Notes under the pieces: generated by a model | What the model saw: the letters and a program-made list of their open reading frames with translations, nothing else | Told to the model about the DNA's origin: nothing | Database searches by the model: none | Sequence record: MH560358 | From: Escherichia virus KFS-EC | Length of the DNA: 64,000 nt | Strand: one strand, 5' to 3' | Shown: piece by piece, positions 1 to 64,000 of the stretch | How positions within the stretch are numbered: position 1 is the stretch's first letter | Layout: each line of letters opens with the position of its first letter | Made by a program: the position numbers and the translations under genes

Positions 1-20
1 TGATTCATCATCTTTCATAA

Positions 21-353
21 TCAAAATTTACCGAAAATATTCTCTGTCATAATTCTTGCTTCGTCGACTATTTTCGTCATGTTCATGGTGTAGTTATGAT
101 CATTTAGTGCCTTAATGACAACGAGCAAGGAATCTAAAAACACTCGATATCGGGTATATTCTACGCTATTTGTGAATACCGATGTTTTCTCTACTTTATC
201 GATCAGATAGCCTAAAGCCGATAGCGCCTCGTTTACTTCCCTTGTTACTTTATCGGCGCTAAACAACACCGGATAAAGACGCGGTGTGATTAACCGCGCT
301 GCCTCTTTCAATTCGGTCGCTTTCCATGATTCATATTTGTCATAGTTAAACAT
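21..353 (-). CDS. hypothetical protein (110 aa)
   Basis: ATG start with AAGGAG SD; ATGA-type junction with a partial upstream ORF at 1-18. Confidence 0.55.
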   Translation of the reverse strand: MFNYDKYESWKATELKEAARLITPRLYPVLFSADKVTREVNEALSALGYLIDKVEKTSVFTNSVEYTRYRVFLDSLLVVIKALNDHNYTMNMTKIVDEARIMTENIFGKF

Positions 354-365
354 TGTATAGTCTCC

Positions 366-698
366 TTACAGATGAAAACCTGTTACGATCACCGCGTCGA
401 TCATACCGCTAGGAATAAACGGTTCGCCCTCTTTTATTTCAACTTTGAATTGATGCCATTTCGCTAATACTTCTTCCGGTACACCCAGCGATTCGGCGTC
501 TGCTTTAGTTTCATCCATAATCCAACTAGGCTGCATGAGAGCATAGTTTACATAGTCCATTTCTGGGGTCATGTCATCAATGTTAATATATTTGCAGTTG
601 ACGCGTTTCAGAATTTCAAATTCTTTATTATCAACCTGTACCATGTATAATTCAGTAGTTTCTGGAATCAGTTCCCACACAATCAGTACATTTTTCAT
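366..698 (-). CDS. hypothetical protein (110 aa)
   Basis: ATG start preceded by GAGGTGA SD; tightly packed with neighbours. Confidence 0.55.
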   Translation of the reverse strand: MKNVLIVWELIPETTELYMVQVDNKEFEILKRVNCKYINIDDMTPEMDYVNYALMQPSWIMDETKADAESLGVPEEVLAKWHQFKVEIKEGEPFIPSGMIDAVIVTGFHL

Positions 699-706
699 AG
701 TTCACC

Positions 707-1075
707 TCACTTAACAAAGATTTTCTTTAATGCTTTCAGGATCGTTGCTTCCGGCGCTTCTTCCGGTGGAGGAAGCAATTCTACCACTTCCTCTTCCAAC
801 TCGATATAGTCTACCAGATATTCTACATAGAATGCAAGTGCTTCCATGAAATTAGATGCTACATCCGATTCACCACACGCGCCTACATGCATTGTATAAA
901 CATCACTGCGATCAAGTTTGTGGATGCTTCCAAGATAGTTTCGGTTATACCAGACTTCCCACACTTTCAACTTTCCGGTTTTGGTTGCTGTTTTATAATC
1001 GGTTTCGTAATGATGCAATTGACGTTGCAAATCATTGATAATAACACATTTTTCGTAATTGTTTTGAATTTCCAT
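707..1075 (-). CDS. hypothetical protein (122 aa)
   Basis: ATG start with GAGGA SD. Confidence 0.55.
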   Translation of the reverse strand: MEIQNNYEKCVIINDLQRQLHHYETDYKTATKTGKLKVWEVWYNRNYLGSIHKLDRSDVYTMHVGACGESDVASNFMEALAFYVEYLVDYIELEEEVVELLPPPEEAPEATILKALKKIFVK

Positions 1076-1085
1076 GATGTAATCC

Positions 1086-1277
1086 TCACTTATCGTTAAG
1101 AAGTTCTAAAACTTTCTGTCGTACTTTGTCAATATTAGTTGATTCAAAAACTGTACGGTATCCCCAGCTTTGACCGTATGAGCGGTTGCAATCTCCATAT
1201 CCCCATTGTTCAACCTGATAGTATTCAAGGAATGGGTGCTGCCGAACTATGATACCATCGCGATTAAAAATTACCAT
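1086..1277 (-). CDS. hypothetical small protein (63 aa)
   Basis: ATG start with GAGGATTATATT-ATG RBS motif recurrent in this window. Confidence 0.45.
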   Translation of the reverse strand: MVIFNRDGIIVRQHPFLEYYQVEQWGYGDCNRSYGQSWGYRTVFESTNIDKVRQKVLELLNDK

Positions 1278-1300
1278 AATATAATCCTCACGTCAACAAC

Positions 1301-1582
1301 TTATTTTCGGTTGTACTTCTGCCACTTTCGGTAATACTGCTTGTAAAATTGTTTTGCGTTTTCACCATCTTTACTATACATGTTATCTACCATCAAGTCA
1401 ATAAGACCTCCCGGTGTCTGGTAGTTCCCCGCTCGGATAAGTTCTTTAATTAAATTGTCCTGATGATCTTTGTATACTACGTTAATGATGGTCTTTTCTG
1501 CTTTCTTCGTCCCGATCATCCGGTGATTAGCTTTCATCGCATCCCACCAATCTTTTGTGATCTTCATGTTATTGAATTGCAT
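1301..1582 (-). CDS. hypothetical protein (93 aa)
   Basis: ATG start with AAGAGG SD. Confidence 0.5.
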   Translation of the reverse strand: MQFNNMKITKDWWDAMKANHRMIGTKKAEKTIINVVYKDHQDNLIKELIRAGNYQTPGGLIDLMVDNMYSKDGENAKQFYKQYYRKWQKYNRK

Positions 1583-1593
1583 AATTTAACCTC

Positions 1594-2352
1594 TTACTTG
1601 CAAACGTATTGATCTACATCAATTGCGCCACCGAATGTAGGATGACGTTTTTCGAATCGAATAGTTCCGTCGTTTGGTTCGAAAACGGAGTATTCATATA
1701 GATCTTTCTTGCCAACATTCTTATAAAACCCGCCTTTAGTCATAACGGTTTCTTGTACGTTTGCTTTGTGTACGTTGTATTCATCAATGTATACAAAATC
1801 AACCATCTTCCCATTTTTAATTGTTACTTTAAGATCTCCTGGTTGGTTTCCATATTTTGCATACAGTGGGGCTTCTTTAATTTTGGTGGAAATTCCATCT
1901 TTCATACTCCACTCATAACGAACGGTGCATTGATAGGTAAAAGTTTCGACCTTCGGTTCTTCTACAACTTTTGCTTCCTGTTTCGGTTGTTCTTCGTCAA
2001 CCTTCGCAGAAGTCTCTGAATCGCTTTCCGACGCAGTTTCTTCTTTAGGTAATACATTCATCAAGTTTTGAATTTGAGCGTTATATACAGCCTCCAGTGG
2101 CTGAATCTGCCCGATATTGATCATTGTATCACGAACAGTTTTATTCCAGTTGCGTTGCTCTTGTTTAAGCGACAGATCAATCTTAACAGCCTTAACATAT
2201 ACTTCATGAAGTTTAGAATCCAGTGCGGAGATTGACTCATTGGCACAAATAAACTTCTCTGATTTGGTAGTGGCTTTAGCGCAATCAAAGGACGCAGCAT
2301 TAGCACCGAAAGCAGTAGCAGAAAGAACGATAGCAGCGATAATGTTTTTCAT
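1594..2352 (-). CDS. secreted protein with LprI/DUF1311-like N-terminal domain
   Basis: N-terminal signal peptide (MKNIIAAIVLSATAFGANA); motif FDCAKATTKSEKFICANESISALDSKL typical of lysozyme-inhibitor LprI-like domains; acidic linker; early promoter directly upstream. Confidence 0.7.
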   Translation of the reverse strand: MKNIIAAIVLSATAFGANAASFDCAKATTKSEKFICANESISALDSKLHEVYVKAVKIDLSLKQEQRNWNKTVRDTMINIGQIQPLEAVYNAQIQNLMNVLPKEETASESDSETSAKVDEEQPKQEAKVVEEPKVETFTYQCTVRYEWSMKDGISTKIKEAPLYAKYGNQPGDLKVTIKNGKMVDFVYIDEYNVHKANVQETVMTKGGFYKNVGKKDLYEYSVFEPNDGTIRFEKRHPTFGGAIDVDQYVCK

Positions 2353-2386
2353 AATATATTCCTCAATGTTTTGTCTTGATGGGAGT

Positions 2387-2415
2387 ATCTTACTACTCCC
2401 TTAATCCGGTGTCAA
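2387..2415 (-). promoter_or_regulatory. sigma70-type early promoter (TTGACA-17-TAAGAT) with inverted repeat GGGAGTA..TACTCCC over the -10
   Basis: minus-strand -35 TTGACA at 2410-2415, 17-nt spacer, -10 at 2387-2392; A/T-rich UP region; ATG of downstream gene at 2352. Confidence 0.6.
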
Positions 2416-2422
2416 CTACTTT

Positions 2423-2578
2423 TTAAATTTCTTCTACAGTAAAGTCTTCAATGTTGTTGTGCTCGGAGAACGTTGCCAGACCAGCATTCCATGCATCATC
2501 CTCAGAGAAGAATACACCGTAACGTTCATATCCTTTAGCGCCTTCAAATTTAATCATTAATTTGTGAGTATGTTTCAT
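2423..2578 (-). CDS. small early protein (51 aa)
   Basis: internal ATG chosen (AAGGAGAATCAAA-ATG); track ORF N-terminus is translated promoter sequence. Confidence 0.5.
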   Translation of the reverse strand: MKHTHKLMIKFEGAKGYERYGVFFSEDDAWNAGLATFSEHNNIEDFTVEEI

Positions 2579-2609
2579 TTTGATTCTCCTTCGTTGTCTT
2601 GATGGGTTT

Positions 2610-2638
2610 AGTATAGGGGATCGCCGATCCCCTGTCAA
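2610..2638 (-). promoter_or_regulatory. early promoter (TTGACA-17-TATACT); the 17-nt spacer is a perfect palindrome GGGGATCGGCGATCCCC
   Basis: -35 at 2633-2638, -10 at 2610-2615; near-identical copies at 41241-41270 and 50058-50086. Confidence 0.6.
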
Positions 2639-2648
2639 CATCTATTTT

Positions 2649-2861
2649 TTAATTTTTACCCGCTCGTGCATTAATACGCATTTTCTGCATAGCCATGATC
2701 TGGCTTACTGCTTCTTCTTTACGTTCTTGCGTGATAACGTGACCAGATTCCGCAAACTCTCCCGCAACTTCTTCTACGATCTCGCGAACTTGAGAACGTC
2801 CAAAGATGCGGTTTCCTTCGTAGCTCATAAATTCAGTCACTACTTGCTCAATAGATTTCAT
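2649..2861 (-). CDS. small early protein (70 aa)
   Basis: ATG with AAGGAG SD downstream of promoter. Confidence 0.5.
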   Translation of the reverse strand: MKSIEQVVTEFMSYEGNRIFGRSQVREIVEEVAGEFAESGHVITQERKEEAVSQIMAMQKMRINARAGKN

Positions 2862-2890
2862 GTGATTCTCCTTTCGTTTGGTATGGGAGT

Positions 2891-2919
2891 ATAATACTAC
2901 TCCCATTTCTTTACGTCAA
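2891..2919 (-). promoter_or_regulatory. early promoter (TTGACG-17-TATTAT) with inverted repeat GGGAGTA..TACTCCC
   Basis: -35 at 2914-2919, -10 at 2891-2896. Confidence 0.55.
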
Positions 2920-2922
2920 CAA

Positions 2923-3084
2923 CTATTTTAAATTATTTTCGACCTTCACCCATTCCGCGTATTCTTGCGCGGCTACTTTCGGATTTAGTCCGTCTTCGTA
3001 CATTGCATCAAGTAATTCTTTGTCGGTGGGCTTATACCCTAGATAAGCCTCCACCTGATTTTTCCAAATTTTATACCAGTTCAT
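2923..3084 (-). CDS. small protein (53 aa)
   Basis: ATG 5 nt after stop of upstream ORF, GGTGA SD. Confidence 0.4.
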   Translation of the reverse strand: MNWYKIWKNQVEAYLGYKPTDKELLDAMYEDGLNPKVAAQEYAEWVKVENNLK

Positions 3085-3088
3085 ATTA

Positions 3089-3361
3089 TCACCAATCAAG
3101 AGCGCGTGTCTCTGCGTCTTCCCATGCTTGATCCATAACAGCCTTGAAAACATATTCTAGAGTATCATCTTTAGAGAATCCGAAGACTTTAGACGGAATA
3201 TCTTCGATTGCTACTCCCGCAACTTCTGCATTACGCGCTTGGCAATAATGCAACTCTAAGTTATCGAGATAGCGACCGCCTAATTTCTCCATATCATCCC
3301 AGCATTTCCAGTAACCTACTTTATTTGCAATTGCTAACACTTTGCTGTTTTCGTTGCTCAT
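3089..3361 (-). CDS. small early protein (90 aa)
   Basis: ATG with AAGGAGAATCAAAG leader; promoter upstream. Confidence 0.5.
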   Translation of the reverse strand: MSNENSKVLAIANKVGYWKCWDDMEKLGGRYLDNLELHYCQARNAEVAGVAIEDIPSKVFGFSKDDTLEYVFKAVMDQAWEDAETRALDW

Positions 3362-3393
3362 CTTTGATTCTCCTTTTGTTTGGTATGTGTGTA

Positions 3394-3422
3394 TTATGCG
3401 AGGCTGGATTCGTGAAGTCAAC
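3394..3422 (-). promoter_or_regulatory. early promoter (TTGACT-17-CATAAT)
   Basis: -35 at 3417-3422; follows the terminator hairpin at 3441-3461. Confidence 0.55.
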
Positions 3423-3440
3423 AACTTTTTAAAATAAAAA

Positions 3441-3461
3441 AGCCGACCACAAGGATCGGCT
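3441..3461 (-). terminator. rho-independent terminator hairpin
   Basis: stem AGCCGA(T)CC with run of U on minus strand (A-run 3431-3440 on plus). Confidence 0.6.
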
Positions 3462-3471
3462 TAATAATCAG

Positions 3472-3867
3472 TTACTTACTAAATTTCTTTTTGGCTTCGT
3501 CTACCGCATGAGATGCCAGTACCGCAGCCGCATGTGCACTTTTATCTGTGTTGCAGAGAACGCCCAGATAAACATCACGCCAAAGTTTAATCATCTCGTA
3601 GATCATATCAATATCATTTTCTTGTTTGTTGGCGATGCTATTCGTCGTTATCTGGTAAGGTAACGGCTTGATCTGTACTGGTTCCGCCATCGGGCTAATC
3701 GGTTTCGGATCAGTCATAATAGGTGCTGTTGTGGGTGGTGTTTTCCATACATCATTATTCCACGGTTTAATCGTTGTGTCGTAAAGTTTATAAGGATTTT
3801 TGTCTGGGTCAACCATCCATGCATGATGAGTACCCAAACCATTTGAAGTGATGCGTCGTTCAGTCAT
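3472..3867 (-). CDS. hypothetical protein (131 aa), Pro-rich
   Basis: ATG with GGAGGG SD. Confidence 0.5.
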   Translation of the reverse strand: MTERRITSNGLGTHHAWMVDPDKNPYKLYDTTIKPWNNDVWKTPPTTAPIMTDPKPISPMAEPVQIKPLPYQITTNSIANKQENDIDMIYEMIKLWRDVYLGVLCNTDKSAHAAAVLASHAVDEAKKKFSK

Positions 3868-4063
3868 ACTTTCCCTCCAAAAATTCTTTCATCAAATAGT
3901 CTATCGTTGCTCTGTGTTCTGGTGTGTTTGTTATCTCTGCTAACTTATTCAGAGATTCAATAGTGATCCGGTTGGCTTCTTCCATAGTCTCAACGACCAT
4001 TGGCACAATCTTTTTATTGTTGTACACAAATGCAATATAACCGCCTTCTGGATATTCTTTCAT
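3860..4063 (-). CDS. hypothetical protein (67 aa)
   Basis: ATG 2 nt after gp52 stop, AAGAAGGG SD; track start is TTG. Confidence 0.45.
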   Translation of the reverse strand: MKEYPEGGYIAFVYNNKKIVPMVVETMEEANRITIESLNKLAEITNTPEHRATIDYLMKEFLEGKYD

Positions 4064-4065
4064 AA

Positions 4066-5412
4066 TCAACCCTTCTTAAGTTCTTTAAGATCTTTCTTAT
4101 ATTCCTTCATTGCGGTCGTCTTTGTCCAATACTCATATTCACTATGATGTTTATCGGCATCTTTGACCAGTCGATCATACTCTTCTTGAGTAACGCTATA
4201 TAATGGCATAGAAACTAGCTTATCGGCGTATGGACGCAGTTTTTCATGTCCATTTATGGATTGCATTACCTCGGCCTTTTTCTTGCCCTGTAGCTCGATT
4301 TCGCCCTTAATTACGCGATCGATAAATTCGGCTTTAGCCATTGCATAATTGTATGCTTCCAGCGTTTCCGCTTGCATCAATTCAATGCGTTTATCGACAT
4401 ACCCTAATCGGATTTCGACGAATCGACGGATCAGATCGCTCGCTTTCTCGAATACTTCTACTAAACCACGTTCGTTAACTACTACGATATTCTGGGCTAC
4501 TAACTGCGTTAGTTTAAAATCCTTCATGATTTGCTCATGTCGAGCGGATTCATCTTCGCTTTTGAAATAATCGCGTTTCAGTGTTACTTCAAATCTGAAT
4601 CCGTCCTTAGAGCAACGGTCATTATACGATACAATCAGATCTTTTTCTTCCAGTGCATCCAGTACCGCTACATATTCTTCACGGTCGAACTTATAAGGAA
4701 CTTCTGATATTGTCAGTTTAGTCTTGCCGTTTAGTTCATATGTACCCTCAAGAATCACACCATCGCGATCATCTCGCGGGATAACTTTACCTGTGAATTT
4801 CGGGAATTGAACACTAGGTTCTTTATCCAGTTTTCCGGCAAGTGCTAGCTCTGTGCATTCAATAAGGCTTTCCAGTGAATGCGGTAAAATGTCAGTTTTA
4901 TACCCTGTAGCAATACCACTAATACCATTAGCCAATACCATTGGCACAACTGGCAAGTAGAAAGCTGGCGGGATGTGTTCCAGATCTTCGTGCTTAGGTG
5001 CGCAATTCATATCTTTATAGATTTTAAAGAAGTTTTCATGCACACGAGCAAAGATATAACGTGCCGCACCTGCTTTCTGGACTAAACGCGATCCGAAGTT
5101 ACCTTGACCGTCAAGCAGTGGAGTATTATTGCTCCATGTATTCGCCATGAGTGATCCGGCTTCTACGGCATTAGTTTCCCCGTGGTGATAACCCAACTCA
5201 GCAACACCAGATCCAATATCTGCCATCTTACGGAATTTCTTACGGTCGCCTTTACTCTTTTGCAAAGCACATTCCATAACAAAGCGTTGCACTGGTTTAA
5301 GTCCGTCTACCAATTGAGGAATCCCGCGTTCCTCGGCAGAATAGATCGCATATTCCTTAGCTTCATTATGTACAATGCTTTCAAGGCTGCGGTAAGTAAC
5401 TGATTTATTCAT
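4066..5412 (-). CDS. 52: DNA topoisomerase II medium subunit (GyrA-like), gp52
   Basis: strong similarity to T4 gp52 as recalled (PVQRFV, GYHHGE, LLDGQGNFGS motifs); start set at internal ATG, track start is GTG. Confidence 0.9.
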   Translation of the reverse strand: MNKSVTYRSLESIVHNEAKEYAIYSAEERGIPQLVDGLKPVQRFVMECALQKSKGDRKKFRKMADIGSGVAELGYHHGETNAVEAGSLMANTWSNNTPLLDGQGNFGSRLVQKAGAARYIFARVHENFFKIYKDMNCAPKHEDLEHIPPAFYLPVVPMVLANGISGIATGYKTDILPHSLESLIECTELALAGKLDKEPSVQFPKFTGKVIPRDDRDGVILEGTYELNGKTKLTISEVPYKFDREEYVAVLDALEEKDLIVSYNDRCSKDGFRFEVTLKRDYFKSEDESARHEQIMKDFKLTQLVAQNIVVVNERGLVEVFEKASDLIRRFVEIRLGYVDKRIELMQAETLEAYNYAMAKAEFIDRVIKGEIELQGKKKAEVMQSINGHEKLRPYADKLVSMPLYSVTQEEYDRLVKDADKHHSEYEYWTKTTAMKEYKKDLKELKKG

Positions 5413-5419
5413 CTTCACC

Positions 5420-5782
5420 TCATACACGCTTACAAATCACATTCTTTACTTTATCAGATTTATCAGCCCAATCCAATAGCCATTTTAACGGAAGGATTGA
5501 AACAATAAACGGGGCAGCAATCAAAGCAAACATGATACACCGGATAATCAGGAAAGCGCAAGTAACAAAGCTAGCGATACTGATCCCGACAAAACAAAAT
5601 ACCATAGAAAACAGAGTAATGATATAGAAAGGCCAGAATACCCACTCCCGCATCTTAACGCCTTTGTATTCTCTGAATTGCTTAAAATCTACAAACAACT
5701 CTCGGATAGACGCATACAGGACCGAAAAATCATCTTTCATTGCTCTGAATGAGCAATCTTCTATTTTAGAATGACCTAGCAT
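5420..5782 (-). CDS. membrane protein (120 aa)
   Basis: two to three hydrophobic helices in C-terminal half. Confidence 0.5.
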   Translation of the reverse strand: MLGHSKIEDCSFRAMKDDFSVLYASIRELFVDFKQFREYKGVKMREWVFWPFYIITLFSMVFCFVGISIASFVTCAFLIIRCIMFALIAAPFIVSILPLKWLLDWADKSDKVKNVICKRV

Positions 5783-5784
5783 TA

Positions 5785-6078
5785 TTAACCGCCTTTCATC
5801 ATTGATACTGGAATTGTTTTCTGATTTGTGTATAATTGGCCTACTTCAATTTTTTCTTGAATCACCACGACGTTACAATATCCACTGTCTTTAAGTTTTC
5901 TGATAATGACTCGCTTTTGTTCGTCGGTAATAGGATTGACTGTTCTCACCAATTCACCGCAAATAATAGCACCATCTTTACAATTACCAGTAACTTTCAT
6001 GCTACGACCGTGAACAACAACCACGTCACCGTAAATCACATTTTCGTCGTCGTATTTGGTAATAACCGTTACCGTCAT
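5785..6078 (-). CDS. hypothetical protein (97 aa)
   Basis: ATG with AGAGGGAA SD just after terminator. Confidence 0.5.
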   Translation of the reverse strand: MTVTVITKYDDENVIYGDVVVVHGRSMKVTGNCKDGAIICGELVRTVNPITDEQKRVIIRKLKDSGYCNVVVIQEKIEVGQLYTNQKTIPVSMMKGG

Positions 6079-6097
6079 AATGTATTCCCTCTAAGAA

Positions 6098-6116
6098 AGG
6101 CCGCGCAAAGCGGCCT
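6098..6116 (-). terminator. rho-independent terminator hairpin
   Basis: GGCCGC-loop-GCGGCC stem followed by U-rich tract on minus strand. Confidence 0.55.
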
Positions 6117-6123
6117 ATGTTGA

Positions 6124-6450
6124 TTATTGTTCTACAGTATAGCCGTTGTTTTCAAGCCATGCAATAACAATCTTTTCACCAATTTCATCGAGCATTTCAT
6201 CAGCGCCATATTCTTTGATGAAAATCGATGGATCATTATTGCTTACTACGTGCTGGATCACAACATGTTCAGGAATTGCGTCTAGCAGTTCGCTATGATC
6301 ATACTCATTAACGATATCTTCAACACTAACACTATTAACCAAATCAACATCATCCATAGTCACAGTAACGCGACCGGACGGACGAAGTGAATATTGGCTA
6401 CTTTCAACTTCAACATGTGCACTTTCGCAAGTAACTTTCATATCAACCAT
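6124..6450 (-). CDS. acidic hypothetical protein (108 aa)
   Basis: ATG with AGAGGAA SD. Confidence 0.5.
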   Translation of the reverse strand: MVDMKVTCESAHVEVESSQYSLRPSGRVTVTMDDVDLVNSVSVEDIVNEYDHSELLDAIPEHVVIQHVVSNNDPSIFIKEYGADEMLDEIGEKIVIAWLENNGYTVEQ

Positions 6451-6464
6451 AATTAATTCCTCTG

Positions 6465-7457
6465 TTAGTAATGGCTAAAACCTTCGGTTACATCTTCAAC
6501 CACATAGTAACGATGACAGCGCATTTTGGCATTCGCATAATCTTTCGGAATACTTACAACATGACGCGGATCAACTTTACATTTAATGATTCGGCCTCTT
6601 CCACCGCCATAGTGCGGAATATAGTGTTTCGCTGCAACGTGGAGGCCATTAGAGCAAGTGCGATCATCATCTGGGTCCACGTCTTTACGCTTCATTTTAA
6701 CCGTGCGCCCTGGGCTATTATCAAACGTATGCGTAAAGAAATCTTTATAATCAACATCAACACGTTTCCATGCATAGAAACAACCATCTTCCCCGATCTC
6801 AATGTCGTTGTGCTCTAAGAAGTCAAACAGACGATCTACGGCCTTACGGCTAGGGTTTTTCTTGCACTTCTCAAAGAAGTTCAGATAGTGCGTATATGGC
6901 TTATTCTCTTTAATCGACTCCACAACTCGACGAGTCAGATTATTATCAAGAACAATATTATGATAATACACAATACCATTTTCGATACGGAAAGCGCCGT
7001 GATAATATACTTCAACCGCTTTCTTAATGTCAATCAGCGTAATTGCTTTAATAAAATCATTCTGCTTAACCGCTTCCAGTGCTTCATTAAAGTTAACATG
7101 TGATGGATCAGCAGTATAAACAATGTCACCACATGTAATAGTAATAAACTTAGTTGAGGCTATGGCTACGATTTTTGAGGAAGTAGTCACGGGCTTTTTT
7201 GCGCGTTCACCGCCTTTTCCTTTACTGGTTTTACGGCGTGCTTTACGTTTTTCTAGTGCCTTGCGACCTTCCGCTACTGCGTCTTTCTGAATCAGTAATA
7301 CGCGGGAAGCAGTACGACGAGATACACCAAATGCTGCCGCAAGTGCTTCGCGGGTAGTAAACTTACCTTCGCCCCACTGTTTAGCCAGTTTGATTTGTTT
7401 TTCAGAATCCAGGCATTGAACGTTACGGTCAGAGACGGTGATTTTTGCTTTAGTCAT
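6465..7457 (-). CDS. rIIB: RIIB (rapid-lysis / membrane integrity protector B)
   Basis: C-terminal two-thirds closely matches T4 rIIB as recalled (SRLFDFL, TFDNSPG, HPR.VVSIP.DY.DAKMR); N-terminal HTH. Confidence 0.85.
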   Translation of the reverse strand: MTKAKITVSDRNVQCLDSEKQIKLAKQWGEGKFTTREALAAAFGVSRRTASRVLLIQKDAVAEGRKALEKRKARRKTSKGKGGERAKKPVTTSSKIVAIASTKFITITCGDIVYTADPSHVNFNEALEAVKQNDFIKAITLIDIKKAVEVYYHGAFRIENGIVYYHNIVLDNNLTRRVVESIKENKPYTHYLNFFEKCKKNPSRKAVDRLFDFLEHNDIEIGEDGCFYAWKRVDVDYKDFFTHTFDNSPGRTVKMKRKDVDPDDDRTCSNGLHVAAKHYIPHYGGGRGRIIKCKVDPRHVVSIPKDYANAKMRCHRYYVVEDVTEGFSHY

Positions 7458-7519
7458 AGTATTCATTCCTCTATTAGTTGGGCGACTATCGCCGCCCGAT
7501 TCACATCATTATACCAGAA

Positions 7520-7651
7520 TTATTTTGCTTCGACAACCTTGCGGATTGTGCGGTCTGATACATTATAGATTCGTGCCAGTTCGCCTTTAGTCAAGCCGCG
7601 AGCGTATTGTTTACGGATGGTTTCTTTCTGGATAGCGGTCAGTTTAGTCAT
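7520..7651 (-). CDS. 43-aa helix-turn-helix mini-protein resembling the rIIB N-terminal domain
   Basis: hand-translated MTKLTAIQKETIRKQYARGLTKGELARIYNVSDRTIRKVVEAK; AGAGGTGA SD overlapping rIIA stop; not in ORF track (below 60 aa). Confidence 0.45.
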   Translation of the reverse strand: MTKLTAIQKETIRKQYARGLTKGELARIYNVSDRTIRKVVEAK

Positions 7652-7662
7652 AATATCACCTC

Positions 7663-9771
7663 TTAAAATTTAACATTCTTAACCAGTTTCATAAAGTCTT
7701 GTGCGCGTTTGTCATTATGCAGAATACGATACCAGTTATCTACAATATCATACAGTAACGGGCTATTCTCTTTAAACTTCGCACAAACTGCTTTAATTCG
7801 TTCGTTTGCTACCGTGAATTTTTCATCACAAATCTTTTTAGTTTCTTCGTCCATAATCCAACGAGTACGAAGGAGTAACTTGGAAACCTCTTTATTATAA
7901 TGACGACCGTACAGTCTGTCAATAAATTCTGGAACACAGCGTTCTAGTTCATCGTCATGAAACAACATAGTGATCACACCCAGATATTCGCCATACCCCA
8001 GATGATTGGTCTTAACCTTCTTAGCCAGACCAGCCAGCTTACCGCAAACAAATTCTAGCGCACATTCCAATTGTTCGTCAACGAGATATTTTTGTGTCTC
8101 GTTTCGAGTAATAATATACTTTGTTACCCCGAAGTAGTCAAGCGCCGTGTGTAATGTATTTTCACTATGGATCGATTTACGACTACGGCTTTCGAATGCA
8201 TCACCTACGCGGAACATGTGCAAGCCTGATAACTCGCGAATCTCTGCCGCTTTCATGTGATGGCTGGTTTTATGCCAATTGTCACCAATCTTTTCCATAA
8301 TATACACGTTAGGCAGCTTGGGAGTAGCTTCACGTTGTGTACGCTCGGTCTTTTCCGGTTTAACTGCTTTAGCACGCAGATCATCGGCCTCAGACACTTT
8401 AATCACGGTCATTTCAGAATCATCATAATACTGTTTGATGTACTCGAAAGTCTCCATATGTTTTTCGTTGTTCTGACGGAACACCAGTACCTTTTTATTG
8501 ATTCCGTATTCCTGGACCATGCCGTTAAGAGTCAGTGCACGCAGTTTCGGTTTATCTGTATCATCAATAAGACACGTAATATCTTCTTTATGCATCCATA
8601 CAAAATGCGTAATGTTGTATTGACTGCTAACGAAAGCAGGGCGCAATTTACTGATTGTGTGACGAGTACGATACAGAGTATACACCTGACCTTCTACGTC
8701 ATTTGGCGAATCTTTACCAGCATTCACAAACTTATTATAGATTGCTACCGGATCATCCCACTGACCGATCTTACCCATCTTGCTAATAATATTGCGTTGC
8801 GTCGATGAATACTCGCTCATAAATTGAGCAAGTTTACGCTCTGTTTTAATGTTGGCGATCTTTTCTTTAACCTTTTCCAACATCATTTCATTGATTTCTG
8901 CAATGCGTTTTTCGATGTTCGCTTTAGTCTCAATTGACAAGTGAACTTCTTCACGCGATGGCATAAGGTCCAGATCACCCAACTCAAAATTAATGTAAAT
9001 GGTCTGGTGCTGGCGGTTTACAGCTTCTAACCATGTTCCGCGAACATATTCATACGGGATCGGATACTGGATCTTACCCATGATTGCATATACTACATAG
9101 GAATCGTTATCACGCCCATTACAAACATAATAATTATCAAAGCTAGGGAAATAATTAATTTCGATTGCATTGATATTAGGTTTGTGTTCCCCAAAATGAC
9201 GCAGTACAAATTGCGCTTCTCGATGCCATGTCTGAATGTCTTTTTCTTTCACCGGAATAGTGATTTTCAGACCATTGTCTTCATAGGTCGGTTCGTCGAA
9301 AATCTGCACCATTTTCGGCATCGAGTTTTGCACAAATGCCGTAAAGCCATAAGCGCGACCATTGTAATAGTTTACGATTGTAAAGGTGTCGGTATAGCTA
9401 TAAGCAGATTTCGCACCTAAACCAAAAGATCCGATATAATCATTAGTCTGGTCTTTTGTTGATTCAAAGTAAACCGTAAACAGTTGTTCTAATTCTTTCT
9501 TAGACGGAATACCAGTACCATAATCACGCACAGAAAAATACGGTTCGATTGCAGTCGGTAAATGAATATCAAACGGACGATCTAAGGTTCCGGCTTCTTT
9601 GTGAGTGTCGGTAGCATTGCACGAATACTCACGGACGCAAGCACGCTCACAATATTGATAAGTGTTCTTAGAAAGCACCATAAAAGCCTTGCTACTTGCT
9701 TTCAGTGAAAAATCAACCGCACCGCTCAAGTCACTGCCAAATACTTCTTCATTATCAATATGCATTTTCAT
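7663..9771 (-). CDS. rIIA: RIIA (rapid-lysis protector A, GHKL-type ATPase fold)
   Basis: matches T4 rIIA as recalled (DNG.GI, GSFGLGAKS, FELGDLD motifs); 702 aa. Confidence 0.9.
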   Translation of the reverse strand: MKMHIDNEEVFGSDLSGAVDFSLKASSKAFMVLSKNTYQYCERACVREYSCNATDTHKEAGTLDRPFDIHLPTAIEPYFSVRDYGTGIPSKKELEQLFTVYFESTKDQTNDYIGSFGLGAKSAYSYTDTFTIVNYYNGRAYGFTAFVQNSMPKMVQIFDEPTYEDNGLKITIPVKEKDIQTWHREAQFVLRHFGEHKPNINAIEINYFPSFDNYYVCNGRDNDSYVVYAIMGKIQYPIPYEYVRGTWLEAVNRQHQTIYINFELGDLDLMPSREEVHLSIETKANIEKRIAEINEMMLEKVKEKIANIKTERKLAQFMSEYSSTQRNIISKMGKIGQWDDPVAIYNKFVNAGKDSPNDVEGQVYTLYRTRHTISKLRPAFVSSQYNITHFVWMHKEDITCLIDDTDKPKLRALTLNGMVQEYGINKKVLVFRQNNEKHMETFEYIKQYYDDSEMTVIKVSEADDLRAKAVKPEKTERTQREATPKLPNVYIMEKIGDNWHKTSHHMKAAEIRELSGLHMFRVGDAFESRSRKSIHSENTLHTALDYFGVTKYIITRNETQKYLVDEQLECALEFVCGKLAGLAKKVKTNHLGYGEYLGVITMLFHDDELERCVPEFIDRLYGRHYNKEVSKLLLRTRWIMDEETKKICDEKFTVANERIKAVCAKFKENSPLLYDIVDNWYRILHNDKRAQDFMKLVKNVKF

Positions 9772-9785
9772 AATATAATCCTCAC

Positions 9786-10043
9786 TTAATTAAAATCTTC
9801 TTTGTCCATCTCTGCGTAGATTACATCCCACGCCCATAAATCAATAAACGCATTATATGTCACGGTGCAATCGTTGTCAATCACTTCTTTCGCATATTTC
9901 TTGATGTTTTCGTAGGAAACTTGCGGATCAATTTTGTGTTTACGAAGGTGTGCATATTCATACCTCAAACATTTCATAAACAGGTCCATCGATTTCTTTT
10001 CTCGATGACACTTGGCGATCAGAAAATCAAAACTTCGACTCAT
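9786..10043 (-). CDS. hypothetical protein (85 aa), rIIA.1 position
   Basis: ATG with AAGGAG SD; position-based. Confidence 0.5.
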   Translation of the reverse strand: MSRSFDFLIAKCHREKKSMDLFMKCLRYEYAHLRKHKIDPQVSYENIKKYAKEVIDNDCTVTYNAFIDLWAWDVIYAEMDKEDFN

Positions 10044-10053
10044 TTTCTACTCC

Positions 10054-10248
10054 TTATACATTTTCAATCACCCATTGCAGATGGGCTTCTGCGTCAACCA
10101 GTTCAGCGCGGCTTTTCTCTAAACACTTGCTGTATTCTTTACGTTCCCAATCAGCAATTTCGTTTTTCAGGACTTCTTCATAGTAAGCAATTACGCCTTT
10201 CAGGTCTGAAACTTTACGGCTTGCCAGTTCGATGTAATGGTTACGCAT
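10054..10248 (-). CDS. hypothetical small protein (64 aa)
   Basis: ATG with AAGGAGAATCA leader. Confidence 0.45.
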   Translation of the reverse strand: MRNHYIELASRKVSDLKGVIAYYEEVLKNEIADWERKEYSKCLEKSRAELVDAEAHLQWVIENV

Positions 10249-10435
10249 TTTGATTCTCCTTTGTTACTAGATAACGAATTTGGTCTTGCATTGCGATCAG
10301 TTCCCAGCGTGCTACTTTCATCATGGAAACCGACTCTTTGAACATAATATTAGCTTTTTCCTTATTCCCTGTCAAGTAGATTTCTGCAATTTTTTCACAA
10401 AATTTTTGAGTTTCTTCATTCTTAAACGGTTTCAT
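10241..10435 (-). CDS. hypothetical small protein (64 aa)
   Basis: internal ATG downstream of early promoter (-35 near 10489); track start TTG. Confidence 0.45.
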   Translation of the reverse strand: MKPFKNEETQKFCEKIAEIYLTGNKEKANIMFKESVSMMKVARWELIAMQDQIRYLVTKENQNA

Positions 10436-10501
10436 ATAAGTCAACCTTTTGTTTTCGATGGGGACATTATGATATATCCCCGATCCAGTGTCAACAGATT
10501 T

Positions 10502-10801
10502 TTAATCTTTTTTCAGTACATCCATTACTCGCTCTGCGATCAGTTCTCGTAAGCACTGATAACCATGATATTTGATGGCAATGTCACGCAGATCATTAAC
10601 CAGTTCCCGTACTTCATGGTCTTTCAGATCGTCTCTGTATTTCGATTTAACCGTGTCTTTAGGTGGACTGTGGATAACCTGAAAACCTTGTTCTGCAATC
10701 ACTGCGGCTTCTCGCTGGCGTTCATGTTGTACTGTATTTTTGATCAGGTCTGCTTCCATGAACTTTGCCATACTCATCATCATGTTATTCTTTTTGCTCA
10801 T
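10502..10801 (-). CDS. hypothetical protein (100 aa)
   Basis: internal ATG with GAGGA SD downstream of promoter. Confidence 0.45.
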   Translation of the reverse strand: MSKKNNMMMSMAKFMEADLIKNTVQHERQREAAVIAEQGFQVIHSPPKDTVKSKYRDDLKDHEVRELVNDLRDIAIKYHGYQCLRELIAERVMDVLKKD

Positions 10802-10866
10802 TATTAAATCCTCATAAAAGAAAAGGGAGACTCCCATTATAGAGAATCTCCCTTGTATGTCAAGTG

Positions 10867-12690
10867 TTATGATTGCATCCAAATTTTGCGTTGATCTGCA
10901 TCTTCACTATAGAGCAAATCGAATAGCTCTTTATAGTTTTCCGGCAACGTGATGATCTCCATGACAGGATCGTTGATCACGCGATGATAGTCTGATTCTG
11001 TGAGCGATGCTAAACCTTTGATATATCGAATGTTGTAACCTTTGATATTATCTCGGTCGTTCTCGAAATCTTCTAGGTCATAATACCATCGAACATCATC
11101 ACCTTTCTTTGGTTCCGCAATGATAATAGGTGTTTTGATAAACCGGATTCGTCCATCTTCGAACAATTCAGGCCAACGTGCAAAGAAAGAGATCAGACTA
11201 GGTTTAATAGACCCGATGCCGTCAGTATCAGCGTCAGTCATAATCGCAATATTTTTGTATTGCATAACTTCCAATGCATCAACACCAAATTGCAAGCCAG
11301 TGATCGCCATGATGTTAAAAATTTCGGCGTTCTTAACGATCTTTGCCTCCGGTTGTTCCCACGTTGTAAGAGTTTTGCCTCGCAACGGGAAACCGCCATG
11401 TAAATCTTGGTCACGTACAGAGATCAGATAGTTGATCGCGGAATCACCTTCCGTCAAAAACAGGGTAGTTTCTGCGTCAGTTCCAATAAGGTTAGCTTTA
11501 ACGTGTTTTGACACCTTAGCCCGTTTTGCTGCCTTTGCTGCCTTAGTCGCTGCCGCTTTATCTGCTGCCTCTTTGCGTGCCAGGACTACAGCAATAATAG
11601 GCATGATAATGTTTTCTTTCTTCGCAATGACTTTAGCCAGCTTTTTAAAATCAAGATCAATATGACGCTTGATATCACCAGTCGGGTTAGTCAAGCGTTC
11701 TTTTGTCTGTGAATCAAAACGAAGGTTAGGCAATTCACGAACAATAAGAATACAGGTCAATCCAGATTTAACCGCAGCTTTAGTAACATCAACCTTATAT
11801 TCTTTCTTGATTCGTTTTACAATCTCTTCACAAAGATCATCTGTCACATAATCAACGTGTGTTCCCCCGTTTTTGGTAAACAGACCGTTAGCAAAGGATA
11901 CTGATTTAAAACCTTCTCCCTCGACCGCCGGAACTAGGGCAAGTGAAAAGTTTTTATCTTCAATGACAAACGGATCATCATTGTATAGTTTAGCATAATC
12001 CTTGAACTTACTAACAATACGTTTACCATTAAACTTAAACGTGATCTTAGGAAATATTACGCTCAATGATTGCAGACGATCATGAACAATATCTAAAACA
12101 GAGTTGTCCATCATATAACCTTCGAAGTGGTCGAAGTCTGGACAAAATGTAACCTTCGTTCCCTTCAATTTTGATGGTTTTGATGACCATGTGACATTTT
12201 CAGCACCGTTTGTGCATTGAACGGTCATTTCTGTTTCGCCGTCACAGGTCACACCAGTAAACCAATCGCTAAAGAAATTTGATAACGACGACCCAACACC
12301 GTTCATCCCTTGCGTTAATCGATTGGTATCATCAAAGTTAGACCCTGCTTTTGTTCGTGTCCATGCGGCTACAGGTTGCGGAATCTGCGTACCCTCTGGG
12401 GTAGTAACCATATGTTGAGGAATACCGCGACCATTGTCTGTTACCGTAACAATATTGTTTTGGATATCGACGCTAATCACATTGGCAAATTCAAAGTTAG
12501 TGCGGATCGCCTCGTCTACAGAGTTGTCGATGATCTCATCAATGATTTTAACCAGTCCTGGAACATATGAAATTTTTGTCCATTTACCGAACAGGAAACG
12601 TTGATGTTCTTCGTAAGTTGTTGATCCTATATACATTCCTGCACGCTTAAGGACATGTTCACGATCAGATAAAATGCGAAACTCACTCAT
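10867..12690 (-). CDS. 39: DNA topoisomerase II large subunit (GyrB-like), uninterrupted gp39 (39+60 fused)
   Basis: 607 aa; GHKL ATPase and TOPRIM motifs (DNGRGIP, GLTEGDSA, DAD.DG); collinear with T4 gp39+gp60. Confidence 0.9.
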   Translation of the reverse strand: MSEFRILSDREHVLKRAGMYIGSTTYEEHQRFLFGKWTKISYVPGLVKIIDEIIDNSVDEAIRTNFEFANVISVDIQNNIVTVTDNGRGIPQHMVTTPEGTQIPQPVAAWTRTKAGSNFDDTNRLTQGMNGVGSSLSNFFSDWFTGVTCDGETEMTVQCTNGAENVTWSSKPSKLKGTKVTFCPDFDHFEGYMMDNSVLDIVHDRLQSLSVIFPKITFKFNGKRIVSKFKDYAKLYNDDPFVIEDKNFSLALVPAVEGEGFKSVSFANGLFTKNGGTHVDYVTDDLCEEIVKRIKKEYKVDVTKAAVKSGLTCILIVRELPNLRFDSQTKERLTNPTGDIKRHIDLDFKKLAKVIAKKENIIMPIIAVVLARKEAADKAAATKAAKAAKRAKVSKHVKANLIGTDAETTLFLTEGDSAINYLISVRDQDLHGGFPLRGKTLTTWEQPEAKIVKNAEIFNIMAITGLQFGVDALEVMQYKNIAIMTDADTDGIGSIKPSLISFFARWPELFEDGRIRFIKTPIIIAEPKKGDDVRWYYDLEDFENDRDNIKGYNIRYIKGLASLTESDYHRVINDPVMEIITLPENYKELFDLLYSEDADQRKIWMQS

Positions 12691-12789
12691 TATTAAACCT
12701 CTTCATAACATAACCATAACTTACTGCAACCGCCACAAAGACGGCTGCAACAATCATATTAAAAATTGAGTGATTGTCAAGTATATGAC

Positions 12790-12963
12790 TCATGACACGC
12801 GCACATTTTTATCATAGTACCCGCCATTAATCCCGCGCGGGGCAGTTAATCCCTGTTTGCATTCTTTACCACATTCAGGGCATTCTGCCTTTTCACGCTC
12901 GGAAATTTTGCGGATTTTCTGAAATTGACCGTGTTCTTCACAAGAATAATCGTATAATGGCAT
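12790..12963 (-). CDS. FmdB-like zinc-ribbon protein (57 aa)
   Basis: YDYSCEEHG...CPECG pattern; AAGGGGA SD. Confidence 0.5.
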   Translation of the reverse strand: MPLYDYSCEEHGQFQKIRKISEREKAECPECGKECKQGLTAPRGINGGYYDKNVRVS

Positions 12964-12964
12964 A

Positions 12965-13633
12965 TTATCCCCTTTGTTTCTTAACTGAATTTGGATCTGG
13001 ATTTTCTGGTAGGTCTTCCAGACCCATAGCATAACGTTGTGCATAGATTAGCATAAGAATATCGCGAGCGCAATCATGAATTGCATCATGTGCGATAAAA
13101 CCATCTAGCGTACCCATTGGTAACGGACACTCACACATCCCGCGATGCATCAATGTACGCTCAATGGCGGTGCGAACATCTCGGATATTCCAGAATCGCA
13201 CAGGTTCAAGGCTGAACGTCTCTCGTGTATTGTGTGCACGGCGGATCATATCAACTAGTAACGGAATATCAAACGCATTACCGCGTGACCACAATACGGA
13301 TTTAACCGGATCTACTCCTACGGCTTCATAGAATGCGTTAAAACGCGCTAAACCTTCTTTAGTTGATACTTCCGTACCATTTGTGATTAATTGCTTTCTC
13401 ATGCCTTCTGAGGCGGTATTCTTCCACCATTCAACCACACCATGATCAAACACCCTTACACCTTTCTGGGAAGGAATATCAAATTTTACCAGAAAGGAAT
13501 TGTCAACCAGTTCTTTAAATGTAGGTGGATTGTGCGGATCTTCTTTAAATCCGATTGCCGCCATATTGATAACCGCCCCATCAGGCGGATAACCTAAACT
13601 TTCAAAGTCAATCATTAAATCCACTGGAAGCAT
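12965..13633 (-). CDS. dexA: exonuclease A (3'-5' DEDD-type), DexA
   Basis: matches T4 DexA as recalled (IDFE...G, GTLDGF.AHD.IHDCA.DI); start at internal ATG with GGAGGA SD. Confidence 0.85.
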   Translation of the reverse strand: MLPVDLMIDFESLGYPPDGAVINMAAIGFKEDPHNPPTFKELVDNSFLVKFDIPSQKGVRVFDHGVVEWWKNTASEGMRKQLITNGTEVSTKEGLARFNAFYEAVGVDPVKSVLWSRGNAFDIPLLVDMIRRAHNTRETFSLEPVRFWNIRDVRTAIERTLMHRGMCECPLPMGTLDGFIAHDAIHDCARDILMLIYAQRYAMGLEDLPENPDPNSVKKQRG

Positions 13634-13634
13634 T

Positions 13635-13874
13635 TTAAATATCCTCCGCGATGTGCCGGAATAACTCCAGATCATTTTTATCTAACACTAGATTGCATTT
13701 GGTTGACCGATAATTGCAAACATTAATCAGTAAACTTTCCATCGCCTGTACCGACTGTACTTTATGTCGAAAAGACATTACATGTTGTGCATAATCAGCG
13801 TGAATTTTATCACGATGGAATGTTACGATGGCATCTAAACATAACAGTTTATCAATTTCATCAATAATCATCAT
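13635..13874 (-). CDS. hypothetical protein (79 aa)
   Basis: ORF tightly packed between dexA and dda. Confidence 0.45.
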   Translation of the reverse strand: MMIIDEIDKLLCLDAIVTFHRDKIHADYAQHVMSFRHKVQSVQAMESLLINVCNYRSTKCNLVLDKNDLELFRHIAEDI

Positions 13875-13875
13875 A

Positions 13876-14043
13876 TCAGTAACCCCGCTTAGTGAAGTGA
13901 TCTATCATGGAATTAATACAATCGGCCTCGCTGATTCCAGATATACCCCATCCGTAGTTACCCCACCTGAAATGCATGTATACACATTCGCCATGATACG
14001 ATACTTTCACTTCGTCAAATTCTGGGATACTTCGCATAATCAT
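13876..14043 (-). CDS. hypothetical small protein (55 aa)
   Basis: internal ATG with GAGGAA SD; track start TTG. Confidence 0.4.
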   Translation of the reverse strand: MIMRSIPEFDEVKVSYHGECVYMHFRWGNYGWGISGISEADCINSMIDHFTKRGY

Positions 14044-14054
14044 AATAATATTCC

Positions 14055-15446
14055 TCAAATATAGTCTACACGATACCGAGCACGGGTAACACCAACATAT
14101 AATAACTGCATTGCCAATTCAAAGTCAACATTGTCTGTACACATGCAAGGGGTATACAGGAACACGCGGTCTACGCTGATCCCTTGTGACTTATGAATGG
14201 TGCAAGCTGGTAATGCTTTTACATTCAAGAACATACGCCTCATCGTCCAGAAGGAATCCCAATCTGGTTTAAATTTTGGATTCTCTTTCTTCATTTCGCG
14301 ATATTGTCCGGCGACCGTATTCAGATAGATAGAGAAAATGTTCTTCTGACGTTGTTCTGTCAGAATGTTGATTTCTACTAAATCCGGTTTATCTGTAGTG
14401 ATTCCGACTGCATCTAAACCGACTTTCTGATTTAGGATTTCTTTGTCTTCGTCATCATCGACGCTTTCCACTTTCAGAGTATAGCCTAAAACTGGTTGCG
14501 GATCTACCCCCGTGCAACGTAATGTAAATTCGCGCGGGATGACCTCTTTAACTCGGATCATCTCACCATTGTTAAAAATAACATTGGGAATCTTCTTCCC
14601 GCGTTCATCTCGCAGATATTCGATCAACGGTTCCTGAGTAACCAGAATTTCATCTACAATCACTGGTTCATCGGTGTTATAAACGCGCTTACGTACAATT
14701 TCATTGAGTTTTTCGACGCTCTTGTTAGTGTAGGCCAGAATACGGTTTTCTAGAAGGTCTTCCGGCGTTTTAACGGTTTCGAAATAATGCTTCATAAACT
14801 CCGGCAGAGTTGAGCTATGGAATACACCCTCGTTACCGCACTGCTTTTCGAATACCCATTTACCGTTACGGACAGCGGTCGCCACATCAATTATTGGCGC
14901 ATTAGATCGTTTAATCTCTGTAAGTTCTACATTCTGGAACCTTTCATCGGTGAAGAAAGGAGAGATCGACGTTGCACCGCTCGTATCAACTGGTCGTAAC
15001 TGGTACAGATCACCCACAGCAATAATAACAATTCGACCGTTAATACTCTTCATGAGGATATCAAATAGTTTCTTATCGACCATACTCGCTTCATCAACAA
15101 TGATGATCTGAACATCATCAAGTTTAGGAGTATCTTTTTGCTCAAATACTTGAGTGTCTTCATAGTTGGTCGGATTGAGTCGCAGAAGTGCATGTAAGGT
15201 AAACGCTTGACGGCCTACCGCCTTACTCAAAACTTTTTTAGCCTGGTGGGTAGGCGTTGCCAAAACCACACCAGTTACACCACGGCGGACCATTTCCTGA
15301 ACAATGAATTTCATCATTGCGGTTTTACCAGTACCCGCCGCACCACGGACAGTTGTATGCTTCTTTTGTTCAATACGTTTCATTAGAACATCAAAAGCAT
15401 GTTTTTGCCCGTCTGTTAACATATCGAAAGTTAATACTCTGCTCAT
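14055..15446 (-). CDS. dda: Dda SF1 DNA helicase
   Basis: matches T4 Dda as recalled (LT.GQK.AF, G.AGTGKT, IGD..Q..PV); 463 aa. Confidence 0.9.
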   Translation of the reverse strand: MSRVLTFDMLTDGQKHAFDVLMKRIEQKKHTTVRGAAGTGKTAMMKFIVQEMVRRGVTGVVLATPTHQAKKVLSKAVGRQAFTLHALLRLNPTNYEDTQVFEQKDTPKLDDVQIIIVDEASMVDKKLFDILMKSINGRIVIIAVGDLYQLRPVDTSGATSISPFFTDERFQNVELTEIKRSNAPIIDVATAVRNGKWVFEKQCGNEGVFHSSTLPEFMKHYFETVKTPEDLLENRILAYTNKSVEKLNEIVRKRVYNTDEPVIVDEILVTQEPLIEYLRDERGKKIPNVIFNNGEMIRVKEVIPREFTLRCTGVDPQPVLGYTLKVESVDDDEDKEILNQKVGLDAVGITTDKPDLVEINILTEQRQKNIFSIYLNTVAGQYREMKKENPKFKPDWDSFWTMRRMFLNVKALPACTIHKSQGISVDRVFLYTPCMCTDNVDFELAMQLLYVGVTRARYRVDYI

Positions 15447-15760
15447 TATCCTAAAATCCTCACCTTGCGAACACAGATAGTATTGAGTTCTCGCCGTACC
15501 CGTTCTTTTTCATATTCAGGAATTTTATATTCGATACCATCCCGAACAATTTCAGAAGACCGGATTATGCCAAATTTTCGTTTAGGTACAACCTTGTATT
15601 TCGGTTCACCCGCCAATAGACTCTCACAATAATCTATCTGATCACACATTGACGCTAACGCAGCATCATGTGTTTCGCAAGTTAGGACGCGACCCTTCGC
15701 GTCCACTGAGTATTGAAAGAATCCGTCTTTATCACGATAACATATAGCAAATACATGCAT
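15446..15760 (-). CDS. hypothetical protein (104 aa), dda.1 position
   Basis: ATGA coupling with dda. Confidence 0.5.
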   Translation of the reverse strand: MHVFAICYRDKDGFFQYSVDAKGRVLTCETHDAALASMCDQIDYCESLLAGEPKYKVVPKRKFGIIRSSEIVRDGIEYKIPEYEKERVRRELNTICVRKVRILG

Positions 15761-16515
15761 TATAAACCTACCTTCGCTTTCATCAATTCAATCCACGACG
15801 CATCAATCGGAAGCCCGTATTTCACGCGTTCTTTTTGTGCTGGCGTTAAGTTCTCATACTTAGAAAGAGATTCAATCAAAACGCTGGTATATTTTAGCAC
15901 GATTTCGGTATTGTTTGCAATAGCCTTAAGTTTTTCTTCTTTCTTGTTGATTTCGCTAAGGGCTTGCTTGAGATCTGCAATTTTCTGATAACGTTCTTCC
16001 ATACGGAAGAGAGTATTTTTAATCGCTCGCTCGGCTGCCTCTGCTTTCTCCGGTTCGTTGTGCTTTTTGTGGCGCTCGATTGCTAATTTCTTTTCTTCGA
16101 TTGCTATTTCCTGATTTTTGATGCGATTCTCGTTAAGTTCGATCCACTCGATGTACTTCGCACGTAGGGTAATTTCATCATCAGAAAGTTTACCGTTAGT
16201 TCCTAGTTCCTGGATCTCTTTAAGAGATTCGATAGTGTGATTGCCACGGAAAGAATTGTATTTCCGTTTAACCGGAATTACATTGCCATCAACATATCCT
16301 AGATTGCAATCAATGCGCTCTAAGGAGAGTCCATCATCACCTTCACCGAACGCTTCACCTGAATATGCGCAATGAGTCTGACGGTAAATGTTACGCACAG
16401 TGACTAAGCTCATAGAGAAGTCTTTGTTGCGACGTGAAGCGCCAGTCATGATAGAGTTCAGACGGAAAACAACCAGCGCCAATTCTTCGTTAGATTTAAA
16501 AGCAAACAGTTTCAT
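15760..16515 (-). CDS. hypothetical protein (251 aa); Srd-like by position and size only
   Basis: coiled-coil C-terminus; identity not verifiable from sequence alone. Confidence 0.5.
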   Translation of the reverse strand: MKLFAFKSNEELALVVFRLNSIMTGASRRNKDFSMSLVTVRNIYRQTHCAYSGEAFGEGDDGLSLERIDCNLGYVDGNVIPVKRKYNSFRGNHTIESLKEIQELGTNGKLSDDEITLRAKYIEWIELNENRIKNQEIAIEEKKLAIERHKKHNEPEKAEAAERAIKNTLFRMEERYQKIADLKQALSEINKKEEKLKAIANNTEIVLKYTSVLIESLSKYENLTPAQKERVKYGLPIDASWIELMKAKVGL

Positions 16516-16544
16516 AATTGATTCTCCTTAGTTGGTATGTGTGT

Positions 16545-16573
16545 ATTATTGTCTATCTGGTTTGTGCTGTCAA
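16545..16573 (-). promoter_or_regulatory. early promoter (TTGACA-17-AATAAT)
   Basis: -35 at 16568-16573; leader ...AAGGAGAATCAATT-ATG to gene at 16515. Confidence 0.5.
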
Positions 16574-16576
16574 CAC

Positions 16577-17080
16577 TTAAATTAAAGAAAATTTGTAAAT
16601 CTCTATCAGATCGCCATTACACGCGTAAACTTCCTCGATCTCATCAAGGATCATGGTCGTCCCTGTCTTGTATATGCACTCGCGCTCATCTGCCAACATA
16701 GCATACAAAGACAGTCGAGTAGTTGGATTGTCATACTCTTTAGACACCACTCGGTCAATAGCATGTTCGTAATAATTCATGCAAGGCTTGGTAGGTTTTA
16801 TTGCAATAATCTTTCCTGTTGCATAAACATCGGTTGCAAAGTCCTCTGCTGTTGATTGCAGTGGCGTAAAGCTCATAGGACGCTCTACAACGAAAGAATC
16901 ACCCACAATTAAGGTATCCAGCTTACGGCCTTCTCTTTTGCTCACACCGCGATACAAGGCTTCATGATGCACTAACCGCTCAGTCTTTTCGATCAATCCA
17001 TTAAGGATCGACATATCGATATTTTCTTTAGAGTTCATCACTTCATCAATGATGTTAAGTTCTTCTGGTGTAAATTGCAT
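16577..17080 (-). CDS. putative ADP-ribosyltransferase (ModA/ModB-like, R-S-E type)
   Basis: candidate catalytic signature YRG ... QST ... ERE in the order expected for cholera-toxin-like ARTs; lies at the T4 modA/modB position between dda and 56. Confidence 0.45.
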   Translation of the reverse strand: MQFTPEELNIIDEVMNSKENIDMSILNGLIEKTERLVHHEALYRGVSKREGRKLDTLIVGDSFVVERPMSFTPLQSTAEDFATDVYATGKIIAIKPTKPCMNYYEHAIDRVVSKEYDNPTTRLSLYAMLADERECIYKTGTTMILDEIEEVYACNGDLIEIYKFSLI

Positions 17081-17089
17081 AATAAAAAA

Positions 17090-17113
17090 GCCTCCAATCT
17101 TTCGACGGGAGGC
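17090..17113 (-). terminator. stem-loop (GCCUCCC..GGAGGC) followed by U-run; also sequesters SD of downstream gene
   Basis: hairpin immediately after gp56 and its downstream promoter; U6 tract on minus strand. Confidence 0.45.
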
Positions 17114-17142
17114 ATAATAAAACCATTATAGAGTAGTGTCAA
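17114..17142 (-). promoter_or_regulatory. early promoter (TTGACA-17-TATTAT)
   Basis: -35 at 17137-17142. Confidence 0.5.
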
Positions 17143-17149
17143 CTAATTT

Positions 17150-17668
17150 TTAGTAGCCGCGTTCTTGACGGGCGAAGTTTTCAGCATTTTTCAGATAGTA
17201 CAGCTTGAAGATATCCTTAGCGGTTAAACCTAAGCCCAGCATTTTAATCAGCACAAAATGCCAGATATCGATCAATTCCATCGAAATTTCGGTTTTATCG
17301 TCATCTGACAGGTCAGCAAATTTACGCGATCGTGCTTCGCCGTGGTTTTTCTTCCACACTTTAGTAATTGCGCTTGCATCTTTGCCATTTGACATGCCAC
17401 CCAGGGCAACATAAAGTTCTCGTGTCTCGTCGTCGATTGCGTCATCCCACAACTTCATCCAGTCAAGGATTTCTCCACAAGTTTCCAGCTTATCAGGATG
17501 CGGCACCCACTCAAATTTATCAGCTAGTGCGACCTGTAATCCTTTTTGCATATCTAACATTACTTGCAGCGGATCTTTGCCGCTAGTGATTGCCTCGGAA
17601 TACGCAATACCAGCTTTAGACATAGTTTCATCATTAACAAGACCAGCACAAGAATTAAATTCACTCAT
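17150..17668 (-). CDS. 56: dCTPase/dUTPase-like nucleotide pyrophosphatase (MazG-like), gp56
   Basis: MazG-type motif ELIDIWHFVL; T4 gp56 position between modA/B and 61; start at internal ATG with GAGAGG SD. Confidence 0.75.
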   Translation of the reverse strand: MSEFNSCAGLVNDETMSKAGIAYSEAITSGKDPLQVMLDMQKGLQVALADKFEWVPHPDKLETCGEILDWMKLWDDAIDDETRELYVALGGMSNGKDASAITKVWKKNHGEARSRKFADLSDDDKTEISMELIDIWHFVLIKMLGLGLTAKDIFKLYYLKNAENFARQERGY

Positions 17669-17678
17669 AATAAACCTC

Positions 17679-18242
17679 TCAAATAACATTAAACACTGCA
17701 AATTCACCGTGATACTTATACGCATAGTCATTATATACTATTGCGGCGTCTATTTCTAGGTCAAATTGTCCTATATAGACTTTATTTCCTTCATTGTCCC
17801 TTATCTGGGCGACCCATTTACCCGAACGACTATTATAATGCACTCCTTTAAAATTGCTAGTTTTAGTTTGGTTATTTCTTCTCATATTTTGGGTATTCTG
17901 TTTTTGTGTCGCCTCTCTTAAGTTTGGAGGGTCGTTGTTTTCTGGATTCCCGTCAATATGGTCAATGACAGGTGGGCAATACCCATGCTCTAAGAAGAAT
18001 ACTATTCTATGCACAAGCTCAAAATATTGTTTTCCTTCAAAAGAAAACGAGACTTTTAGGTGTCCGGCTGTGACTTTAGATACCTTTACTATATCACCAA
18101 CCTTATAAAACTGGCCTTCTTTCGTCGTTCGGCTTGCTTTGCTGTTTGTTTTATGAATCAATATACCACTTTCGTGTCTATATCTTCGACGTATTTCATC
18201 CTTTAGTTCATCGCTCCATTCTTTGGCTTTCCTTACCCTCAC
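17679..18242 (-). CDS. freestanding HNH homing endonuclease with C-terminal AP2-like DNA-binding domain
   Basis: HNH motif HRIVFFLEHGYCPPVIDHIDGNPENNDPPNLREATQKQN; AP2-like FKGVHYNSRSGKWVAQIRDNEGNKVYIGQF; GTG start with GAGGG SD; inserted between 61 and 56. Confidence 0.75.
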   Translation of the reverse strand: MRVRKAKEWSDELKDEIRRRYRHESGILIHKTNSKASRTTKEGQFYKVGDIVKVSKVTAGHLKVSFSFEGKQYFELVHRIVFFLEHGYCPPVIDHIDGNPENNDPPNLREATQKQNTQNMRRNNQTKTSNFKGVHYNSRSGKWVAQIRDNEGNKVYIGQFDLEIDAAIVYNDYAYKYHGEFAVFNVI

Positions 18243-18259
18243 AATACAACCCTCATTAA

Positions 18260-19288
18260 TTAAAATTTACAATATTTCATAAACCGCATTTTAGCCATCA
18301 GACCTTGTACGGTGTTCTCTTTGATATATTCCATGATCTGGTCGCGTGTAGCGCCCTCGTCCTGAATCATGGCGTTAACGTCTTTAGAATGCCACGGGCA
18401 ACGGTCCCACAATACAATCTTTTCCCCTGCATTGATAAACTTTTCCAGTCGGTGCATTGTATCGGCAGACCGTGGTTCCGCATCAAGTACAAACACTCGC
18501 TGGTCTGGGAAAGGGATTTCATCTAATCCCAAAGTACCGCCAGTAATTGCACACCCGTTATCAATAAACAATGAATCGATCGGACCTTCTAAGAAATACA
18601 CTGGTTTACTCGGATCGGCGCGTTCAAGACCATAGACCTTACTCGCTAACTCGTGAGTTTTAATCGTCATATATTTGGTCTTTCCGTAATCCTTTCTCAA
18701 TGCTCGCCCCTGAATGGATTCTATCTTGTTCTCGCGGTTAAAGATAGGAATCACTAAACGTGGTTCAGGTTGTGGATTCTTGAAAGTATCAGCCTTAATG
18801 TGATTTGCTACCTTTTGCCATTCTCTCGTGAAATACAGAAGATCCCATTTATCGTGAGGGATGCAACGATCACTGACATACTTTATTATAGGATGATTAG
18901 CCGGAAGAGTATCTAATCTCTCGCAGAAAGGCAATGTTTGCACTTTCTTAATCTCCGACTTTTCTACCTTTTTCAGTGGCTTGAACGTGGTGTTCTTGTG
19001 GTCGCCTTGTTCCTTCCGTCGTTCCATAAGCCATTCCCTGAATAGGTCCGGCTTATACTGTTTGAGAAATTCACCTAACGGCTGATTGTAGTTACAGTTG
19101 AAACAGCCGCAACGCAAACTATCCTTATAGGTATAGATACGGAATCGCGCTTGAGTATGATTTTTCTTTGAGTCACCGCAGATCGGACAACTACAGACCA
19201 GCGTAAATGAGCTAGTATGCAACCGTTTAAAATTTCGTTCGCCGTATATGGCTTTTTCCGCTATTTCATAATCTGCGTAGTAAATCAT
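18260..19288 (-). CDS. 61: DNA primase gp61
   Basis: N-terminal zinc ribbon (CSCPICGD...CGCFNC); size 342 aa identical to T4 gp61; synteny with 41. Confidence 0.85.
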   Translation of the reverse strand: MIYYADYEIAEKAIYGERNFKRLHTSSFTLVCSCPICGDSKKNHTQARFRIYTYKDSLRCGCFNCNYNQPLGEFLKQYKPDLFREWLMERRKEQGDHKNTTFKPLKKVEKSEIKKVQTLPFCERLDTLPANHPIIKYVSDRCIPHDKWDLLYFTREWQKVANHIKADTFKNPQPEPRLVIPIFNRENKIESIQGRALRKDYGKTKYMTIKTHELASKVYGLERADPSKPVYFLEGPIDSLFIDNGCAITGGTLGLDEIPFPDQRVFVLDAEPRSADTMHRLEKFINAGEKIVLWDRCPWHSKDVNAMIQDEGATRDQIMEYIKENTVQGLMAKMRFMKYCKF

Positions 19289-19297
19289 AATAACCTC

Positions 19298-19501
19298 TTA
19301 TAGCTCAAATTTCATGAAAGTTCCTACACTTTCATTTTCATTCTCTCCGTTTTCATCTAAGCCAAATTTGTAGACACTACCATCTGGCGATGTGTAAGAG
19401 AATACACGAAAACGGCCTACCGAATCAAGTTCTGTAAATTCATATTCTTTTCCGGCTTCAAAAAGTGCATATGTGCTTTTAAGACATTTCATCGTAATCA
19501 T
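19298..19501 (-). CDS. hypothetical small protein (67 aa), 61.1 position
   Basis: ATG start; coupled to next small ORF. Confidence 0.45.
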   Translation of the reverse strand: MITMKCLKSTYALFEAGKEYEFTELDSVGRFRVFSYTSPDGSVYKFGLDENGENENESVGTFMKFEL

Positions 19502-19641
19502 TTAAGCGCCACCGACAACAGAATGAGAACTACACCAACATACATTGTGATCTCGGATAACTTTTCTGTTTTTGTTTTGTGTCCAGATAATCCGAAAACA
19601 ACAACACCGATAATAGCGGACAGCAAGCCAACGATAAACAT
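19498..19641 (-). CDS. tiny membrane protein (47 aa, two hydrophobic segments)
   Basis: hand-translated MFIVGLLSAIIGVVVFGLSGHKTKTEKLSEITMYVGVVLILLSVALK; ATGA overlap with downstream ORF; weak SD. Confidence 0.3.
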   Translation of the reverse strand: MFIVGLLSAIIGVVVFGLSGHKTKTEKLSEITMYVGVVLILLSVALK

Positions 19642-19648
19642 GATGATA

Positions 19649-19825
19649 CTAAGCACCGTCTTTCTCCTTTTTGCGTTTTTCTTTACCCGCTACACTAGGT
19701 CCACGATTGGTAATAGATCCGCTCGTTTCACCTGCTGCGATCTTCTCAGGATTGCCGCCAGCATCGCCAGTGGTCATATCTTCTTTGAGTTTATTTTCTT
19801 CAACAAACTGTTTAAATCCAATCAT
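19649..19825 (-). CDS. small hydrophilic protein (58 aa)
   Basis: hand-translated; ATGA overlap with stop of ORF 19822-20199. Confidence 0.3.
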   Translation of the reverse strand: MIGFKQFVEENKLKEDMTTGDAGGNPEKIAAGETSGSITNRGPSVAGKEKRKKEKDGA

Positions 19826-20199
19826 AGAATAATCTCTTTCAGTAAGTCAACAATCTGGTCTTTCGTCAGTTTATCCTGATTCTCTACAATCTTGATAACA
19901 CAAGCATTAACATCTTTTCGAGTCACGCGGGAGATCGTTTTAATACGATGAAACGGTTCGTAGAAATATACTGCTTCATTATAGAGCGCAGCAATTTTTC
20001 GACGCATTTGATCTTTATCTGACAAGAAAACAAGTGCTGTTTTATGACCTTCTACACCCGCCACGTTATATAGTTCAGCAACACCCCAGCGACCTTCCGG
20101 TTCAATCATTCCGGCGTGTTTACCGTCGATAAAAATAAGAATATCTCCGTTGAATGCGGTTTTGAATGCTACATCTTCCGGCGTAATCATATTTTTCAT
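19822..20199 (-). CDS. hypothetical protein (125 aa)
   Basis: ATG with AAGGAGA SD. Confidence 0.55.
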   Translation of the reverse strand: MKNMITPEDVAFKTAFNGDILIFIDGKHAGMIEPEGRWGVAELYNVAGVEGHKTALVFLSDKDQMRRKIAALYNEAVYFYEPFHRIKTISRVTRKDVNACVIKIVENQDKLTKDQIVDLLKEIIL

Positions 20200-20229
20200 A
20201 ATATAGTCTCCTTAGAGTTTCATTATAGA

Positions 20230-20865
20230 TCAAGCGAATGTAGAAAGCAAATGTTTTGTTTCTTTCAGTTGTCGTTCAAGATCTTTGCGTTTCTCTTTAA
20301 GTTGCATTTTAGCATTATTTCGCTGTTTTTCAACATCTTTATCAATACTCTTATTCCAGTTATCAATATCAGAATAAGTTGGCATACCCAATTCTAGACC
20401 TAATGCGGTTGGATACAAGGTAACAGTCCATAAACCGCTAATCTTCTTAAATAGGTCGGGGTGTAGTGTACTATCTACATCTTCCGGTGTCAACTCTTTT
20501 TCTTCTTTCAGTGGTGGGATCTCGTCATATGGTTCCAGTGCATTTACTTTAATGTCAGATACCTCATCAAAGAATCCGCGTACATCCGCAGGAAATACAC
20601 AAGCAATTTCCCAACCGTGATCACGCAGAGAAGTAATATTTTTCACTCCCCCACCATGTGTGATGATTGATGTGACATTGCCATCAAGGTCCACCGAATT
20701 TACGAGAAATGGCTTATCGTCTGTCAGATCATTATAAAACTGTGCTTCGGCTGTAGTCATCTCCAGAAACAGATCTCGGATCGGACGACCATCAGGTGCG
20801 TTACCTTCCTTGAGAGTATAAAAGCGACTTACGATCCATTTTGGCGGTAAAGCATTAGCGATCAT
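20230..20865 (-). CDS. hypothetical protein (211 aa), T4 61.2 position
   Basis: ATG with AGGAGA SD; position-based only. Confidence 0.55.
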   Translation of the reverse strand: MIANALPPKWIVSRFYTLKEGNAPDGRPIRDLFLEMTTAEAQFYNDLTDDKPFLVNSVDLDGNVTSIITHGGGVKNITSLRDHGWEIACVFPADVRGFFDEVSDIKVNALEPYDEIPPLKEEKELTPEDVDSTLHPDLFKKISGLWTVTLYPTALGLELGMPTYSDIDNWNKSIDKDVEKQRNNAKMQLKEKRKDLERQLKETKHLLSTFA

Positions 20866-20915
20866 GTTATATCTCCTATCAAATCATTCACCAGCGCCCC
20901 GCAGGGCGCATTTTA

Positions 20916-22328
20916 TTAGAAAGTCATGTTATTTGCTAGCTCGTCGAGTTTTTCTCGTTTCTCGGCTTGCTGTGCGCTTTGTGGTTTAACCTGTGCATTC
21001 TCCTGATCTGCGATCTGGTTTGGGACTTCATACCAACGCTGATTGCCTTTTTTCACACCAACGTTAAACCGTGAATAATAGTTCTTATCACCGTAACGAG
21101 ACTTGATCTGCTTCATGAGTTGGACGCCCATTTTAGCCAGGTCTTCGGTTTCGATAACACCCAACATAAAGTCGGCAGTAGCCGGAAGACCTGCCGATTC
21201 AGCGGTATCACTCATGTTAAGGTCGGAAGCATCCCAACCCGCGCGGGTAGTCTGTGCCGCAGTCCAACCAACAACATCCCACTTAACAAAAAATCCTCGC
21301 AGTTCTTCCGCAATCGCCTTAACTAGTGTGTAACTATTTTCAGAGTATACACGCAAGCGAGACGATGCGCAAATCCCAAGATAGTCAACAATCACAACAT
21401 CAGGTTTAAACTGTTTCTTGAGTCGCAATTCATTCATTAACGCCTCAAAGTGATTGGAGTTCGCGCCACCAGTCGGATACTGCTTGATCATCAATTTTCC
21501 AACCGGACGATCTCCGTTCTTCTTATTCTTAACCCGCTTCATACGTGCGGAATATTCCGCAAAAGAAACATTACCATTATCCAATTCATCTAATGTAATG
21601 TCAAGCAAGTTTGCGTCAATACGTTTGGCTACGACATGCTCTGCCATCTCCATTGAGATATACAATACATCATAACCACATTCCATATAATCCGCAGCAA
21701 GAGAACACAGTCCAAGCGATTTGCCAACGTTTACACCAGCAAGCAACACATTTAGCGTTTTTCTTTCCGCCCCTCCTTTCGTGATTTTATTCAACATCGG
21801 CAGCTTAAATGGGATCTTATTCGCCTTAGTCTGATATAACAGGAATCGTTTTTCAAAGTCATTAAACCAGTCATGACCTACATCAGAATCAAACGTAATG
21901 GATAGTGCTTCCTGCATAATTTCAGGAATAGCGCCCTCACTAGGCAATTTCTTATTCTGTTTCTCTTTTGGTAGTTGTGCGTTCGCCTGAATCTCTAGCG
22001 CCCGTGACATTGCATTGTACATAGCACGGTCACGAATAAATTTTTCGGTTTCCTTCATTAACCAATCAAGGTCTTCCGGTGTATTCTCCAGCGAATCGAG
22101 AAGAGTTTTAGCCCCTTCATATGTTGTCTGATTGCCTCTCTCCTTGTCTAAAGCAATCTGTAATGCAGTTGGCGTAGGAATATTGGAATATTCGTCTACG
22201 TGCTTTTTAATCAGCTTATAAATCAGTTTTTCTTCGTCTTCGGTGAAGTAGTCCGCTTTAAGGTGAGGCCATACATTCGTAAAGAATGCGCCATTGTAAA
22301 TCAACTGTGAAAAGATAGTTTTAATCAT
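20916..22328 (-). CDS. 41: replicative DnaB-like helicase gp41
   Basis: near-collinear match to T4 gp41 as recalled (GAE.GTLNVLMAGVNVGKSLGLCSLAADY, IKQYPTGGA, TAAQ). Confidence 0.9.
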   Translation of the reverse strand: MIKTIFSQLIYNGAFFTNVWPHLKADYFTEDEEKLIYKLIKKHVDEYSNIPTPTALQIALDKERGNQTTYEGAKTLLDSLENTPEDLDWLMKETEKFIRDRAMYNAMSRALEIQANAQLPKEKQNKKLPSEGAIPEIMQEALSITFDSDVGHDWFNDFEKRFLLYQTKANKIPFKLPMLNKITKGGAERKTLNVLLAGVNVGKSLGLCSLAADYMECGYDVLYISMEMAEHVVAKRIDANLLDITLDELDNGNVSFAEYSARMKRVKNKKNGDRPVGKLMIKQYPTGGANSNHFEALMNELRLKKQFKPDVVIVDYLGICASSRLRVYSENSYTLVKAIAEELRGFFVKWDVVGWTAAQTTRAGWDASDLNMSDTAESAGLPATADFMLGVIETEDLAKMGVQLMKQIKSRYGDKNYYSRFNVGVKKGNQRWYEVPNQIADQENAQVKPQSAQQAEKREKLDELANNMTF

Positions 22329-22642
22329 ACGTAGCCCCCAACTACACGCATAACAAAGGTCTTGAGTTTATACCAGAAAGTTTCTTTTTTCAACTTTTCT
22401 TCTGCTTCTTTGATCTGCGCGGTTAACGCCTTAATGACGTGTGGATATACCACATCACGATCTGACGGCGTGGAGTAGTCGACCACAATACCTTTAGTGT
22501 CTGGATCGTATTCAACATTATGAATATAGACAATATGATGTTCTCCCTCTTCATCAACAATTATCAGTTCCTGAATAACTGTCTTCATTGCTTCTTGAAT
22601 CAAGCTGTGTGCTTCTTCTAAACTTGTTGGTTTCTTATCCAT
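22325..22642 (-). CDS. 40: gp40-like protein (head vertex assembly chaperone position)
   Basis: position between uvsX and 41, size 105 aa, ATGA coupling to 41. Confidence 0.5.
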   Translation of the reverse strand: MDKKPTSLEEAHSLIQEAMKTVIQELIIVDEEGEHHIVYIHNVEYDPDTKGIVVDYSTPSDRDVVYPHVIKALTAQIKEAEEKLKKETFWYKLKTFVMRVVGGYV

Positions 22643-22683
22643 AATATAATCCTCTCAGTCAAAATATCATTTTACTACTTTAA

Positions 22684-23433
22684 TTATTCTATGTCAACAA
22701 ATTTCCAATTTGGAAAGTCTGGACTCATACAACGACGCCGAACGGTTCCGCGCTCGTTTCCTAGTACCTTAGATACTTCCGATACAGATTTATAAATCAC
22801 ACCATCAACAAATACAGCCTTTCGGTCTTTCCTGTTTTGGTTTTTGCTCTTTTCTCTTCTGGCTTCTACGTTATCCGAATCATTCCATTGTCTCTTTGCT
22901 GTCTCTCTGGAAGATATTGCCTTTTGTTCTTTAACAATATCTTTAACGAGTTGTTCTTGTCCTGTTATCTTCGCCCACACATTAACAGACTGGATAGCAT
23001 TAGCCTCACTCATTCCCCAGCGTTTGCCGGATATATTCTTACGACGCACGCGTAGAAATTCGTTAAAGACTTCTTCGCATTGGTGCATATAATCACGAAA
23101 TCCATATTTCTTAGCCCATGCCTCTTTAATTGCATCAGACATATTTTCGGCAATACGTCTACGCATCCATGCATACTCCTTATTATTGCGACCGTGACTG
23201 GTCATGCACATCATACGCGAAGCCATAATAAGACCCACATGTTTAGGATACATTTTAGCTAAAAGTAGATGTGCTGTAAAGTGTTCCTCTGGAGTCAATG
23301 GAACGAGATTTTCGTGGTCATCGGTTCCACCCATACAACGTGGTTTAACGTGATGGATCTCTACATATCCGGTCGGCTTCTCGCGGGTTCTTGCTCGTTC
23401 AATCAATTTTTCGTAATGTGCTTTGTAGTTCAT
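22684..23433 (-). CDS. freestanding HNH homing endonuclease
   Basis: HNH motif EIHHVKPRCMGGTDDHENLVPLTPEEH; basic C-terminal DNA-binding region; start at internal ATG with GGAGGA SD right after uvsX terminator. Confidence 0.7.
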   Translation of the reverse strand: MNYKAHYEKLIERARTREKPTGYVEIHHVKPRCMGGTDDHENLVPLTPEEHFTAHLLLAKMYPKHVGLIMASRMMCMTSHGRNNKEYAWMRRRIAENMSDAIKEAWAKKYGFRDYMHQCEEVFNEFLRVRRKNISGKRWGMSEANAIQSVNVWAKITGQEQLVKDIVKEQKAISSRETAKRQWNDSDNVEARREKSKNQNRKDRKAVFVDGVIYKSVSEVSKVLGNERGTVRRRCMSPDFPNWKFVDIE

Positions 23434-23451
23434 GTGATCCTCCATATGAAA

Positions 23452-23470
23452 AAGGGGCATAACGCCCCTT
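23452..23470 (-). terminator. rho-independent terminator after uvsX
   Basis: AAGGGGC-loop-GCCCCTT stem followed by U4. Confidence 0.55.
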
Positions 23471-23484
23471 AACTGTCACTGATA

Positions 23485-24555
23485 TTATGCTAACATATCT
23501 TCGATTTCTTTGTCAACTGCTTCGTCGCTGATAATCTGGCCTAACTGATAATGATCGTTGATTGCTTTCTGGAAGTGCTCATTGGTCAGTAGAGGTTTCC
23601 AGAACTCCACACTGTCAGTGTCTTTTGCACGCACCTTGCGGTCTTCAACTTCCATTTCTCCGGTCTCCTCGTTAAGAATAGCGCGAGAATACCAGCCATT
23701 TGATGGTTTAACTACCCAACCCAACTCCACCGCAAGATCCAGCAATCCAGAATAAGGATCGATGCCACCACTAAACGTTACGCTAATCGGGAACTTTGAT
23801 CCCTCTCTAACCGTTCGTGATTTCTCGGCTTTCAGAATAAAGTCATAACCCGTAACCTCGGTTCCTTCTTTCTGCTGGCGACGCCCAATGATGAAAATTT
23901 CATTGGAAGAGTAAACGCCACCAGTACCGCCACCCATGATATCTTTCGGGTAAAGATCCATTGAGCTATAAACGTGGTTAATCGCAATGCACGGAATATC
24001 ATTCATGGTCAGATACGGCGTAATCATACGGAACAAGCCTTTAAGTGCTTTAGCTCTCGTCATATCCTGCGCCGATTTCTCATTAATCGCGTCTTCAACT
24101 TCTTTTTTACTTGCCAAGTTACCGATTGAGTCAATAAAGATGATCACTTTATCTTCACGGGTAATTTGCTCAAGCTGGTTCATGATCTCAAATTTAAGTT
24201 CTTCGATGTTCTTGATTGGAACGTGCACCACTCGATCAGGATCTACACCCATAGATGACAGATACGCGGAAGTAATGCCAAATTCTGAATCAAAGAACAA
24301 ACAAGCCGCATCTGGATTCTGTTTCATGTATGCACTAACACAAGTTAATCCCATGTTTGATTTAAAGTGCTTAGACGGACCAGCAAAGAAAATCAGACCA
24401 GATTGAAAGCCTTTTTTAAGATCACCAGAAAACGCAATATTCAGCATCGGGTTCTTAGTGCGAGTATTTGTTTTTTCGTTAAAGAAGCTGGATTTAGACA
24501 GTACCGCAGTAGTTTTCAGGGTAGAGTTCTTTTTCAGTTTTTCCAGTACAGACAT
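23485..24555 (-). CDS. uvsX: UvsX recombinase (RecA-like)
   Basis: RecA-fold P-loop (GPSKHFKS) and synteny with 40/41/43; 356 aa. Confidence 0.85.
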   Translation of the reverse strand: MSVLEKLKKNSTLKTTAVLSKSSFFNEKTNTRTKNPMLNIAFSGDLKKGFQSGLIFFAGPSKHFKSNMGLTCVSAYMKQNPDAACLFFDSEFGITSAYLSSMGVDPDRVVHVPIKNIEELKFEIMNQLEQITREDKVIIFIDSIGNLASKKEVEDAINEKSAQDMTRAKALKGLFRMITPYLTMNDIPCIAINHVYSSMDLYPKDIMGGGTGGVYSSNEIFIIGRRQQKEGTEVTGYDFILKAEKSRTVREGSKFPISVTFSGGIDPYSGLLDLAVELGWVVKPSNGWYSRAILNEETGEMEVEDRKVRAKDTDSVEFWKPLLTNEHFQKAINDHYQLGQIISDEAVDKEIEDMLA

Positions 24556-24566
24556 TATTAATACCT

Positions 24567-24755
24567 CTATTCAGTTAATCCGTAATACTTTAATTGCTTC
24601 ATTGTTATTCGATCTTTGTAGTGCTCTTGAATTAACTTTTTCATCACATCAACATCGATCGTCACAAATACTTCGTTGCTGTGATTTCCGTGAACTTTCT
24701 TGAAATGCTCTATGCCTTCCTCACGTTCACGTTTAATCTTTTCAATGTCTCTCAT
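24567..24755 (-). CDS. hypothetical small protein (62 aa)
   Basis: internal ATG; promoter and 5'-UTR hairpin upstream. Confidence 0.4.
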   Translation of the reverse strand: MRDIEKIKREREEGIEHFKKVHGNHSNEVFVTIDVDVMKKLIQEHYKDRITMKQLKYYGLTE

Positions 24756-24799
24756 AATATATTTCTCACATTGGCGGGTATCGTAACCCAACACCCGCC

Positions 24800-24827
24800 A
24801 TTATACACACTTTATCTTAAATGTCAA
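24800..24827 (-). promoter_or_regulatory. early promoter (TTGACA-16-TATAAT) followed by 5'-UTR stem-loop GGCGGGT..ACCCGCC (24773-24799)
   Basis: -35 at 24822-24827 overlapping the 3' end of gene 43. Confidence 0.5.
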
Positions 24828-27495
24828 ACAGGTCCGTAAGCGATGCCACCTTTTCATATTGCAGCTTTGCAGCCGTGGTAATGTTCTCCAGTGGTTTGAC
24901 GAAAGTCTTATTAAACAACAAAGGCCAGTCCAACCACTTCAACACCTCTGATTCAATTTCTGGAGGAATACGAGTACCAGACAACCAACCAAAACAGATT
25001 TCTCCAAACGGATTTCGATCTTTAAGCGGTACAATCATAACCTTCTCGCCTTCACGAATCGGATCTAGTCCGAATTTTCGAGCATTACGATTATAACACA
25101 ATACACTCTTAACCGCATACGGACAACCCTTAATCGGATACCCGTTTGAATCGCTGTATTTCTGTAGGTTGTTTGCAGATGATACCGCAGCAACATCAAG
25201 ATAGTCAAGTTTTCTAAATTCTTGCTCAAAAATACCGTAGTATTCCTGCAATGACTCTTCACCTTCCTGCAACATACGGCGAATACATTCTTTCAGTGAT
25301 TTCTGACATGCTTTAGGGGTGGAGCTACGTTGCGTTTCCAAGCCCATGATTTTTAGCTTAGGTTCAGCAAAGCGCGTTCCTTCCATATCCCAAACATTAA
25401 GAGCATAACGCTTTTTGCCAGTCCAGAATCCACCGATACCCGCAGATTTCAACGGAGGACCAGCAATTGCCTCACGGTCCATAAACATCAAGTGCTCATA
25501 GTTATTCATGTACTCGCATAACTCGCGATATCCCTTGTCGATAATAGGTTCCATCCGATGTTTACCGAAATTATCAAGGAAGTCAACAAGTTTTTCGGTA
25601 TCGTCGAAACGATCTTCCCCGCCAACCTTATCAACAACATTGTTAACCAGCACATAAACGGAGTCAGTATCACAATAACGAACATATGCAAAATCGGTTG
25701 TTCCGCAAAGCTCGTTTAAGTATTCGTTAATCTTACGCTCAATCCACTGAATTGCAAGCTGACCAAACAAGGTGATCGCACTAGCGTTACGGAGATCATA
25801 AAAACGGAATTTAGGATTCCCCAACGCACCATAAAGGGAGTTGATCAAAACTTTTCGAGAAAGCTGGTTTGTATTGCACAAGATCGACTCGTCTTTACAT
25901 TCTTCCAGCAATTTCTCTAAGGCATCTTTACTTAATTCAGAAAGCATCGATTTAAACGCTTCATCAAAGTCGTGACGCACTTCAACGCTATAGCTAATGG
26001 TTCCCCCATAAACATGATTTTCATCGTGTAGAATCGCTTTACAGAGTTCAGCATTGCGATCACATGCCAGCATCATATTTTTGTACTGCTTGCGCTGGTC
26101 GAATACCTTTTTAATCTCAATCGGTACGATACCATGAATATCTTTTCGATACATCCACCCGTTAGGCGAGCAAGAATACTCATCGCTCGGACGCGGGGCA
26201 GTTTTATTGATATACTCGTGCATCGGTGCAGCATCAAAAGATCCAGCGATTGTTTCCGGCGAAATGTTAACCTGACGGATGATTGATGGATACAGACTTG
26301 TTAAGTCAAAGCTCATCATCCAGCGATAAGCATTAGGTACAGGTTCTTTTACAAAAGCACCTGGATAAGTCTGCTTAGGCTGTATCTTGTTCTCCGGTAC
26401 TACTTTACCCTCAGCTTTCAGAGATCCGAAAATAATAGCATCCCATACTTTCATCGGGTTATAAACATGGTTAAATTTAATCTTTGCATAGAAACATAGG
26501 CTATACACCAGATCGATAAATCCGCGCTTTTTATCAATCGCCAGCACACGATCAACGTCGCCGATGTTATAATCGATGTAAAGTTGATGGTTGTCATCAC
26601 GCAATTTCTTTAACGGACCGTCATAATCAACCTTACCGATTCCTGTCTCATATTCAGCAACATAATCTAATGCATATGTTGGTTGAGTCGTAAAGCTAAA
26701 TTTCTTGTACAGGTCAATATAATCAAGGCTTTCGATCCCCATGATCGTAAATGCTTCACGCTCGTTGCCAAAATCATCCTGTGAGATTCGGGATTTAATC
26801 TTACCGCACGGGCTTAGACGGGTAGCGGTTCTACTTCCGAACTTATTACTGATACGCTTAATGATATATGGAATATCGAATGTTTCTGTGTTCCAGCCAG
26901 TGAAACCAACTGGTCGGTTTTCCTCAAAGAATCGGATGTATTCTAACAGCAATTCATCTTCTGTATCATAGACATTATAAACAACGCGCTCTACAATATC
27001 TGGACGAAGAATGGATTTGCTTGCTTCCCAAGATTCACCGTTTTTTCCTTTCAAGTCAAATACAAAGAAACGATCATGTACGGAATCATAATGCGTAATT
27101 GCATCGATAGGATATTTCGCTTCTTCTGGTTTAGGAAATTCCGGTGCAGTGACCTCAATATCAACCCAGGATACACGGATTTTATTTCGGTCATATCGAA
27201 TCTCACCTTTATATGTATCGGACAGATAGGAGATGATAAAATCATCCATCCCTAGTGCCTCCTGCCCCATTTCTCCCATCTTTTTACGCCATTTGTTGGC
27301 CTCGTTCATAGATGGGAATTTTTTAGCAATGCAAGGCTTGCCATAGATATCTTTATAATTCGTAACCATACCAGGCGCGGCATGATGAAATAAAGTTGGC
27401 GTATATTCAACGTAACGCTCTTGTTCTTGTCCAGCATCATCAATATAACGCTCGTAGATCTTATCACCTACTCGCTCACATGACAGAAAATACAT
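24817..27495 (-). CDS. 43: DNA polymerase gp43 (family B)
   Basis: collinear with T4 gp43 as recalled from N-terminus (ERYID, KFPSM, EALGMDDF, DIEVT) through polymerase motifs (YGDTDS); start at ATG with AAGGAG SD. Confidence 0.92.
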   Translation of the reverse strand: MYFLSCERVGDKIYERYIDDAGQEQERYVEYTPTLFHHAAPGMVTNYKDIYGKPCIAKKFPSMNEANKWRKKMGEMGQEALGMDDFIISYLSDTYKGEIRYDRNKIRVSWVDIEVTAPEFPKPEEAKYPIDAITHYDSVHDRFFVFDLKGKNGESWEASKSILRPDIVERVVYNVYDTEDELLLEYIRFFEENRPVGFTGWNTETFDIPYIIKRISNKFGSRTATRLSPCGKIKSRISQDDFGNEREAFTIMGIESLDYIDLYKKFSFTTQPTYALDYVAEYETGIGKVDYDGPLKKLRDDNHQLYIDYNIGDVDRVLAIDKKRGFIDLVYSLCFYAKIKFNHVYNPMKVWDAIIFGSLKAEGKVVPENKIQPKQTYPGAFVKEPVPNAYRWMMSFDLTSLYPSIIRQVNISPETIAGSFDAAPMHEYINKTAPRPSDEYSCSPNGWMYRKDIHGIVPIEIKKVFDQRKQYKNMMLACDRNAELCKAILHDENHVYGGTISYSVEVRHDFDEAFKSMLSELSKDALEKLLEECKDESILCNTNQLSRKVLINSLYGALGNPKFRFYDLRNASAITLFGQLAIQWIERKINEYLNELCGTTDFAYVRYCDTDSVYVLVNNVVDKVGGEDRFDDTEKLVDFLDNFGKHRMEPIIDKGYRELCEYMNNYEHLMFMDREAIAGPPLKSAGIGGFWTGKKRYALNVWDMEGTRFAEPKLKIMGLETQRSSTPKACQKSLKECIRRMLQEGEESLQEYYGIFEQEFRKLDYLDVAAVSSANNLQKYSDSNGYPIKGCPYAVKSVLCYNRNARKFGLDPIREGEKVMIVPLKDRNPFGEICFGWLSGTRIPPEIESEVLKWLDWPLLFNKTFVKPLENITTAAKLQYEKVASLTDLFDI

Positions 27496-27577
27496 AATAT
27501 AAACTCCTTCACTTACGAAAGACACTCATTATAGGGGAATCGACCTAGTTTGTCAATACCCCTATCCCATCAGTATC

Positions 27578-27940
27578 TTATCGCCCGATTTGATATTTCT
27601 CTATCAGTGTCCATTCTTCTTTCTGTTTGAAAGACAGTACACGGAAATTATTAACTTCGGTCGTTTCAAAATCACTATCAATCAGGGTACACAGATTCCA
27701 CTGCGCCAGAAGTTTTGCAATGTTATTGCGGCGTAATTCATCTTCCCACGTCATTTTAACACTACGACCATCTAATTTCAACAACTCCTTGAAATGAACG
27801 ATGTAATAGCGCCCCTTCTTCTGGAGAATATGACAAGACTGATACAGTGTCTTGTCTCGATTGTTGGCAATGCCGCAGCGGGTTAAAGTCTCCTTAATTT
27901 TAAGGAAGTTTTCAGGACTAATCAAATTAATTTCAATCAT
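27578..27940 (-). CDS. regA: RegA translational repressor
   Basis: very high identity to T4 RegA as recalled (MIEI.L..PE.FLK.KETLTR.GIANN.DK.LYQSCHILQKKG.YYIVHFKE). Confidence 0.92.
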   Translation of the reverse strand: MIEINLISPENFLKIKETLTRCGIANNRDKTLYQSCHILQKKGRYYIVHFKELLKLDGRSVKMTWEDELRRNNIAKLLAQWNLCTLIDSDFETTEVNNFRVLSFKQKEEWTLIEKYQIGR

Positions 27941-27941
27941 T

Positions 27942-28520
27942 TTACCACCTTTCTATAATCTTTTTAAGTCGTTTCCTTTCTGTCTGATTCTTAGTAACAC
28001 CCGCCAAAAGTTCATCGGTCGCATACGGTTTAATGTGCTTCAATAACTTGTCCATATATCCCTTTTCATTAGCCAAATCGAGATAAAACCGGGCGTCATC
28101 CATATTTACACAATATGCTTTCGCCACTGCCATTAAAACCAATTTTTGGTCCAATTCTTCTGTTAGTTTAGCCCATTTACCGTATCGTTTCCCCTTAGAA
28201 ATACTCTGTAAGAGATAATCAAAATGCATTTGATCTGGGAGGCCATGACCGATTAAATTCATCACATACGCGCTATATAGGCAATCTGCGTGCTGGGAAA
28301 GAGCGGTGTTAATCCATCTCTGGTTATATGCAGAATTGTTTCCCACATTAACGCGCTGTTTATCTAAGGTGATATGATCCATCAGAGCAAATAATGCATT
28401 GTCGGTTTTCTCGGTGAATGTGTCAGCTAATTCAGACACCTTTTCCCAATCACGAGAGCGCCATGCAATTTCATGCTCGTTTAATTGTGTATCATCTTCA
28501 CCGAAAAATTGACCTAACAT
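27942..28520 (-). CDS. 62: clamp-loader small subunit gp62
   Basis: position between regA and 44; TAATG coupling with 44 stop; 192 aa. Confidence 0.8.
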   Translation of the reverse strand: MLGQFFGEDDTQLNEHEIAWRSRDWEKVSELADTFTEKTDNALFALMDHITLDKQRVNVGNNSAYNQRWINTALSQHADCLYSAYVMNLIGHGLPDQMHFDYLLQSISKGKRYGKWAKLTEELDQKLVLMAVAKAYCVNMDDARFYLDLANEKGYMDKLLKHIKPYATDELLAGVTKNQTERKRLKKIIERW

Positions 28521-29494
28521 TATACGAACTCCAATTCAACCATTAATTGCATTAACAAAAAGACAATGTGAATCTCTTTATCAGCCGCGTGCGCAAACAT
28601 CTGATTATTTTCACCGATAATCTCAGTGAGACGAATAATAGAAGCTGGCTTAACTTGAGTATACAACTCAGTATAAAGTTTCTTGACAAATTGAGCGTAT
28701 GTATTGGTATATCGCGGTGCAAGTTTACGCACATTAGCAAACTGTTTAGTTTTAAGTGCTTCCACCACATCGGTTACTTCGGTATTGCTACTTTCGATAA
28801 CCATGCTCAATACGCCAGCATCAATTTTACCGTGTTTAGCGTAGCGGTCCAAAAGTTTCATTACGCGTCGGAAGTCTGGGAAGTTCTGCTTAACCAGTTC
28901 CGCTAATACGCGCATTTCTTCGACTGGCACACCTTCTTTATCAAGAATTGCTTTACACCGGACGATCATTTCTTTCATCATGCGAAGCTGATCATCTTTA
29001 GTCGGAGATCCAAACGTGATGGGGTCAAATCGAGATCGTAACGCTGGGATAATACCTTCTAGATCGTTTGCTGTGATAATGAATGTCACGTTGTTTGAGT
29101 ATGCCTCAGAGAAACTACGCAAGTGTCTTTGAGCGTCAGCCAACCCAGCTCGGTCATACTCATCGATAATAACAACTTTGCCTTTTTCTCTTTTTTCTTC
29201 ATCGAGTGATACACTCTGCGCAAAGCGTGTAATCTCATCGCGGATAAAATCAATCTTACAATCTGCGCCGTTAACAAACAGATAATCAACACCCACATCT
29301 TCGCAAAGCGCCTTAGCAACGGTTGTTTTACCAGTACCTGGCGATGGGCTATGCAGGATCATAGAAGGGATTCGGCCTTGCTTAACAATCTGCGCGAAGA
29401 TCTTTTTATCTGCTTCCGGCAGAATACATTCAGAAATTGATTTCGGACGGTATTTCTGTTCCCACTGAAACTCATTTTCATTAACACTCAGCAT
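28520..29494 (-). CDS. 44: clamp-loader ATPase gp44 (AAA+)
   Basis: matches T4 gp44 as recalled (EQKYRP, HSPSPGTGKTTVAKALC, IIDE.DR); start at internal ATG with GAGGTG SD. Confidence 0.9.
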   Translation of the reverse strand: MLSVNENEFQWEQKYRPKSISECILPEADKKIFAQIVKQGRIPSMILHSPSPGTGKTTVAKALCEDVGVDYLFVNGADCKIDFIRDEITRFAQSVSLDEEKREKGKVVIIDEYDRAGLADAQRHLRSFSEAYSNNVTFIITANDLEGIIPALRSRFDPITFGSPTKDDQLRMMKEMIVRCKAILDKEGVPVEEMRVLAELVKQNFPDFRRVMKLLDRYAKHGKIDAGVLSMVIESSNTEVTDVVEALKTKQFANVRKLAPRYTNTYAQFVKKLYTELYTQVKPASIIRLTEIIGENNQMFAHAADKEIHIVFLLMQLMVELEFV

Positions 29495-29559
29495 ATAATC
29501 ACCTCTCACAAATTACATCATTAAAACGGGGAGTATTTACACTCCCCACAAACATTATA

Positions 29560-30246
29560 TTAGTCGGTGTAGCTGGAGTCAAGGTCACACGCGATCATAT
29601 AAGATACGGTTTCACTTGCCAGCCATACAGCCTTACGGCGAGTGAAGCTCAGTTTGTAATCGCCGAAGTCAGTAGCAACCAGTTTCATGTTATCTTTACG
29701 AATAAAGAAATGGAAGTCGGCGGTTCCGGCATATTCGCCCATGTCAAGACAAAACATCTCATTAGGATTATTTTTGTCAATCTCTTCCCAACCTTTGATC
29801 ATCAGACGACCATCAATCGGTAGAAATTCAAGGCGATCCACTTTAAGCTGATTGCTCATTTTCATAAGCTGTTTCAGATCGTCGTTGCTCAGTTCGTAAT
29901 CTACATCGCTTGCAGGTGGAGTAACTCGGCCTTTCGGTGATACGATAGCAGCAGAACTAGCACCAGGATAATTAATTTTCAGACGATCATTAGACACACG
30001 AATGTTTCCGGTGCGGTTATCAACCGTAATATCTGCTTCATCGCCCACCAGATTCAGAATGCCCAGGAAAGAGTTAAGATCATAGATCCCGATTTCGTGT
30101 TCCAGTTCTTGATTCAGAGTCGCTTCACCATATACAACGTTTGTCATGTTTTTGGTGATTAGGACGTTTCCTTTTTTCAGGATGATACCTGGGTTAATAG
30201 CGGAAAAGTTTTTCAGGGTAGCAATGGTTTCTTTAGTCAGTTTCAT
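29560..30246 (-). CDS. 45: sliding clamp gp45
   Basis: 228 aa; matches T4 gp45 as recalled (MKL.K.T.A.LKNF..IN.GI.LK.G); track start TTG, ATG one codon in. Confidence 0.88.
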   Translation of the reverse strand: MKLTKETIATLKNFSAINPGIILKKGNVLITKNMTNVVYGEATLNQELEHEIGIYDLNSFLGILNLVGDEADITVDNRTGNIRVSNDRLKINYPGASSAAIVSPKGRVTPPASDVDYELSNDDLKQLMKMSNQLKVDRLEFLPIDGRLMIKGWEEIDKNNPNEMFCLDMGEYAGTADFHFFIRKDNMKLVATDFGDYKLSFTRRKAVWLASETVSYMIACDLDSSYTD

Positions 30247-30276
30247 CAAATCACCTTTATCATGTTAATCAATTAA

Positions 30277-30654
30277 TTACGGGTTTACTTCGTGCTCATT
30301 TTGAATCTTTAGCATTCTTTCGATAAATTTTTTCTCGGCTTCCTTATCGGATGAGTGAGTATACTTCAATCCAATGTAAGCTGTCAAGTATTGTTGCAGA
30401 GCATAGACAGTAACAGGATTCTTTGCGGTCTTTTTTCCGTCGAGATATACCAGATCACCACGAACATCAAACGCAAGTTTACGACGAATCACATTATCAA
30501 CAAATTTATCTAGGACAAAATACCACTCAATACACTCTATCCCGTGACGGTAGTTCATTACATCATTATCTTTGATATAGTCAAACGGAATATGACATAA
30601 TTTACTATTTTGTAGGATGAATAGCATTTGTTCTTTTAAGCTCATACGTTTCAT
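30277..30654 (-). CDS. hypothetical protein (125 aa), rpbA position
   Basis: position-based; internal ATG with GGGAAGTGA SD. Confidence 0.45.
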   Translation of the reverse strand: MKRMSLKEQMLFILQNSKLCHIPFDYIKDNDVMNYRHGIECIEWYFVLDKFVDNVIRRKLAFDVRGDLVYLDGKKTAKNPVTVYALQQYLTAYIGLKYTHSSDKEAEKKFIERMLKIQNEHEVNP

Positions 30655-30658
30655 TCTA

Positions 30659-31036
30659 TCACTTCCCATCAGCAATTGCGATCAGACGAGTTACTACTAC
30701 GCTAGCGGCTTCAATCAGCAGTTCATCAGTGTCAATCTGATAACCCTTTTCGAGAATATCTTTACCTCGAATAGTTTTAGCGCCTTTAGCAATTGAATCA
30801 TCGTAATACTTGCGCATTGCCGCGATCCATTCTTTTTGCACCATATCATCAATATGCGCGTACAGTTCAAAGCGTGCTTGCTGTGGGATAACCTTCATTT
30901 TAGCTTTCTCGCTTTCCGGCATTTGTAGTACCCACGCTTTACGGATCTTGTTCATTGCTCGGTCAAATTCGAGACTGGTTTTCTTGTTCTGAATGTCTGC
31001 TACAGTAATTTTAGCCAGGTTTGCGGAAGTAGTCAT
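30659..31036 (-). CDS. hypothetical protein (125 aa)
   Basis: internal ATG with GGAGA SD. Confidence 0.45.
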   Translation of the reverse strand: MTTSANLAKITVADIQNKKTSLEFDRAMNKIRKAWVLQMPESEKAKMKVIPQQARFELYAHIDDMVQKEWIAAMRKYYDDSIAKGAKTIRGKDILEKGYQIDTDELLIEAASVVVTRLIAIADGK

Positions 31037-31066
31037 AATATTAATCTCCAAAATAAAATCAGTATA

Positions 31067-31297
31067 TCACGTTCTAAAGTTTGTTGCAACCCCAGCATCA
31101 GGGTAATCAAGTTTATCAAAGTTGGGGACCAGCATAAACTCATGATGACGACAAGACAACATTTTTGTTATGTCTTCATCGCTGTATATGCTGTTTTTCA
31201 TATCCCCCATACTAACTACATATTCTTCACCGGAATATAGATTGATTAATGTATACAATTCTAACTCCGGCTGCGTTACTCTGTCAAATGTTAACAT
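31067..31297 (-). CDS. hypothetical small protein (76 aa)
   Basis: ATG overlapping last 14 nt of gene 46; no clear SD. Confidence 0.3.
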   Translation of the reverse strand: MLTFDRVTQPELELYTLINLYSGEEYVVSMGDMKNSIYSDEDITKMLSCRHHEFMLVPNFDKLDYPDAGVATNFRT

Positions 31298-32966
31298 TCA
31301 TTTCAGTGAATCGCCCACGTTTAACCATCTTGAGATGACGGCTAAAATCATCAGGGTTATGGTCACGATGGCTGATAATATACACGTTATCATCTAACTT
31401 GTCAATGATGGAATCAAGTGCTTTTACGCCCTGAACGTCCGTAGCCCCATCATAAATTTCGTCGAGTACCAACAAAGAAATATTAGTACCAGATACTTTA
31501 CCAGCAACATCACGCCATGTAAAGAGCATCGCAAGGTCAATACGTGCCTTTTCGCCTTGACTGAACGATGTATACGAAAACGATTCACGCCCCCGTGATT
31601 TGATTGTTTCGTTAAACTCTTCATCTAGCGTAAAGATATAATCCGCTTCCATGATATCAAGATAATACGCAATCCGATCATTGAAATATGGAATATATTT
31701 CTTGACGATAGACGCCTTAACACCGGAATCCTTCAACATTTCTGTTACAAATCCACGGTGATATTTTTCAAGAACTAGCTTTGATTTTTCATTAGTGATC
31801 TCTACCAGTTCGTGTTCCAGTTTAGCAAGTTCTTCGGAATTGTCAACCCTTTCTTTTTGTAATTCCTGAATTGCTTTCTGGATCTGTTTAGCCCGACCGA
31901 CAGATGCCGTTAAATTCGCTCTCTGTGACTCTATAGCGCGTTTAATTTCCAAGACCTTAGTTTGTGCTGTCTGGAAAGAATTTGCTTTCTCTGCGTATTC
32001 TACGCGTTTCTCGTCAATAAGAGACAGTTTATGTTCCGCTTGTGCTTTTTGTTCGCGTACAGCCTGATCATTACCCTGAATGATCGGTTGTGTGCACGTA
32101 GGACAGATCCCGCCTTTCTCGTGCATATGGATAACACGGTCAAAGTTCTGGATCTGCGCACCAATCTGTGCGATAGCAGTATTAATTTTAGCCAATGCCG
32201 CGCTAGGATCTTCCGGCATAACAACAGCCAATAGCTCATCTGTCAAGCGTGTTTCTTCGGCTTTAAATGCTTTAGCCGATTCTACCTCTTTATCATACAT
32301 ATTCTGTAAACGCTGTAGATTCTCGGCACTCGCCTTGCTAGCGTCTTCGATGTACTTTTTATGAGTATTGATTTGTTGCTGAACGTGATTAGCTTTCATT
32401 TCCTGCATTTGGATATTCTGGGTAATCTCGCGCACATACGCTTTATTCAGTTTATCCATTTCGCCTAGAGTAGCAATATCAAGCAAATCCTCGACCAGTT
32501 TACGGCGACCCGCTGCCGGAAGACTCATAAACGGAACATAACCAGCAGTGCCTAAAACAACGATCTGTTTAAAGCTGGCTAGGTTCATTCCTATGATACC
32601 TTCAAAATATTCCTGAAAGTCTTTGGTGCTTGCGCTCTCGTCGATCTTTTGACCGTCGCGATGCACTTCGAATACTTCCGGTTTTTGACCACGTTTGATA
32701 TAAAACTCTTTCCCGTCCAGATCAAACCAGACTTCGACTAACAGTTTCTTTTTGTTGACGCTGTTAATCAATTGGCCTTTCTTGATACTACGAAACGGTT
32801 TACCGAACAACACAAAGCAAAGCGCCTCGATCATTGTTGATTTACCAGCACCGTTAACACCAGTGATTAGTGTCTTTTTGAATCCGTCTAGCTGAATCTC
32901 AACAGGTTCAGCACCCACGCTCATTATATTTTGATAGCGCAAGGTTTTAAAATTTAACTTTGCCAT
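31284..32966 (-). CDS. 46: recombination endonuclease subunit gp46 (Rad50/SbcC-like)
   Basis: collinear with T4 gp46 as recalled (LITG.NG.GKST, IVVLGTAGY.PFM, YVFTLDEEFNETIKSRGRE.FSY.SFS.GEKARID, LDE); start at ATG with GGAG SD. Confidence 0.92.
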   Translation of the reverse strand: MAKLNFKTLRYQNIMSVGAEPVEIQLDGFKKTLITGVNGAGKSTMIEALCFVLFGKPFRSIKKGQLINSVNKKKLLVEVWFDLDGKEFYIKRGQKPEVFEVHRDGQKIDESASTKDFQEYFEGIIGMNLASFKQIVVLGTAGYVPFMSLPAAGRRKLVEDLLDIATLGEMDKLNKAYVREITQNIQMQEMKANHVQQQINTHKKYIEDASKASAENLQRLQNMYDKEVESAKAFKAEETRLTDELLAVVMPEDPSAALAKINTAIAQIGAQIQNFDRVIHMHEKGGICPTCTQPIIQGNDQAVREQKAQAEHKLSLIDEKRVEYAEKANSFQTAQTKVLEIKRAIESQRANLTASVGRAKQIQKAIQELQKERVDNSEELAKLEHELVEITNEKSKLVLEKYHRGFVTEMLKDSGVKASIVKKYIPYFNDRIAYYLDIMEADYIFTLDEEFNETIKSRGRESFSYTSFSQGEKARIDLAMLFTWRDVAGKVSGTNISLLVLDEIYDGATDVQGVKALDSIIDKLDDNVYIISHRDHNPDDFSRHLKMVKRGRFTEMNVNI

Positions 32967-33210
32967 TAATCCACTCCGCAATCACACATTCCATAATATT
33001 AAATGCTAACACATCTTCATCAATGTTGTAAACACTTGCTGCCTTCACTTTAACTAATGTGTCTCTGCGATCTGGCAGCATGATCACATAATCCAGTGTC
33101 GCAGGATCATATGTCATAAAGGGATCAACATAAATCCCTTTATTCAATGCCAGATATTCGCGAAGACCTTCTATAACCCTGTGTCTAAGGTAGGTCATCG
33201 ATAGAATCAT
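32947..33210 (-). CDS. hypothetical protein (87 aa), 46.1 position
   Basis: ATGA coupling to upstream ORF. Confidence 0.45.
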   Translation of the reverse strand: MILSMTYLRHRVIEGLREYLALNKGIYVDPFMTYDPATLDYVIMLPDRRDTLVKVKAASVYNIDEDVLAFNIMECVIAEWINGKVKF

Positions 33211-33779
33211 TTTAGTTTATGTTCCTCTAAAAATTCTTCAATTTCACCTTGCAGGTCTTCCGCTTGTTGTTCCAGAATATCGCGAAATTCACCTACAGTC
33301 AAGCGATAATCACACTTCACCAGTCGATGTGGGAGAATATACCCTTTATACATTGTCTCTGACGCTTCCAGGAATACCCCACTATGCATGACAGAGATCC
33401 AACCTGTTAACGTCAATGGAGTATTCGGAAAATAATACTTGCTGGATTGTTTCCACTGTACGAAAGCACCATATACAATCGGATTATATTCACCAACCAC
33501 ACTCTTAATAATGGATTCTACTTTGTCTTTTACAAAGTCGCCAATGCCCATAGTCACCATCAATTCTTGTGGGTGAATCACTTTAAGGTAACGACGGTAG
33601 CCGTCATCATACCACAGCTTAACCACTGGCTGACCCCACATTTTAGCAATACGCGCTTTCAGATAACCATAGATCGGATTCTTGTAATATGATTGTTTTA
33701 GTGTGTACGCGTGCACCAATTCAATAAAATATTCCATTGCTATCGAATCAGGATCAGCCGCGACCATAGTCGTATTCAT
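33207..33779 (-). CDS. hypothetical protein (190 aa)
   Basis: internal ATG with GAGGAA SD. Confidence 0.5.
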   Translation of the reverse strand: MNTTMVAADPDSIAMEYFIELVHAYTLKQSYYKNPIYGYLKARIAKMWGQPVVKLWYDDGYRRYLKVIHPQELMVTMGIGDFVKDKVESIIKSVVGEYNPIVYGAFVQWKQSSKYYFPNTPLTLTGWISVMHSGVFLEASETMYKGYILPHRLVKCDYRLTVGEFRDILEQQAEDLQGEIEEFLEEHKLK

Positions 33780-34071
33780 AATATGTTCCTCGTTCAATTT
33801 CATATTGTTTCAGGTCTTCTAAAAGTTCATCCACTGCTTGTTTCAGCACATGACGCAGCGTAAAGTAATAGCTTTCATCAAATTCTATTTCCTCGCGAGG
33901 AATAGAGCGAAACTTGCACTTAACGGTAGTATCAGTGAGTCGCTTTTCGACCATCATCCGAACTTCTTCATGCTCTTTGGAATACCATACATCAACGGAG
34001 ATCCCCTTGCGTCGAGCAAACATAGGCAATGCCGCATTAAATTCCATTACCTTTTGTGCAAGTGTTTTCAT
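33754..34071 (-). CDS. hypothetical protein (105 aa)
   Basis: ATGA coupling with upstream ORF. Confidence 0.5.
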   Translation of the reverse strand: MKTLAQKVMEFNAALPMFARRKGISVDVWYSKEHEEVRMMVEKRLTDTTVKCKFRSIPREEIEFDESYYFTLRHVLKQAVDELLEDLKQYEIERGTYYEYDYGRG

Positions 34072-34319
34072 CGTACAGACTCCATAGACCCACGAGCAAT
34101 AACATTCTGGGTAATATCAGCAACCTTACGGGATACGATGTTTGTTAGCCCCTCTTTGGTGATATTTTCACGATCAAATGGGATTTCGTCATGAGTCCAC
34201 AAACCATAGTTAGACCGAAATGATAGCATATACTGACCATCTCGCACAACCTCAAATACATGAATCTTAGTGAATTTCGATAAACCTTCGTTGATTTCTT
34301 TCAGTGCATTAGTAATCAT
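34068..34319 (-). CDS. hypothetical protein (83 aa)
   Basis: internal ATG with GGAGG SD; early promoter with palindromic spacer upstream (-35 near 34369-34374). Confidence 0.5.
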   Translation of the reverse strand: MITNALKEINEGLSKFTKIHVFEVVRDGQYMLSFRSNYGLWTHDEIPFDRENITKEGLTNIVSRKVADITQNVIARGSMESVR

Positions 34320-34373
34320 AACAACCTCCAATCAATTTTTAGAGAGTATAACGGGGATTTCTCCCCGCGTCAA

Positions 34374-35399
34374 CTAACTTTTTGCGTTATTTACTTCGGC
34401 TAAAAGTTCATCAGAAATACGCTTGACCGCCGCAAGTTCTTCCGGTTCTAGGTTTTGTTCTTCCAGATATTCATAGACCATCTGAATAGTGCTTTTAACT
34501 TCAATAACACCTGTTTCCTGTGATGCGCTACTCTCCAGTTTATGGACCACTTTTAGCTTGTGTACAACGGCCTCTAACGCGCTTTCTAACTTAGTTAATC
34601 CATTATCAGCGACCGTTGCGATAAGACGCACACTAAGCCCTTTAAATCGTTCTACATCGATTTTATCGTCTGACGGGTAAGTGATACGCACATGATAAGT
34701 TTTGTCATTCTGGATAAACTCTTTTTTGTGTGTATCGGTATCGAATACCCAAAAACCACGCGGATCGTTTTCGTCACCCGCCGTTAGTGTGTATGGTGTA
34801 CCAATATACGTTACGTTACCGCCATCACTAATAGTATGAAAATGACCAGAAAACACTTCACGGTATTTCTTGAGGAAGTCCGCGCTATAACCTTCGGATT
34901 TTAGCCCTTTATAGAAATAGTAACCGGACAATTCCCAATGGCCTACACAATATTCGCTGAATGAGTTTTGAATAAACTCTAAAATCTCTGATTTATTGTC
35001 ATCACAAAACCACGGGAACAGATCAAATGATACACCATCAAAGGTAACTGTTTCAGGTTTATCAATGACCTTAATGCAATCATACTGGCTTAACACTTCA
35101 CGCGGTGCGTTAGGCTGGATCTTGTTTCGTTTAAACATATCATGATTCCCGACCGTGGTATAACAAGTAATACCAGCCTCTTCCAGTAACGGGATGACCT
35201 TAGTACGGTTAAATTTCATGGTTTCATGGGTAATTGCTTTTCGGCAATCAAACCAATCCCCTGTTTGAATCCATGTCTTAATATTATGCTCTTTGGAGTA
35301 TTCAACCGCTTTCTTGATGGTATCAAGAATATACTCATGCACCCACGGATCATCGCCACCGATACCAGTATGCAGATCACCTAAAAGCAAAATTTTCAT
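34374..35399 (-). CDS. 47: recombination nuclease subunit gp47 (Mre11-like)
   Basis: collinear with T4 gp47 as recalled (GD.H.G, TWIQ.GD.FD.RKAITH.TM.F, GNHD, GHWEL.G.YFYKG.KS.G, GHFHT). Confidence 0.92.
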   Translation of the reverse strand: MKILLLGDLHTGIGGDDPWVHEYILDTIKKAVEYSKEHNIKTWIQTGDWFDCRKAITHETMKFNRTKVIPLLEEAGITCYTTVGNHDMFKRNKIQPNAPREVLSQYDCIKVIDKPETVTFDGVSFDLFPWFCDDNKSEILEFIQNSFSEYCVGHWELSGYYFYKGLKSEGYSADFLKKYREVFSGHFHTISDGGNVTYIGTPYTLTAGDENDPRGFWVFDTDTHKKEFIQNDKTYHVRITYPSDDKIDVERFKGLSVRLIATVADNGLTKLESALEAVVHKLKVVHKLESSASQETGVIEVKSTIQMVYEYLEEQNLEPEELAAVKRISDELLAEVNNAKS

Positions 35400-35489
35400 A
35401 GTCTCTTCCTCTCTTCGTTTTCGATGCTCTCACTATATCACAGAAAAATAAAAAGGGAAACCCTTTTCAGAGTCTCCCTTATAAAGCCA

Positions 35490-35777
35490 TTACAGCATAC
35501 TTAATACCGTTTGCCGTGTACTAATCCACATAGCAGAAAGCAGTTCTGGCGTGTGTGGCTGTTTGTAGATATCACGTAATTTTCCGATAGCGTAGATATA
35601 CGCATCACGGTTATCATCGATGATAGCTTGTTCAGCCCACCGCTTAAGGCGTGCAATCTCTCGCGAGTTCTTACGCAAGATCTTTTCCGCTTTCTTAGCG
35701 GCTTTAGCCTCTAGTTCTGCTTGTACTTTGTCTACTTCATTCACCGCAATCTGGTCATGCTGTTCATCGTAAGTCAT
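35490..35777 (-). CDS. hypothetical protein (95 aa)
   Basis: ATG with AAGGA SD. Confidence 0.5.
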   Translation of the reverse strand: MTYDEQHDQIAVNEVDKVQAELEAKAAKKAEKILRKNSREIARLKRWAEQAIIDDNRDAYIYAIGKLRDIYKQPHTPELLSAMWISTRQTVLSML

Positions 35778-36013
35778 GTTATTTTTCCTTCTGGGATATA
35801 GTCGATGATTAAAGAAAATTCATCTTCTGATACATTATAGCTATGTGAGATTGTACCCGTCAAGACCTCAAGATCCGGTGATTTGATATTGCACGGATCG
35901 ATAATCACCGGAACGCCGCAATCTCTCAAAAATAATTTGGCGAAATACGGCACGAGGTCAGTTTCAAACTCTGCTTCTTCCAGCAAACGGGAAATGTTAA
36001 TTTTCAATCTCAT
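35774..36013 (-). CDS. hypothetical protein (79 aa)
   Basis: overlaps 3' end of gene 55; weak SD. Confidence 0.4.
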
Positions 36014-36530
36014 AAAATTGGTCCAGGCTAGGCAATTCCTCGGTCAATACATCTTCAACCTTTGGCGCTTTCGGTTTATTGACCGATTCCTCGTAGTTGT
36101 TGATTTTATCGTAAATGTCCTGTATGAATGCCTCATCAGCAATCTGGCACATATCAGCGTCGCGTTCGTCATATACATGATGCACAAAATATTTGTATTT
36201 TGCGGCTGTCGCTGTTCTCTCTTTTTTAATGCGCTGTACAAAAGCATTAAAGCACGCTTGCGTGATGTAAGCATGAGGATTTTTATACTTTGTCTCGTCA
36301 AAATTAATCAAACCCTTGACCGCCGCTTCGATTCCGTCGTCGATCATTTCTTCGCGCCATGTTTGACTATAACCAGAAAAGTTAAAACGACGTGATAGAT
36401 TTTTAGAGATTTGCATAATTGCTAGGCCGATTTGATCGCTCATTGGAACTTGCCGACCTTCTGCTGCAATTTGTTGTTTCCAACGGCAAATTTCTTCGTA
36501 AAGCTCTTTATTGTTTACATAATCAGACAC
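35997..36530 (-). CDS. 55: late-transcription sigma factor gp55
   Basis: matches T4 gp55 as recalled (YVNNKEL, GLAIM.I...[52 protein letters not shown]); GTG start with GAGGG SD. Confidence 0.9.
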
Positions 36531-36570
36531 TTCGCACCCTCGCTATTATTTAGGAAATAACCCTTTCGGG

Positions 36571-38040
36571 CTATTCCCCATTGCCATTATACTTTCTTTG
36601 CTTAGTTATCCACACTCTAACCATCTCTACTGATTCACCGTCAGACGGATCAAGAGTTTTTCCCTTTTTCTTCATGCGGTACTTAAATCCGTTAAATCTT
36701 GCATTCTCTTGCTCGTTAAAATCGAACATCTTTTTAAATGATTTTCGCCCTTTACGCTCACCACATTCTAGCGGAATCATTCGGTCTGTTATTACATTGG
36801 CATTAGGTAGAAACGTTTTTAGATAATCTACCAACGCCCAATCAGGAACATATAGATTAACATTCTCCTTGCTCTCGTTGTCTCTCAGGTTACAACGCAA
36901 ACATAATTGAAATGCTGGTTCCAGATAATCAGACACATGACGCGCTTTCAAAAACTCATTTGTCGGGAGATCACAACTATTAGCAAGACCTTTTAAAATA
37001 TCAATCTCCCATCGTTGAGGGTTAAAGCTGAACATCACAGCAACATTTTTATGATGAATGTAAGAGTTAAGACCATAAGACCCGTAAGGTATCCGCTCGC
37101 CAATACCATTTGTGCACGCTTCACGGTCCCGATTCACGGTATAAATGAAGTCATCACCACATTCATTTTTAACCATATCAACAAGACGTTCAAAGGTATT
37201 GTTTGTTTCTGACTGGTGACGCGACCATCGTTCGGAGTCCGTCATAAGGATGATGTTAACTCTATCTGTATTTTTATACTCTTTGAAATATAGTCTGGAT
37301 TCTAGCGCACTCGGAACAAAATCGCAATTTGCATAGTATCGTAGATACTTCCCGCTATATGTATCAAAGAGATTTGCACATGCTATCGTAACCTTTTTAA
37401 AGTCTCCCCACGTACCGTGTTTGTTATCGTTCAAGAAAACAATTTTCGACCCATTCTTCCGGTGTCCTTCGTTATGTTTTACCATAACGTTGATTTTCTT
37501 CTCTAATAACGCCTCATAAAGCCCTCTAAGAGAAGAATCGATCATATCAGTACCATCCTTTGCACTTTCTATCTTTTCTTTGATAGCGGCCTTCTCAGAG
37601 TCTTTTAGAACTAAGTTCTGTAGGCATTCCGATTCGTCGGCGATTGGTTCGCAATGCTTCGTGATAAGTTCAAGATTAGACTTAAACGGATACTCATTAA
37701 ATTCAACCAGTTGAGGAACTTCATCAATGTAAAGAGCATATTCACCAAACATTTTTGAACGTTCCATATTAGATAACGCTGTATGTGTAATGAATATCAC
37801 ATCAGCACCGTCTTTAACTGATTGCATTATCGACGCTTGCACTGTCTTAAGGCTTCTTAGTCTGGTGCTATCAATCAAGACAGCACGACCGCCCATTCTT
37901 TTAAACTTATTGTAAGATTGTTCACTTAAAACACGAGATGGCGAAGCAATAACCGCTTTTTCTTTTGTCTCTAGGACGTGGGAAAGTATAGCATCAGTTT
38001 TCCCCGCCGCTGGCAATGCGATTAATGTTTCAATCTTCAT
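36571..38040 (-). CDS. uncharacterised P-loop NTPase (489 aa), helicase-like Walker A/B
   Basis: Walker A ALPAAGKTD near N-terminus and Walker B LYIDEV about 95 aa later; no match to a T4 protein I can recall; occupies the alpha-gt locus between 55 and nrdH. Confidence 0.6.
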   Translation of the reverse strand: MKIETLIALPAAGKTDAILSHVLETKEKAVIASPSRVLSEQSYNKFKRMGGRAVLIDSTRLRSLKTVQASIMQSVKDGADVIFITHTALSNMERSKMFGEYALYIDEVPQLVEFNEYPFKSNLELITKHCEPIADESECLQNLVLKDSEKAAIKEKIESAKDGTDMIDSSLRGLYEALLEKKINVMVKHNEGHRKNGSKIVFLNDNKHGTWGDFKKVTIACANLFDTYSGKYLRYYANCDFVPSALESRLYFKEYKNTDRVNIILMTDSERWSRHQSETNNTFERLVDMVKNECGDDFIYTVNRDREACTNGIGERIPYGSYGLNSYIHHKNVAVMFSFNPQRWEIDILKGLANSCDLPTNEFLKARHVSDYLEPAFQLCLRCNLRDNESKENVNLYVPDWALVDYLKTFLPNANVITDRMIPLECGERKGRKSFKKMFDFNEQENARFNGFKYRMKKKGKTLDPSDGESVEMVRVWITKQRKYNGNGE

Positions 38041-38327
38041 TAGAAACCCTTACGTCGTGCTTTCTGGCATTTCTTGATCATTTTATCAGAAATTTCGCGC
38101 TTAGGTGCAATCTCTTTCACACCGAAAGCACTAATGCCAAATTCAGAGAGAATATATTCAACCAACAATTCACGCACACGCGATTTACCGATATTCACGC
38201 CGTTATTTTTCAGATATGTCTGGCCTTCGACTTGCATCAGATCTAAATCTGCGTCGGTAATATTGATTTCTTCCATGCGCCCAAATCGAGAATAAACCAT
38301 GTGTGCGATTGCATTGTGTACTAACAT
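38040..38327 (-). CDS. hypothetical protein (95 aa) translationally coupled to the P-loop NTPase
   Basis: stop overlaps ATG of 36571-38040 (TAATG); internal ATG with GAGGAA SD; track start TTG. Confidence 0.5.
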   Translation of the reverse strand: MLVHNAIAHMVYSRFGRMEEINITDADLDLMQVEGQTYLKNNGVNIGKSRVRELLVEYILSEFGISAFGVKEIAPKREISDKMIKKCQKARRKGF

Positions 38328-38348
38328 AATATATTCCTCACTCAAGAA

Positions 38349-38507
38349 TTACTTAATGATACTTACTTTACCAGATCCATGACAATGAGCGCAACACCCA
38401 TCACCACGCAATCCTGTTCCGTTACAGTGTTTACACTTCTTCAACGGTAAAGTCATTATAGCAAATAAAGCAATAATGAACACCGAAACTAAATTCTCAA
38501 TAATCAT
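38349..38507 (-). CDS. 52-aa membrane-anchored zinc-ribbon mini-protein
   Basis: hand-translated MIIENLVSVFIIALFAIMTLPLKKCKHCNGTGLRGDGCCAHCHGSGKVSIIK; GAGGG SD; overlaps nrdH stop by 11 nt. Confidence 0.45.
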   Translation of the reverse strand: MIIENLVSVFIIALFAIMTLPLKKCKHCNGTGLRGDGCCAHCHGSGKVSIIK

Positions 38508-38766
38508 AAATCGCCCTCAGTTCTTTATAGCCTCCAATGTGCTCGTTGTCAATGAATATCTGGGGGTATACAAACCGGAGGCTCTTTGAGTTTAGCCTCC
38601 CCGCCAGTTCTTCAATCATATCACGGTCGGGAATAATGTCAACCCCGACCTGCTTGAATACTGGTTTAAGTGTATACGGAATACCCAGATCATCCAGTAG
38701 CTTCATTGCACTAATACAACCATAACAATGATAAGCCTCTTTCGGTATACCGTATATCTCGATCAT
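38497..38766 (-). CDS. nrdH: glutaredoxin-like protein (NrdH position)
   Basis: redox motif CYGC in thioredoxin-fold context (IEIYG...CYGC...P.IFID...IGGY..L). Confidence 0.7.
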   Translation of the reverse strand: MIEIYGIPKEAYHCYGCISAMKLLDDLGIPYTLKPVFKQVGVDIIPDRDMIEELAGRLNSKSLRFVYPQIFIDNEHIGGYKELRAIYDY

Positions 38767-39239
38767 TTCTCAGCCTTTAATCTTTCTAGTTCTTCTTCCA
38801 GTTCCTTGATCCGTTGGTCACGTTCAAAGTCACGCTGCAACTTAATGGCGAATACTCGTTTAAACTGATTGTAATCATCGATTTTAAACACTTCTTCTTC
38901 GCCATAGCGACGCACAGAAACTTCGTAGTTATTGAAGAATTGTTGCATCATTGCTTCGGATGATAGCTCTGCTGATACCACTTTAAAATATTGATCTTCT
39001 GTAGGCGAAAACCAATTACAAGCATAAAGATAAACCTTTTCATTGTCTGGACACTGGTAAGCCTTACCATCGATTTCAATCACAGAAACATATTCAGGTA
39101 TACTAGATGAATCAATAGCTAAGACTTTAAACGCACGGTCCCCGATAAACTCGGAGATCACACGATTCGCATCACTGGTTGCAAATGCTTTACGCGCTTG
39201 TTCGTTTTTCCACTGATAGGTCATACCAACAACAAACAT
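38763..39239 (-). CDS. repeat-domain family protein (1 copy of W..GKTY.WKD-type domain + coiled coil)
   Basis: shares domain with 39241-40065, 40078-40542 and 44948-46126; internal ATG with GAGG SD. Confidence 0.55.
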   Translation of the reverse strand: MFVVGMTYQWKNEQARKAFATSDANRVISEFIGDRAFKVLAIDSSSIPEYVSVIEIDGKAYQCPDNEKVYLYACNWFSPTEDQYFKVVSAELSSEAMMQQFFNNYEVSVRRYGEEEVFKIDDYNQFKRVFAIKLQRDFERDQRIKELEEELERLKAEK

Positions 39240-39240
39240 A

Positions 39241-40065
39241 TTACCAACCTCGCTCTTTACCAATCAAAAATTCAACTTCACGACGTTTAATGTCTTCTTG
39301 AAGGTCTTTAATCTTCTGGCGATCTTGCATTATTTCGTCCATCTTGTCAAGTGCTGCGATGAAATCATCGAAACGTTCAAAGGTTTTACCTTCATTTGCT
39401 TCGCCAAATTTAACCATTGTCAGGCCGTAACGACTACTAAACAGACGTTTCAACTGTCCAACGATTTTAGAATCAGTGGTTATAACTTCCAATTCTTCTA
39501 CTTCACGAAAGAATTTTCTATCAGAATCAATAAACCAGCTAGTTCCTTTATGGTCTCTATCTTCGGTTGCGCTCATTAGAGTATGGTCTTTACCATCAAT
39601 TTCAATTACATCAATTTGCCCACATGGACTAACATTTTTAACAGTAAAAGGTCTATAATTTATTGCTCGTGCAATAACATAATTAAGGTTAGATACGTTT
39701 TCAGCATAATGGCAGAAGTCGGTCATAGCATTCGCATCTTTCCAAGTATAAGTTTTACCAACTTCCCATTTCTGGGGAACTTCTTCAACTTCACGAAAGA
39801 ATTTTCTATCGAATGGACTAAAGAAATATGTTGCAGTCCAAATGTCTTTTCCTGTAGCAGTTTTCGCCGTATGATAAACACCGTCTAGCTCTATTGCATT
39901 AATCCAACCGTTGCCATCAATCTCGATGATGGTAAATGGCTTGTCACCAATAGCTGCACTAATATCGCTGTTAAGTGGAGAAAGAACACCTTCTCCGTTA
40001 GTAATAAACTCAGTTTTAGCGTTTTCGTCTTTCCAGGTGTAAGTTTTACCAATTTCCCATTTCAT
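39241..40065 (-). CDS. repeat-domain family protein (2 tandem copies of W.GKTYTWKD domain)
   Basis: internal duplication MKWEIGKTYTWKDENA / QKWEVGKTYTWKDANA, each followed by VIEIDG and DRKFFREVEE. Confidence 0.6.
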   Translation of the reverse strand: MKWEIGKTYTWKDENAKTEFITNGEGVLSPLNSDISAAIGDKPFTIIEIDGNGWINAIELDGVYHTAKTATGKDIWTATYFFSPFDRKFFREVEEVPQKWEVGKTYTWKDANAMTDFCHYAENVSNLNYVIARAINYRPFTVKNVSPCGQIDVIEIDGKDHTLMSATEDRDHKGTSWFIDSDRKFFREVEELEVITTDSKIVGQLKRLFSSRYGLTMVKFGEANEGKTFERFDDFIAALDKMDEIMQDRQKIKDLQEDIKRREVEFLIGKERGW

Positions 40066-40077
40066 AATATATTCCCC

Positions 40078-40542
40078 TTAACCGATTTTATCAAGTTCGT
40101 TTAATGCTTTCTCTGCTTCCTGTATAGCTTGCACCCTTTCCGGCATTTTGTCAAGAAAATCTTTCAACTCTTCAAAACTGGAGATATGACGCAAGGCGTT
40201 AGCACCGATAGCCGCATGTGATTTGCATTCAAAGCGGATTTTATAATTATCCATCGCCAACTTGAGAAGATCAATTAATTTAGATTCTTCTGGAATAATA
40301 ATTTCTTCAAATCTGCTACGGTCATGATCCAGAAACCAACAAGATAGACCTACATCGGTTGAACTCATATAAGTTCCATCATGAAGATAAACAGACCGCA
40401 CGTATCCTTTTTTCGCATCAACCGACGCAACTTTAAACGGTAATCTCAGATATTTCAAATAATCAACATCATACCATTTAAAAAATTGGTTTGCATCTTT
40501 TACATCTTTCCACGCATAGGTCTTACCAGCTTCCCATTCCAT
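40078..40542 (-). CDS. repeat-domain family protein (1 copy)
   Basis: MEWEAGKTYAWKD motif; coiled-coil C-terminus; track start GTG. Confidence 0.55.
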   Translation of the reverse strand: MEWEAGKTYAWKDVKDANQFFKWYDVDYLKYLRLPFKVASVDAKKGYVRSVYLHDGTYMSSTDVGLSCWFLDHDRSRFEEIIIPEESKLIDLLKLAMDNYKIRFECKSHAAIGANALRHISSFEELKDFLDKMPERVQAIQEAEKALNELDKIG

Positions 40543-40552
40543 AATAATCACC

Positions 40553-41056
40553 TCAAATAATTTTCACTGGAATACTATTAACAATCTTGTATTGTACTTG
40601 ATTGTCAGACCCCCGCCACGGCTTCTTCGTTGGCATATCTTTAATATAACGCCCATCGATGAACACGTCAACTGATTCTACAATTTTTCTTTGCTCATCA
40701 TTCAATTGGTCAAGGGTATAACCAGACCATAGCCAAATATCTTTATTTGGCATCCATGATTTTACTTCATCGATGATCCGCTGTACACCCTTTAAATTGC
40801 GTTTATACAGTGGATCGCCACCTAAGAATGTTAGCCCCTGAATAAAATCAGGTCTAAGCAGATCCAGAATCAATCCCATTGTATCATCGGTGAATGGTTC
40901 CCCGTTCTTAGGATTGAGTAGGCTAGCATTAAAGCAACCATCACATGCGTGTGAACATCCGGTAACGTAAAGGGAGACTCTCACTCCCTCACCGTTAACC
41001 ATATCACAATCTTTAATATCGGCATAGCGTAGTTTGCCGTATGTATCAGAACTCAT
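40553..41056 (-). CDS. nrdG: anaerobic ribonucleotide reductase activating enzyme NrdG (radical SAM)
   Basis: CxxxCxxC radical-SAM cluster motif (GCSHACDGC), GGDPL, WRGSDNQ; adjacent to nrdD. Confidence 0.88.
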   Translation of the reverse strand: MSSDTYGKLRYADIKDCDMVNGEGVRVSLYVTGCSHACDGCFNASLLNPKNGEPFTDDTMGLILDLLRPDFIQGLTFLGGDPLYKRNLKGVQRIIDEVKSWMPNKDIWLWSGYTLDQLNDEQRKIVESVDVFIDGRYIKDMPTKKPWRGSDNQVQYKIVNSIPVKII

Positions 41057-41198
41057 ATTCAATTACCCCGAACTCGTTTACAATCTGCGCTTTATAGTAA
41101 CCACCGCGAGATGCCAATAGATAAGCTGGGCTTAGGTATTCGTATTCACGGATTTCTACTTGTGCGTTTTCAGTTTCCCAAATCAGTAAAGTCCACAT
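41046..41198 (-). CDS. small early protein (50 aa)
   Basis: ATG after AGGAGAATCAAAT leader downstream of promoter; track N-terminus is translated promoter. Confidence 0.45.
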   Translation of the reverse strand: MWTLLIWETENAQVEIREYEYLSPAYLLASRGGYYKAQIVNEFGVIEYEF

Positions 41199-41240
41199 AT
41201 TTGATTCTCCTGTAAAGTTGTATCTCGTCTTGATGTGTGT

Positions 41241-41270
41241 AGTATAGGGGATCTCGCGATCCCCGTCAAG
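41241..41270 (-). promoter_or_regulatory. early promoter with palindromic spacer GGGGATCTCGCGATCCCC
   Basis: -35 TTGACG at 41265-41270, -10 TATACT at 41241-41246; near-identical to copies at 2610-2638 and 50058-50086. Confidence 0.55.
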
Positions 41271-41273
41271 CAT

Positions 41274-41834
41274 TTATTTAAATTTTTCGAGAGATTTCAA
41301 CCACAGGCGGCCTGGTAGGTACTCTCCGGCAAACATGAAATTGTCATCTGGATAAGAACGCAGCATATTCAAAATAAACTTCCGGCACTCTTCGTAATCT
41401 TTACGTTTAAGATAAATCACATTCTCGCCAGTACCGATCACACCTTTGCTGTATCCATGCTCTTTACGCACAGACCATTGTACAGTATCCTTTTTAACCC
41501 GAATCACAACAGGTTCCCAATACCCAGCGCATCCGGCTACACCACACGAACAGGTGAGGAAGTATTGACCTTTTGCTTTGTTTTCCTCCCACCCGATATT
41601 AACCGGATGCCATTCGTGAAACAAGGCTAAAGCATCGTGTGTCTCTTCGATCTGTTTATTGTCAATTCTTACCGTAACCATCCATACAGGGATCTTATTT
41701 GTTGGTTCATCATCATAACATGAATCATCATAACATGAATCATCATCAATATGTTCTAATGTCATATCAACATTAATTGATTTTGCGTGTTCCAGGTGTC
41801 GTTGTGCTTTACGTTTACGGTTTAATGATTTCAT
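41274..41834 (-). CDS. hypothetical protein (186 aa), Cys-rich
   Basis: internal ATG with GAGGTGA SD; contains the 15-bp tandem repeat. Confidence 0.55.
   Translation of the reverse strand: MKSLNRKRKAQRHLEHAKSINVDMTLEHIDDDSCYDDSCYDDEPTNKIPVWMVTVRIDNKQIEETHDALALFHEWHPVNIGWEENKAKGQYFLTCSCGVAGCAGYWEPVVIRVKKDTVQWSVRKEHGYSKGVIGTGENVIYLKRKDYEECRKFILNMLRSYPDDNFMFAGEYLPGRLWLKSLEKFK
41711..41750 (-). repeat. 15-bp direct tandem repeat (catcataacatgaat x2 plus partial) inside a coding region
   Basis: encodes DDSCY-DDSCY-DD in ORF 41274-41834. Confidence 0.6.
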
Positions 41835-41851
41835 AGTCACCTCACATTATT

Positions 41852-42391
41852 TCAAAGATCGCGATATTGTACATTATGAAAATGAGAACTTGCATTACCA
41901 ATATTGTAGATAACAAATTCTTCATCCGGCGCTTGCGCTACAAATTGAGTATGAGCAACCGCTACGACTTTAAAAATACGATCCGTGATCTTGTGCTTAA
42001 TTTCTGCCCCTACTTCCATAGGAACATATTCATTTGTTTCTGTTTCAGTCGCAAAACAGCCATCTTCTTCATAAGCACGAACAAATCGGTCGCAATCAGT
42101 ACGCTTAACAAATTCAAGAGTATATAATTCTCGTGAATTGTCGGTATAGACCAATACAGAATTATTATGATAGCGAATCACATACAGGTTATTATCATCG
42201 TCAATTACGCAAAAGCTACGGATTCCTTCGCCTTGACTCCAGCAGATATTAACCACCGTTCCTCTAATAAAAAAACTTTCCTTTAAATTAAAACTAGTCA
42301 ATGTGCTAGCGTGCATTTTAACAACAACACCATCACCAATTTCCAGTTTACGAAGTTTAACTTCTTTGCTCAGTACACAAAACATCATCAT
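41852..42391 (-). CDS. hypothetical protein (179 aa)
   Basis: ATG triplet with AGAGAGGA SD downstream of promoter at 42420-42448. Confidence 0.55.
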   Translation of the reverse strand: MMMFCVLSKEVKLRKLEIGDGVVVKMHASTLTSFNLKESFFIRGTVVNICWSQGEGIRSFCVIDDDNNLYVIRYHNNSVLVYTDNSRELYTLEFVKRTDCDRFVRAYEEDGCFATETETNEYVPMEVGAEIKHKITDRIFKVVAVAHTQFVAQAPDEEFVIYNIGNASSHFHNVQYRDL

Positions 42392-42419
42392 ATTGTCCTC
42401 TCTTTGTTTCGATGTGAGC

Positions 42420-42448
42420 ATTATACATGAGCTAATCATGTTGTCAAC
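42420..42448 (-). promoter_or_regulatory. early promoter (TTGACA-17-TATAAT)
   Basis: -35 at 42443-42448, -10 at 42420-42425; directly follows the nrdD terminator. Confidence 0.6.
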
Positions 42449-42463
42449 ACCCCAAAACGAAAA

Positions 42464-42485
42464 AGCCGACCCTTTCGGATCGGCT
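42464..42485 (-). terminator. rho-independent terminator after nrdD
   Basis: AGCCGAUCC-GAAA-GGGUCGGCU hairpin followed by U-run. Confidence 0.6.
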
Positions 42486-42490
42486 AAAAA

Positions 42491-44353
42491 TTACATGTGC
42501 TTAACGCGGTTTACCATCTCGGAGTGTTTCCCGTGGTTAAATGGACGCAGATCAACAGATCCAAGATATCCACTAACGCGACGGATAACATTCATCTTTT
42601 CCAGATTGTCATTTCCGCAATCAGGGCAAACAAAACCAGACTCGGTCGCTCTCATTTCCTTATTAGATCCGCATACATGACATACATCAGAAGGAGTATT
42701 AACACCGAAGTAGTGCAATTTATCCATTGCATAGTCTACTACAGTTTCAAGACCTTTCAGGTTGTTTTTCATGTCTGGGAACTCAACATAAGAGATCATG
42801 CCACCGGACGCCAGCCAGTGATAATCTTTCTCAAAGTCGATTTTCTCAAATGGAGTGACTTTCCGGTCTACGTCAAGGTGGAATGAGTTGGTGTACCAGT
42901 CTTTATCGGTAGCACCCTTAACAATACCAAATTGCTCTCTGTCCAGTCGATTAAATCGATAGCAAAGGCTCTCGGCTGGCGTACCGTAAAGACTAAACCC
43001 AAGTCCGGTTTCATCCTTCCATTTTTCAGTATAATGACGCAAGATCTTAAGAATATGTTTACCGTATCGCTGCGCATCTTCCGAATCAAACGGATGAACA
43101 CCAAACAGGACGCTCAATACCTCATGTAAACCAATATATCCAATAGAGATACTAGCGCGACCATCTTTCAACACTTCCAAAATTTCATCGTTTTGATGAA
43201 TACGGAAAAATGCACCTTCGGTATACAGTACAGGAGCAACATTGGCTTTAGCGCCTTTTAAAGCGTCTACGCGACTCATGAGCGCATCAAAACAAATAGG
43301 CATACGATTAGCTAGCTCTTGTTCGAATAGCTCAATTCTGCGCATTACAGACGCTTTACCAGCACGACGCGCGGCAATAAGAGCAATACGCGGAAGATTC
43401 AGAGTCACAACACCCAAGTTATTACGTCCGTCTAATACTTCTTCGCCTTTCTCATTATGCCACACACCCAGGAAGCTACGACAACCCATCGGGCTAACCG
43501 GAACACTAGATCCGGTGATACTACGGTTATTCTTCGCAGAGATATAATCAGGGTAAAGACGCTTACTAGAACATTCCAATGCAAGTTGCTTAATGTCGTA
43601 GTTCGGATCTTCCGGTTTAAGGTTTAATCCTTCTTCTAAGAACATCACCAGCTTAGGAAACACCGGAGTGATACCATCTTTACCTAAACCTTTAGTTCGA
43701 ACTTTCAGGATCGCTTTCTGAATCAGTTTTTCTTCCCAGCTAGTCCCCATACCAAATGTTAAAGTCACAAAAGGTGTTTGACCGTTGGTGGAGAACAAAG
43801 TGTTGATTTCATATTCCAACGCTTGATACCCGTCTAGCGTTTCTTTTTCTGTCTTCTCTTGTGCATAGAGAGTATCCGCTTTGATTCCGTAGGTTTCGGC
43901 ATCAGCAAGGTGTTTATGATATGTTTTCTCAACGTATGGCGCTAAAACCTGATCGATGTTTGCAATTGTGGTCCCGCCATATTGATGACTTGCCACCTGT
44001 GCGATAATTTGAGCGGTTACAGCACAAGCAACGCCGATTGATTTCGGACTTTCGATTTGTGCGCTACCCAATTTAAAACCATTCTCTAACATGTCTTTGA
44101 GATTAACAAGACAGCAGTTAGTAAACGGCATAGCGGGTGCATAATCCATATCATGATAATGAATGTCACCGTCTACATGCGCTTTATAGATGTGCTCAGG
44201 TAACACGGTTTTAGCAATCTGTTTAGACACAGCACCAGCAATCAGATCTCGACGTGTCGGGAATGTTCGCGCGTCTTTGTTCGCGTTCTCTTTGCTTACT
44301 TCGTTTTCTTTACCCGTTGCGATCTCTGTAATGTCTTTGATTAGTTTTTCCAT
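42491..44353 (-). CDS. nrdD: anaerobic ribonucleoside-triphosphate reductase NrdD (glycyl radical enzyme)
   Basis: collinear with T4 NrdD as recalled; C-terminal Zn ribbon and glycyl radical motif (CHVCG...CPDCG...IRRVSGYLG). Confidence 0.93.
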   Translation of the reverse strand: MEKLIKDITEIATGKENEVSKENANKDARTFPTRRDLIAGAVSKQIAKTVLPEHIYKAHVDGDIHYHDMDYAPAMPFTNCCLVNLKDMLENGFKLGSAQIESPKSIGVACAVTAQIIAQVASHQYGGTTIANIDQVLAPYVEKTYHKHLADAETYGIKADTLYAQEKTEKETLDGYQALEYEINTLFSTNGQTPFVTLTFGMGTSWEEKLIQKAILKVRTKGLGKDGITPVFPKLVMFLEEGLNLKPEDPNYDIKQLALECSSKRLYPDYISAKNNRSITGSSVPVSPMGCRSFLGVWHNEKGEEVLDGRNNLGVVTLNLPRIALIAARRAGKASVMRRIELFEQELANRMPICFDALMSRVDALKGAKANVAPVLYTEGAFFRIHQNDEILEVLKDGRASISIGYIGLHEVLSVLFGVHPFDSEDAQRYGKHILKILRHYTEKWKDETGLGFSLYGTPAESLCYRFNRLDREQFGIVKGATDKDWYTNSFHLDVDRKVTPFEKIDFEKDYHWLASGGMISYVEFPDMKNNLKGLETVVDYAMDKLHYFGVNTPSDVCHVCGSNKEMRATESGFVCPDCGNDNLEKMNVIRRVSGYLGSVDLRPFNHGKHSEMVNRVKHM

Positions 44354-44370
44354 TGTATCACCTATGAAAA

Positions 44371-44388
44371 AGCGGGATTTCTCCCGCT
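44371..44388 (-). terminator. rho-independent terminator
   Basis: AGCGGGA-loop-UCCCGCU stem followed by U5. Confidence 0.55.
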
Positions 44389-44397
44389 CGTTGATAG

Positions 44398-44892
44398 TTA
44401 TTTTACCAGTTCTGCTAATTCTTTTTCCGCCGCTTCCAGTTCAGCTTTCAGTTGTTTGATCTCTTGTCGCTTCTTATTAGCGGCTTCCTGCTTACTATTT
44501 CGGATAATCTGATCTAGATATGAATCCCACTCCTGAATATTTTTGATAATGTAACCGTCAACATTAATTGGTCGTAGATTCAGTACAGCTTCCAGTTTAG
44601 TCGCAAAAACTTTAATTGCTGGGGTGAAGTATTCATATTCGTTATCTTCAAACCAATAACCTAGACTTGCATTCTCAATACGAAGACGAAGTTTAAGATC
44701 AAGGTCTTTATCTTCGGTGTAAAGATCTTTCACCTGCCCCATCGAGCTAACAACAACTTTAAAACGAATTTTATCTACACCGCCAAAAACATCTTCAAGA
44801 ATATCAGCAATTGAGCTATTAGCGCAAGATTGGTCGCTGAATGCGTCAAGATTTTCTTTAGTTACAGTATACCAAATATCTTGTTTCCACAT
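44398..44892 (-). CDS. hypothetical protein (164 aa) with coiled-coil C-terminus
   Basis: ATG with GAGGA SD; C-terminal heptad-like KQLKAELEAAEKELAELVK. Confidence 0.55.
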   Translation of the reverse strand: MWKQDIWYTVTKENLDAFSDQSCANSSIADILEDVFGGVDKIRFKVVVSSMGQVKDLYTEDKDLDLKLRLRIENASLGYWFEDNEYEYFTPAIKVFATKLEAVLNLRPINVDGYIIKNIQEWDSYLDQIIRNSKQEAANKKRQEIKQLKAELEAAEKELAELVK

Positions 44893-44947
44893 AATATAAT
44901 CCTCTCGTTGTTAAGTTGGGAGTATTATAGCATACTCCCTTCGCATG

Positions 44948-46126
44948 TCAAGCACTAACTTTTTTCTTTACTGCTTTCACCTTCTGGCGAATTGCTCGAA
45001 TCTCTTCGATCTCTTTTTCAGTCTCTTTAACAATTTCTTTGCGATTCTGAATATCTGTATCTAGATTCTCATCGAGTTTAGGAAGCATGTCGATCAAGAA
45101 CTTTTTAAAGTCTTTCAGGTTTCGGATAACAGCACCTTCACCCATTACCGCAACACCCACACCATCCGGCAGATCACCAAACAGCTTAACCAGTTCAGAC
45201 AGATGATCATAGTCTTCTAATGCTTCCTCCGGTTCAGATGGCAGTTCAACAAAGTTATAACGTTCATCATTGCTGATCAAGTGATACCAGCAAAGCCCGA
45301 AAGATTTCGGTGTATATTCTACACCATCAATTTCAACCGCGTCAACACTTCCATAATCATCTACTTTAGTTACCTTAAATCCTTGTCCCAGCTTTTGAAC
45401 AATTTCAACAACATGACTTGATACAGTTTCAGCGGTAAACCAATATGGCAAATTATGCTGATTTGGCTTGTAGCGTTCACCTACTTTAAATCTCTGACCA
45501 TCCGCTTGCATAGCATGAAATTGTTGTTTCGTGATTTCCGCGAAGTATTCAAATTCGCTACCGTCAAACAAGCAATTCCATTGACCACAAAAACGGTCCG
45601 CCTTGACGGTTTCACCTTTCGCGGTGATCATGGTAGCTGATCCGTGCAATTCTTCTTCAACTAAAAAGCCATATTCGACAAAATCAACAAGTTTCATAGC
45701 TTCTTTGTGATCTGGATCATGCTCTCCCCAGAATCTCTTAAATTCTTGCAAACCTTCTGGTGTAAACGAATAACATTTACCTTTTTCAAAGTAAGTCGGC
45801 ATTGCATCCTCTTTCTTGTTCATCGCTTCGTATGCCTCTTTTGATATACGTTTAAAGTATTTGCGCTCATTGTGCATAATCATAGTAGACCAATAATAAA
45901 CGATATCCTCAGCGGAATAAACTACATCTCCAGCTTCAATAGTAATAACATGACCGTGGTCATCTTTTTCTAATACTTTAAAGCCCTTTTCGACGATTTC
46001 AGCAACCCGAATATGACCACGGCGCGAAGCATCGGTCAGAATAATTGAATAGCGAGAAAAGTCTAGAAACTCATCTTTACCGCCTTCACGGAATGCATAG
46101 TAATGACCTTCAAAGAATTTAGCCAT
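44948..46126 (-). CDS. repeat-domain family protein (392 aa, three degenerate domain copies)
   Basis: contains GKCYSF, VGERYKP and EIDGVEYTP variants of the domain seen in 38763-40542; coiled-coil C-terminus. Confidence 0.6.
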   Translation of the reverse strand: MAKFFEGHYYAFREGGKDEFLDFSRYSIILTDASRRGHIRVAEIVEKGFKVLEKDDHGHVITIEAGDVVYSAEDIVYYWSTMIMHNERKYFKRISKEAYEAMNKKEDAMPTYFEKGKCYSFTPEGLQEFKRFWGEHDPDHKEAMKLVDFVEYGFLVEEELHGSATMITAKGETVKADRFCGQWNCLFDGSEFEYFAEITKQQFHAMQADGQRFKVGERYKPNQHNLPYWFTAETVSSHVVEIVQKLGQGFKVTKVDDYGSVDAVEIDGVEYTPKSFGLCWYHLISNDERYNFVELPSEPEEALEDYDHLSELVKLFGDLPDGVGVAVMGEGAVIRNLKDFKKFLIDMLPKLDENLDTDIQNRKEIVKETEKEIEEIRAIRQKVKAVKKKVSA

Positions 46127-46189
46127 AATAGAATCCTCTCGTTGTTTATATGGGAGTATCTTACTACTCCCATTTCATGCTGTCAACTA

Positions 46190-46663
46190 CTATCTTAATC
46201 TTTGTATAAATTGTTTCTTATACTTCTTCGTGATCTCTTCTCTTGTATCAGCGTCACAATAATCGAAACCTTCTGCGTCCATAATAGCAAGCATCTCCGC
46301 GCGTGTCAAGCGTGAAAATCGTTTTACTTTATCAACAGCATATTGAGGATGTAAATGATTGTCGGTGTAGTCTCCTTTGATGTAATTAACATAGTTTGTA
46401 GCCCAAACAACGAAATCAGCACCTAAAGCACCAACACCAAACCGTTTAAAGTCTCCGGTCAACGATCCTTCTAGGCGGTTGCAACACGAATGAAGCAATC
46501 CCCTTACGCGGCCTTGCCCTTTACCATCGAGATCGTGGTCGTGGTCAAGATGGTTTTTGCTCATATCCTCAAAAAGTGGCAATTGACAAAGGGGGCAAAT
46601 GCCCCCCTGTTTTTCGAATAGTTCTTGTTTGTACTCTTTAGCACTCTTAGCAGTCAGTAACAT
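46190..46663 (-). CDS. 49: endonuclease VII (Holliday junction resolvase) gp49
   Basis: matches T4 gp49 as recalled (C.LCQ, NHLDHDH.L.G...G.VRGLL...CN); start at ATG with GGAGGGTGA SD. Confidence 0.88.
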   Translation of the reverse strand: MLLTAKSAKEYKQELFEKQGGICPLCQLPLFEDMSKNHLDHDHDLDGKGQGRVRGLLHSCCNRLEGSLTGDFKRFGVGALGADFVVWATNYVNYIKGDYTDNHLHPQYAVDKVKRFSRLTRAEMLAIMDAEGFDYCDADTREEITKKYKKQFIQRLR

Positions 46664-46687
46664 AAATTCACCCTCCAAAGAAGGTAT

Positions 46688-46969
46688 TTAACCATTAATC
46701 TTGTTTTTGACTACAAAGGATCGGAACTCATCAAAACCACCGATATAATCACCATTATAGAAAATCTGCGGCATGGTGGCAATAACTTCTACCCCTGCGC
46801 GATCCTGAATATCGGCAATGATATAATCAATCTTTACCGGACGACCGTTTTCGTCCACACCATCATTAACCGGAATGTAGATGTAAGGGATCTTACGCGC
46901 TTCACAAAGGCGCTTTGCATTCTGGCAATACTTACAGTTGTAACCTTCAAAACCAAAAATTTCTACCAT
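46688..46969 (-). CDS. nrdC: thioredoxin-like NrdC
   Basis: CKYC redox motif, resembles T4 NrdC as recalled (YG...CKYC.NAKRL...MPQIF...IGGFD); internal ATG with GAGGT SD. Confidence 0.8.
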   Translation of the reverse strand: MVEIFGFEGYNCKYCQNAKRLCEARKIPYIYIPVNDGVDENGRPVKIDYIIADIQDRAGVEVIATMPQIFYNGDYIGGFDEFRSFVVKNKING

Positions 46970-46977
46970 GTTATACC

Positions 46978-47790
46978 TCAATCTACGTTAGTTACATAAA
47001 CTTCTTGCGTATCAGAAGACTTACCACCTGAACGATCTAGGCAATAGGTCTTATTCAACAGGACGCAGTTTAAATCATTCCGCTTGATAAAGTCAAGGAG
47101 ATGATCATTTACCTTTCCCTTATGATGTGTGACATTACTGATACCAAACCGAAAACCACGCTCCATAATAGATTCTACCCACTGATAGAATTTAATCTCT
47201 TCCTCGTCACTCCAGAACTTATTATATTCCGCAGAAGTGATAAGGTACGGCGGGTCCAAATAAACGAAATCACCTGGCAAGATCTCGATCTCGTCATAGC
47301 GACCAGACGTAAAACTGATTCGACCGTCTTTGTTTTCTTCCTTAAAATTCAGGACACGCTCTACCGCGTTTTCGTTAAAAGTCCGGCGACCAAAATTAGC
47401 ATTAAATTCTCCCTTCCTGTTATGGCGGTTAATGTTGCTAAAACTGTGCTGAATCAGAACAAACAGAGATAGCGGATCTGGATTCTCGTTATACTTCTTG
47501 CGGAATGCCATATAAGAATCTTTATCATCACGAGACAAACCATTTTCGGCAATGATACGCTTGATCGTAGAAACCGGATCAGGACACTCGTCAATCTCTT
47601 TGTACGCGTCAATTAAGCGGTGATCATAGTCATTAGCCAGAACATCCCCTTCGACGTACAGAGACACGCTCAAGCCGCCACAAAAGGCATCAACAAAGCG
47701 GTTATAGTGCTTAGGGAAATACTTACTAACACTAGGCAATAACTTTTCCTTATTGCCAGTATAGGGAATTAAACCTAATGCTTTCTTCAT
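46978..47790 (-). CDS. dam: DNA adenine methyltransferase Dam
   Basis: motifs FVD.FCGGLSVSL and DFVYLDPPYLIT..(E/A)YNKFWS(D/E)EEE as in T4 Dam. Confidence 0.88.
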   Translation of the reverse strand: MKKALGLIPYTGNKEKLLPSVSKYFPKHYNRFVDAFCGGLSVSLYVEGDVLANDYDHRLIDAYKEIDECPDPVSTIKRIIAENGLSRDDKDSYMAFRKKYNENPDPLSLFVLIQHSFSNINRHNRKGEFNANFGRRTFNENAVERVLNFKEENKDGRISFTSGRYDEIEILPGDFVYLDPPYLITSAEYNKFWSDEEEIKFYQWVESIMERGFRFGISNVTHHKGKVNDHLLDFIKRNDLNCVLLNKTYCLDRSGGKSSDTQEVYVTNVD

Positions 47791-48221
47791 TATCCCTTCC
47801 TCAAATAAGTTCTCTCGATCTCTACCAGTTCGAAAAATTCTTGCCAATCACACGGAAAATTGCAGTTTCCGAAATGATCCTCTTTGTAAAGTTCTTTACC
47901 GGATGGCAGCTTAATATCTGTTACGCTGTAGTATCCGCAACAATCGCAATCACCATCTGTATATTCTGTTTTAGTCGGAATATCCATCATTGCCAGATAC
48001 AAAGGTACATCGTCTTGCTCAAAGTTCATGTAACCTTCATGGTCGAATGAAACAAAGTTATCATCGCCACCGAAAGGGATATAATGGTCATAATCGGTTA
48101 CAGGTTGACCGTGCAATTCCCATTCTACAATTTTAACATTACCACTAAACTTTATACCCATAATTTCAACAAGAAAATGAGTATCGTCAATGTAAATCTT
48201 ACTAGGGGTTGGATAAACCAT
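47790..48221 (-). CDS. hypothetical Cys-rich protein (143 aa)
   Basis: ATGA coupling to dam. Confidence 0.55.
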   Translation of the reverse strand: MVYPTPSKIYIDDTHFLVEIMGIKFSGNVKIVEWELHGQPVTDYDHYIPFGGDDNFVSFDHEGYMNFEQDDVPLYLAMMDIPTKTEYTDGDCDCCGYYSVTDIKLPSGKELYKEDHFGNCNFPCDWQEFFELVEIERTYLRKG

Positions 48222-48231
48222 TATATAATCC

Positions 48232-48525
48232 TCATATCTCAGAGAATAGAATCTCTGTTAGCTTCACTGACTGCTCTCTGAATGTTAGCGTATACTCGAA
48301 AGGAAAGTCAACACCCAACTTCAAAAGAGAATAGCCTACATCCTCTTTATGCTTATCGGTTAGGGCAATCCTAACCAATTCCCGTTGAATCTCTTTAGGC
48401 GGTGAATGGATAGTAACACGGGTATCATGCAATGTCCAGTCACCATTACGAATCAAGATTAACGGTTTATCGTCATTGAAGATCACCGACCCCTTTCCGG
48501 TCGGTGAGTGTTTTATACTAATCAT
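48232..48525 (-). CDS. hypothetical protein (97 aa)
   Basis: overlap-coupled to upstream ORF. Confidence 0.45.
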   Translation of the reverse strand: MISIKHSPTGKGSVIFNDDKPLILIRNGDWTLHDTRVTIHSPPKEIQRELVRIALTDKHKEDVGYSLLKLGVDFPFEYTLTFREQSVKLTEILFSEI

Positions 48526-48739
48526 CAAATTCTAAGAAATATTCTGGAACGATATACCCGTTAAAGTCATTGCACTTATAAAAACGTGGTGCATTCAATG
48601 CTGAATGAGCATTAGTAAAGAGTTTACCCTCTAGAAACAGAATGTAATTAATAGGTCTAATACCGACAGAATCAGGGTCTAAACCTTTTTCTTTCAGTTC
48701 AGCCAGCGTTAAAACTCGGCCAGATCGTAACTTAGCCAT
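48518..48739 (-). CDS. hypothetical protein (73 aa)
   Basis: ATG with AGGGG SD. Confidence 0.45.
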   Translation of the reverse strand: MAKLRSGRVLTLAELKEKGLDPDSVGIRPINYILFLEGKLFTNAHSALNAPRFYKCNDFNGYIVPEYFLEFDD

Positions 48740-49025
48740 GATTTACCCCTAATTCATCAAGATTATGTCGCAGCATTTCAGAGTATTTTTCTACTTCCTT
48801 GATCTTAGTGTGGATCTCCACGATCTCATCTTCACTATCAGAAAGTTTAATGGCAATTGCTAGCATGCTTTTACCAGCTTTCATAGTCTCTTTCCGTTCA
48901 ACCAATAGATCCGCGTGTTTCAGTAGCAGTTCTTCACGTCGAACATAAGCAACAGTTAGAGCTTCATCAGCGATTTCTAAAGCATTTTCAGCGACACCAA
49001 CAACCATTTTACGAGTAGACAGCAT
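48732..49025 (-). CDS. hypothetical protein (97 aa)
   Basis: ATG with GAGGTGA SD. Confidence 0.5.
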   Translation of the reverse strand: MLSTRKMVVGVAENALEIADEALTVAYVRREELLLKHADLLVERKETMKAGKSMLAIAIKLSDSEDEIVEIHTKIKEVEKYSEMLRHNLDELGVNHG

Positions 49026-49039
49026 AAATTCACCTCACA

Positions 49040-49348
49040 TTATTTCACGTTAACGCCGTCATCAATCCAGCCGACGCTATTTGGTTTAACAGTTTTACCA
49101 TAGGATGCATACTTAATCAAGCATGGTTTAACATCATTATCAAATCTTCCTAAACGTACTCCCAAATCAGGAATATCCATGTATGCGGCTTTATATCCCC
49201 ATGTGCCATATTCAGAATCAATCTCAACCGGACGGCCTTTAAAAGCATACACTACACCGTGACGGTCAACGATAACATAACAATAACCAGCCGGAAGATA
49301 CACAGTTTCGCCGTAAACTTTAACTGGAGTAGCAGAAGAGATAAACAT
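49040..49348 (-). CDS. hypothetical protein (102 aa)
   Basis: ATG with GAGGATTATATT RBS; promoter at about 49381-49420. Confidence 0.5.
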   Translation of the reverse strand: MFISSATPVKVYGETVYLPAGYCYVIVDRHGVVYAFKGRPVEIDSEYGTWGYKAAYMDIPDLGVRLGRFDNDVKPCLIKYASYGKTVKPNSVGWIDDGVNVK

Positions 49349-49417
49349 AATATAATCCTCACATCGTTCATTTGATGCGGTTATTATATGATAACCGCAT
49401 TTTCATGTCAACAGTTT

Positions 49418-49726
49418 TTAAAAATCTTCTTCCGGTTTATATCGACCGTCATCGACTGGTTTTGGACTGAATCCTTTATGCGTGCGCGGCTTCGCTTCCG
49501 GTTTACCAGCAATCATCAAACCAAAACATTTCAGCCCCTTATAACACATAACAATATCAACCACGGTCCACGTTATAGGCCATACGATTGCAGCAATACA
49601 AAATGCTCCTGTATCGACCTCTTTGGTGTCCTTGTCGAATCTGGCGTACAAGCAGAATACTAGATACGAGATCATTGCACCAGTAGTCCAGATATAAAGC
49701 ACATTAACAATATCTTGTGTTGTCAC
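49418..49726 (-). CDS. small membrane protein (102 aa, two TM segments), GTG start
   Basis: AAGGAGGA SD 4 nt before GTG immediately after upstream stop; track ORF N-terminal 38 aa overlap neighbour and are rejected. Confidence 0.45.
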   Translation of the reverse strand: MTTQDIVNVLYIWTTGAMISYLVFCLYARFDKDTKEVDTGAFCIAAIVWPITWTVVDIVMCYKGLKCFGLMIAGKPEAKPRTHKGFSPKPVDDGRYKPEEDF

Positions 49727-49736
49727 ATTATCCTCC

Positions 49737-50015
49737 TTACATGTCTTGCAGTGCATAAAAGCATTTTTCTTCATAGTCATAGAAAATGTCAAAGTATGCT
49801 TTTTCCACATACTCGCCATTAATCCAAGCGGCAGTAACAATCAGAGTGGTCCAGTTAGATCCGCTCTCAACGGTAAAGGTTTTAATACCCAGCTTCGCTG
49901 CCAAGTCGAACGCAAACCGGACGCAACCACGGCAGGAAGTGATATTGGAAGTTTTGATTTTAAAGCCACCGCGAGTTTTAGAAATTTCTACTTTAGCGAA
50001 AGACAGGTTGATCAT
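49737..50015 (-). CDS. small early protein (92 aa)
   Basis: ATG after AAGGAGAATCAAA leader downstream of promoter. Confidence 0.5.
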   Translation of the reverse strand: MINLSFAKVEISKTRGGFKIKTSNITSCRGCVRFAFDLAAKLGIKTFTVESGSNWTTLIVTAAWINGEYVEKAYFDIFYDYEEKCFYALQDM

Positions 50016-50057
50016 TTTGATTCTCCTTAAGAAAGTGTGTTTCGTTTTGATGTGTGT

Positions 50058-50086
50058 AGTATAGGGGATCACCGATCCCCTGTCAA
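50058..50086 (-). promoter_or_regulatory. early promoter with palindromic spacer GGGGATCGGTGATCCCC
   Basis: -35 TTGACA at 50081-50086, -10 TATACT at 50058-50063. Confidence 0.55.
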
Positions 50087-50095
50087 CAACTTTTT

Positions 50096-50359
50096 TTATG
50101 ATTTTAGTGAATTAACCACTACATCAAAATGATGTACAGAGCACACCTTACGAAACACATATTCATCATGTTTCGGAATCGCCCCCAACCGCTTTATTTC
50201 GCTCGCCGACACGATAAACCGTTTATCAGGTGCATTTACCTTATATGCTTCAACAACGCACGGAAAACGCGTTTTAGAGAGTTCGGGATAGTTTTCTGAC
50301 TCCATCAGGACAATGAATACCCTATTACATTGATTGTAGAATCCGGTTTTTGATTTCAT
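50096..50359 (-). CDS. hypothetical protein (87 aa; start uncertain)
   Basis: shortest-overlap ATG chosen; alternative starts at 50401 or GTG 50425. Confidence 0.35.
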   Translation of the reverse strand: MKSKTGFYNQCNRVFIVLMESENYPELSKTRFPCVVEAYKVNAPDKRFIVSASEIKRLGAIPKHDEYVFRKVCSVHHFDVVVNSLKS

Positions 50360-50663
50360 CAAGTTTTCTTCTCTGTGAAATTCGTGCAATCTTCCTTTCA
50401 TGATTTCGTTGGTTCTCGTCTTCACAGTTTACCCACTCAACAAGGTCTTTACCTAACTCGAAAGCCCATTCTCGGTCCTGCTTTACGTTTTGTAGGTATG
50501 GACTTTCCGACACTCGACGAAGTGATCTTGTCGTAACAAGAATGATCCCAGGAATGTTCGGATGTTCCTTTCCATATACAATAGGACGCGAGTCACTATC
50601 AATACCCTGTAAGAAGGTGTATCCCGAATCACTTAGGATCATATACATTTTCATTTCATCCAT
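50325..50663 (-). CDS. hypothetical protein (112 aa)
   Basis: ATGA coupling with upstream paralog gene. Confidence 0.5.
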   Translation of the reverse strand: MDEMKMYMILSDSGYTFLQGIDSDSRPIVYGKEHPNIPGIILVTTRSLRRVSESPYLQNVKQDREWAFELGKDLVEWVNCEDENQRNHERKIARISQRRKLDEIKNRILQSM

Positions 50664-50923
50664 CACAGTTTCCTCAACCAGTTATTAAAGCGAGTAAACC
50701 ATGATGCTTTTCGTGCTTCTTCTTCGGCTTTGCACGCACGCAAACCACTGAAACACCATTCATAATCATCACTGAAACATGATTCAACAGGAACACCCGC
50801 ATTTCGTAGTTCTCTGGTCGTTATCATGAATCCTTGACATAATGGGCGACCTTCAACAATGATAGGAAGTTTAACTTTTTCCATGAAAGTATACCCAGCA
50901 CGGTCAATAATTTCAATCTTCAT
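50663..50923 (-). CDS. small paralogous early protein (86 aa)
   Basis: MKIEIID...KLPIIVEG; tandem paralog of 50942-51139. Confidence 0.55.
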   Translation of the reverse strand: MKIEIIDRAGYTFMEKVKLPIIVEGRPLCQGFMITTRELRNAGVPVESCFSDDYEWCFSGLRACKAEEEARKASWFTRFNNWLRKL

Positions 50924-50941
50924 AATATAATCCTCAATTAG

Positions 50942-51139
50942 TTATACCGCCCAGGCTTCATTTGCACGAAAACACCATTCATACTCAGGAAAATAACCTT
51001 TAATTGGTACGCCAGCTTTTTGTAGTTCCTGCGTTTCTACAAGATAATCAAGCCCATATCGACGACCTTCCACGATGATAGGAAGTTTAACGCCATTCAT
51101 GAAAGAAAATCCACCATCATCAATAATTTCAATTTTCAT
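50942..51139 (-). CDS. small paralogous early protein (65 aa)
   Basis: MKIEIIDDGGFSFMNGVKLPIIVEG...YEWCF; paralog of 50663-50923. Confidence 0.55.
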   Translation of the reverse strand: MKIEIIDDGGFSFMNGVKLPIIVEGRRYGLDYLVETQELQKAGVPIKGYFPEYEWCFRANEAWAV

Positions 51140-51384
51140 TTGACATTATCTCCATAGATCTTTCCATCAATATCAATTTCACCAGCGCGAACATCTAGGA
51201 TAAGATGTGGTAGGTGTATGCAGTTTTCCCACCCTACGCGCTTCATTTCTTCTACGGTAACGTAAGCCCATCCGTTCGCTGTAATAAAGTCTACTTCAAC
51301 CTTGAGAGGAAAGCAAGACTTTTCTATGTCTTCGAATCCGATAATGTGTTTTGTCGTTGAATATGGAATATATCCGGTGATCAT
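51136..51384 (-). CDS. hypothetical protein (82 aa)
   Basis: ATGA coupling; AAGGAGA SD. Confidence 0.5.
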   Translation of the reverse strand: MITGYIPYSTTKHIIGFEDIEKSCFPLKVEVDFITANGWAYVTVEEMKRVGWENCIHLPHLILDVRAGEIDIDGKIYGDNVK

Positions 51385-51815
51385 TTTGTGATCTCCTTAT
51401 ACTCAACACACCATAAGCGGGTAGCCCATGATAAACGCTCATAACGCTGGCAGAAATCGGACCATAGATATTGTGCACCGTTCGGCATAGTTGAAATATG
51501 CGTTTTCTCACCTACTTTCACGAAAGAAGTATTCGATTTTGTGATCTCGACCGGAGTATATCCGAAAGCTGGTTCCAAGTCAACATCTGAACTAAATGCT
51601 AATTTAACAGAATTTGTTTTTCTGACCGCTGTCCTGTTTCCTTCCGGGTATAACACAGCAGGTTTAGCGCCTAAGCGGATAAACTCAGTATTTTTAATGA
51701 ACAGAATATCATGATAACCGTCATATTCCGACACTTCCATAGTAACAGGAAAATCGATATGTGCTAAACCTGGTAGATCTCGCATATCATGAAATGTAGC
51801 CATAAGCTTTTTCAT
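51381..51815 (-). CDS. hypothetical protein (144 aa)
   Basis: internal ATG with GAGGAA SD. Confidence 0.5.
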   Translation of the reverse strand: MKKLMATFHDMRDLPGLAHIDFPVTMEVSEYDGYHDILFIKNTEFIRLGAKPAVLYPEGNRTAVRKTNSVKLAFSSDVDLEPAFGYTPVEITKSNTSFVKVGEKTHISTMPNGAQYLWSDFCQRYERLSWATRLWCVEYKEITK

Positions 51816-51825
51816 TCTATATTCC

Positions 51826-52023
51826 TCACTCTTCTGTTTCATTTCTTTTATATGGTACTATAACAGGATTAATACAGCAAGCACCAATTACGTTATGAGC
51901 ACCACAATTTAAACATTTATAGTCATGGAACTTATTAAGGAATCGACCAAACTCATAGCCGACTAACGCCGCATGTACTTGAGTCTCGATCTCATCCATA
52001 TCAGCCAATGTTTTAACCTTCAT
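51826..52023 (-). CDS. zinc-ribbon small protein (65 aa)
   Basis: CLNCG...CC motif; ATG with GAGGATTATATT RBS. Confidence 0.45.
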   Translation of the reverse strand: MKVKTLADMDEIETQVHAALVGYEFGRFLNKFHDYKCLNCGAHNVIGACCINPVIVPYKRNETEE

Positions 52024-52033
52024 AATATAATCC

Positions 52034-52324
52034 TCAAATTGTAGTTTTGCGAAGATGGTCATTACATGCTTTTAATGCATCGGTCGCGGTGTCATAGCGA
52101 GTATTATCATAGCACCAATAACCATCTGTCAACTGATAAATTAATCCATCCTTTTTAGCTTCGATGAAAGACAATTCTTTGAAAGTTTCTACTTTCTTTG
52201 CTGATACTCCACGGTCACGGCGCTTATAGAGTTTAGCCAAAATGCGTTCAGCTTGTTCCTCTTTATCACCAGACAGATCCCAGATGATGTTTCGGATATG
52301 CTTGATTAATTGTTCAGTGGTCAT
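52034..52324 (-). CDS. hypothetical protein (96 aa)
   Basis: ATG after AAGGAGAATCAAAG leader; promoter at 52351-52378. Confidence 0.5.
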   Translation of the reverse strand: MTTEQLIKHIRNIIWDLSGDKEEQAERILAKLYKRRDRGVSAKKVETFKELSFIEAKKDGLIYQLTDGYWCYDNTRYDTATDALKACNDHLRKTTI

Positions 52325-52350
52325 CTTTGATTCTCCTTAGTTGGTATGCG

Positions 52351-52378
52351 TGCATTATAGCATTGTGATTATCTTTGT
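52351..52378 (-). promoter_or_regulatory. early promoter (TTGACA-16-TATAAT)
   Basis: -35 at 52373-52378; immediately follows the terminator at 52396-52415. Confidence 0.55.
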
Positions 52379-52395
52379 CAACACCCAAAAACAAA

Positions 52396-52415
52396 AAAGG
52401 CTACCCCGAAGGATA
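52396..52415 (-). terminator. rho-independent terminator (UUCG tetraloop hairpin) after gp38-like gene
   Basis: GGCUAUCC-UUCG-GGGUAGCC followed by U-rich tract. Confidence 0.6.
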
Positions 52416-52425
52416 GCCCATAAAA

Positions 52426-53202
52426 TTACACGCGAGCACCGTAGATCGTGCCTACTTTATCCCAGCGTGGAGCATTACCAGTAACGGCTTTACCAGCAGC
52501 ACCACCGTTATATTCTGTACCGTTACCCTGAGTATTACATCTTCCTCCAGCAGCACCAACGTTACCGCCCGCACCGCCTGTATATGCACTAAGAGACCCC
52601 TTACCAACAGATCCTTTACCCGGAGCGGAAATGGAGCCAGCGGTTGCACCAGAACCCATATTAGAGGAAGACCCGGCAGCACCGAATGGGCAACCACCGC
52701 CGCCACCAAATACTAGTCGACCCCTGTTACCGCCGCCACCGCCGCCACCGCCGCCAGCGATAGCACCGTTATTTGTAATTCGTAGACGTGTACCGATAGC
52801 GTTATTGATTGCGTTTCCACCAGCAGCGCCAGCAGCGTTACTACCACCATTACCCCCACGTCCGTAGACAGTCACACCGGAGTTAATGATCAATGTTACA
52901 TATTCGTTTGTTAACGAGCTAGGGAAGTCAAGACAAGGAACGCCAGTAGATTGGGAAACAATATTACCTGTGATAGTAATTACTACCGGAGTAGATCCTT
53001 GTGCTTTCATCCAGTTAATAAGAGTGTCTTTATTGTAAGAGTTACTAGCACCAATGCTATAATGAATCTCTTTAGAGCGTCCGACCATTGCCGACATATA
53101 CGCCGGACGACCTAAGCGTACAGCTTGCATTGCGGCGCTCATCCACCGTTGACCAGTCTCGGACACAGCAGATGATCCTACCCATCCAGAAGATATTGCC
53201 AT
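52426..53202 (-). CDS. glycine-rich gp38-like tail-fibre adhesin homolog located in early region
   Basis: 258 aa; N-terminus MAISSGWVGSSAVSETGQRWMS...GRSKEIHYSIGA and motifs NEYVTLIINSGVTVYGRGGNGGSN, RLRITNNGAIAGGGGGGGGG resemble T2-type gp38 adhesins as recalled; GAGGAA SD; strongly GC-skewed Gly codons. Confidence 0.55.
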   Translation of the reverse strand: MAISSGWVGSSAVSETGQRWMSAAMQAVRLGRPAYMSAMVGRSKEIHYSIGASNSYNKDTLINWMKAQGSTPVVITITGNIVSQSTGVPCLDFPSSLTNEYVTLIINSGVTVYGRGGNGGSNAAGAAGGNAINNAIGTRLRITNNGAIAGGGGGGGGGNRGRLVFGGGGGCPFGAAGSSSNMGSGATAGSISAPGKGSVGKGSLSAYTGGAGGNVGAAGGRCNTQGNGTEYNGGAAGKAVTGNAPRWDKVGTIYGARV

Positions 53203-53222
53203 AAAATTTCCTCATAAGAAAA

Positions 53223-53239
53223 GCCCCAATTAAGGGGGC
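53223..53239 (-). terminator. terminator-like hairpin upstream of gp38-like gene
   Basis: GCCCC-loop-GGGGC followed by UUUUCUU on minus strand. Confidence 0.45.
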
Positions 53240-53257
53240 ATTGATTGATAATATTAC

Positions 53258-53479
53258 TTAGATGACCTCTGCTTCACCATCCAGGAAGAAAGACCATGTT
53301 TTGTTAGGATAGCGAAGCGCCCATGATTCAGCAGTTTTAACACCCGCTTCGAACAATTGACGGCTGGTTACTTTAGCCATACCATCTTCGATGGCAACGT
53401 TTTCAATAATCATCGGGTACTTAGCGCCACGCATGAAACCGAAACCAGCGGAAGATTTGATAATTTTAACAGTTGCCAT
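53258..53479 (-). CDS. small paralogous early protein (73 aa)
   Basis: resembles 50663-50923 family (GFGFMRGAKYPMIIEN...AGV). Confidence 0.5.
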   Translation of the reverse strand: MATVKIIKSSAGFGFMRGAKYPMIIENVAIEDGMAKVTSRQLFEAGVKTAESWALRYPNKTWSFFLDGEAEVI

Positions 53480-53566
53480 TTTTGATTCTCCTAGAAAGTG
53501 TATCTCGTTTCGATGGGTGTATTATGCAATAACACCGGATCGCTGTCAACACTTTCTAAGAAATTT

Positions 53567-53851
53567 TTAAACTAATCGAATATAGCCCAGAATTTCAGCA
53601 CTTTTAGCCAGATCTAAAACTTCCCATTCAAGGTCTCCATAGTCATAATTTGCAACCATCAACTGACCATTTTTCATGCAGCAATCATGAGAGAAAATTT
53701 GCCCCGCATAAACTACGATAGTGATAAACTTTCCTGATTCTGGCGGTGTGGAAGACAAAGCGACCATATGACCATTCAGCTTAGTCACCAGTGATGGAAC
53801 AATAAAATTCGGGCTTACCTTAATACCGTTAAATTCGTTTGTGTCTTTCAT
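53567..53851 (-). CDS. hypothetical protein (94 aa)
   Basis: ATGA coupling. Confidence 0.5.
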   Translation of the reverse strand: MKDTNEFNGIKVSPNFIVPSLVTKLNGHMVALSSTPPESGKFITIVVYAGQIFSHDCCMKNGQLMVANYDYGDLEWEVLDLAKSAEILGYIRLV

Positions 53852-54198
53852 GCCAGACCTCGCAAAATACTAATAGCATAATCATGCTGGTTATTCATAA
53901 TATCAATTGCATTGTGATAACGAGCTAAACCATCAAGGATAAATTCTTGTTTATCCTGTTTCAGTTTGGTATCACGCGCAGCCATAAGAGCATCAAGAAC
54001 AGGTCCAAAGTGATTATCTAATTCATCTTCGGTTGCAATGTTTCCTATTGCCTCGTCGATCCGTGATTCTAATGCTTGCTTTTCGTTGATCACTTGCTGG
54101 GTATATTCCAACACATCAAGAATATCGCGGGTAACGTCGCCATGATAAGGTATTCCCGCATGAAGATGATCAATTAGTCGTTGAATGTCAATGTTCAT
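53848..54198 (-). CDS. hypothetical protein (116 aa)
   Basis: ATG with GGAGGG SD. Confidence 0.5.
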   Translation of the reverse strand: MNIDIQRLIDHLHAGIPYHGDVTRDILDVLEYTQQVINEKQALESRIDEAIGNIATEDELDNHFGPVLDALMAARDTKLKQDKQEFILDGLARYHNAIDIMNNQHDYAISILRGLA

Positions 54199-54533
54199 TT
54201 GTAACCCTCCTCTGAAAGCACATCCCAGATCGTTGAGTCAAGGTGCATTAAATTCCACATAATAGAGTCATAACTACCGAAGCCAGAAGTAAAAATTACA
54301 TCACACTGGCGATATGTCTTATGAAAATCGGTGGCTGTCTCTGCATCAATAGGCATATCGTCACCTGAAAGCACCAGACATTTAAGAATCATAACTCTGT
54401 TAGCCGTTGGCGCTTGCTTAGTCTTTTCAGCATATTTTTCGATGATCCGTTTTGCCTTTTCTTCTTTGATACGTCCAGACCAAATCCGGTTTCTATATTG
54501 ATTCATAATAATTTCAATCACATCATTTTGCAT
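54195..54533 (-). CDS. hypothetical protein (112 aa)
   Basis: overlap-coupled. Confidence 0.45.
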   Translation of the reverse strand: MQNDVIEIIMNQYRNRIWSGRIKEEKAKRIIEKYAEKTKQAPTANRVMILKCLVLSGDDMPIDAETATDFHKTYRQCDVIFTSGFGSYDSIMWNLMHLDSTIWDVLSEEGYK

Positions 54534-54732
54534 TCTTCACGGTCTCCATAATTGTTTTGTAAGCCAGTTTAAGATGGTCACCGAAAAACTTTGCGGTGTT
54601 ACCCTTCGGATCGCGGAGCATGGTTTCTACGATCTCATCGGCAGTAACAATTTCTCCTTTCTTTGCTGCATGTTCTACCATATACTTCAAAGTTTCTTCG
54701 GAAGCAAGTGCTGCGGCTACTGGATTAATCAT
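54523..54732 (-). CDS. hypothetical protein (69 aa)
   Basis: ATG after AAGGAGAATCAAA leader. Confidence 0.5.
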   Translation of the reverse strand: MINPVAAALASEETLKYMVEHAAKKGEIVTADEIVETMLRDPKGNTAKFFGDHLKLAYKTIMETVKNAK

Positions 54733-54762
54733 TTTGATTCTCCTTTGTTGTCGATGTGTGCA

Positions 54763-54790
54763 TTATGCTATACCCTATTCCGGTTGTCAA
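54763..54790 (-). promoter_or_regulatory. early promoter (TTGACA-16-CATAAT)
   Basis: -35 at 54785-54790; follows terminator 54807-54826. Confidence 0.5.
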
Positions 54791-54806
54791 CACCTAAAAA
54801 CGAAAA

Positions 54807-54826
54807 AGCCACCCTTTCGGATGGCT
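54807..54826 (-). terminator. rho-independent terminator (GAAA tetraloop hairpin)
   Basis: GCCAUCC-GAAA-GGGUGGC then U5. Confidence 0.6.
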
Positions 54827-55060
54827 TTTTGATTATATTTTATTCACGTCCATTTGTATAGTAGTGTTTGAATCGACCTTTGCTAAACTAGTTAAACATA
54901 GTAACCAATTCACCATCCCTTTCCAATGATAACACTTCCTCGTCTTAGACGGGTCTTCTGATTCGGCAGTAATTGAACACGCGAAAGTATGAGGAAGCCA
55001 AATAGTTGTGTTGATGCTAGTATTCTTTTACTTCTGGTATGTATCCCAATGTGACTAACA

Positions 55061-55459
55061 TTAAGCCAATCGAGTGAGTTTATAAATTGTTTTAAAGCAT
55101 AGAGCTTTGATATCGTCTAAAACGCTCTGTAACGAGCTATCAACATCATTATAAATCTCACTAGCCATTTGCGTTAACTCTTGCAAATAGGCAATTTCGC
55201 TCATCTCCTTGCGGACGACCAACGTTGGCTGATAACGACCAGTGATCCCAATATTGGTTTCAGTGAAATCATCAACCAATTCTTGCATTTCAAGATAGAA
55301 CTCTTCTAGAGCCTTATGTTTTGCATAAGATCCAGGACCAGTTACTCCAAAATGCGCAGAATGCATATAAGTAACACTCATCAGACATTCACCGATAAAG
55401 CGGTCAACTTTATTAGCTTTCCCCTCTTCGGACGTCTTTAGAAAATCAATGAATTTCAT
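55061..55459 (-). CDS. hypothetical protein (132 aa)
   Basis: internal ATG; overlaps 3' end of the secreted-protein gene. Confidence 0.45.
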   Translation of the reverse strand: MKFIDFLKTSEEGKANKVDRFIGECLMSVTYMHSAHFGVTGPGSYAKHKALEEFYLEMQELVDDFTETNIGITGRYQPTLVVRKEMSEIAYLQELTQMASEIYNDVDSSLQSVLDDIKALCFKTIYKLTRLA

Positions 55460-55748
55460 GTTCTCTATTCTCCATATTATGCAACATAACAAACTGTTGT
55501 GCGGCATATTCCCCCATAATAAAACACTGCTTAGAATCCATACATTTACTACGAGCATACATCTTCATAATATGGGCATGAAATTTCTGGCTGGTTTCAA
55601 TGGAAGGAGATATTTTGTTTACATATACTATCATTGCACCGTCGAAATAATCAGTAAAGTCACCAGTTGGATCATATTGATCAGCACTGACACTTCCGAC
55701 CGCAGTCAAGCATATTGCCGCTGTTAGAGTTTTACGAATAAATGACAT
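55446..55748 (-). CDS. secreted protein (100 aa) with signal peptide
   Basis: MSFIRKTLTAAICLTAVGSVSA signal peptide; GGGGGAA SD; TATAAATA element about 35 nt upstream. Confidence 0.6.
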   Translation of the reverse strand: MSFIRKTLTAAICLTAVGSVSADQYDPTGDFTDYFDGAMIVYVNKISPSIETSQKFHAHIMKMYARSKCMDSKQCFIMGEYAAQQFVMLHNMENREHEIH

Positions 55749-55781
55749 AAGTCATTCCCCCAGATTTAAAATATTCAGTTA

Positions 55782-55789
55782 TATTTATA
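55782..55789 (-). promoter_or_regulatory. T4 late-promoter-like TATAAATA box inside a 9-bp-stem hairpin
   Basis: exact TATAAATA on minus strand, in loop of CCCCAGATT..AATCTGGGG inverted repeat (about 55757-55798). Confidence 0.35.
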
Positions 55790-55816
55790 ATCTGGGGCTT
55801 TATTTATGATTAACTC

Positions 55817-56413
55817 TTAGTTGGTAGTGCCATCAATAAAATGTTTACGGCACACAGAAACATATTTATCCTCTGCACCAACTTCGATTTGAGCACCATC
55901 GCGAATAACATTACCCTCTTTATCTACACGAAGGACCATTGTTGCTTTCTTGCCACAATGACAAATACCCTTCATTTCGACCAGTTTATCAGCAAATGCC
56001 ATCAATGCCGCAGATCCTTCAAATAGATTGCCCTGAAAGTCAGTGCGAAGGCCATAGCACAGTACAGGGATATTTGCATCATCAACAAGCGCACACAAGC
56101 CTAAAACATGCTCTTTAGTCATAAATTGGGCTTCATCTACAAATACAGCATCAGGACGCCAGCGATCTGGTCTACGCTTACCTAACGATTCACGATAAAC
56201 CAAGTCGAAAAGATCATCCGATTCAGTGAAGGTGATCGCTGGAGCACTTAGACCAATTCGGGAAACAACTTCACTTTCTGAATCTCGATTATCAATCGCT
56301 GGCTTAAGAATTAATACTCGCATATCACGTTCGGTATAGTTATAAGCACTTTGTAACAGAGAAGTTGATTTGCCAGCGTTCATAGATGCATAGTAGAAAT
56401 ATAATTGCGCCAT
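55817..56413 (-). CDS. tk: thymidine kinase
   Basis: matches T4 Tk as recalled (Y.AMNAGKS.SLL, VL.LKPAID.RDS, VDEAQF, YGLRTDF.G.LFEGS, CHCGKKA). Confidence 0.92.
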   Translation of the reverse strand: MAQLYFYYASMNAGKSTSLLQSAYNYTERDMRVLILKPAIDNRDSESEVVSRIGLSAPAITFTESDDLFDLVYRESLGKRRPDRWRPDAVFVDEAQFMTKEHVLGLCALVDDANIPVLCYGLRTDFQGNLFEGSAALMAFADKLVEMKGICHCGKKATMVLRVDKEGNVIRDGAQIEVGAEDKYVSVCRKHFIDGTTN

Positions 56414-56706
56414 TAATTAATCTCCAAAAATCCAGCAAGACCTAAACCGATATAAGTCCAGATACCAATAAAAAAGATGTTAATGCTCATGGCAAGGATA
56501 AACCCTTTTAGCGTTTTAGGATATCCAACCCAATATTCCAGACCATCTTCTAACCGGATCAGTTTATTGCCCTGAGAGTCCATATCGACTACAACATGTT
56601 TATTTCGAGATTGCAATAGATATTGTTTTACAATCTCTACACCCGCCATAATAACAATAACGAAAATAAAAGTCCACACAACAAGATTAATGATAGTCTC
56701 AAGCAT
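56413..56706 (-). CDS. membrane protein (97 aa)
   Basis: two hydrophobic helices; ATGA coupling to tk; GGAGGTGA SD. Confidence 0.55.
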   Translation of the reverse strand: MLETIINLVVWTFIFVIVIMAGVEIVKQYLLQSRNKHVVVDMDSQGNKLIRLEDGLEYWVGYPKTLKGFILAMSINIFFIGIWTYIGLGLAGFLEIN

Positions 56707-56917
56707 TTTCTATCACCTCCACCCAATCAGGTGTTTCCTGAAAGACTCCTTCACCTTCATGATGGTCGCAACCTTTATTGCTGCAATACATCCACCAATC
56801 CCACATTCCCCACGGTAAACGCTGCATATCGTCGTTACAGCAAGTGAAGATGATAGGCCAACCACATCTACCACAACGGCAGTTTTCCTTCATGTGAGCG
56901 GTATTAGGCTTCTTCAT
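56699..56917 (-). CDS. Cys-rich zinc-binding small protein (72 aa)
   Basis: CRCGRCG...CC...CSNKGCDHH; internal ATG with GGAG SD. Confidence 0.45.
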   Translation of the reverse strand: MKKPNTAHMKENCRCGRCGWPIIFTCCNDDMQRLPWGMWDWWMYCSNKGCDHHEGEGVFQETPDWVEVIENA

Positions 56918-57108
56918 AGATGACTCCAATATAATCGACATTTACATTTAGGGCAATGCGGTTCTTTAATATAATACCCGTCTGTCTTTGGAACACTAAC
57001 AGGAGCGGTTTTTATATTGTATTCAATGAAACAACGAAAACAAGTTACGTTTTCTACAGACTGACGTTTCACCCAATCACCGGAATATAGATCATTTTTA
57101 TTTGTCAT
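56914..57108 (-). CDS. zinc-ribbon small protein (64 aa)
   Basis: CFRC...CPKCKC; internal ATG. Confidence 0.45.
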   Translation of the reverse strand: MTNKNDLYSGDWVKRQSVENVTCFRCFIEYNIKTAPVSVPKTDGYYIKEPHCPKCKCRLYWSHL

Positions 57109-57553
57109 ATTCAACCACCACAATGTTAATGTCTGGAGTAGCAATATTAATGATCTCTTCTACACATTCCCACTCAAGGCCACCGATACCGCAACCGATT
57201 TTAGGAATATAGAAAGGCTGTATAGCACCCTCAAAAACATCATTGAGAGACTCAAATCCTTTCAGGATAGCACCATATTCAGCATTTGGACCCGGTCGGA
57301 ATTGGGTATAGAGATTCACCCCGCACCAGTTATAACCATTAACTTGATGCGTCCAGACACTAAACCCACCCAGCTTTTCGACCTTACCGCGAGAAGTTTG
57401 CTTGTCAATCTCTAACGCTTGCGGGAACTCTTTCGCGATCTTCGCAGCAATACCAGCGCCCATAGTATGAAAACAATTACAACCATGAATTAAATGACCG
57501 TTTCCTTGTTTAAACAGGGCGATGAGATCGCCCTTTACAGTATCAATAATCAT
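57098..57553 (-). CDS. macro-domain protein (ADP-ribose binding/processing)
   Basis: GDLIALFKQGNGHLIHGCNCFHTMGAGIAAKI and IPKIGCGIGGL align with the macro-domain pattern GDIT...VNAAN...GGGV..AI and ...STGVYG; GAGGT SD. Confidence 0.6.
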   Translation of the reverse strand: MIIDTVKGDLIALFKQGNGHLIHGCNCFHTMGAGIAAKIAKEFPQALEIDKQTSRGKVEKLGGFSVWTHQVNGYNWCGVNLYTQFRPGPNAEYGAILKGFESLNDVFEGAIQPFYIPKIGCGIGGLEWECVEEIINIATPDINIVVVEYDK

Positions 57554-57568
57554 AATATAAACCTCACA

Positions 57569-57928
57569 TTAGTCACGGGAAGACAACCCAGCCATAAAAC
57601 GGCTTAACAGTGTGTCGCGATAAGCAAAGCATAATTGCTTATCAGGGGCAGTATCACACAGGTTACGTTTTGTTTTAGCAAAGCTGGCAATACTCAGATC
57701 CCACGCTCGATTTTTTCGTTTTTCGTCTCGACCTTGTTTGTATGCTTCATCAAGTTCGAGCGCGATAAAATCACTACACATGTTATCATCATCACAGAAA
57801 GTTTTAATGATCTTTTTGTTGATCTCAAATCCTTTGTATTCGAACTTTGGATAAGGGCGCTCATTACTAGCAAGCGCACCAGCAGAGAACATCATAGCAA
57901 TCATAGCAATTATTGTCAACTTTTTCAT
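57569..57928 (-). CDS. secreted protein (119 aa) with signal peptide
   Basis: MKKLTIIAMIAMMFSAGALA signal peptide; four Cys. Confidence 0.55.
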   Translation of the reverse strand: MKKLTIIAMIAMMFSAGALASNERPYPKFEYKGFEINKKIIKTFCDDDNMCSDFIALELDEAYKQGRDEKRKNRAWDLSIASFAKTKRNLCDTAPDKQLCFAYRDTLLSRFMAGLSSRD

Positions 57929-57935
57929 ATATTCC

Positions 57936-58526
57936 TCAATAGCGTTTAGTCTTAAGAATGCCTTTACTCTTTAGATGGTTAGCCTTTTTTAGTACGTCAT
58001 CAGCATAACCTAATCCGGCTTTATAGTTCCATCCAGCATTGTAAGAAGCTAGCGCGAGTCTGATATTACCGTTTCGAATATCCAGCCAGTATGCTAACTC
58101 ATCCATCGCGTAGAATGCAGAAACCTCGCGATTCATGATAAAGTTGATAGTCTGGCGATCACTCATTTTAACACCGCGCTTTGCATTTTTCGCTTTCACC
58201 GTTTTAAGGTAATTTTGAAATAATCCATAAGCATGATGATTTTTCTTTGGTGCTAAGTTTGCACCCGCGCTTGATTCTTGCCATGCGATACCCGCCAGGA
58301 TGTGACCTAAACCCTTTCCGTTATAGCGAATATTCGGATGGTACTTTTTCAACTTACCGCTTTTCTCGAATTGCTCGCCGTATTGATAGGCGAAATGTAA
58401 ATTATCTAGTTGGTGTGCTGTAAAGTTGTCTATCGGCGCTTTTTTGATCGGTGCGCTAGTCGATGCGTGTGTAGCACCAACGGCTAGTGACAGACTCAAT
58501 ACTATCGCTTTTAGAACTTTTAACAT
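57936..58526 (-). CDS. secreted lytic transglycosylase-like protein (SLT domain)
   Basis: signal peptide MLKVLKAIVLSLSLAVGATHA; SLT-like motifs GIAWQESS, AYGLFQ, ASYNAG; AGGAGA SD. Confidence 0.6.
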   Translation of the reverse strand: MLKVLKAIVLSLSLAVGATHASTSAPIKKAPIDNFTAHQLDNLHFAYQYGEQFEKSGKLKKYHPNIRYNGKGLGHILAGIAWQESSAGANLAPKKNHHAYGLFQNYLKTVKAKNAKRGVKMSDRQTINFIMNREVSAFYAMDELAYWLDIRNGNIRLALASYNAGWNYKAGLGYADDVLKKANHLKSKGILKTKRY

Positions 58527-58611
58527 TAATTTCTCCTGTTTGGCTTAACTTTCTGATTCCATAATATAGCCCTATCACCAGAAAGTCAAGCATTAATTTA
58601 ACCAATTTCCA

Positions 58612-59034
58612 TTATTGGTCTACCTTCAAAACAACAGCCGACATTTTACCCGCCAGTCGTTTTGGATTCTCTATAATCATTCGGCAGCATAGACCGTGAT
58701 ATGGCTTACCATCTTCGATTAGATCTACTGTCATCCCGATCCACATGTTACCGTCAGTAATTTCTAATCGATTAGGTCGGTCTTCCATTTTCAGGAAGTC
58801 GAAGATCTCCGGCAAACGAGTTTCTATCTTATTGAATAGTTCCATTGTCTTATGTTCATCGATATGACGATCGGTTAGACGGTCGATCATATGCGGACTA
58901 AAGCGAATGAAAATATACTCACCATAACCATCATTCAAGCACTTTTCTTTGATCTGCGCATTGGTTTTGCGCATTTCGGTTTCGAAGAATCTACGCAGCT
59001 TACTACGGCGAACATGTACGTTAATTGTTTCCAT
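58612..59034 (-). CDS. regB: RegB site-specific endoribonuclease
   Basis: matches T4 RegB as recalled (IRR.KLRR.FE.E, RLEITDGN.W.G.TV, CRM.I.N..RL.GK); start at internal ATG with AAAGGA SD. Confidence 0.85.
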   Translation of the reverse strand: METINVHVRRSKLRRFFETEMRKTNAQIKEKCLNDGYGEYIFIRFSPHMIDRLTDRHIDEHKTMELFNKIETRLPEIFDFLKMEDRPNRLEITDGNMWIGMTVDLIEDGKPYHGLCCRMIIENPKRLAGKMSAVVLKVDQ

Positions 59035-59038
59035 TTTA

Positions 59039-59374
59039 TTATCCTTTCTTAAACAAATTGCGAAGCCAGTATACAAACGGGATTTCTTTAAACTTGAATT
59101 TCTCTATAGTTAATTCTTTAGTAGCAAGATGAATACCATAAGCATCATGTGTCACGATATGCCATTTTCTATAGTCCAAATGTGAACAACCGTCTGGATC
59201 TAGGTTAATAAGAGTTTCTCGCTCACTAGGATTATTTTTCCACAATTTTGTAATAGGATCGCACATAATTCGACCTAGCGTACCATGAATAATCTCACAA
59301 CGGTAAAGTTTTCCAGCAGTGAGATAGGCGCACCCGTCATAGTCGGTATAAACAAACACTTCTTTAACACTCAT
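59039..59374 (-). CDS. DGCSHL-repeat small protein (111 aa)
   Basis: two copies of DG-C-(A/S)-(Y/H)-L motif; paralog of 59677-59871; promoter upstream. Confidence 0.5.
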   Translation of the reverse strand: MSVKEVFVYTDYDGCAYLTAGKLYRCEIIHGTLGRIMCDPITKLWKNNPSERETLINLDPDGCSHLDYRKWHIVTHDAYGIHLATKELTIEKFKFKEIPFVYWLRNLFKKG

Positions 59375-59434
59375 TTTAATAATCCTTTGTTGTTTCGATG
59401 GGGGTATATTACTACCCCCGATCATGTATGTCAA

Positions 59435-59680
59435 CTACTTTTTCAAGATTTTTTTGATTGCATTCCAAAGACCTTTATTTCCAGGTTGTTTTGGTTCTTC
59501 GATCAGTGTCCATGTTCGACCGTCTAAGTGTGCACAATTTTTAAGGCAAATAAAAATCTAGTGTCCCTTATCATCACGGATATAACCACTATTCGCAAAT
59601 CTTTCATGTGGTGTATATTCATACAGTGTATTAGGTGTAATATACTTGCGGTTACTATAAGGTGTCATCACATACATCAT
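59435..59680 (-). pseudogene. paralog of DGCSHL family interrupted by in-frame amber (TAG) codon at 59558-59560
   Basis: hand translation: 40 codons, TAG, then 40 codons (…GYIRDDKGH*IFICLKNCAHLDGRTWTLI…) still aligning with neighbouring paralogs; ATGA-coupled start. Confidence 0.45.
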
Positions 59681-59871
59681 GGTACTAACTCCCAACGATC
59701 ACCGCGAAGATGAGAACATCCACCATCAAGAAGTATTGTAATACGATAACCTATATCATCTTTGATGTAACCGATTGTCGGTGGATTTTCGTCGTCTCGT
59801 GCCGGGGTAAAATCATACATCTTTCCGGGCGTAATATCTTGTCCTTTATTGCTATTTGTATAAACTTGCAT
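59677..59871 (-). CDS. DGCSHL-repeat small protein (64 aa)
   Basis: ATG with AGGAGA SD; LDGGCSHLRGDRW motif. Confidence 0.5.
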   Translation of the reverse strand: MQVYTNSNKGQDITPGKMYDFTPARDDENPPTIGYIKDDIGYRITILLDGGCSHLRGDRWELVP

Positions 59872-59892
59872 TTTCTTAATCTCCTATATTAA

Positions 59893-60591
59893 CTAACCAC
59901 GGGTATAGTGTTCCAGAACAACTGTCAGATGAATATATTCTAATAGATCTTTCCAAAAGTCAACATCTGGTTCTTCCGGCATACCGTTTTTCTTTGCCTC
60001 TTCACGCGCGAGTTTAACACGCTCGTAGAGATCTTTCAATTCTTCCCGCACATTATCAAAGGTTCTTTCTCCTAACTTACACGCTAAAATAGAAGAACGT
60101 CGCTCGAGCGGGAATTGTAGATCACCTGTCTGATAGATTTCAAGTAGCTGATAACCAACACGCAGAGCATGAGAAAGATCTTTCCAGTTACTGAAATACT
60201 TTTCAGATTTAGCTACCTGTTTCTTGAGATAACCAGACAAACCCCACATCCCAACATGATAGAATTTATCGCGATGTGTTCGGATGTATTCCCATTCTCT
60301 GGAGGATTCAATCAACATGTTACTAGGAGCGTGCACCATATCAATAGCGCCGATATCACCTTTACATGCCAGATTGATAAACCGTTTTAGACTGAACATA
60401 TTAACGTCAATGTCGTCTTTGGTGTTCTTGATACCTTGACCGCTAGTGCTTTGGTCATAGTGTTCTTTCATCGATCCTAAGATAATTTCTTTCGCAGTCG
60501 GAACAAAGATACCACGATAATCTTTATCGGAATTTTCAGTATCAAGGCCGTATAAGTGAGATCCGAAAACCATTTTAACCATTGTATGCAT
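59893..60591 (-). CDS. Pol-beta-superfamily nucleotidyltransferase-like protein
   Basis: N-terminal GS...D.D signature (FGSHLYGLDTENSDKDYRG) typical of minimal nucleotidyltransferase fold, followed by helical domain; GAGGG SD. Confidence 0.5.
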   Translation of the reverse strand: MHTMVKMVFGSHLYGLDTENSDKDYRGIFVPTAKEIILGSMKEHYDQSTSGQGIKNTKDDIDVNMFSLKRFINLACKGDIGAIDMVHAPSNMLIESSREWEYIRTHRDKFYHVGMWGLSGYLKKQVAKSEKYFSNWKDLSHALRVGYQLLEIYQTGDLQFPLERRSSILACKLGERTFDNVREELKDLYERVKLAREEAKKNGMPEEPDVDFWKDLLEYIHLTVVLEHYTRG

Positions 60592-60643
60592 AATTAAACC
60601 CTCAGTTGATTAAGAGATTGCATCATATCATCATAAAACGAAA

Positions 60644-60668
60644 AAGCCAACCCTTTTCGGATTGGCTT
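60644..60668 (-). terminator. rho-independent terminator after grcA-like gene
   Basis: AAGCCAA-loop-UUGGCUU hairpin followed by U-rich tract. Confidence 0.55.
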
Positions 60669-60674
60669 AAAAAT

Positions 60675-61091
60675 TTACATTGCTTCCGTAAAGGTGCGCG
60701 AAATAACATCACGTTGTTGGTCTGGAGTCAGACTATTGAATCTTACGGCATATCCGCTAACGCGAATGGTTAGTTGCGGATACTTATCAGGATTAGCAAC
60801 CGCATCAAGAAGAAGATCGCGACTCATCACATTGATATTCGCGTGCTGGCCTCCTTCGACAACCGGAGCACCATTATCTACAATCACCGGACGGAAGCTA
60901 GTTGTGTGCAGTGCCAGCGAATCGACGTCTTCTGCGGTGATCACATGGTCTTCTGCGAAAGTTTTACTAACAATTACTTTAGCGCCGATCAGTGCTTTCG
61001 GTTCGGATACCAGAATCATAGGCGCGAAGTGTCCACCAATAATAGTACCTTTATGCTCACCTTTCATGATTTGAATTGCTTTAAATTCCAT
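60675..61091 (-). CDS. autonomous glycyl radical cofactor (GrcA/YfiD homolog)
   Basis: C-terminus [33 protein letters not shown] nearly identical to the PFL/GrcA glycyl radical motif. Confidence 0.85.
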
Positions 61092-61226
61092 AATTCACCT
61101 CTTATAGATCAGGACGTTCGTCATTAATTTTACCAACCAAAACACCATAGAGTTTATCAGGTTGGATTTTACGATTCTTTTTAATTGTAGCACGAAATCG
61201 ACGAGCTACGCTATCTTTATTTTTCA

Positions 61227-61718
61227 TTAGTTGATACCTAAGCCAATGAAAATAGGTTGGTCTTCTACATTACCCATCCCAACACTAAGTCGATTCAATT
61301 CTAAAAACTGCAATACGCTGTCAGTAAATCCGCGCATGGTAGTATCTAGGATAAAAATTGTTTTGTCAAGACTACGACCTCGCCATGTGATCGGATTCAG
61401 GAAAGTTCGGATAGACGTACAATCTACATTTGAAATATTTACATTTTCACCACGACCGCGATCTCGGATCGTTTTGGCATGTTCCCGCGTTGTTGAAACG
61501 ATAAAGACACTATAGCCTTTTCGCGTATAATGGTCATATAACTTGATTGTAGCGTCTGTATGCCCTGTCTGACGGCCTAAATTGATTGAGACGATGGAAT
61601 CTAGGTCATCAGCAAAATTTCTTCGCTTACGGCGTTCTATGATGCCATTTACGGCAGAAATACACGCAGCATAAATCAAATCTTTACTTTCTAATTCTAA
61701 ATCAATGTCAATATTCAT
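61227..61718 (-). CDS. hypothetical protein (163 aa)
   Basis: ATG with GGAGA SD. Confidence 0.55.
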   Translation of the reverse strand: MNIDIDLELESKDLIYAACISAVNGIIERRKRRNFADDLDSIVSINLGRQTGHTDATIKLYDHYTRKGYSVFIVSTTREHAKTIRDRGRGENVNISNVDCTSIRTFLNPITWRGRSLDKTIFILDTTMRGFTDSVLQFLELNRLSVGMGNVEDQPIFIGLGIN

Positions 61719-61734
61719 GGTAAAGTCTCCAGTG

Positions 61735-61766
61735 AACGGGGAGAGATCCTAGATTGTCTCCCCGTT
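61735..61766 (-). terminator. stem-loop (10-bp stem AACGGGGAGA..TCTCCCCGTT) after peptidase gene
   Basis: strong hairpin; weak U-tract. Confidence 0.4.
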
Positions 61767-61779
61767 GATGGTTAATATT

Positions 61780-62169
61780 TTATTTTGGATCTGGGTATTT
61801 GCTGTGTGGTAGCTGAAAATGAACACCGTCTTTAAACGATACCCAATCCCCACCCCATTCAACAGGAACACCCAATTCTCGACCAGCTTGTTTAAATGCA
61901 TCAGCGATCATGCGGTAGTATTTCATGTTCCATGTATCCTTATCTTTCGGATACGCTACAACGTCAACCGCGAAACCGTGAAGATGACGAGATTTCATAG
62001 TCTTAGATTTACCTTCCGCAACATATTTCTTTTGCGTTTCTAGACTACGCACACCTTCCGTAATGCCAAAATCGACCGGAGTCAGTTCTAATGCACGATG
62101 AACGACTTTTACCAGATCAGGATGCACACCAACAAGCCGATCTTTGCTTCTTTGAGATAATTTAAACAT
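61780..62169 (-). CDS. M15-family peptidoglycan peptidase (L-alanyl-D-glutamate peptidase-like), candidate endolysin
   Basis: zinc-ligand pattern SRHLHGFAVDV ... DGVHFQL typical of VanY/T5-endolysin-type M15 peptidases; AAAGGGGG SD. Confidence 0.65.
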   Translation of the reverse strand: MFKLSQRSKDRLVGVHPDLVKVVHRALELTPVDFGITEGVRSLETQKKYVAEGKSKTMKSRHLHGFAVDVVAYPKDKDTWNMKYYRMIADAFKQAGRELGVPVEWGGDWVSFKDGVHFQLPHSKYPDPK

Positions 62170-62197
62170 TATTCACCCCCTTTGTGAGTGATAATAT

Positions 62198-62389
62198 TTA
62201 GATTCCGGCGATCCTGCATAGAGTTCTTGTATTAGCACCAATCAGGATCGCATTAACGACAACCATTCCCCAATCAACCCACTGATTATTATAAATGCTA
62301 AACCCGTTTGCAAGACCAAATACAAGCATTCCGGTACACATACTCAGAGCAATAATCAACATCACGGTAAAACCAAATGCAAATTTCAT
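62198..62389 (-). CDS. small membrane protein (63 aa)
   Basis: two hydrophobic helices; AAGGA SD. Confidence 0.5.
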   Translation of the reverse strand: MKFAFGFTVMLIIALSMCTGMLVFGLANGFSIYNNQWVDWGMVVVNAILIGANTRTLCRIAGI

Positions 62390-62390
62390 A

Positions 62391-62606
62391 TTATTTTCCT
62401 TTTCTCTGTTTACGTTTATAAAAGTAATACATTACCTCATCACGTCCGGTGATCCAACATGCTATGGCAGTAAACAGGTTTACAATTCCCAACACACCTA
62501 CTGACGCGGCGCTGTCAACAGACATAGGAACAGTAAAGGCCATAGCTAACATAGCAACGCCACAAATGACATTAAGCACCATTATAATAAGACCGAAGAA
62601 AACCAT
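62391..62606 (-). CDS. small membrane protein (71 aa)
   Basis: internal ATG with GGAGGA SD; two hydrophobic helices. Confidence 0.45.
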   Translation of the reverse strand: MVFFGLIIMVLNVICGVAMLAMAFTVPMSVDSAASVGVLGIVNLFTAIACWITGRDEVMYYFYKRKQRKGK

Positions 62607-62608
62607 TG

Positions 62609-62788
62609 TCAATCCTCCGACACAAGAAAACCAACAATCACGCCAGTGATAAGACATGATGCGCCGCTAATCAGACAACCCGCACCAAGTGATTCCCACC
62701 AGATCAGAGAAGCGACAATAACACAGAATCCCCATACTACCGCAATCACAACATAGGCAAGGGTCGCCAAAAACATATATTTGTTCAT
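62609..62788 (-). CDS. small membrane protein (59 aa)
   Basis: ATGA coupling; hydrophobic throughout. Confidence 0.45.
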   Translation of the reverse strand: MNKYMFLATLAYVVIAVVWGFCVIVASLIWWESLGAGCLISGASCLITGVIVGFLVSED

Positions 62789-62973
62789 AATAAATCCCAT
62801 TCACCAATCAAATATGAAAATAGCCAAATAAACAGAAACGAGGCGATTGATCCGGCAAGCAAAATAATATTAGAGAATCCGCTGTTTATCCAGTCAATCA
62901 AACAGAATACACCAGTATAGAAGCATAATCCCATTACAAAGCATACTATAAGCAACCATAGATAAAACGCCAT
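62785..62973 (-). CDS. small membrane protein (62 aa)
   Basis: GGAGGG SD; two hydrophobic helices. Confidence 0.5.
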   Translation of the reverse strand: MAFYLWLLIVCFVMGLCFYTGVFCLIDWINSGFSNIILLAGSIASFLFIWLFSYLIGEWDLL

Positions 62974-63034
62974 AGAAAGCCCTCCAGTGAGCTAATTTAG
63001 TGCGGGTAGTACATTACCCTACCCGCATTGTTAA

Positions 63035-63193
63035 TCATCGCAGAGCGTGTTCTAGCGCGATCCCAAACCATCCACAAACAACGCCCATACAGACAGCTAC
63101 AAGAAGATTCATTCTCTCTTTAGGGATCATTGCAATCATAACAACAACCATACAGAAAGCCATTACCATTGAAGTTAACATTTGTTCAACCAT
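63035..63193 (-). CDS. small membrane protein (52 aa)
   Basis: hand-translated MVEQMLTSMVMAFCMVVVMIAMIPKERMNLLVAVCMGVVCGWFGIALEHALR; AAGGTG SD. Confidence 0.4.
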   Translation of the reverse strand: MVEQMLTSMVMAFCMVVVMIAMIPKERMNLLVAVCMGVVCGWFGIALEHALR

Positions 63194-63195
63194 TA

Positions 63196-63534
63196 TCACA
63201 CCTTTAAAGTCATAGACGCATAAACATTAATGCCAGGCCAGTTAGGATCGCAATTATACTCAACATCCCACAAATAAAGCGGTTTAGATGTATCAGCCAA
63301 GTTTTTAAAATCTTCTACCCACATTTCAAGGCTATATGATGGATAAACTAGGCTATCATATCCGCCGTAACGTTGGCCTACTGGTCGGTCAGTAAAAACT
63401 ACATCAAGATCCGGTAATTCTTTTTCAAGGATAACCGCCAGCGCATAAATCAGACGGTCTTCCTTGTTACGCTGCCGTAGGACCGTTGTCAGTTGGTTTT
63501 TCTGGTTCACTAGCAAGCACCTCCACATTTTCAC
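63196..63534 (-). CDS. hypothetical protein (112 aa; start uncertain, overlaps upstream ORF)
   Basis: GTG/ATG start inside 3' end of 63467-63787; possible frameshift relationship. Confidence 0.35.
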   Translation of the reverse strand: MKMWRCLLVNQKNQLTTVLRQRNKEDRLIYALAVILEKELPDLDVVFTDRPVGQRYGGYDSLVYPSYSLEMWVEDFKNLADTSKPLYLWDVEYNCDPNWPGINVYASMTLKV

Positions 63535-63787
63535 AGAATGAAATTTTCACAGACACAATTTTACCATAAGTGAAGAATGAATATACATTATCGAGATATT
63601 CAACGTCACCTACAATCACATCAAACTGCGGATCAGCCACTGCCGCAACATATTCTACCAGTTCATCAAGAGAATGCAACTTAATTTCATCAATTCGGCT
63701 GTATTTGGTTGCATCTTTGATTTTAAAACCACGTTCTTTCAGCTTATCAATTAGAATTTCACGCGGAGTTTCAAACAGTTTGCTCAT
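63467..63787 (-). CDS. hypothetical protein (106 aa)
   Basis: ATG with GAGGATTATATT RBS. Confidence 0.5.
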   Translation of the reverse strand: MSKLFETPREILIDKLKERGFKIKDATKYSRIDEIKLHSLDELVEYVAAVADPQFDVIVGDVEYLDNVYSFFTYGKIVSVKISFCENVEVLASEPEKPTDNGPTAA

Positions 63788-63808
63788 AATATAATCCTCA
63801 CATTAAAT

Positions 63809-64000
63809 CTAAAATTTGTTAACGACGAATTGCATAATTAGACTAATCACAAACATTGCAAACCAAGTATAAATGCAACAGATAAAAGCTACATACAATT
63901 CAATCTGGTCAGAGAATACACCTGGTAAAAGCATTAGCAAAATAACAACAGTAAAAACGCTAGCGATACCCGCAACAAAACCAATATCATTTTTACTAAT
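63809..64000 (-). CDS. membrane protein, 5'-truncated by window end
   Basis: open frame of hydrophobic residues running from window edge to TAG at 63809-63811. Confidence 0.4.
   Translation of the reverse strand: MSKNDIGFVAGIASVFTVVILLMLLPGVFSDQIELYVAFICCIYTWFAMFVISLIMQFVVNKF

Follow-up and report, generated by a model that had tools for sequence, protein, structure and literature searches.

Gene 38 in the early region of an RB49-like phage genome: most probably the functional long-tail-fibre adhesin at a displaced site

We analysed a 64,000-nucleotide stretch of DNA from Escherichia virus KFS-EC (sequence record MH560358), hereafter the window, and conclude that a 258-aa open reading frame on its minus strand is gene 38 (g38) of a Krischvirus, most probably encoding the single functional long-tail-fibre adhesin of the genome. 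We put the probability of this reading as a whole, including the history and the expression route that we propose for the gene, at about 0.88. The displacement of g38 from the fibre genes is real but became known with the RB49 genome, having been published for RB49 by Trojet 2011, citing Desplats 2002 (PMC3157838). Our additions are modest: the cassette that carries g38 is polymorphic (present or absent) among relatives, and the canonical layout has apparently been restored by a module from Tequatrovirus.

Identity of the gene product

The original prediction had taken this product for a T2/T6-type gp38 adhesin, quoting its N-terminus and glycine-rich motifs. Both read as quoted in the ORF, which has an ATG start, and profile searches bear the assignment out with matches far beyond chance. 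Pfam GP38 (PF05268) is matched over its whole length (profile 1-218 of 218) by residues 45-258 with E=5.1e-71, and Gp38_N (PF21721) aligns completely (1-40 of 40) with residues 1-40 at E=3.9e-18. A further match, at E=1.3e-97, is to PHROG 2056 ("tail fiber protein; host specificity"), and residues 1-256 of the product align with the structure of the Salmonella phage S16 gp38 (6F45_D, E=1.1e-48). Since the sequence matches both Pfam and a solved homologue, we regard the identity as settled: the predicted protein is a full-length gp38 adhesin of the T2/S16 type, and this identification is secure. Glycine accounts for 34% of residues 116-258, and among the g38 homologues compared (n=7) the glycine blocks are kept and the intervening loops are variable.

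A match to PHROG 1121, which we take to be the family of the T4-type gp38 chaperone, covers residues 1-89 only (E=1e-22). The T4-type assembly chaperone, a short protein (about 180 aa) with no adhesin domain, was rejected as an identity for the 258-aa product with its complete GP38 adhesin domain. The older annotation of RB49 and JSE, which was derived from T4 gp38 ("distal long tail fiber assembly catalyst"), is a mislabel, because the protein carries the full adhesin domain. A 78-aa proline-rich ORF opposite g38 (52631..52867) was likewise rejected as a gene, because it is the glycine codons read on the complementary strand.

The window gp38 is identical to RB49 gp38 at 253 of 258 residues, the substitutions (window residue first) being S4K, S5A, C171R, A176G and K201E. 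Codon 171 (52690-52692) encodes Cys within GGGGGCPFG, a position taken by Arg (GGGGGRPFG) in each of RB49, GEC-3S, PHB13, Brandy, kvi and Pu-Krd-SF3, and the window thus differs from RB49 within an otherwise conserved motif.

Position in the genome

The 4 kb around g38 share 99.2% DNA identity with phage ELT3 and 97.4% with RB49, and judged by this similarity the window is a segment of an RB49-like (Krischvirus) genome. The RB49 counterpart of the gene is RB49p079 (NP_891650; 45367-46143, minus strand), annotated "g38; similar to T2 and RB69 gp38 adhesin". Both genes occupy the same site among small hypothetical ORFs, with endoVII/nrdC/dam on one side and rI/tk on the other. The RB49 genes g34-g37 are found at 145039-154656 on the plus strand, followed by the small ORF Dc5 and the holin gene t; measured along the shorter arc of the circular map, some 55 kb separate g37 itself (151717-154656, plus) from g38. 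Collinearity between the window and RB49 extends from about 156.3 kb across the record end to about 57 kb in RB49. It places the start of the window about 1.7 kb past the end of g37, and the distance between g37 and the window g38 is therefore about 55 kb, with the two genes on opposite strands.

These data agree with the earlier description of a gene on the early strand, far from the tail-fibre cluster and with no late promoter of its own. The canonical layout, a late g37-g38 operon, is not found here: apart from the distance and the opposite orientation, no TAAATA occurs within 2.6 kb upstream of g38. A tblastn search of the window revealed no second gp38-like sequence. Had the genome or the window been rearranged, the separation could be an artefact and g37 could actually adjoin g38; the collinearity with RB49, and the same layout in about 42 records (from sampled BLAST tables that include RefSeq/GenBank duplicates), contradict this and make its probability negligible.

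Dc5 (PHROG 402), which is said to fill "the place of g38" in RB49, is also present downstream of g38 in phage kvi (positions within the compared segments: 19700-19939 in RB49, 5823-6062 in kvi). It is a gene in its own right, located between the fibre genes and the holin gene, and does not replace g38.

Anatomy of the locus

The features of the locus are collected in Table 1. On the minus strand their order is: the upstream PeSL (promoter-early stem-loop, a composite of a terminator hairpin and a sigma-70 promoter), four small ORFs, the 53549-53521 promoter, the 73-aa ORF, the GC hairpin, the Shine-Dalgarno (SD) sequence, g38 and the downstream PeSL. The two PeSLs bound a 2.4-kb block of five small ORFs and g38, in which g38 is the last gene; the block belongs to the nrdC-tk hyperplastic region. 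Directly upstream of g38 there is only the 53239-53223 hairpin, the nearest full upstream PeSL being that at 54830-54762. The hairpins flanking g38 (53239-53223 upstream, 52419-52398 downstream) were found where the original prediction had placed them, and its statement that the gene has an SD site and no promoter of its own holds as well, no promoter being detected between the 73-aa ORF and g38.

Table 1. Features of the g38 locus (positions in the window, or residues of the g38 product)
Feature	Position	Strand	Details
g38, long-tail-fibre tip adhesin	52426..53202	-	Pfam, PHROG and PDB matches
gp37-attachment domain of the g38 product	residues 1-40		Gp38_N match
Glycine-rich domain of the g38 product	from about residue 115		conserved glycine motifs alternating with variable loops
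Shine-Dalgarno sequence GAGGA	53209..53213	-	6 nt before the g38 ATG; without GGAG
GC hairpin GCCCC-N7-GGGGC, then UUUUCUU	53223..53239	-	5 GC pairs, -9.3 kcal/mol
PeSL directly 3' of g38	52354..52419	-	terminator hairpin and U-run, then sigma-70 promoter
g38 cassette (hairpin, SD, g38, terminator)	52382..53257	-	about 875 bp
73-aa early ORF (PHROG 7345)	53258..53479	-	first gene of the unit running into g38
Nearest upstream promoter, sigma-70-like	53521..53549	-	TTGACA-17-CATAAT, 11/12 matches
Upstream PeSL	54762..54830	-	12-bp terminator hairpin (-17.8 kcal/mol) and TTGACA-17-CATAAT
Late-promoter motif TATAAATA before rI	55789-55782	-	motif search
Late-promoter motif CATAAATA before rI	55808-55801	-	motif search

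The upstream hairpin may serve as a weak terminator/attenuator or as a 5' stabiliser of the mRNA; at canonical loci, hairpins occupy the equivalent position between g37 and g38. In the downstream PeSL, the hairpin has 9 pairs and a UUCG loop (-14.7 kcal/mol), and the promoter (52381-52354) is a perfect TTGACA-16-TATAAT predicted to drive the next early ORF. The 53549-53521 promoter is also annotated in GEC-3S. Consensus sigma-70 promoters (TTGACA-N16-18-NATAAT) number 15 in the window, all 15 on the minus strand, in the direction of g38, and none on the plus strand. Those at 54790, 52381 and 42447 share the terminator-plus-promoter junction ...GGCTTTTT(C/T)GTTTT.(A/G)GGTGTTGACA.

No structure for translational control was detected at g38: the predicted fold of the region from -88 to +43 is no better than that of shuffled sequences (z = 0.76) and leaves the SD free, which rules out a trap of the T4 e/soc type. 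An Rfam scan of 52200-55200 gave only sub-threshold chance matches. About 330 nt at 54733-55061, between rI.-1 and the upstream PeSL, contain no ORF and have no Rfam match above threshold; in kvi a gap of 327 nt separates the corresponding annotated ORFs, the comparison being one of lengths only. The small early ORFs at 50096-51842 and 53258-53479 (minus strand) include a group of putative weak paralogues of 73, 65, 86 and 82 aa, to which those of 113, 109 and 153 aa at 50096-51842 perhaps also belong. The 73-aa ORF is 25-32% identical to its three closest putative paralogues, and the shared pattern is G-F/Y-x-F-M...K-x-P-I-I-V-E-G...E-L-x-x-A-G-V...E-W (PHROG 7345 and others).

Mosaic structure of g38

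The five early-site copies compared (window, RB49, GEC-3S, PHB13 and Brandy) are 96-98% identical over their first 115 residues and 69-98% identical in the receptor-binding part, where the differences fall in the loops between conserved glycine blocks. A conserved N-terminal domain joined to a loop-variable C-terminal domain is the pattern that would be expected of an adhesin in use. Over nucleotides 440-690 the window g38 matches the late-site gene of kvi at 90-100% identity, against about 50% in the remainder of the two genes, and nucleotides 118-240 are 90-100% identical to the canonical g38 of Pu-Krd-SF3, a T-even phage with motA and asiA beside its fibre genes. These patches argue that the displaced g38 takes part in the same segment swapping as the canonical genes, and that it is, as far as can be read from the alignments, a member of one recombining gene pool across loci and genera. 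Swapping of loop segments with g38 genes at the canonical locus of other phages would still be going on. The gp38 of Pu-Krd-SF3 (4980-5765 of the compared segment) is itself chimeric: its first 40 residues or so are of the T-even type, and residues 45-100 or so are identical to the Krischvirus type, which points to cross-genus exchange in the N-terminal half as well.

Presence and absence of the cassette in Krischvirus

The early site is filled in about 42 Krischvirus records, which cover at least 80% of window positions 51800-53900, and empty in about 15, which cover only 57% of this region; both counts come from sampled BLAST tables that include RefSeq/GenBank duplicates. Nine empty phages were sampled: kvi, UPWr_E1, FL15, FL20, G2494, G5211, G37-3, MIZ4 and FL04. 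kvi and G2494 lack the segment of about 875 bp with the hairpin, g38 and the terminator; in both, a variant early promoter, TTGACA-CGGGGAGAAATCCCCG-TATAAT, comes immediately after the 73-aa ORF stop codon and differs in the spacer and in the sequence after the -10 element. The junctions of the cassette are accordingly at the 73-aa ORF stop codon and inside the promoter of the downstream PeSL. As a source of the deletion, the variant promoter was sought in the window with up to 3 mismatches allowed and was absent.

In seven of the nine empty phages g38 was seen directly at the canonical site; kvi, for instance, has the order g37, g38, Dc5, t. Its g37 shares only about 45% identity with that of RB49, and the segment comprising the 3' part of g37 and the 5' part of g38 shows 92-93% DNA identity to Tequatroviruses such as HP3, RB14, PST and M1. 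We read the g37-3'/g38 module of kvi as a recent cross-genus import from Tequatrovirus. Immediately past kvi g38, at the point from which the sequence is again homologous to RB49, about 12 nt (AAAAAGAATTAA) match the 3' end of the RB49-type g37.

The same early site with the same flanks is found in RB49, GEC-3S (a different species), PHB13 and Brandy, so the arrangement is old within the genus. From parsimony and the 12-nt relic we infer that the displaced g38 is ancestral within the genus and that the canonical layout of the kvi type is secondary. Most probably, the cassette would be lost when a lineage imports the Tequatrovirus module at the canonical site: the early-site g38 would then be mismatched, and recombination at the PeSL would delete it. 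A recent transposition carried by the flanking promoter/stem-loop cassettes had been proposed in the original prediction. Movement by way of such cassettes would fit the PeSL-bounded block and the precise absence of the g38 cassette in related phages, with junctions at the 73-aa ORF stop codon and the PeSL promoter; its recency is at odds with the shared site and flanks.

Function of the displaced gene

Spontaneous mutants of RB49 selected on the resistant strain F17 carry only the gp38 changes E230K or E230K plus Y231S, and RB49 gp38 is treated in that study as the long tail fibre's receptor-binding protein (Efimov 2022, PMC9569957). Both E230 and Y231 are present in the window gp38. As g37 lies outside the window, its product was examined in RB49, where a Peptidase_S74 domain was found at residues 871-930 (E=1.4e-11); since RB49 gp37 ends in an S74 chaperone, a separate adhesin is needed. 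ELT3, ECD7, PHB13 and kvi each have one place for g38 (tblastn), and an intact ORF with a good SD was found in 5/5 filled genomes compared (window, RB49, GEC-3S, PHB13 and Brandy).

By the established scheme, a gp38 monomer caps the tip of the gp37 trimer via its N-terminal domain once the C-terminal S74 chaperone domain of gp37 has self-cleaved, and the loops that vary within its glycine-rich C-terminal domain recognise the receptor, which for RB49 is OmpA together with certain O antigens.

The flanking hairpins and PeSL, the lack of a late promoter and the patches held in common with g38 genes of other phages might suggest instead a spare or silent cassette for host-range switching by recombination, the active adhesin then coming from another gene. 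Combined, the RB49 mutants, the S74-bearing gp37 that needs a separate adhesin and the single g38 per genome rule out a silent spare copy for practical purposes; the intact ORFs with good SDs and the disappearance of the cassette from genomes that acquired another g37-g38 pair also speak against it, and we consider such a reserve extremely improbable. The idea of recombinational switching keeps limited support from the shared segments; the notion of a reserve copy does not, g38 being active.

An early non-structural role, such as receptor masking, decoy or superinfection exclusion, instead of or besides that at the fibre tip, would fit the early strand, the sigma-70-type nearest promoter and the 2.6 kb without a late motif. 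The N-terminus, however, is the conserved gp37-attachment domain and shows by eye no obvious hydrophobic stretch resembling a signal peptide, and genetics ties g38 to the host range of the virion (PMC9569957). Moreover, same-species phages with g38 under the late control of g37 are viable, so that an early-only function is not required. Nothing else was found in favour of the decoy or receptor-masking protein suggested in the original prediction, and we regard such a role as very unlikely. Taken together, the data are best explained by an active adhesin that is the only one of its genome.

Expression of the displaced gene

Late promoters were searched for as TATAAATA with at most one mismatch, ATAAATA, CTAAATA and the TAAATA core. 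None was found closer to g38 than 55782, and no TAAATA core occurs on the minus strand between 55782 and the g38 ATG. TATAAATA itself occurs once in the window (5.8 expected by chance), with CATAAATA 19 nt upstream of it. This pair, 2.6 kb upstream of g38, is equivalent to Pl:48756 of RB49, the only late promoter predicted on the g38 strand in the region, with none nearer to g38 (Nolan 2006). The two motifs before rI look as if they formed a tandem late promoter that would serve the antiholin gene, in a block that is otherwise early.

Judged from motifs alone, transcription of g38 would most likely start at the sigma-70-type promoter at 53549-53521 and proceed across the 73-aa ORF and, by partial read-through, the weak hairpin. 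Transcripts reading through late from the rI promoter may add to this supply. Six copies of gp38 are needed per virion, so low or early synthesis could suffice. A shut-off of -35-dependent promoters of the AsiA type would confine expression from an early promoter to the first minutes of infection. The viable same-species phages that have g38 under g37 late control suggest that the timing of synthesis is not critical.

Alternatively, g38 might be expressed late as usual, from a degenerate nearby late promoter or by efficient read-through from the rI promoter, and its position would then have no regulatory consequence. The annotated experimental late promoter of RB49, that of g32, reads TCTAAATA, from which it follows that the RB49 late consensus is looser than TATAAATA; the first position of the motif is poorly conserved (PMC1524935), and TATAAATA (55789) and CATAAATA (55808) do stand upstream on the same strand. 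This is opposed by the missing TAAATA core, by the lack of a predicted promoter nearer than Pl:48756 (Nolan 2006), and by the strong PeSL terminator (-17.8 kcal/mol) and the second hairpin in between, PeSL stem-loops being reported as effective terminators (Arbiol 2010, PMC2839356). We consider ordinary late expression plausible, though short of probable.

A bolder version of early expression is that the adhesin is made early by the host sigma-70 RNA polymerase and stockpiled, its message perhaps being unusually stable and its pool perhaps active within the cell. Stability might come from the hairpin at each end of the message and from an SD without GGAG, and the early pool might act, for example, on newly made receptor in the infected cell before capping the fibres. 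A structural protein of the virion would then be controlled as an early one and might have a second role, but we think this unlikely. A RegB-sparing effect was dropped as not discriminating, because 6/15 neighbouring genes checked also lack GGAG in their SD. In the literature on RB49-like phages we found no usable transcriptome, proteome, protein-timing or virion mass spectrometry data for g38, and the gene is not discussed by Arbiol 2010 or Petrov 2010. We retain the sigma-70-type promoter with read-through as the most likely route.

Discussion

The main point, that RB49-type phages keep a functional host-range gene apart from the fibre operon, is already in the literature, and the filled/empty polymorphism together with the restored layout will perhaps be useful to specialists. 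There are practical consequences nevertheless. Automated annotation mislabels g38, and "assembly catalyst", "tail assembly protein" and "hypothetical protein" are among the labels in the records seen. Pipelines for host-range prediction or engineering that check only beside g37 will miss g38 in most Krischvirus therapy candidates. The natural filled and empty genotypes provide a ready pair for asking if it matters when the adhesin is synthesised and if an essential gene can be moved by PeSL recombination.

Among known systems, the closest is g38 of RB49 itself (also of Phi1, JSE, GEC-3S, Cognac49, Whisky49 and Brandy49), which is the same gene at the same site with the same flanking hairpins and PeSL. 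The PeSLs of RB49 and phi1 have been described as recombination hot spots that shuffle cassettes (Arbiol 2010, PMC2839356). In the window a complete PeSL lies directly downstream of g38 and another 1.6 kb upstream, and among relatives the cassette shows the presence/absence polymorphism, with junctions in or beside a PeSL, that would be expected of such cassettes. It departs from them in two respects: a typical cassette carries a small ORFan together with an early promoter for it, whereas the present one carries an essential virion gene, and the element immediately upstream of g38 is a hairpin without a promoter.

With gp38 of S16 (6F45 chain D), T2, T6 and Ox2 the window protein has the two-domain architecture in common, and in those systems the partner gp37 has an S74 chaperone domain, as does RB49 gp37. 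There, however, g38 stands directly behind g37 and is co-transcribed with it late, whereas the window g38 is 55 kb off, on the opposite strand and without a late promoter. T4 gp38, a tail-fibre assembly chaperone, is absent from the virion, the T4 adhesin being the gp37 tip (PMC3157838); the window protein resembles it only in the N-terminal 90 residues or so and, unlike it, has a full adhesin domain.

Follow-up and report, generated by a model that had tools for sequence, protein, structure and literature searches.

Why should a T4-like phage encode a macrodomain protein, and does that protein have any bearing on an ADP-ribosyltransferase encoded elsewhere in the same genome? The question is raised by two open reading frames in a stretch of 64,000 nucleotides from Escherichia virus KFS-EC (sequence record MH560358), here called the window. 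One, at 57098–57553, had been predicted from its letters to encode a macrodomain; the other, at 16577–17080, had been predicted to encode a Mod-like transferase. The source genome is that of a Krischvirus (RB49/Sf20-like, Straboviridae). From tk to vs.1 its sequence agrees with that of Shigella phage Sf20 at 100% identity and with that of RB49 at 99.8%; over the whole window identity to Sf20 falls to ~97% and several indels intervene, which makes the source a mosaic relative.

The gene at 57098–57553 lies on the minus strand, within a block of minus-strand early genes, starts with ATG and encodes a single-domain macrodomain protein of 151 amino acids. Directly upstream, and transcribed in the same direction, is vs (57569–57928, minus strand), the gene for the valyl-tRNA synthetase modifier, which is recognised by a match to phrog_1256 (E 2e-33) and by T4 gene order and provides one synteny anchor. 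The downstream anchor of the tk-tk.1-tk.2-tk.3-tk.4 block is tk itself (thymidine kinase; 55817–56413, minus strand). A GAGG Shine-Dalgarno element (57562–57565, minus strand), read from the sequence, stands 8 nt ahead of the ATG and inside the 15-nt gap that follows the vs stop codon (TAA, 57569–57571). At the opposite end tk.3, encoding a Phage_zn_bind_2 protein (56914–57108, minus strand), has its ATG at 57108, overlapping the final codons and the stop of the macrodomain gene; given this overlap of start and stop the two genes are probably translationally coupled, their relation being one of genomic context only. Together the GAGG element and the overlap are consistent with co-expression in the early tk–regB block. 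A promoter scan gave a null result, with 22 sites against 17.1 ± 3.5 in shuffles.

That the protein is a macrodomain is confirmed. The strings on which the original prediction was based are present in it: GDL at residues 8–10, HGCNCFHTMGAGIA at 23–36 and IPKIGCGIGG at 116–125. The assignment goes well past anything that chance would give: Pfam PF01661 (Macro) is matched across profile positions 1–118 of 118 (29.9 bits, where the gathering cut-off is 22; E 6e-7), phrog_335 is matched with an E value of 6e-63, and a 94-sequence family profile run against the PDB recovers BT1257, TARG1/OARD1, SCO6735, the Mtb and Taq DarG proteins and Poa1p (E 2e-15 to 7e-10, with 1e-11 or better for all but Poa1p). 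The AF2 model (pLDDT 97, pTM 0.91) has the three-layer alpha/beta/alpha fold. Foldseek returned 189 PDB matches at E<=1e-3, and among the matches listed all are natural macrodomains or designed proteins; the nearest solved folds are those of TARG1, DarG (Taq and Mtb), Poa1p, BT1257 and SCO6735, with TM 0.73–0.82 for each of them other than Poa1p. The protein belongs to the ALC1-like class of macrodomains.

A search of the PADLOC and NCBIfam libraries yielded DarG alone (PADLOC E 9e-15; NCBIfam E 2e-13), the antitoxin of DarTG2. The match covers just the N-terminal macro portion of that profile (positions 2–141 of 338), and against the DarG equivalog model NF048014 the protein scores 50.5 bits, far below the cut-off of 250. 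The C-terminal domain that binds DarT is missing, as is Lys80, and the gene is flanked by tk.3 and vs, not by a darT; classification of the protein as DarG was accordingly rejected. No darT was seen in the neighbourhood of one bacterial homolog either (Pelagimonas, a single example).

Closer relatives are found among phages. Against T4 Tk.4 the alignment runs over residues 1–150, the full length (44% identity, 65% positives, E 3e-45), and the order tk-tk.1-tk.2-tk.3-tk.4-vs-vs.1-regB is identical in T4 and in the window. Similarity and synteny together identify 57098–57553 as the Krischvirus ortholog of T4 tk.4, the product of which is now known as AdfM (anti-DarT factor Macrodomain). The gene is a member of a known and already annotated family, and the function of its T4 ortholog has been published. 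The GenBank record of Sf20 states 'contains macro domain... similar to phage T4 Tk.4', and in near-identical phages both the macrodomain gene and the Mod gene already carry such annotation (GenBank Sf20 gp232, gp156). By tblastn the macrodomain family was found in 2,733 phage records from many genera.

The family is, on the other hand, named 'phosphatase' in RefSeq and PHROG ('A1pp phosphatase' in RefSeq), and the name invites a different account, in which the protein would process small ADP-ribose derivatives, whether as an ADP-ribose-1''-phosphate phosphatase, as an O-acetyl-ADP-ribose deacetylase or as a degrader of NADase products or of immune signals derived from ADPr. Some findings lean this way besides the label. 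The best fold matches include Poa1p, which is an Appr-1''-p phosphatase (E 6e-10, TM 0.62–0.71 by Foldseek); TARG1/OARD1 is also an OAADPr deacetylase, according to its PDB molecule name; and H23, which is nearly invariant across the macro family, may match the Poa1p residue mutated by the depositors of that structure (H23A). However, the RefSeq name is an old transfer based on the A1pp motif and has no assay behind it, and the Poa1p geometry (rmsd 4.7, TM 0.65–0.71) is worse than that of DarG and TARG1 (rmsd 2.8–3.2, TM 0.76–0.82). The sole known phenotype of the T4 ortholog, moreover, is specific to DarTG2 (10.1101/2025.11.20.689424). We regard this account as quite improbable.

That phenotype emerged from a screen of T4 transposon mutants on DarTG2, in which tk.4 was the only significant hit (bioRxiv 10.1101/2025.11.20.689424); a clean deletion of tk.4 renders T4 sensitive to DarTG2, and the gene was named adfM in the same November 2025 preprint (10.1101/2025.11.20.689424). 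On other hosts the gene is dispensable (10.1101/2025.11.20.689424). The support for an anti-DarTG2 role of T4 Tk.4 is genetic only and comes from this preprint; no biochemistry on the T4 protein was found in the literature. An earlier observation points in the same direction: T4 without both adfA and adfN still resists DarTG2 (PMC11825919), and this resistance had predicted a further anti-DarTG2 factor such as tk.4. The gene adfN is T4 gene 30.3 and encodes a NADAR enzyme specific for the guanosine-ADPr made by DarT1 (PMC11825919). In addition, a macrodomain of phage PhiKZ, gp104, likewise called AdfM, strips thymidine-ADPr (T-ADPr) from oligonucleotides in vitro and shields chimalliviruses from DarTG2 (PMC13309987). 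The suggestion, made from sequence alone, that the window's macrodomain could counteract DarT-like defences therefore agrees with the genetics of its ortholog (10.1101/2025.11.20.689424), its support coming by way of orthology.

The key residues of the protein are N26, the loop MGAGIA (31–36), Q84 and the loop PKIGCGIGG (117–125). According to three independent alignments, by phmmer, by comparison of the family profile with PDB sequences and by hmmalign against the family HMM, Q84 occupies the position of the catalytic lysine, which is K80 in DarG and K84 in TARG1: T83-Q84 falls opposite T-K in DarG and TARG1 and opposite G-Q in BT1257, and T4 Tk.4 carries the same LYTQF motif at this site. 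The register was taken from hmmalign, using the 94-sequence family HMM, and from two HMMER alignments, all of which agree with one another. A small MAFFT alignment, in which the register of the catalytic loop was off by 1–2 columns, was set aside. PhiKZ gp104 is mis-registered even in hmmalign, and the equivalence of its K78 was taken from the FPTK motif and the published account (PMC13309987).

Conservation at these positions is extensive. Among 94 homologs N26 is present in all and Q84 in 93; G120 and G122 are invariant, and G32 and G34 are invariant or nearly so. In an alignment of six sequences that included DarG, TARG1 and BT1257, G32, G34 and G120 were invariant. N26 is common to DarG and BT1257; TARG1 has a serine there, and its D125 aligns with G124 of the phage protein. 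A precedent for glutamine exists in Streptomyces SCO6735, where Gln85 replaces the lysine: the Q85A mutant has no activity and N27S almost none (PMC9411070). The conserved Asn, N27 in SCO6735, locks the Gln rotamer, and the proposed mechanism is water-mediated, the glutamine positioning the distal ribose (PMC9411070). SCO6735 hydrolyses T-ADPr DNA more efficiently than either DarG or TARG1 (PMC9411070). With Q84, an invariant N26 and no Asp of the TARG1 type, we infer that RB49/T4-type AdfM works like SCO6735. Judged by its residues, the active site would fit the Gln subclass of SCO6735 and BT1257 and not the Lys type of DarG or PhiKZ AdfM. Alignment spans against the SCO6735 chain (query 3–150 against 24–176) would make the phage protein ~5 residues shorter somewhere past the start, and it appears to lack the extension by which the mobile loop of SCO6735 is ~5 residues longer.

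A reading in which the protein works by binding must be weighed at this point. The macrodomain might neutralise a toxin, DarT2 or some other ART, chiefly through binding to it or through sequestering ADP-ribosylated sites and not through hydrolysis, acting stoichiometrically as AdfA and AdfB do. SCO6735 offers some encouragement, since its catalytically dead Q85A form still inhibits DarT in vitro, more so than DarG or TARG1 mutants (PMC9411070); the phage factor AdfB works by binding DarT (PMC11481870) and AdfA is proposed to do so too (PMC11825919). Set against this, the 151-residue protein is without the DarT-binding C-terminal domain of DarG, its match ending at position 141 of 338, and the near-universal presence of N26, Q84 and both glycine-rich loops in homologs of 38–84% identity is what would be expected of an enzyme. 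A mainly stoichiometric inhibitor is improbable in our judgement, although DarT binding and hydrolysis may coexist in the one protein.

We consider it likely that RB49-type AdfM is a free-standing, Gln-type T-ADPr-DNA glycohydrolase that counters DarTG2. Fold, orthology, synteny and active-site conservation were computed here; the knockout and the biochemistry of SCO6735 and PhiKZ AdfM come from the literature, and it is by analogy with the T4 ortholog that the RB49-type protein would share its activity and target. In the mechanism that we propose, a small free-standing ADP-ribosyl glycohydrolase would be produced early in infection. Triggering of host DarTG2 would lead the DarT2 toxin to ADP-ribosylate thymidines of single-stranded phage DNA, with a block to replication as the consequence. 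The macrodomain would bind the ADP-ribose through the conserved loops MGAGIA and PKIGCGIGG and cleave the thymidine–ribose bond, so that ADP-ribose would be freed and the DNA restored: in effect, it would be an orphan copy of the enzymatic half of the antitoxin, without the half that binds DarT. N26 would position Q84, with neither a catalytic lysine nor a catalytic aspartate, as in SCO6735, and catalysis would most likely depend on substrate positioning and an activated water, not on the lysine chemistry of DarG and TARG1.

Some features of the protein run counter to the proposed role. Identity between the RB49-type protein and T4 Tk.4 is 44%; the lysine on which DarG and PhiKZ AdfM depend for catalysis is absent, the SCO6735-type mechanism being assigned from alignment and not from a solved complex; and the phage protein, apparently without the loop extension of SCO6735, is acidic (pI 5.3), whereas SCO6735 is electropositive. 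Net charge was dropped as an argument against activity on DNA: PhiKZ AdfM, whose activity has been validated, is just as acidic, with a pI of 5.05.

What, then, of the second open reading frame? The gene at 16577–17080 (minus strand, 167 amino acids) occupies the T4 modA/modB position, as the original prediction held, in the order dda - dda.1 - srd - mod. Its product matches phrog_832, 'RNA polymerase ADP-ribosylase' (E 1e-20), and tblastn links it to T4 modB. Direct searches of Pfam (with models that did not include PF26816) and of PDB sequences gave no match, nor did PADLOC, and a homolog search with the single sequence found 3 relatives only; profile search, AF2 and Foldseek then settled the assignment. 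P0121, which is 99% identical to the protein, has a precomputed PF26816 assignment, as do proteins named modB. The AF2 model has a pLDDT of 90.6, and each of the 50 Foldseek matches listed is an R-S-E ART toxin (probability 1.00, TMq 0.5–0.62). They include Certhrax, CDTa, BECa, VIP2, iota Ia, C3, ExoT and HopU1, with E values of 4e-7 to 3e-5 for Certhrax, CDTa, VIP2, iota Ia and C3, and the ART fold expected of a Mod-like protein is thereby borne out.

The R-S-E signature needs amendment in one of its parts. The three strings put forward, YRG (43–45), QST (75–77) and ERE (132–134), are all present, and an alignment with T4 ModA and ModB and 10 further homologs, all carrying PF26816, upholds the first and the last: R44 of YRG is invariant, and E132 and E134 of ERE occur in all full-length homologs. 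QST was ruled out as the catalytic serine motif, the conserved serine being the invariant S70 in SFT (70–72). R44, S70 and E132-x-E134 align with R73, S99 and E171-x-E173 of ModB. From sequence and model, 16577–17080 is a true Mod-type R-S-E mono-ADP-ribosyltransferase in its predicted activity. The gene is the only Mod gene at this locus and is shortened, and it stands a little nearer to ModB than to ModA.

The joint presence of a writer and a potential eraser of ADP-ribosylation had been thought notable. It proves to be standard equipment of T4-like phages: T4, which carries alt, modA, modB, tk.4 and 30.3, and ~1,000 relatives have both, and Sf20 encodes two Alt-like ARTs, one Mod, the macrodomain protein and a NADAR homolog of 30.3. 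The two kinds of gene are also distributed differently. Phage records with a Mod-type gene number 1,016, and the leading groups among them are all phages of enterobacteria. The 2,733 macrodomain records include phages of Pseudomonas (184), Vibrio (134), Acinetobacter (93) and Aeromonas (84), groups absent among the leading Mod hits. From this difference it follows that the macrodomain gene is not tied to Mod.

A circuit of writer and eraser was nonetheless part of the original prediction, in the form of a macrodomain that tunes the phage's own Mod marks; more broadly, the protein might reverse or read Alt/Mod ADP-ribosylation or the RNAylation carried out by ModB. The presence of a Mod-type ART in the same genome, and of two Alt-like ARTs in so close a relative as Sf20, speaks for such a circuit, as does the ability of SCO6735 and TARG1 to remove ADPr from protein (PMC9411070). 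The deletion phenotype speaks against it, T4 tk.4 being dispensable in the absence of DarTG2 (10.1101/2025.11.20.689424), and so do the numbers and hosts of the phages concerned, which for the macrodomain belong partly to other host groups, and the 40 kb that separate the two genes. The chemistry is no more favourable. Alt, ModA and ModB modify arginine, and the ADPr that they produce is arginine-linked. Removal of Arg-ADPr is the work of ARH/DraG-type enzymes and of the specialised macrodomain MavL; macrodomains of the ALC1/TARG1 class are not known to cut this linkage. A functional link between Mod and the macrodomain was rejected on distribution, separation and linkage chemistry, and the circuit as such strikes us as highly improbable. 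The Mod-type transferase would instead be a separate host-takeover enzyme and no partner of the macrodomain.

DNA may not be the sole target of AdfM, since proteins, too, are substrates of SCO6735 and TARG1. It is possible, if rather unlikely, that T4/RB49-type AdfM is a lysine-independent broad eraser, directed against several ADP-ribosylating defences and present in ~2,700 sequenced phages of many families. By analogy, its substrates may include T-ADPr DNA, Asp/Glu-linked protein ADPr and ADPr on nucleic-acid ends.

With AdfM as a probable anti-DarTG2 glycohydrolase, a gene of RB49-like phages mislabelled 'phosphatase' or 'hypothetical protein' is explained as a probable counter-defence gene. 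The finding should be of use in annotation and in predicting how T4-like phages intended for therapy will fare, in host range, on DarTG-carrying E. coli, Shigella and Klebsiella. What is added here is only the classification of T4-type AdfM as Gln-type (SCO6735-like) and not Lys-type (DarG-like); given the Gln at the catalytic position, its chemistry is better modelled on SCO6735 than on DarG.

The protein can be set beside the closest known systems. With T4 Tk.4/AdfM, identity of 44% extends from end to end, the lengths are similar (151 amino acids here, 155 in T4), both genes fill the slot between tk.3 and vs, and the motifs NLYTQF, HGCNCFHTMG and P[KR]IG[CA]GIG are common to both. T4 is, however, a Tequatrovirus and the phage studied here a Krischvirus, 56% of residues have diverged, and the anti-DarTG2 phenotype is that of T4 and is genetic. 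SCO6735 (PDB 5E3B) and Bacteroides BT1257 (2FG1) resemble the phage protein in having Gln at the catalytic-lysine site, a positioning Asn and the glycines of the diphosphate loop, and all three are orphan single-domain proteins; thymidine-ADPr DNA is hydrolysed by SCO6735, which also gives protection against DarT (PMC9411070). Both differ in being bacterial chromosomal proteins with ~23–25% identity to the phage protein, and SCO6735 has a longer, lysine-bearing mobile loop and an electropositive surface, in contrast to the phage protein, which is acidic and apparently without the extension.

DarG of DarTG2 (Mtb 5M3I, Taq 5M31/5M3E; NF048014) shares the macrodomain class (TM 0.78–0.80) and, presumably, T-ADPr single-stranded DNA as substrate; the phage protein differs from it in having no C-terminal DarT-binding domain, Gln in place of Lys80 and no adjoining darT. 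PhiKZ gp104 AdfM (Cell Rep 2026, PMC13309987) is also a free-standing phage macrodomain, of similar size and acidity, and counters DarTG2 by removing T-ADPr from DNA both in vitro and in vivo (PMC13309987). Unlike the protein described here it is of the Lys type (N23 and K78 putative), with 26% identity (pairwise E 1e-6), and it is expressed late and imported into the phage nucleus (PMC13309987). PhiKZ AdfM is probably an independent acquisition within the same superfamily.

As for the transferase, 16577–17080 differs from T4 ModA and ModB in being a single gene and not a modA-modB pair, and in having neither the ~30 N-terminal residues nor an internal insertion of those proteins; its identity is 25–27% to T4 ModA/ModB and up to 31% to other Mod homologs. 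With ModA and ModB, which like Alt are T4 R-S-E ADP-ribosyltransferases, it nevertheless has in common the R-S-E alignment, the locus after srd and the C3/VIP2/iota fold class.

Comparison of the window (1-64000) with positions 93702-157701 of Shigella phage Sf20, its closest relative, reveals an identity of about 97% window-wide, whereas the stretch from tk to vs.1, which includes the macrodomain gene tk.4, is 100% identical. Indels separate the two genomes at about 2430-2658, 40555-41795 and 46187-47165, and the resulting mosaic of identity and indels suggests recombination among Krischviruses.

A further difference concerns the 187-aa ORF at 17679-18242 (minus strand), which is flanked by a dCTPase-like gene and the primase gene and carries an HNH_3 domain (E 9e-14) together with a below-threshold match to AP2. 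Sf20 lacks the entire segment 17663-18250, and there the dCTPase-like gene and primase adjoin: on this basis the segment looks like a mobile homing-endonuclease insertion. The mechanically called ORF of the dCTP pyrophosphatase/MazG-like gene spans 17150-17731 (minus strand, 193 aa); the Sf20 annotation of the gene is 519 nt long, equivalent to 17150-17668 of the window, and the 21 upstream codons are probably not translated.

The macro gene is accompanied on the same strand by two genes encoding small proteins with a 'Phage zinc binding domain': tk.2 (56699-56941; PF23895, E 9e-34) and tk.3 (56914-57108; PF23903, E 6e-23), the latter probably translationally coupled to the macro gene. Also on the minus strand, the product of vs.1 (57936-58526) has a hydrophobic, signal-like N-terminus followed by a lytic transglycosylase domain of the SLT type (E 1e-5); it is a predicted murein hydrolase of the early region, possibly periplasmic. 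The best sigma-70-like match of the region (57891-57919, minus strand; 11/12, with TTGACA, a 17-nt spacer and a TG-extended TATGAT) lies within the first codons of vs and is directed towards tk.4. In the promoter scan of the region, the number of promoter-like sites did not stand out above that in shuffled controls.

A homolog with 44% identity to the phage macrodomain protein is encoded on the chromosome of Pelagimonas phthalicica (6001-6459 of the chromosome piece L010), where it is a stand-alone gene amid housekeeping genes. No DarT-like neighbour was seen in the gene neighbourhood of this one bacterial homolog, which is an orphan, as is the single-domain macrodomain SCO6735 of Streptomyces coelicolor.

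Beyond the stretch equivalent to the window, counter-defence and ADP-ribosyltransferase (ART) loci of Sf20 are found at 305-1129, 1564-3333 and 13678-14157 of one piece of its DNA (L008) and at 3785-4249 of another (L009). One of the two Alt-like ARTs of Sf20 (gp54) bears the annotation 'distinct from T4 Alt, lacks C-terminus'. Sf20 also encodes a homolog of T4 30.3/AdfN (anti-DarTG1), which is a NADAR protein, and a protein resembling 57B/Acb1. Given this gene set, the lineage seems to hold anti-DarTG and anti-CBASS genes in several layers, as does T4.

Follow-up and report, generated by a model that had tools for sequence, protein, structure and literature searches.

A nonsense codon halfway through a small phage gene, followed by a second half that still reads as coding sequence, may be looked at in several ways: the gene may have been broken very recently, the phage may be propagated on a host that suppresses the stop, or the stop may be read through in a regulated manner. 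The original prediction left these three options standing side by side for the middle gene of a tandem trio of small paralogs in Escherichia virus KFS-EC (record MH560358). The question addressed here is which of them best accounts for the amber codon, given the state of the same gene in related phages and the state of the other genes around it. The analysis covers 64,000 nucleotides of the genome of ~165 kb, and this entire stretch is referred to as the window.

The trio between nrdC.11 and regB

KFS-EC is a Krischvirus, i.e. an RB49-like T4-type coliphage, in which the trio sits between nrdC.11 and regB (Table 1). The 2-kb trio region matches 57 phage records at 93-98.6% nucleotide identity (98.6% to both AV108 and JSE), all of them being Krischvirus-type coliphages or Shigella phages with unchanged gene order; likewise, the order nrdC.11-trio-regB is the same in every related contig. 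The orthologs in RB49, Phi1, JSE, GEC-3S and AV108 comprise the same three genes, ORF097, ORF096 and ORF095, in the same order, with 94-99% nucleotide identity to the main allele group, and in RB49 all three are annotated as hypothetical proteins. The middle gene had been described as ATGA-coupled to its upstream neighbour, and the overlap is indeed present at 59677-59680, where the TGA stop of the 64-aa upstream paralog shares its letters with the ATG of the middle gene. A 60-nt spacer separates the middle from the downstream paralog, and regB starts 4 nt past the latter. Judging from the spacing, nrdC.11 is probably co-transcribed with the first two paralogs.

Table 1. Features of the trio locus in the KFS-EC window
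Feature	Position	Strand	Basis
nrdC.11 homolog (RlaP-type nucleotidyltransferase), upstream flank	59893-60591	minus	PF10127 on orthologs
Upstream paralog, RB49 ORF097 homolog, 64 aa, intact	59677-59871	minus	
Middle paralog, RB49 ORF096 homolog (phrog_15978), 81 codons, interrupted at codon 41	59435-59680	minus	
Premature amber codon TAG in the middle paralog	59558-59560	minus	
40 codons before the amber, still translated (MMYV...DDKGH)	59561-59680	minus	
40 codons after the amber, lost to translation	59438-59557	minus	
Natural stop TAG of the middle paralog (context TAGT)	59435-59437	minus	
PeSL-type cassette between the middle and downstream paralogs	59396-59434	minus	sequence motifs
Downstream paralog, RB49 ORF095 homolog, 111 aa, intact	59039-59374	minus	
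regB (RegB endoribonuclease), downstream flank	58612-59034	minus	PF10715 on orthologs

The flanks of the trio carry some doubtful names in public records. The nrdC.11 homolog is called glutaredoxin or thioredoxin in AV108, FL38 and ELT4; these redoxin names appear to be annotation errors, the recorded Pfam match of the orthologs being RlaP (PF10127). At the other end, several records, among them GenBank MT478991 (L007), MK962753 (L009) and MW748999 (L010), label the ORF095 homolog as "(putative) endoribonuclease" or "RegB". In the related contigs, the only gene with a recorded REGB_T4 (PF10715) match is the 140-aa neighbour and not the ORF095 homolog, whose label seems to have been carried over wrongly from that neighbour. 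A further peculiarity lies upstream, where nrdC.11 and the glycyl-radical gene are separated by a 197-aa NUMOD4/HNH homing endonuclease in AV108 (L012:28953-29546) and some other relatives, and by a different homing endonuclease in JSE; the window has there a mere 83-nt spacer (60592-60674) with a terminator-like hairpin at 60668-60644.

The three small genes are paralogs. In BLASTP, with Gln restored at codon 41, the 64-aa and 81-aa proteins share 40% identity (E 6e-13), and the 111-aa protein matches the 64-aa one at E 1e-4 and the 81-aa one at E 2e-3. Two protein families of unknown function tie them together as well: phrog_6261 matches the 64-aa (1.3e-28), 111-aa (1.1e-37) and 81-aa (6.4e-6) proteins, and phrog_15978 matches the 81-aa (2.3e-60) and 64-aa (1e-7) ones. 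An HMM built from the family picks out exactly the three trio genes within the 64-kb window. The downstream paralog consists of the domain plus a C-terminal tail.

Paralogy had originally been read from a shared D-G-C-(S/A)-H-L motif. The relationship itself stands, and the motif turns out to be looser than described: the middle copy reads N-C-A-H-L, the second allele group of the middle gene reads CAYLDD, and GCVF or GCVY is found in alternative alleles of the third gene. Among 48 distant relatives, Tyr and Trp never vary and Lys, Gly and Cys hardly do so, whereas the His of the motif is replaced by Tyr or Phe even in close alleles. With a variable His, and with conservation limited to Tyr and Trp and, nearly so, Cys, Lys and Gly, the motif seems to mark a fold and not a metal site. 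The idea of D-G-C-S-H-L as a metal-binding motif was dropped on account of the unconserved His.

No Pfam family matches any of the three proteins, no PDB chain was matched by the family profile even at E 10, and a BFVD search returned uncharacterised viral proteins only. The profile search retrieved 152 representative clusters at E <= 1e-3, most of them stand-alone proteins of 58-70 aa, a few with two to three copies of the domain or with an unrelated extension. When 48 sequences (the window copy and 47 relatives) were re-scanned, nearly all fell into phrog_6261 or phrog_15978. Fusions to Z-alpha and DUF3850 among the long relatives were considered as a clue to function and set aside as too thin, there being one member of each. 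The AlphaFold2 model of the 64-aa paralog (mean pLDDT 86) resembles an SH3-like beta barrel; the trio is predicted to represent a phage-specific domain of ~60 aa with such a fold.

Two observations on gene families in the window may be added. The third paralog (59039-59374; proteins P0002-P0004 and P0006) exists in two allele types that are only ~40% identical, yet the C-terminal tail of 20 residues (KFKFKEIPFVYWLRNLFKKG), encoded immediately before regB, is the same in both, which points to a replaced cassette whose recombination boundary would lie within the 3' end of the gene. Elsewhere, two AV108 genes (175 aa and 86 aa) without ortholog in the window match several adjacent places on the minus strand at ~39045-40542 with 25-35% identity, which suggests another tandem family of divergent paralogs in that region.

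The amber codon and its counterpart in related phages

Translated in one frame, the middle gene (59435-59680) gives 40 residues, TAG, another 40 residues and a final TAG, just as had been reported from the letters alone. On the coding strand the amber is embedded in CAC TAG ATT. The mutated base is plus-strand position 59560, an A in the window and a G in the relatives (T versus C on the coding strand), and in the alignment AV108, JSE, RB49 and Phi1 all read CAG at this point. The comparison was extended to 30 related contigs, representing 25 distinct sequences from GenBank phages and from ENA, Logan and NCBI assemblies; among these 30 the homologous codon is CAG in 25, AAA in four and GAA in one, and in none is it a stop. 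The gene measures 246 nt in most of them and 267-270 nt in three indel variants.

The closest copies, in the Logan assemblies L020 and L022, are a single base apart from the window gene, namely the amber one, and with all 30 contigs considered, no other position of the gene is private to the window. The 40 codons behind the amber specify a protein sequence identical to that of intact orthologs. With respect to the RB49-type ORF096 orthologs, the change from CAG to TAG is found in the window copy only, all other copies examined being open. The exact protein with Gln at position 41 is present on 30 contigs and belongs to a cluster of 85 distinct members; of the 15 members listed from this cluster, nearly all are 81 aa long. 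The 40-aa truncated product, for its part, is recorded only as KFS-EC gp248 (KNU01_gp248, YP_010097382.1/AXF53396.1), to which a protein-cluster look-up led; a look-up for contigs encoding this product or the nrdC.11 protein of the window gave no match. Exact-pattern scans for either the CAG or the TAG allele gave no match in IMG/VR viral contigs or JGI metagenome contigs, and a literature search on amber or nonsense alleles in Krischvirus returned nothing relevant.

That the half behind the stop still resembles the paralogs was part of the original prediction, which also named shuffled controls as the test; with these, the observed scores of the 40 residues against the two intact paralogs were reached by only 1 of 5000 and 7 of 5000 shuffles. 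Moreover, the two halves of the broken gene match the family HMM separately (2.9e-17 and 2.9e-11). Two allele groups of the middle gene exist, differing by ~22% in nucleotide sequence, and between the two clades codons 1-40 have a dN/dS of 0.16 and codons 42-81 one of 0.22; by these ratios, purifying selection acts on either half of the gene in the relatives.

The comparative evidence fits the first of the three options, very recent pseudogenisation: a single private C to T change, nothing else private in the gene, and intact relatives. Judged from the alignments, the TAG is most likely a private transition from CAG (Gln) to TAG, an ordinary strain-specific knock-out with no signal of recoding.

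As to the consequences for the protein, codon 41 aligns with Arg-43 of the 64-aa paralog, which in the model lies at the start of strand 3. Mapped onto the same model, the codons behind the amber cover strands 3-5 of the barrel together with the conserved Cys and Trp. The 40-residue fragment would hence be unable to form the barrel, and the allele would be effectively null in a non-suppressing host, because what remains lacks these three strands and both conserved residues.

Alternative accounts of the stop

Whether the amber stands alone bears on most of the alternatives, and it was approached through AV108. The 129 annotated genes of its syntenic 66 kb were translated and compared with the window: 122 are full length in one frame, four are partial or divergent, and three are absent (two lie outside the window and one is an HNH homing endonuclease). 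An in-frame stop was found in exactly one of the 129, the middle paralog. A stop-to-stop scan for nonsense differences had given 21 matches, all of which, except the amber gene, fall in non-coding alternative frames or 5' leaders; redone with the annotated AV108 genes, it left the middle paralog alone. TAG is the normal terminator of 10 of the 112 window genes, and ARAGORN detected no tRNA gene, hence no suppressor tRNA, in the 64-kb window.

One competitor is that the phage really reads CAG and has an intact gene, the TAG being a sequencing or consensus error, or else a minority variant of the stock called as consensus. In favour of this, a single base separates the window gene from an otherwise identical gene in two assemblies; in addition, no independent assembly with TAG came to light, the pattern scans of viral and metagenome contigs being empty, and only a single genome has the truncated product on record. 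Against this stand the 122 other genes compared at full length over 64 kb, which have neither nonsense nor frameshift defects. Errors thus seem to be rare and the assembly clean, because no other gene in the window is broken, and assembly artefacts do not typically take the form of a substitution away from homopolymers. An error in the record is therefore regarded as rather unlikely.

A second alternative accepts the mutation as real and gives it a cause. By analogy, the nonsense change Q41* could be an escape from a defence system of the isolation host (E. coli O157:H7 or similar) which senses the middle SH3-like protein, so that the knock-out would have been selected. The model for such a scenario is the W43* change in Gp54 of phage Bas11, an escape mutation from CapRelSJ46 (PMC11578894). 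Gp54 (PDB 9axb), the trigger of CapRelSJ46, is a small beta barrel, similar in structure to the predicted trio domain but unrelated to it: identity to the trio protein is 6%, and no sequence homology of the family to Gp54 was found, the family profile matching no PDB chain at E 10. Should the gene indeed have been lost in this way, the normal function would be left to the two intact paralogs, and the scattered independent lesions of the middle gene elsewhere (see below) would reflect the same pressure. Such an escape is quite improbable.

Still less probable, in fact very much so, is a conditional amber allele kept on a supE (glnV44) host, where UAG would be read as Gln and the mutation would be nearly silent. 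The change from CAG to TAG is exactly the one that supE reverses, and the next base is an A, which in this position reportedly favours the suppression of amber codons. Krischviruses are sometimes grown on supE44 strains, both XL1-Blue and DH5alpha being of this genotype. The record of the Krischvirus JK32 states growth on XL1-Blue, and DH5alpha is among the strains in the study of RB49 and phi1 (PMC2839356). The 64 kb, however, contain only one such amber and no suppressor tRNA. KFS-EC, furthermore, is described as a phage of E. coli O157:H7, a host that is not known to carry a suppressor. The classical amber mutations of the T-even phages offer a useful parallel, since there, too, a single change from CAG to TAG truncates a protein and is in principle supE-suppressible to the wild-type residue. 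Those mutations, however, were selected in essential genes as conditional lethals, whereas the KFS-EC amber lies in an apparently dispensable ORFan, with nothing that points to selection or to a suppressor host.

Programmed read-through or reassignment, in which deliberate translation through the stop would yield two products or TAG would stand for an amino acid, has its sole support in the coding signal kept downstream of the stop and is next to inconceivable in view of the absence of a stop at the homologous codon in all 30 relatives, of an in-frame TAG in any other gene of the window and of any tRNA in its 64 kb, as well as of the use of TAG as terminator by 10 of 112 genes, including nrdC.11 and the middle paralog itself. 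As far as the sequence data reach, both code reassignment and the regulated read-through put forward originally are rejected.

Probable loss of an apparently dispensable early gene

A real and recent mutation from CAG to TAG, private to the strain or to the stock and inactivating a dispensable early ORFan, is held here to be the probable explanation, with good confidence. The ancestor would have had an intact trio of small early genes, ORF097-ORF096-ORF095, between nrdC.11 and regB. In one genome, codon 41 of the middle gene, CAG (Gln), would then have become TAG by a single C to T transition, and in an ordinary, non-suppressing host translation would end after 40 residues. The coding signal behind the stop would survive because the gene was intact until very recently, the lesion being young, and not because the stop is decoded. 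The mutation may have arisen during isolation and passage.

Such a loss would be tolerated since, as the surroundings hint, the middle gene is part of a hyperplastic region, which is populated by non-essential ORFans. Between the middle and the downstream paralog lies a cassette of the PeSL type. PeSLs (promoter-early stem-loops) were described in RB49 and phi1 (Arbiol et al. 2010, PMC2839356), where hyperplastic regions with many non-essential ORFans are enriched in these cassettes, which mediate the shuffling of the ORFans (PMC2839356). The cassette in the window is made up of a TTGACA -35 box (59434-59429), a TAATAT -10 box (59411-59406) and a GGGGGTA/TACCCCC stem-loop (59424-59396); behind it come the Shine-Dalgarno sequence and the start codon (ATG) of the third paralog. 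The promoter, with 17 nt between the boxes, has 10 of 12 consensus matches; the stem-loop has 7+4 pairs and a z-score of -2.4, the hairpin being placed between the two boxes. On the gene strand of the window, four PeSL-like motifs were counted versus 0.02 expected by chance. Further motifs of this kind (TTGACA plus a G-tract/C-tract hairpin) are found on the minus strand at 50086, 10494 and 2638 and on the plus strand at 46583, those at 50086 and 2638 being nearly identical to each other (TTGACAGGGGATCGGYGATCCCCTATACTA).

The likeness to the cassettes of RB49 and phi1 resides in an intergenic sigma-70 consensus promoter with a GGGG...CCCC stem-loop between -35 and -10, flanking small ORFans. 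The trio differs in having one PeSL only, between its second and third genes, whose activity is predicted from sequence, and the paper on RB49 and phi1 (PMC2839356) makes no mention of ORF095, ORF096 or ORF097. By its motifs, the cassette would provide the third paralog and regB with a promoter of their own, so that little polar effect of the premature stop would be expected. In addition, because a PeSL adjoins the middle gene and PeSLs mark hyperplastic regions of non-essential ORFans, we infer that the trio sits at a place where gene loss is tolerated.

Tolerance of gene loss at the locus is consistent with other lesions of the middle gene elsewhere. On one Logan contig (L033:1501-1656, SRR25448217), one nucleotide is missing from GATAAGGG, 8 nt before the position of the window's TAG, and the product is 51 aa long. 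Another 51-aa protein, P0185, from a 745-nt ENA contig, has a frameshift that, deduced from the protein sequence only, fits a shortening of the A5 run in CTTAAAAATTGT by one A. Both truncations may be artefacts, as they are on short contigs or near contig ends. Towards the end of the gene, the window has a run of seven A (59445-59451), which is A8 in JSE (L002) and in the ENA contig L029; there, the +1 frameshift exchanges the last four residues for a 12-residue tail, and the gene is annotated with 89 aa. This tract is either prone to slippage or subject to a recurrent sequencing error. In L024, a 7-codon in-frame duplication is found upstream of codon 41, which is itself CAG. Lastly, an ENA scaffold (L034:45-296, ERZ16268176 scaffold_28569) encodes the 83-aa protein P0011, which joins an N-terminal half of the ORF097 type to a C-terminal half of the ORF096 type exactly at the shared GATGATA (GYI-K/R-DD) stretch and so makes one gene out of two paralogs, the region corresponding to window positions 59435-59871. 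Lying 45 nt from the scaffold end, this fusion is either a real product of unequal recombination or an assembly chimera. More generally, some of the lesions in other assemblies may be assembly artefacts.

The loss in KFS-EC is probably neutral or weakly selected. It is not necessarily free of cost, because the relatives keep the gene under purifying selection.

The gene family, its position and the PeSL cassette had already been described or annotated, and a nonsense allele in one isolate is an ordinary finding, of very little importance beyond annotation. For the latter it does matter: what is annotated as a 40-aa gene represents the first half of an 81-aa gene that has been broken, and the record should mark it as a disrupted or suppressible allele, not as a gene in its own right. 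The case may also serve as a negative control for recoding scans, for it illustrates that coding signal behind a stop can mean a one-base mutation private to a strain. As regards the phage, the natural null allele might be used as a ready-made knock-out of the middle paralog, and the trio as a whole belongs to a wider, uncharacterised phage-domain family of 152 representative clusters, predicted to be SH3-like.

Follow-up and report, generated by a model that had tools for sequence, protein, structure and literature searches.

Gene order and signals at the nrdC.11 locus

The stretch of DNA analysed here, referred to as the window, comprises 64,000 nucleotides of Escherichia virus KFS-EC (sequence record MH560358). 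It contains on its minus strand an ORF for a protein of 232 aa, which is the Krischvirus orthologue of the T4 accessory gene nrdC.11 and is preceded by a Shine-Dalgarno sequence (GAGGG, 7 nt 5' of the ATG). Over the 6 kb surrounding the ORF, 57 phage records show 96–98% identity; all belong to the RB49/Phi1/JSE group (genus Krischvirus). The encoded protein is 99.6% identical to the copy of Krischvirus RB49. Genes, signals and residues of the locus are listed in Table 1.

Table 1. Positions of genes, expression signals, protein domains and residues at the nrdC.11 locus, numbered within the window.
Feature	Position	Strand	Basis
tk.4 homologue, macro domain	57098..57553		
vs homologue	57569..57928		
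vs.1 homologue, SLT domain	57936..58526		
regB homologue, endoribonuclease	58612..59076		
Three small ORFs, phrog_6261 paralogues	59039..59871		
nrdC.11 CDS, 232 aa, insert-less short RlaP (PF10127) form	59893..60591	minus	ATG-start ORF
C-terminal helical domain, residues ~116-230, with K137, R144 and conserved H141	59902..60246	minus	AF2 model
R144, invariant, helical domain	60160..60162	minus	
K137, invariant, helical domain	60181..60183	minus	
Deletion junction, residues ~S129-N135 'SEKYFSN'	60187..60207	minus	alignments
N-terminal Pol-beta NTase alpha/beta domain, residues ~1-112	60256..60591	minus	AF2 secondary structure
D62	60406..60408	minus	alignments; invariant vs canonical RlaPs
D24	60520..60522	minus	alignments; invariant vs canonical RlaPs
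D22	60526..60528	minus	alignments; invariant vs canonical RlaPs
G10-S11	60559..60564	minus	alignments
Shine-Dalgarno GAGGG, 7 nt 5' of nrdC.11 ATG	60599..60603	minus	read from sequence
Sigma-70-like promoter candidate, 5' of nrdC.11, overlapping the terminator tail	60622..60650	minus	consensus match
Intrinsic-terminator-like hairpin and T-run, 3' of vs.6, 5' of nrdC.11	60644..60668	minus	
vs.6 homologue, 'grcA-like'	60675..61091	minus	
vs.8 homologue	61227..61718		
M15 endolysin	61780..62169		

The gene is located between vs.6 and a homologue of Phi1 ORF097, approximately 0.8 kb upstream of regB, and is probably co-transcribed with the three small ORFs. This arrangement differs from that of T4-type phages such as RB59, in which nrdC.11 lies between nrdC.10 and mobD, a synteny that is absent at the Krischvirus locus. 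The neighbour that had been addressed as grcA-like from the sequence alone indeed contains a glycyl-radical domain (PF01228, E = 5e-15) and is the homologue of T4 vs.6, for which a match to this domain was already reported in a comparison of T4-like genomes from 2006 (PMC1524935). Its score against the GrcA model TIGR04365 was 127 bits and thus under the cut-off of 170. The two genes are separated by a terminator-like hairpin with a 10-bp stem, five G-C pairs and a T-rich tail, and the promoter candidate (TTGGCT, a 17-nt spacer and TG-TATGAT) is a consensus match only (9/12). In JSE and L006 the spacer between vs.6 and nrdC.11 is filled by a homing endonuclease gene, another homing endonuclease adjoins nrdC.11 in the Sinorhizobium phage phiN3, and in T4-type phages vs.6 and nrdC.11 belong to separate clusters. 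Because of the terminator, the endonuclease insertions and the separation in T4-type phages, a functional link to the GrcA-like gene was rejected and the adjacency is regarded as incidental.

Family assignment, conserved residues and predicted fold

In the Pfam search the protein matched the RlaP model PF10127 with 54.4 bits (gathering score 23, E = 1.9e-14), and the match was collinear, with residues 7–191 on model positions 24–198. RlaP was the sole Pfam match, no CD-NTase or other nucleotidyltransferase model being found there, and PHROG 388 ('nucleotidyltransferase') matched with E = 2e-79. The NCBIfam search returned no family match, PADLOC gave no nucleotidyltransferase or CD-NTase model (its sole match, CARF/HEPN, was non-significant with E = 0.035), and among PDB sequences no relative turned up, either for the single protein or for a profile of 150 sequences. 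Membership in the RlaP family, which is said to have been named by Burroughs and Aravind in 2016, can be regarded as practically certain. A CD-NTase or known defence identity was rejected, since no PADLOC or Pfam model other than RlaP matched.

The sequence-only reading had recognized a Pol-beta-type nucleotidyltransferase with a GS...D.D signature, which the profile match, the predicted fold and the conservation described below bear out, and had found no place for it among the T4 genes, which has to be corrected. T4 NrdC.11 proteins (~336 aa, e.g., RB59_098) match the query with ~45% identity in two pieces that cover 93–96% of it (tblastn E ~1e-30), and both forms share the GS…DxD…D motifs, the WKxxSHAxR helix and the PF10127 membership. 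The gene is accordingly annotated in Phi1 (phi1p098, 'nrdC.11, NrdC.11 conserved hypothetical protein') and, as 'nucleotidyltransferase', in the RefSeq record of JSE. Orthologues of nrdC.11 were connected to the nucleotidyltransferase COG3541 in the 2006 comparison (PMC1524935), and T4 NrdC.11 was assigned to cluster 5 of the RlaP family (bioRxiv 10.64898/2025.12.29.696909). As the gene is already annotated and the family already described, its placement in the RlaP branch of the Pol-beta nucleotidyltransferase superfamily is already known.

Homologues are widely distributed. They were detected in 1616 of 50,697 phage records, with one matching place per record among the phage records listed, and 3615 cluster representatives among 1.84 billion proteins matched at E<=1e-3. 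A second RlaP paralogue was found neither in the window nor in the Phi1 loci searched. In the RB49 group the gene was kept at full length in all 57 records with at least 95% protein identity. Between KFS-EC and Phi1, nrdC.11 differs by seven nucleotides and one amino acid (dN/dS ~0.04; 0.0018/0.043), and in comparison with a 57%-identical relative dN/dS is ~0.17 (0.42/2.4). The gene is under purifying selection.

The Pol-beta signature is contained in the peptide FGSHLYGLDTENSDKDYRG, which represents residues 9–27 of the ORF and comprises G10-S11 and D22-K-D24 (numbered from Met1). The third carboxylate, D62, is positioned on the following conserved strand ('DDIDVNMF'). In an alignment of 150 diverse homologues G10, S11, S21, D22, D24, D60, D62, D84, K137, H141 and R144 were invariant or conserved to at least 90%, so that the signature ORF is real and far above chance. 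The comparison with six canonical bacterial RlaPs, to which identity amounts to 13–20%, yielded G10, S21, D22, D24, D62, L74, P89, K137 and R144 as the invariant set, with S11 nearly invariant. The three acidic residues expected of a working catalytic centre are thus intact, and the protein is very probably catalytically active.

An AF2 model based on the 150-sequence alignment (mean pLDDT 96.7, pTM 0.92) is compact and without an exposed break. The N-terminal NTase domain includes strands 2–9, 23–30, 44–48 and 61–67, with the GS loop preceding a helix of residues 11–14, and the helical domain is built of helices 116–131, 136–155, 165–172, 178–201 and 210–230. Such a domain had been anticipated from the sequence with about 150 aa; it is present in the model, at a size of only ~115 aa (residues 116–230). 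The predicted two-domain layout agrees with what has been published on the crystal structure of PfRlaP, in which an N-terminal NTase and a C-terminal helical domain form a cleft (bioRxiv 10.64898/2025.12.29.696909). Foldseek neighbours among solved structures were all nucleotidyltransferases and all remote. The closest solved fold, for the short as well as for the long form, is Hailong HalB (9dbj, TM 0.47–0.50), and the lowest E-values were obtained for ANT(4') entries (6un8, E = 1.2e-5, TM ~0.38), AAD(9) and LinB.

The protein was also compared with the antitoxins of HEPN-MNT modules. MNT antitoxins are small stand-alone NTases of ~100–140 aa encoded beside a HEPN toxin gene. This identity was rejected, given that the protein, at 232 aa, has a helical domain fused to the NTase and that neither flanking gene encodes a HEPN protein.

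Loss of the insert in the helical domain

The Krischvirus protein differs from T4 NrdC.11 by the lack of an alpha/beta subdomain. In T4-type proteins, which match the query in two pieces, a block of ~100 residues follows 'KQAxKYGIKGSR' and precedes 'DWKAxSHAxR'; the insert separates the first from the second helix of the helical domain, and the predicted model of a T4-type protein places the insert at residues ~133–235. In the 150 aligned sequences, which are mostly top cluster representatives, the insert measures 83–130 aa in 145 relatives and 6–15 aa in the remaining five, the query, P0002, P0139, P0152 and P0224. Six residues are left in the query. 'EKYFS' of the query and 'ESYSNAR' of P0002 align with the motif 'E(E)YGxRAR' at the distal end of the insert. 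The Pfam RlaP model is collinear with the short forms, but of the T4 form it covers only the N-terminal part. P0002, a short form of 57% identity, reaches 64 bits (positions 23–229 of 249). Canonical RlaPs (255–271 aa) are also devoid of the insert.

For the polarity of this change a neighbour-joining tree was rooted on eight canonical RlaPs (100 bootstrap replicates). The query and P0002 were nested deep among the long forms, with P0121 (327 aa) as sister; the query clade was basal in none of the 100 replicates, and the short forms were never monophyletic. Since the query clade is nested and never basal and the short forms are never monophyletic, the tree indicates that the insert was lost secondarily, in at least three independent events, and that the short form is not the ancestral state. 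With the insert lost, the Krischvirus enzyme has the overall length and layout of canonical RlaPs. The contig of P0002 is syntenic, with the order M15 peptidase, vs.8, vs.6, HNH endonuclease and short RlaP, which dates both the short form and the relocation as old within this lineage. The secondarily minimised and relocated nrdC.11 of the Krischvirus lineage is described here for the first time. The loss of the insert may have altered substrate choice.

RNA-repair partners and the presumed function of NrdC.11

Characterized members of the family act on RNA. The two RlaPs studied, both from Pseudomonas rtcB operons, extend RNA at its 3'-OH by one or two NMPs, accept dNMPs too, prefer Mn2+, are inactive on DNA and protein and favour the 5' half of nicked tRNA. 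In total RNA, full-length tRNA and RNA of rRNA size are labelled by them as well, with little NTP specificity, and RlaP raised the aminoacylation of repaired tRNA lacking one anticodon-loop nucleotide (bioRxiv 10.64898/2025.12.29.696909). According to a survey of jumbo phages the distribution of RlaP mirrors that of RNA ligases, and RlaP was predicted to restore, prior to ligation, nucleotides taken by RloC-type anticodon nucleases (PMC7824862). RloC is described as an anticodon nuclease that excises a nucleotide (PMC2610378). The substrate, which the sequence-only reading had left open, is narrowed by this membership, and among the roles listed there the modification of a macromolecule fits best, with RNA as the macromolecule suggested by the family.

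The protein resembles bacterial RlaPs, such as those of Pseudomonas fluorescens and P. aeruginosa, in length (232 aa vs 255–271 aa), in the predicted NTase-plus-helical layout and in the invariance of the three catalytic Asp, K137 and R144, and relatives in its clade are linked to RtcB and RNA ligase genes. It differs from bacterial RlaPs in belonging to a separate clade and in not being encoded in an RNA-ligase operon in KFS-EC. Within the 64-kb window neither rnlA nor pseT was found. In the genome of Phi1, where nucleotide identity in this region is 96.4%, pseT and rnlA are present at 127.7–130.6 kb; in the parts of Phi1 examined there is no annotation of rnlB.

Scanning of prokaryotes (one genome per species, profile from a 10-sequence alignment) yielded 64 bacterial or MAG loci encoding NrdC.11 relatives. 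RtcB occurred within the flank at nine of these loci, and PNKP ligase, Hen1 and RtcA domains were found among the neighbours. At about 16 of the 64 loci a full-length canonical RlaP (175–228 bits) is encoded directly downstream of the NrdC.11-like gene, and the order RtcB, NrdC.11-like and canonical RlaP was found at three (L023, L037 and L068). The 4-kb contig L015 carries NrdC.11-like, PseT-like and RnlA-like genes contiguously, at L042 a PseT-like gene is located ~1 kb downstream of the NrdC.11-like gene, and in phage phiN3 nrdC.11 is flanked by two RNA ligase genes. The NrdC.11 clade itself, beyond the canonical RlaPs, is tied to RNA-end repair enzymes. This linkage was obtained independently of published neighbourhood analyses. 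The tandem pairs of NrdC.11-like and canonical RlaP genes beside rtcB in bacteria are new; such pairing suggests distinct jobs, so that the two proteins are probably not redundant and may exert two distinct activities.

Based on the family, the acceptor of the KFS-EC enzyme is probably RNA, and by analogy with the Pseudomonas enzymes one or two nucleotides may be added. Two divalent metal ions would be bound by D22, D24 and D62, Mn2+ being the preferred ion of the characterized bacterial RlaPs (bioRxiv 10.64898/2025.12.29.696909), and the NTP would be positioned in the inter-domain cleft by the G10-S11 loop and three residues of the helical domain, K137, H141 and R144. The enzyme could then attach one or two NMPs, independently of a template, to the 3'-OH of broken RNA. 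As targets we propose tRNAs cut by a host anticodon nuclease that, like RloC, also removes a nucleotide: PseT would heal the ends by removal of the 2',3'-cyclic or 3'-phosphate and phosphorylation of the 5'-OH, NrdC.11 would replace the one or two missing nucleotides, and Rnl1 would seal the full-length RNA, whereby the classical tRNA-repair counter-defence of T4 would be extended. We favour this explanation as a whole, an nrdC.11 orthologue acting as RNA 3'-nucleotidyltransferase in tRNA repair with PseT and Rnl1, by a modest degree; for the repair and counter-defence role taken by itself, the balance is even.

Several observations count against a role in repair. Identity to canonical RlaPs is only 13–20%, bacterial NrdC.11-like genes often lie beside a canonical RlaP, and there is no adjacent RNA-repair gene in the 64-kb window. 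The closest solved fold, HalB, makes oligo-dA and does not repair RNA. We know of no phenotype reported for T4 nrdC.11. The gene is dispensable in the laboratory (PMC9825161).

An RNA 3'-end nucleotidyltransferase could also be put to another use, the tailing of RegB-cut and PseT-processed fragments for mRNA decay or the patching of tRNA 3'-CCA ends. The relocation of the Krischvirus gene into the vs/regB cluster and its probable co-transcription with the three small ORFs would suit such a function, as would the broad labelling of rRNA-sized RNA and full-length tRNA by bacterial RlaPs and the absence of a subdomain with a possible part in substrate specificity. The proximity to regB is, however, lineage-specific, as the T4-type gene resides beside nrdC.10 and mobD, elsewhere the clade is repeatedly found with RNA ligases and PNK and not with RNases, and an addition of 1–2 nt would be a poor toehold for decay; we consider this use rather unlikely. 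The opposite extreme, a decaying and non-functional nrdC.11 crippled by a deletion of ~100 codons, would agree with the absence of residues that 145 of the 150 aligned relatives possess and with the dispensability of the T4 gene. It is highly improbable in view of the intact catalytic and nucleotide-binding residues, a compact model of high confidence, dN/dS values of 0.04–0.17, the persistence of the short form in a syntenic relative at 57% identity, the at least three independent losses and the canonical active RlaPs, which do without the insert as well.

Readings that follow the structural neighbours lead away from RNA. Nucleotidylation of a small molecule, with a metabolite or antibiotic-like compound as target, is suggested by the rank of ANT(4') kanamycin nucleotidyltransferase, AAD(9) and the lincosamide enzyme LinB in the Foldseek search and by their common NTase-plus-helical architecture. 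Yet these antibiotic nucleotidyltransferases reach TM values of just 0.28–0.44 at 12–13% identity (ANT(4'): 0.36–0.42 and 12%, without a family-level sequence match), no aminoglycoside nucleotidyltransferase family was matched in Pfam or NCBIfam, the tested PF10127 members use RNA where ANT(4') uses a small molecule, and the gene neighbourhoods of the relatives point to RNA ligases, which makes this activity very unlikely. The synthesis of an oligonucleotide signal or decoy, either a CD-NTase-like messenger, as considered in the sequence-only reading, or a HalB-like oligo-dA interfering with host defence, is more doubtful still. HalB (PDB 9dbh/9dbi/9dbj) is a protein-primed oligo-dA synthase whose partner in host defence is the HalA channel. 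As neither the short nor the long form has a closer solved fold, it may be proposed that the NrdC.11 clade comprises not repair enzymes but template-independent decoy synthases that would, for instance, replenish the oligo-dA by which a Hailong-type DNA-gated channel is kept closed, with the Krischvirus protein as the minimal form; we give this proposal hardly any credence. Identity to HalB is 12–15% with no detectable sequence relationship, no HalA-like partner is present here, neither PADLOC nor Pfam, where RlaP stood alone, matched a CD-NTase model that would have spoken for second-messenger synthesis, and characterized RlaPs stop after 1–2 nt and refuse DNA acceptors.

Whatever its acceptor, the enzyme of the RB49 group is a naturally minimised NrdC.11, which shows that the clade can do without its specific subdomain of ~100 aa, lost more than once, and the small protein is convenient for biochemistry and crystallography. 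The idea of nucleotide restoration as such is already published for the RlaP family. If NrdC.11 restores nucleotides excised by RloC-type anticodon nucleases, it would be the missing third component of the PseT/Rnl1 tRNA-repair counter-defence of T4 and would explain how phages cope with nucleases proposed to defeat simple religation.

Genes flanking nrdC.11

The gene vs.6 lies upstream of nrdC.11 and codes for a protein which, judged by its domain content, resembles a "spare part" that the phage would supply to a glycyl-radical enzyme. Compared with the GrcA model TIGR04365 the Vs.6 homologue scored 127 bits, under the model cut-off of 170, and the match leaves out the first ~36 residues. NrdD and NrdG are encoded in the genome group to which the phage belongs. 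Downstream of nrdC.11 and before regB, three tandem paralogues belonging to phrog_6261, a family of small proteins, share the motif GYI.DD.G…GC(S/A)HL.G..W. Within the homologue of Phi1 ORF096 an in-frame TAG was found where Phi1 has CAG (Gln); it cuts the product to 40 aa, while the remaining frame is intact. This amber (nonsense) mutation arose recently in the KFS-EC phage. All features are listed in the table.

Features in the vicinity of nrdC.11 and of its relatives
Feature	Sequence	Position	Strand	Remark
Vs.6 homologue, 138 aa	window	60675..61091	-	C-terminal glycyl-radical domain
vs.6-nrdC.11 spacer	window	60592..60674		no gene inside
Three phrog_6261 paralogues	window	59039..59871	-	homologues of Phi1 ORF095, ORF096, ORF097
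Middle phrog_6261 paralogue	window	59435..59680	-	ORF096 homologue; stop codon at 59558..59560
Homing endonuclease gene	L072 (JSE)	3608..4138		in vs.6-nrdC.11 spacer
NUMOD4/HNH endonuclease	L006 (diverged relative)	3951..4547		in vs.6-nrdC.11 spacer
T4-type nrdC.10	L002	6126..7094		neighbour of nrdC.11 in T4-type phages
NrdC.11-like, PseT-like and RnlA-like genes	L015 (4-kb contig)	80..3617		contiguous
Tandem RlaP pair	L023	5709..9740		
Tandem RlaP pair	L037	6510..9778		
Tandem RlaP pair	L068	6035..9751		

Mobile endonucleases and database labels

nrdC.11 is repeatedly found beside mobile endonucleases: in T4-type phages it adjoins the homing endonuclease gene mobD, Sinorhizobium phage phiN3 likewise has a homing endonuclease next to it, and the other two cases are JSE and the diverged relative L006 (see table). 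These recurring neighbors may be a reason for the relocation of nrdC.11. At the Krischvirus location no accompanying gene is annotated as nrdC.10; in the T4-type nrdC.10 itself, AAA and STAND NTPase domains matched weakly, and none of these matches reached its Pfam cut-off. In GenBank and UniRef, many NrdC.11 homologues are entered as "thioredoxin" or "glutaredoxin (nrdC)", and the label "HNH homing endonuclease" occurs as well; a Pfam domain search detected no thioredoxin domain in the NrdC.11 protein of the window. These labels appear to be propagated errors, derived from the gene name nrdC.11 and the adjoining mobD.

RNA-repair contexts of NrdC.11 relatives

The gene trio on L015 represents a predicted compact RNA-repair cassette of three genes. 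This contig is probably of phage origin, although it was binned as a Bathyarchaeota MAG. In diverse bacteria, a canonical full-length RlaP directly follows an NrdC.11-like long-form RlaP at approximately 16 loci, often with rtcB just upstream of the pair. Such pairing of divergent RlaP paralogues within one repair operon implies that the two have separate activities.
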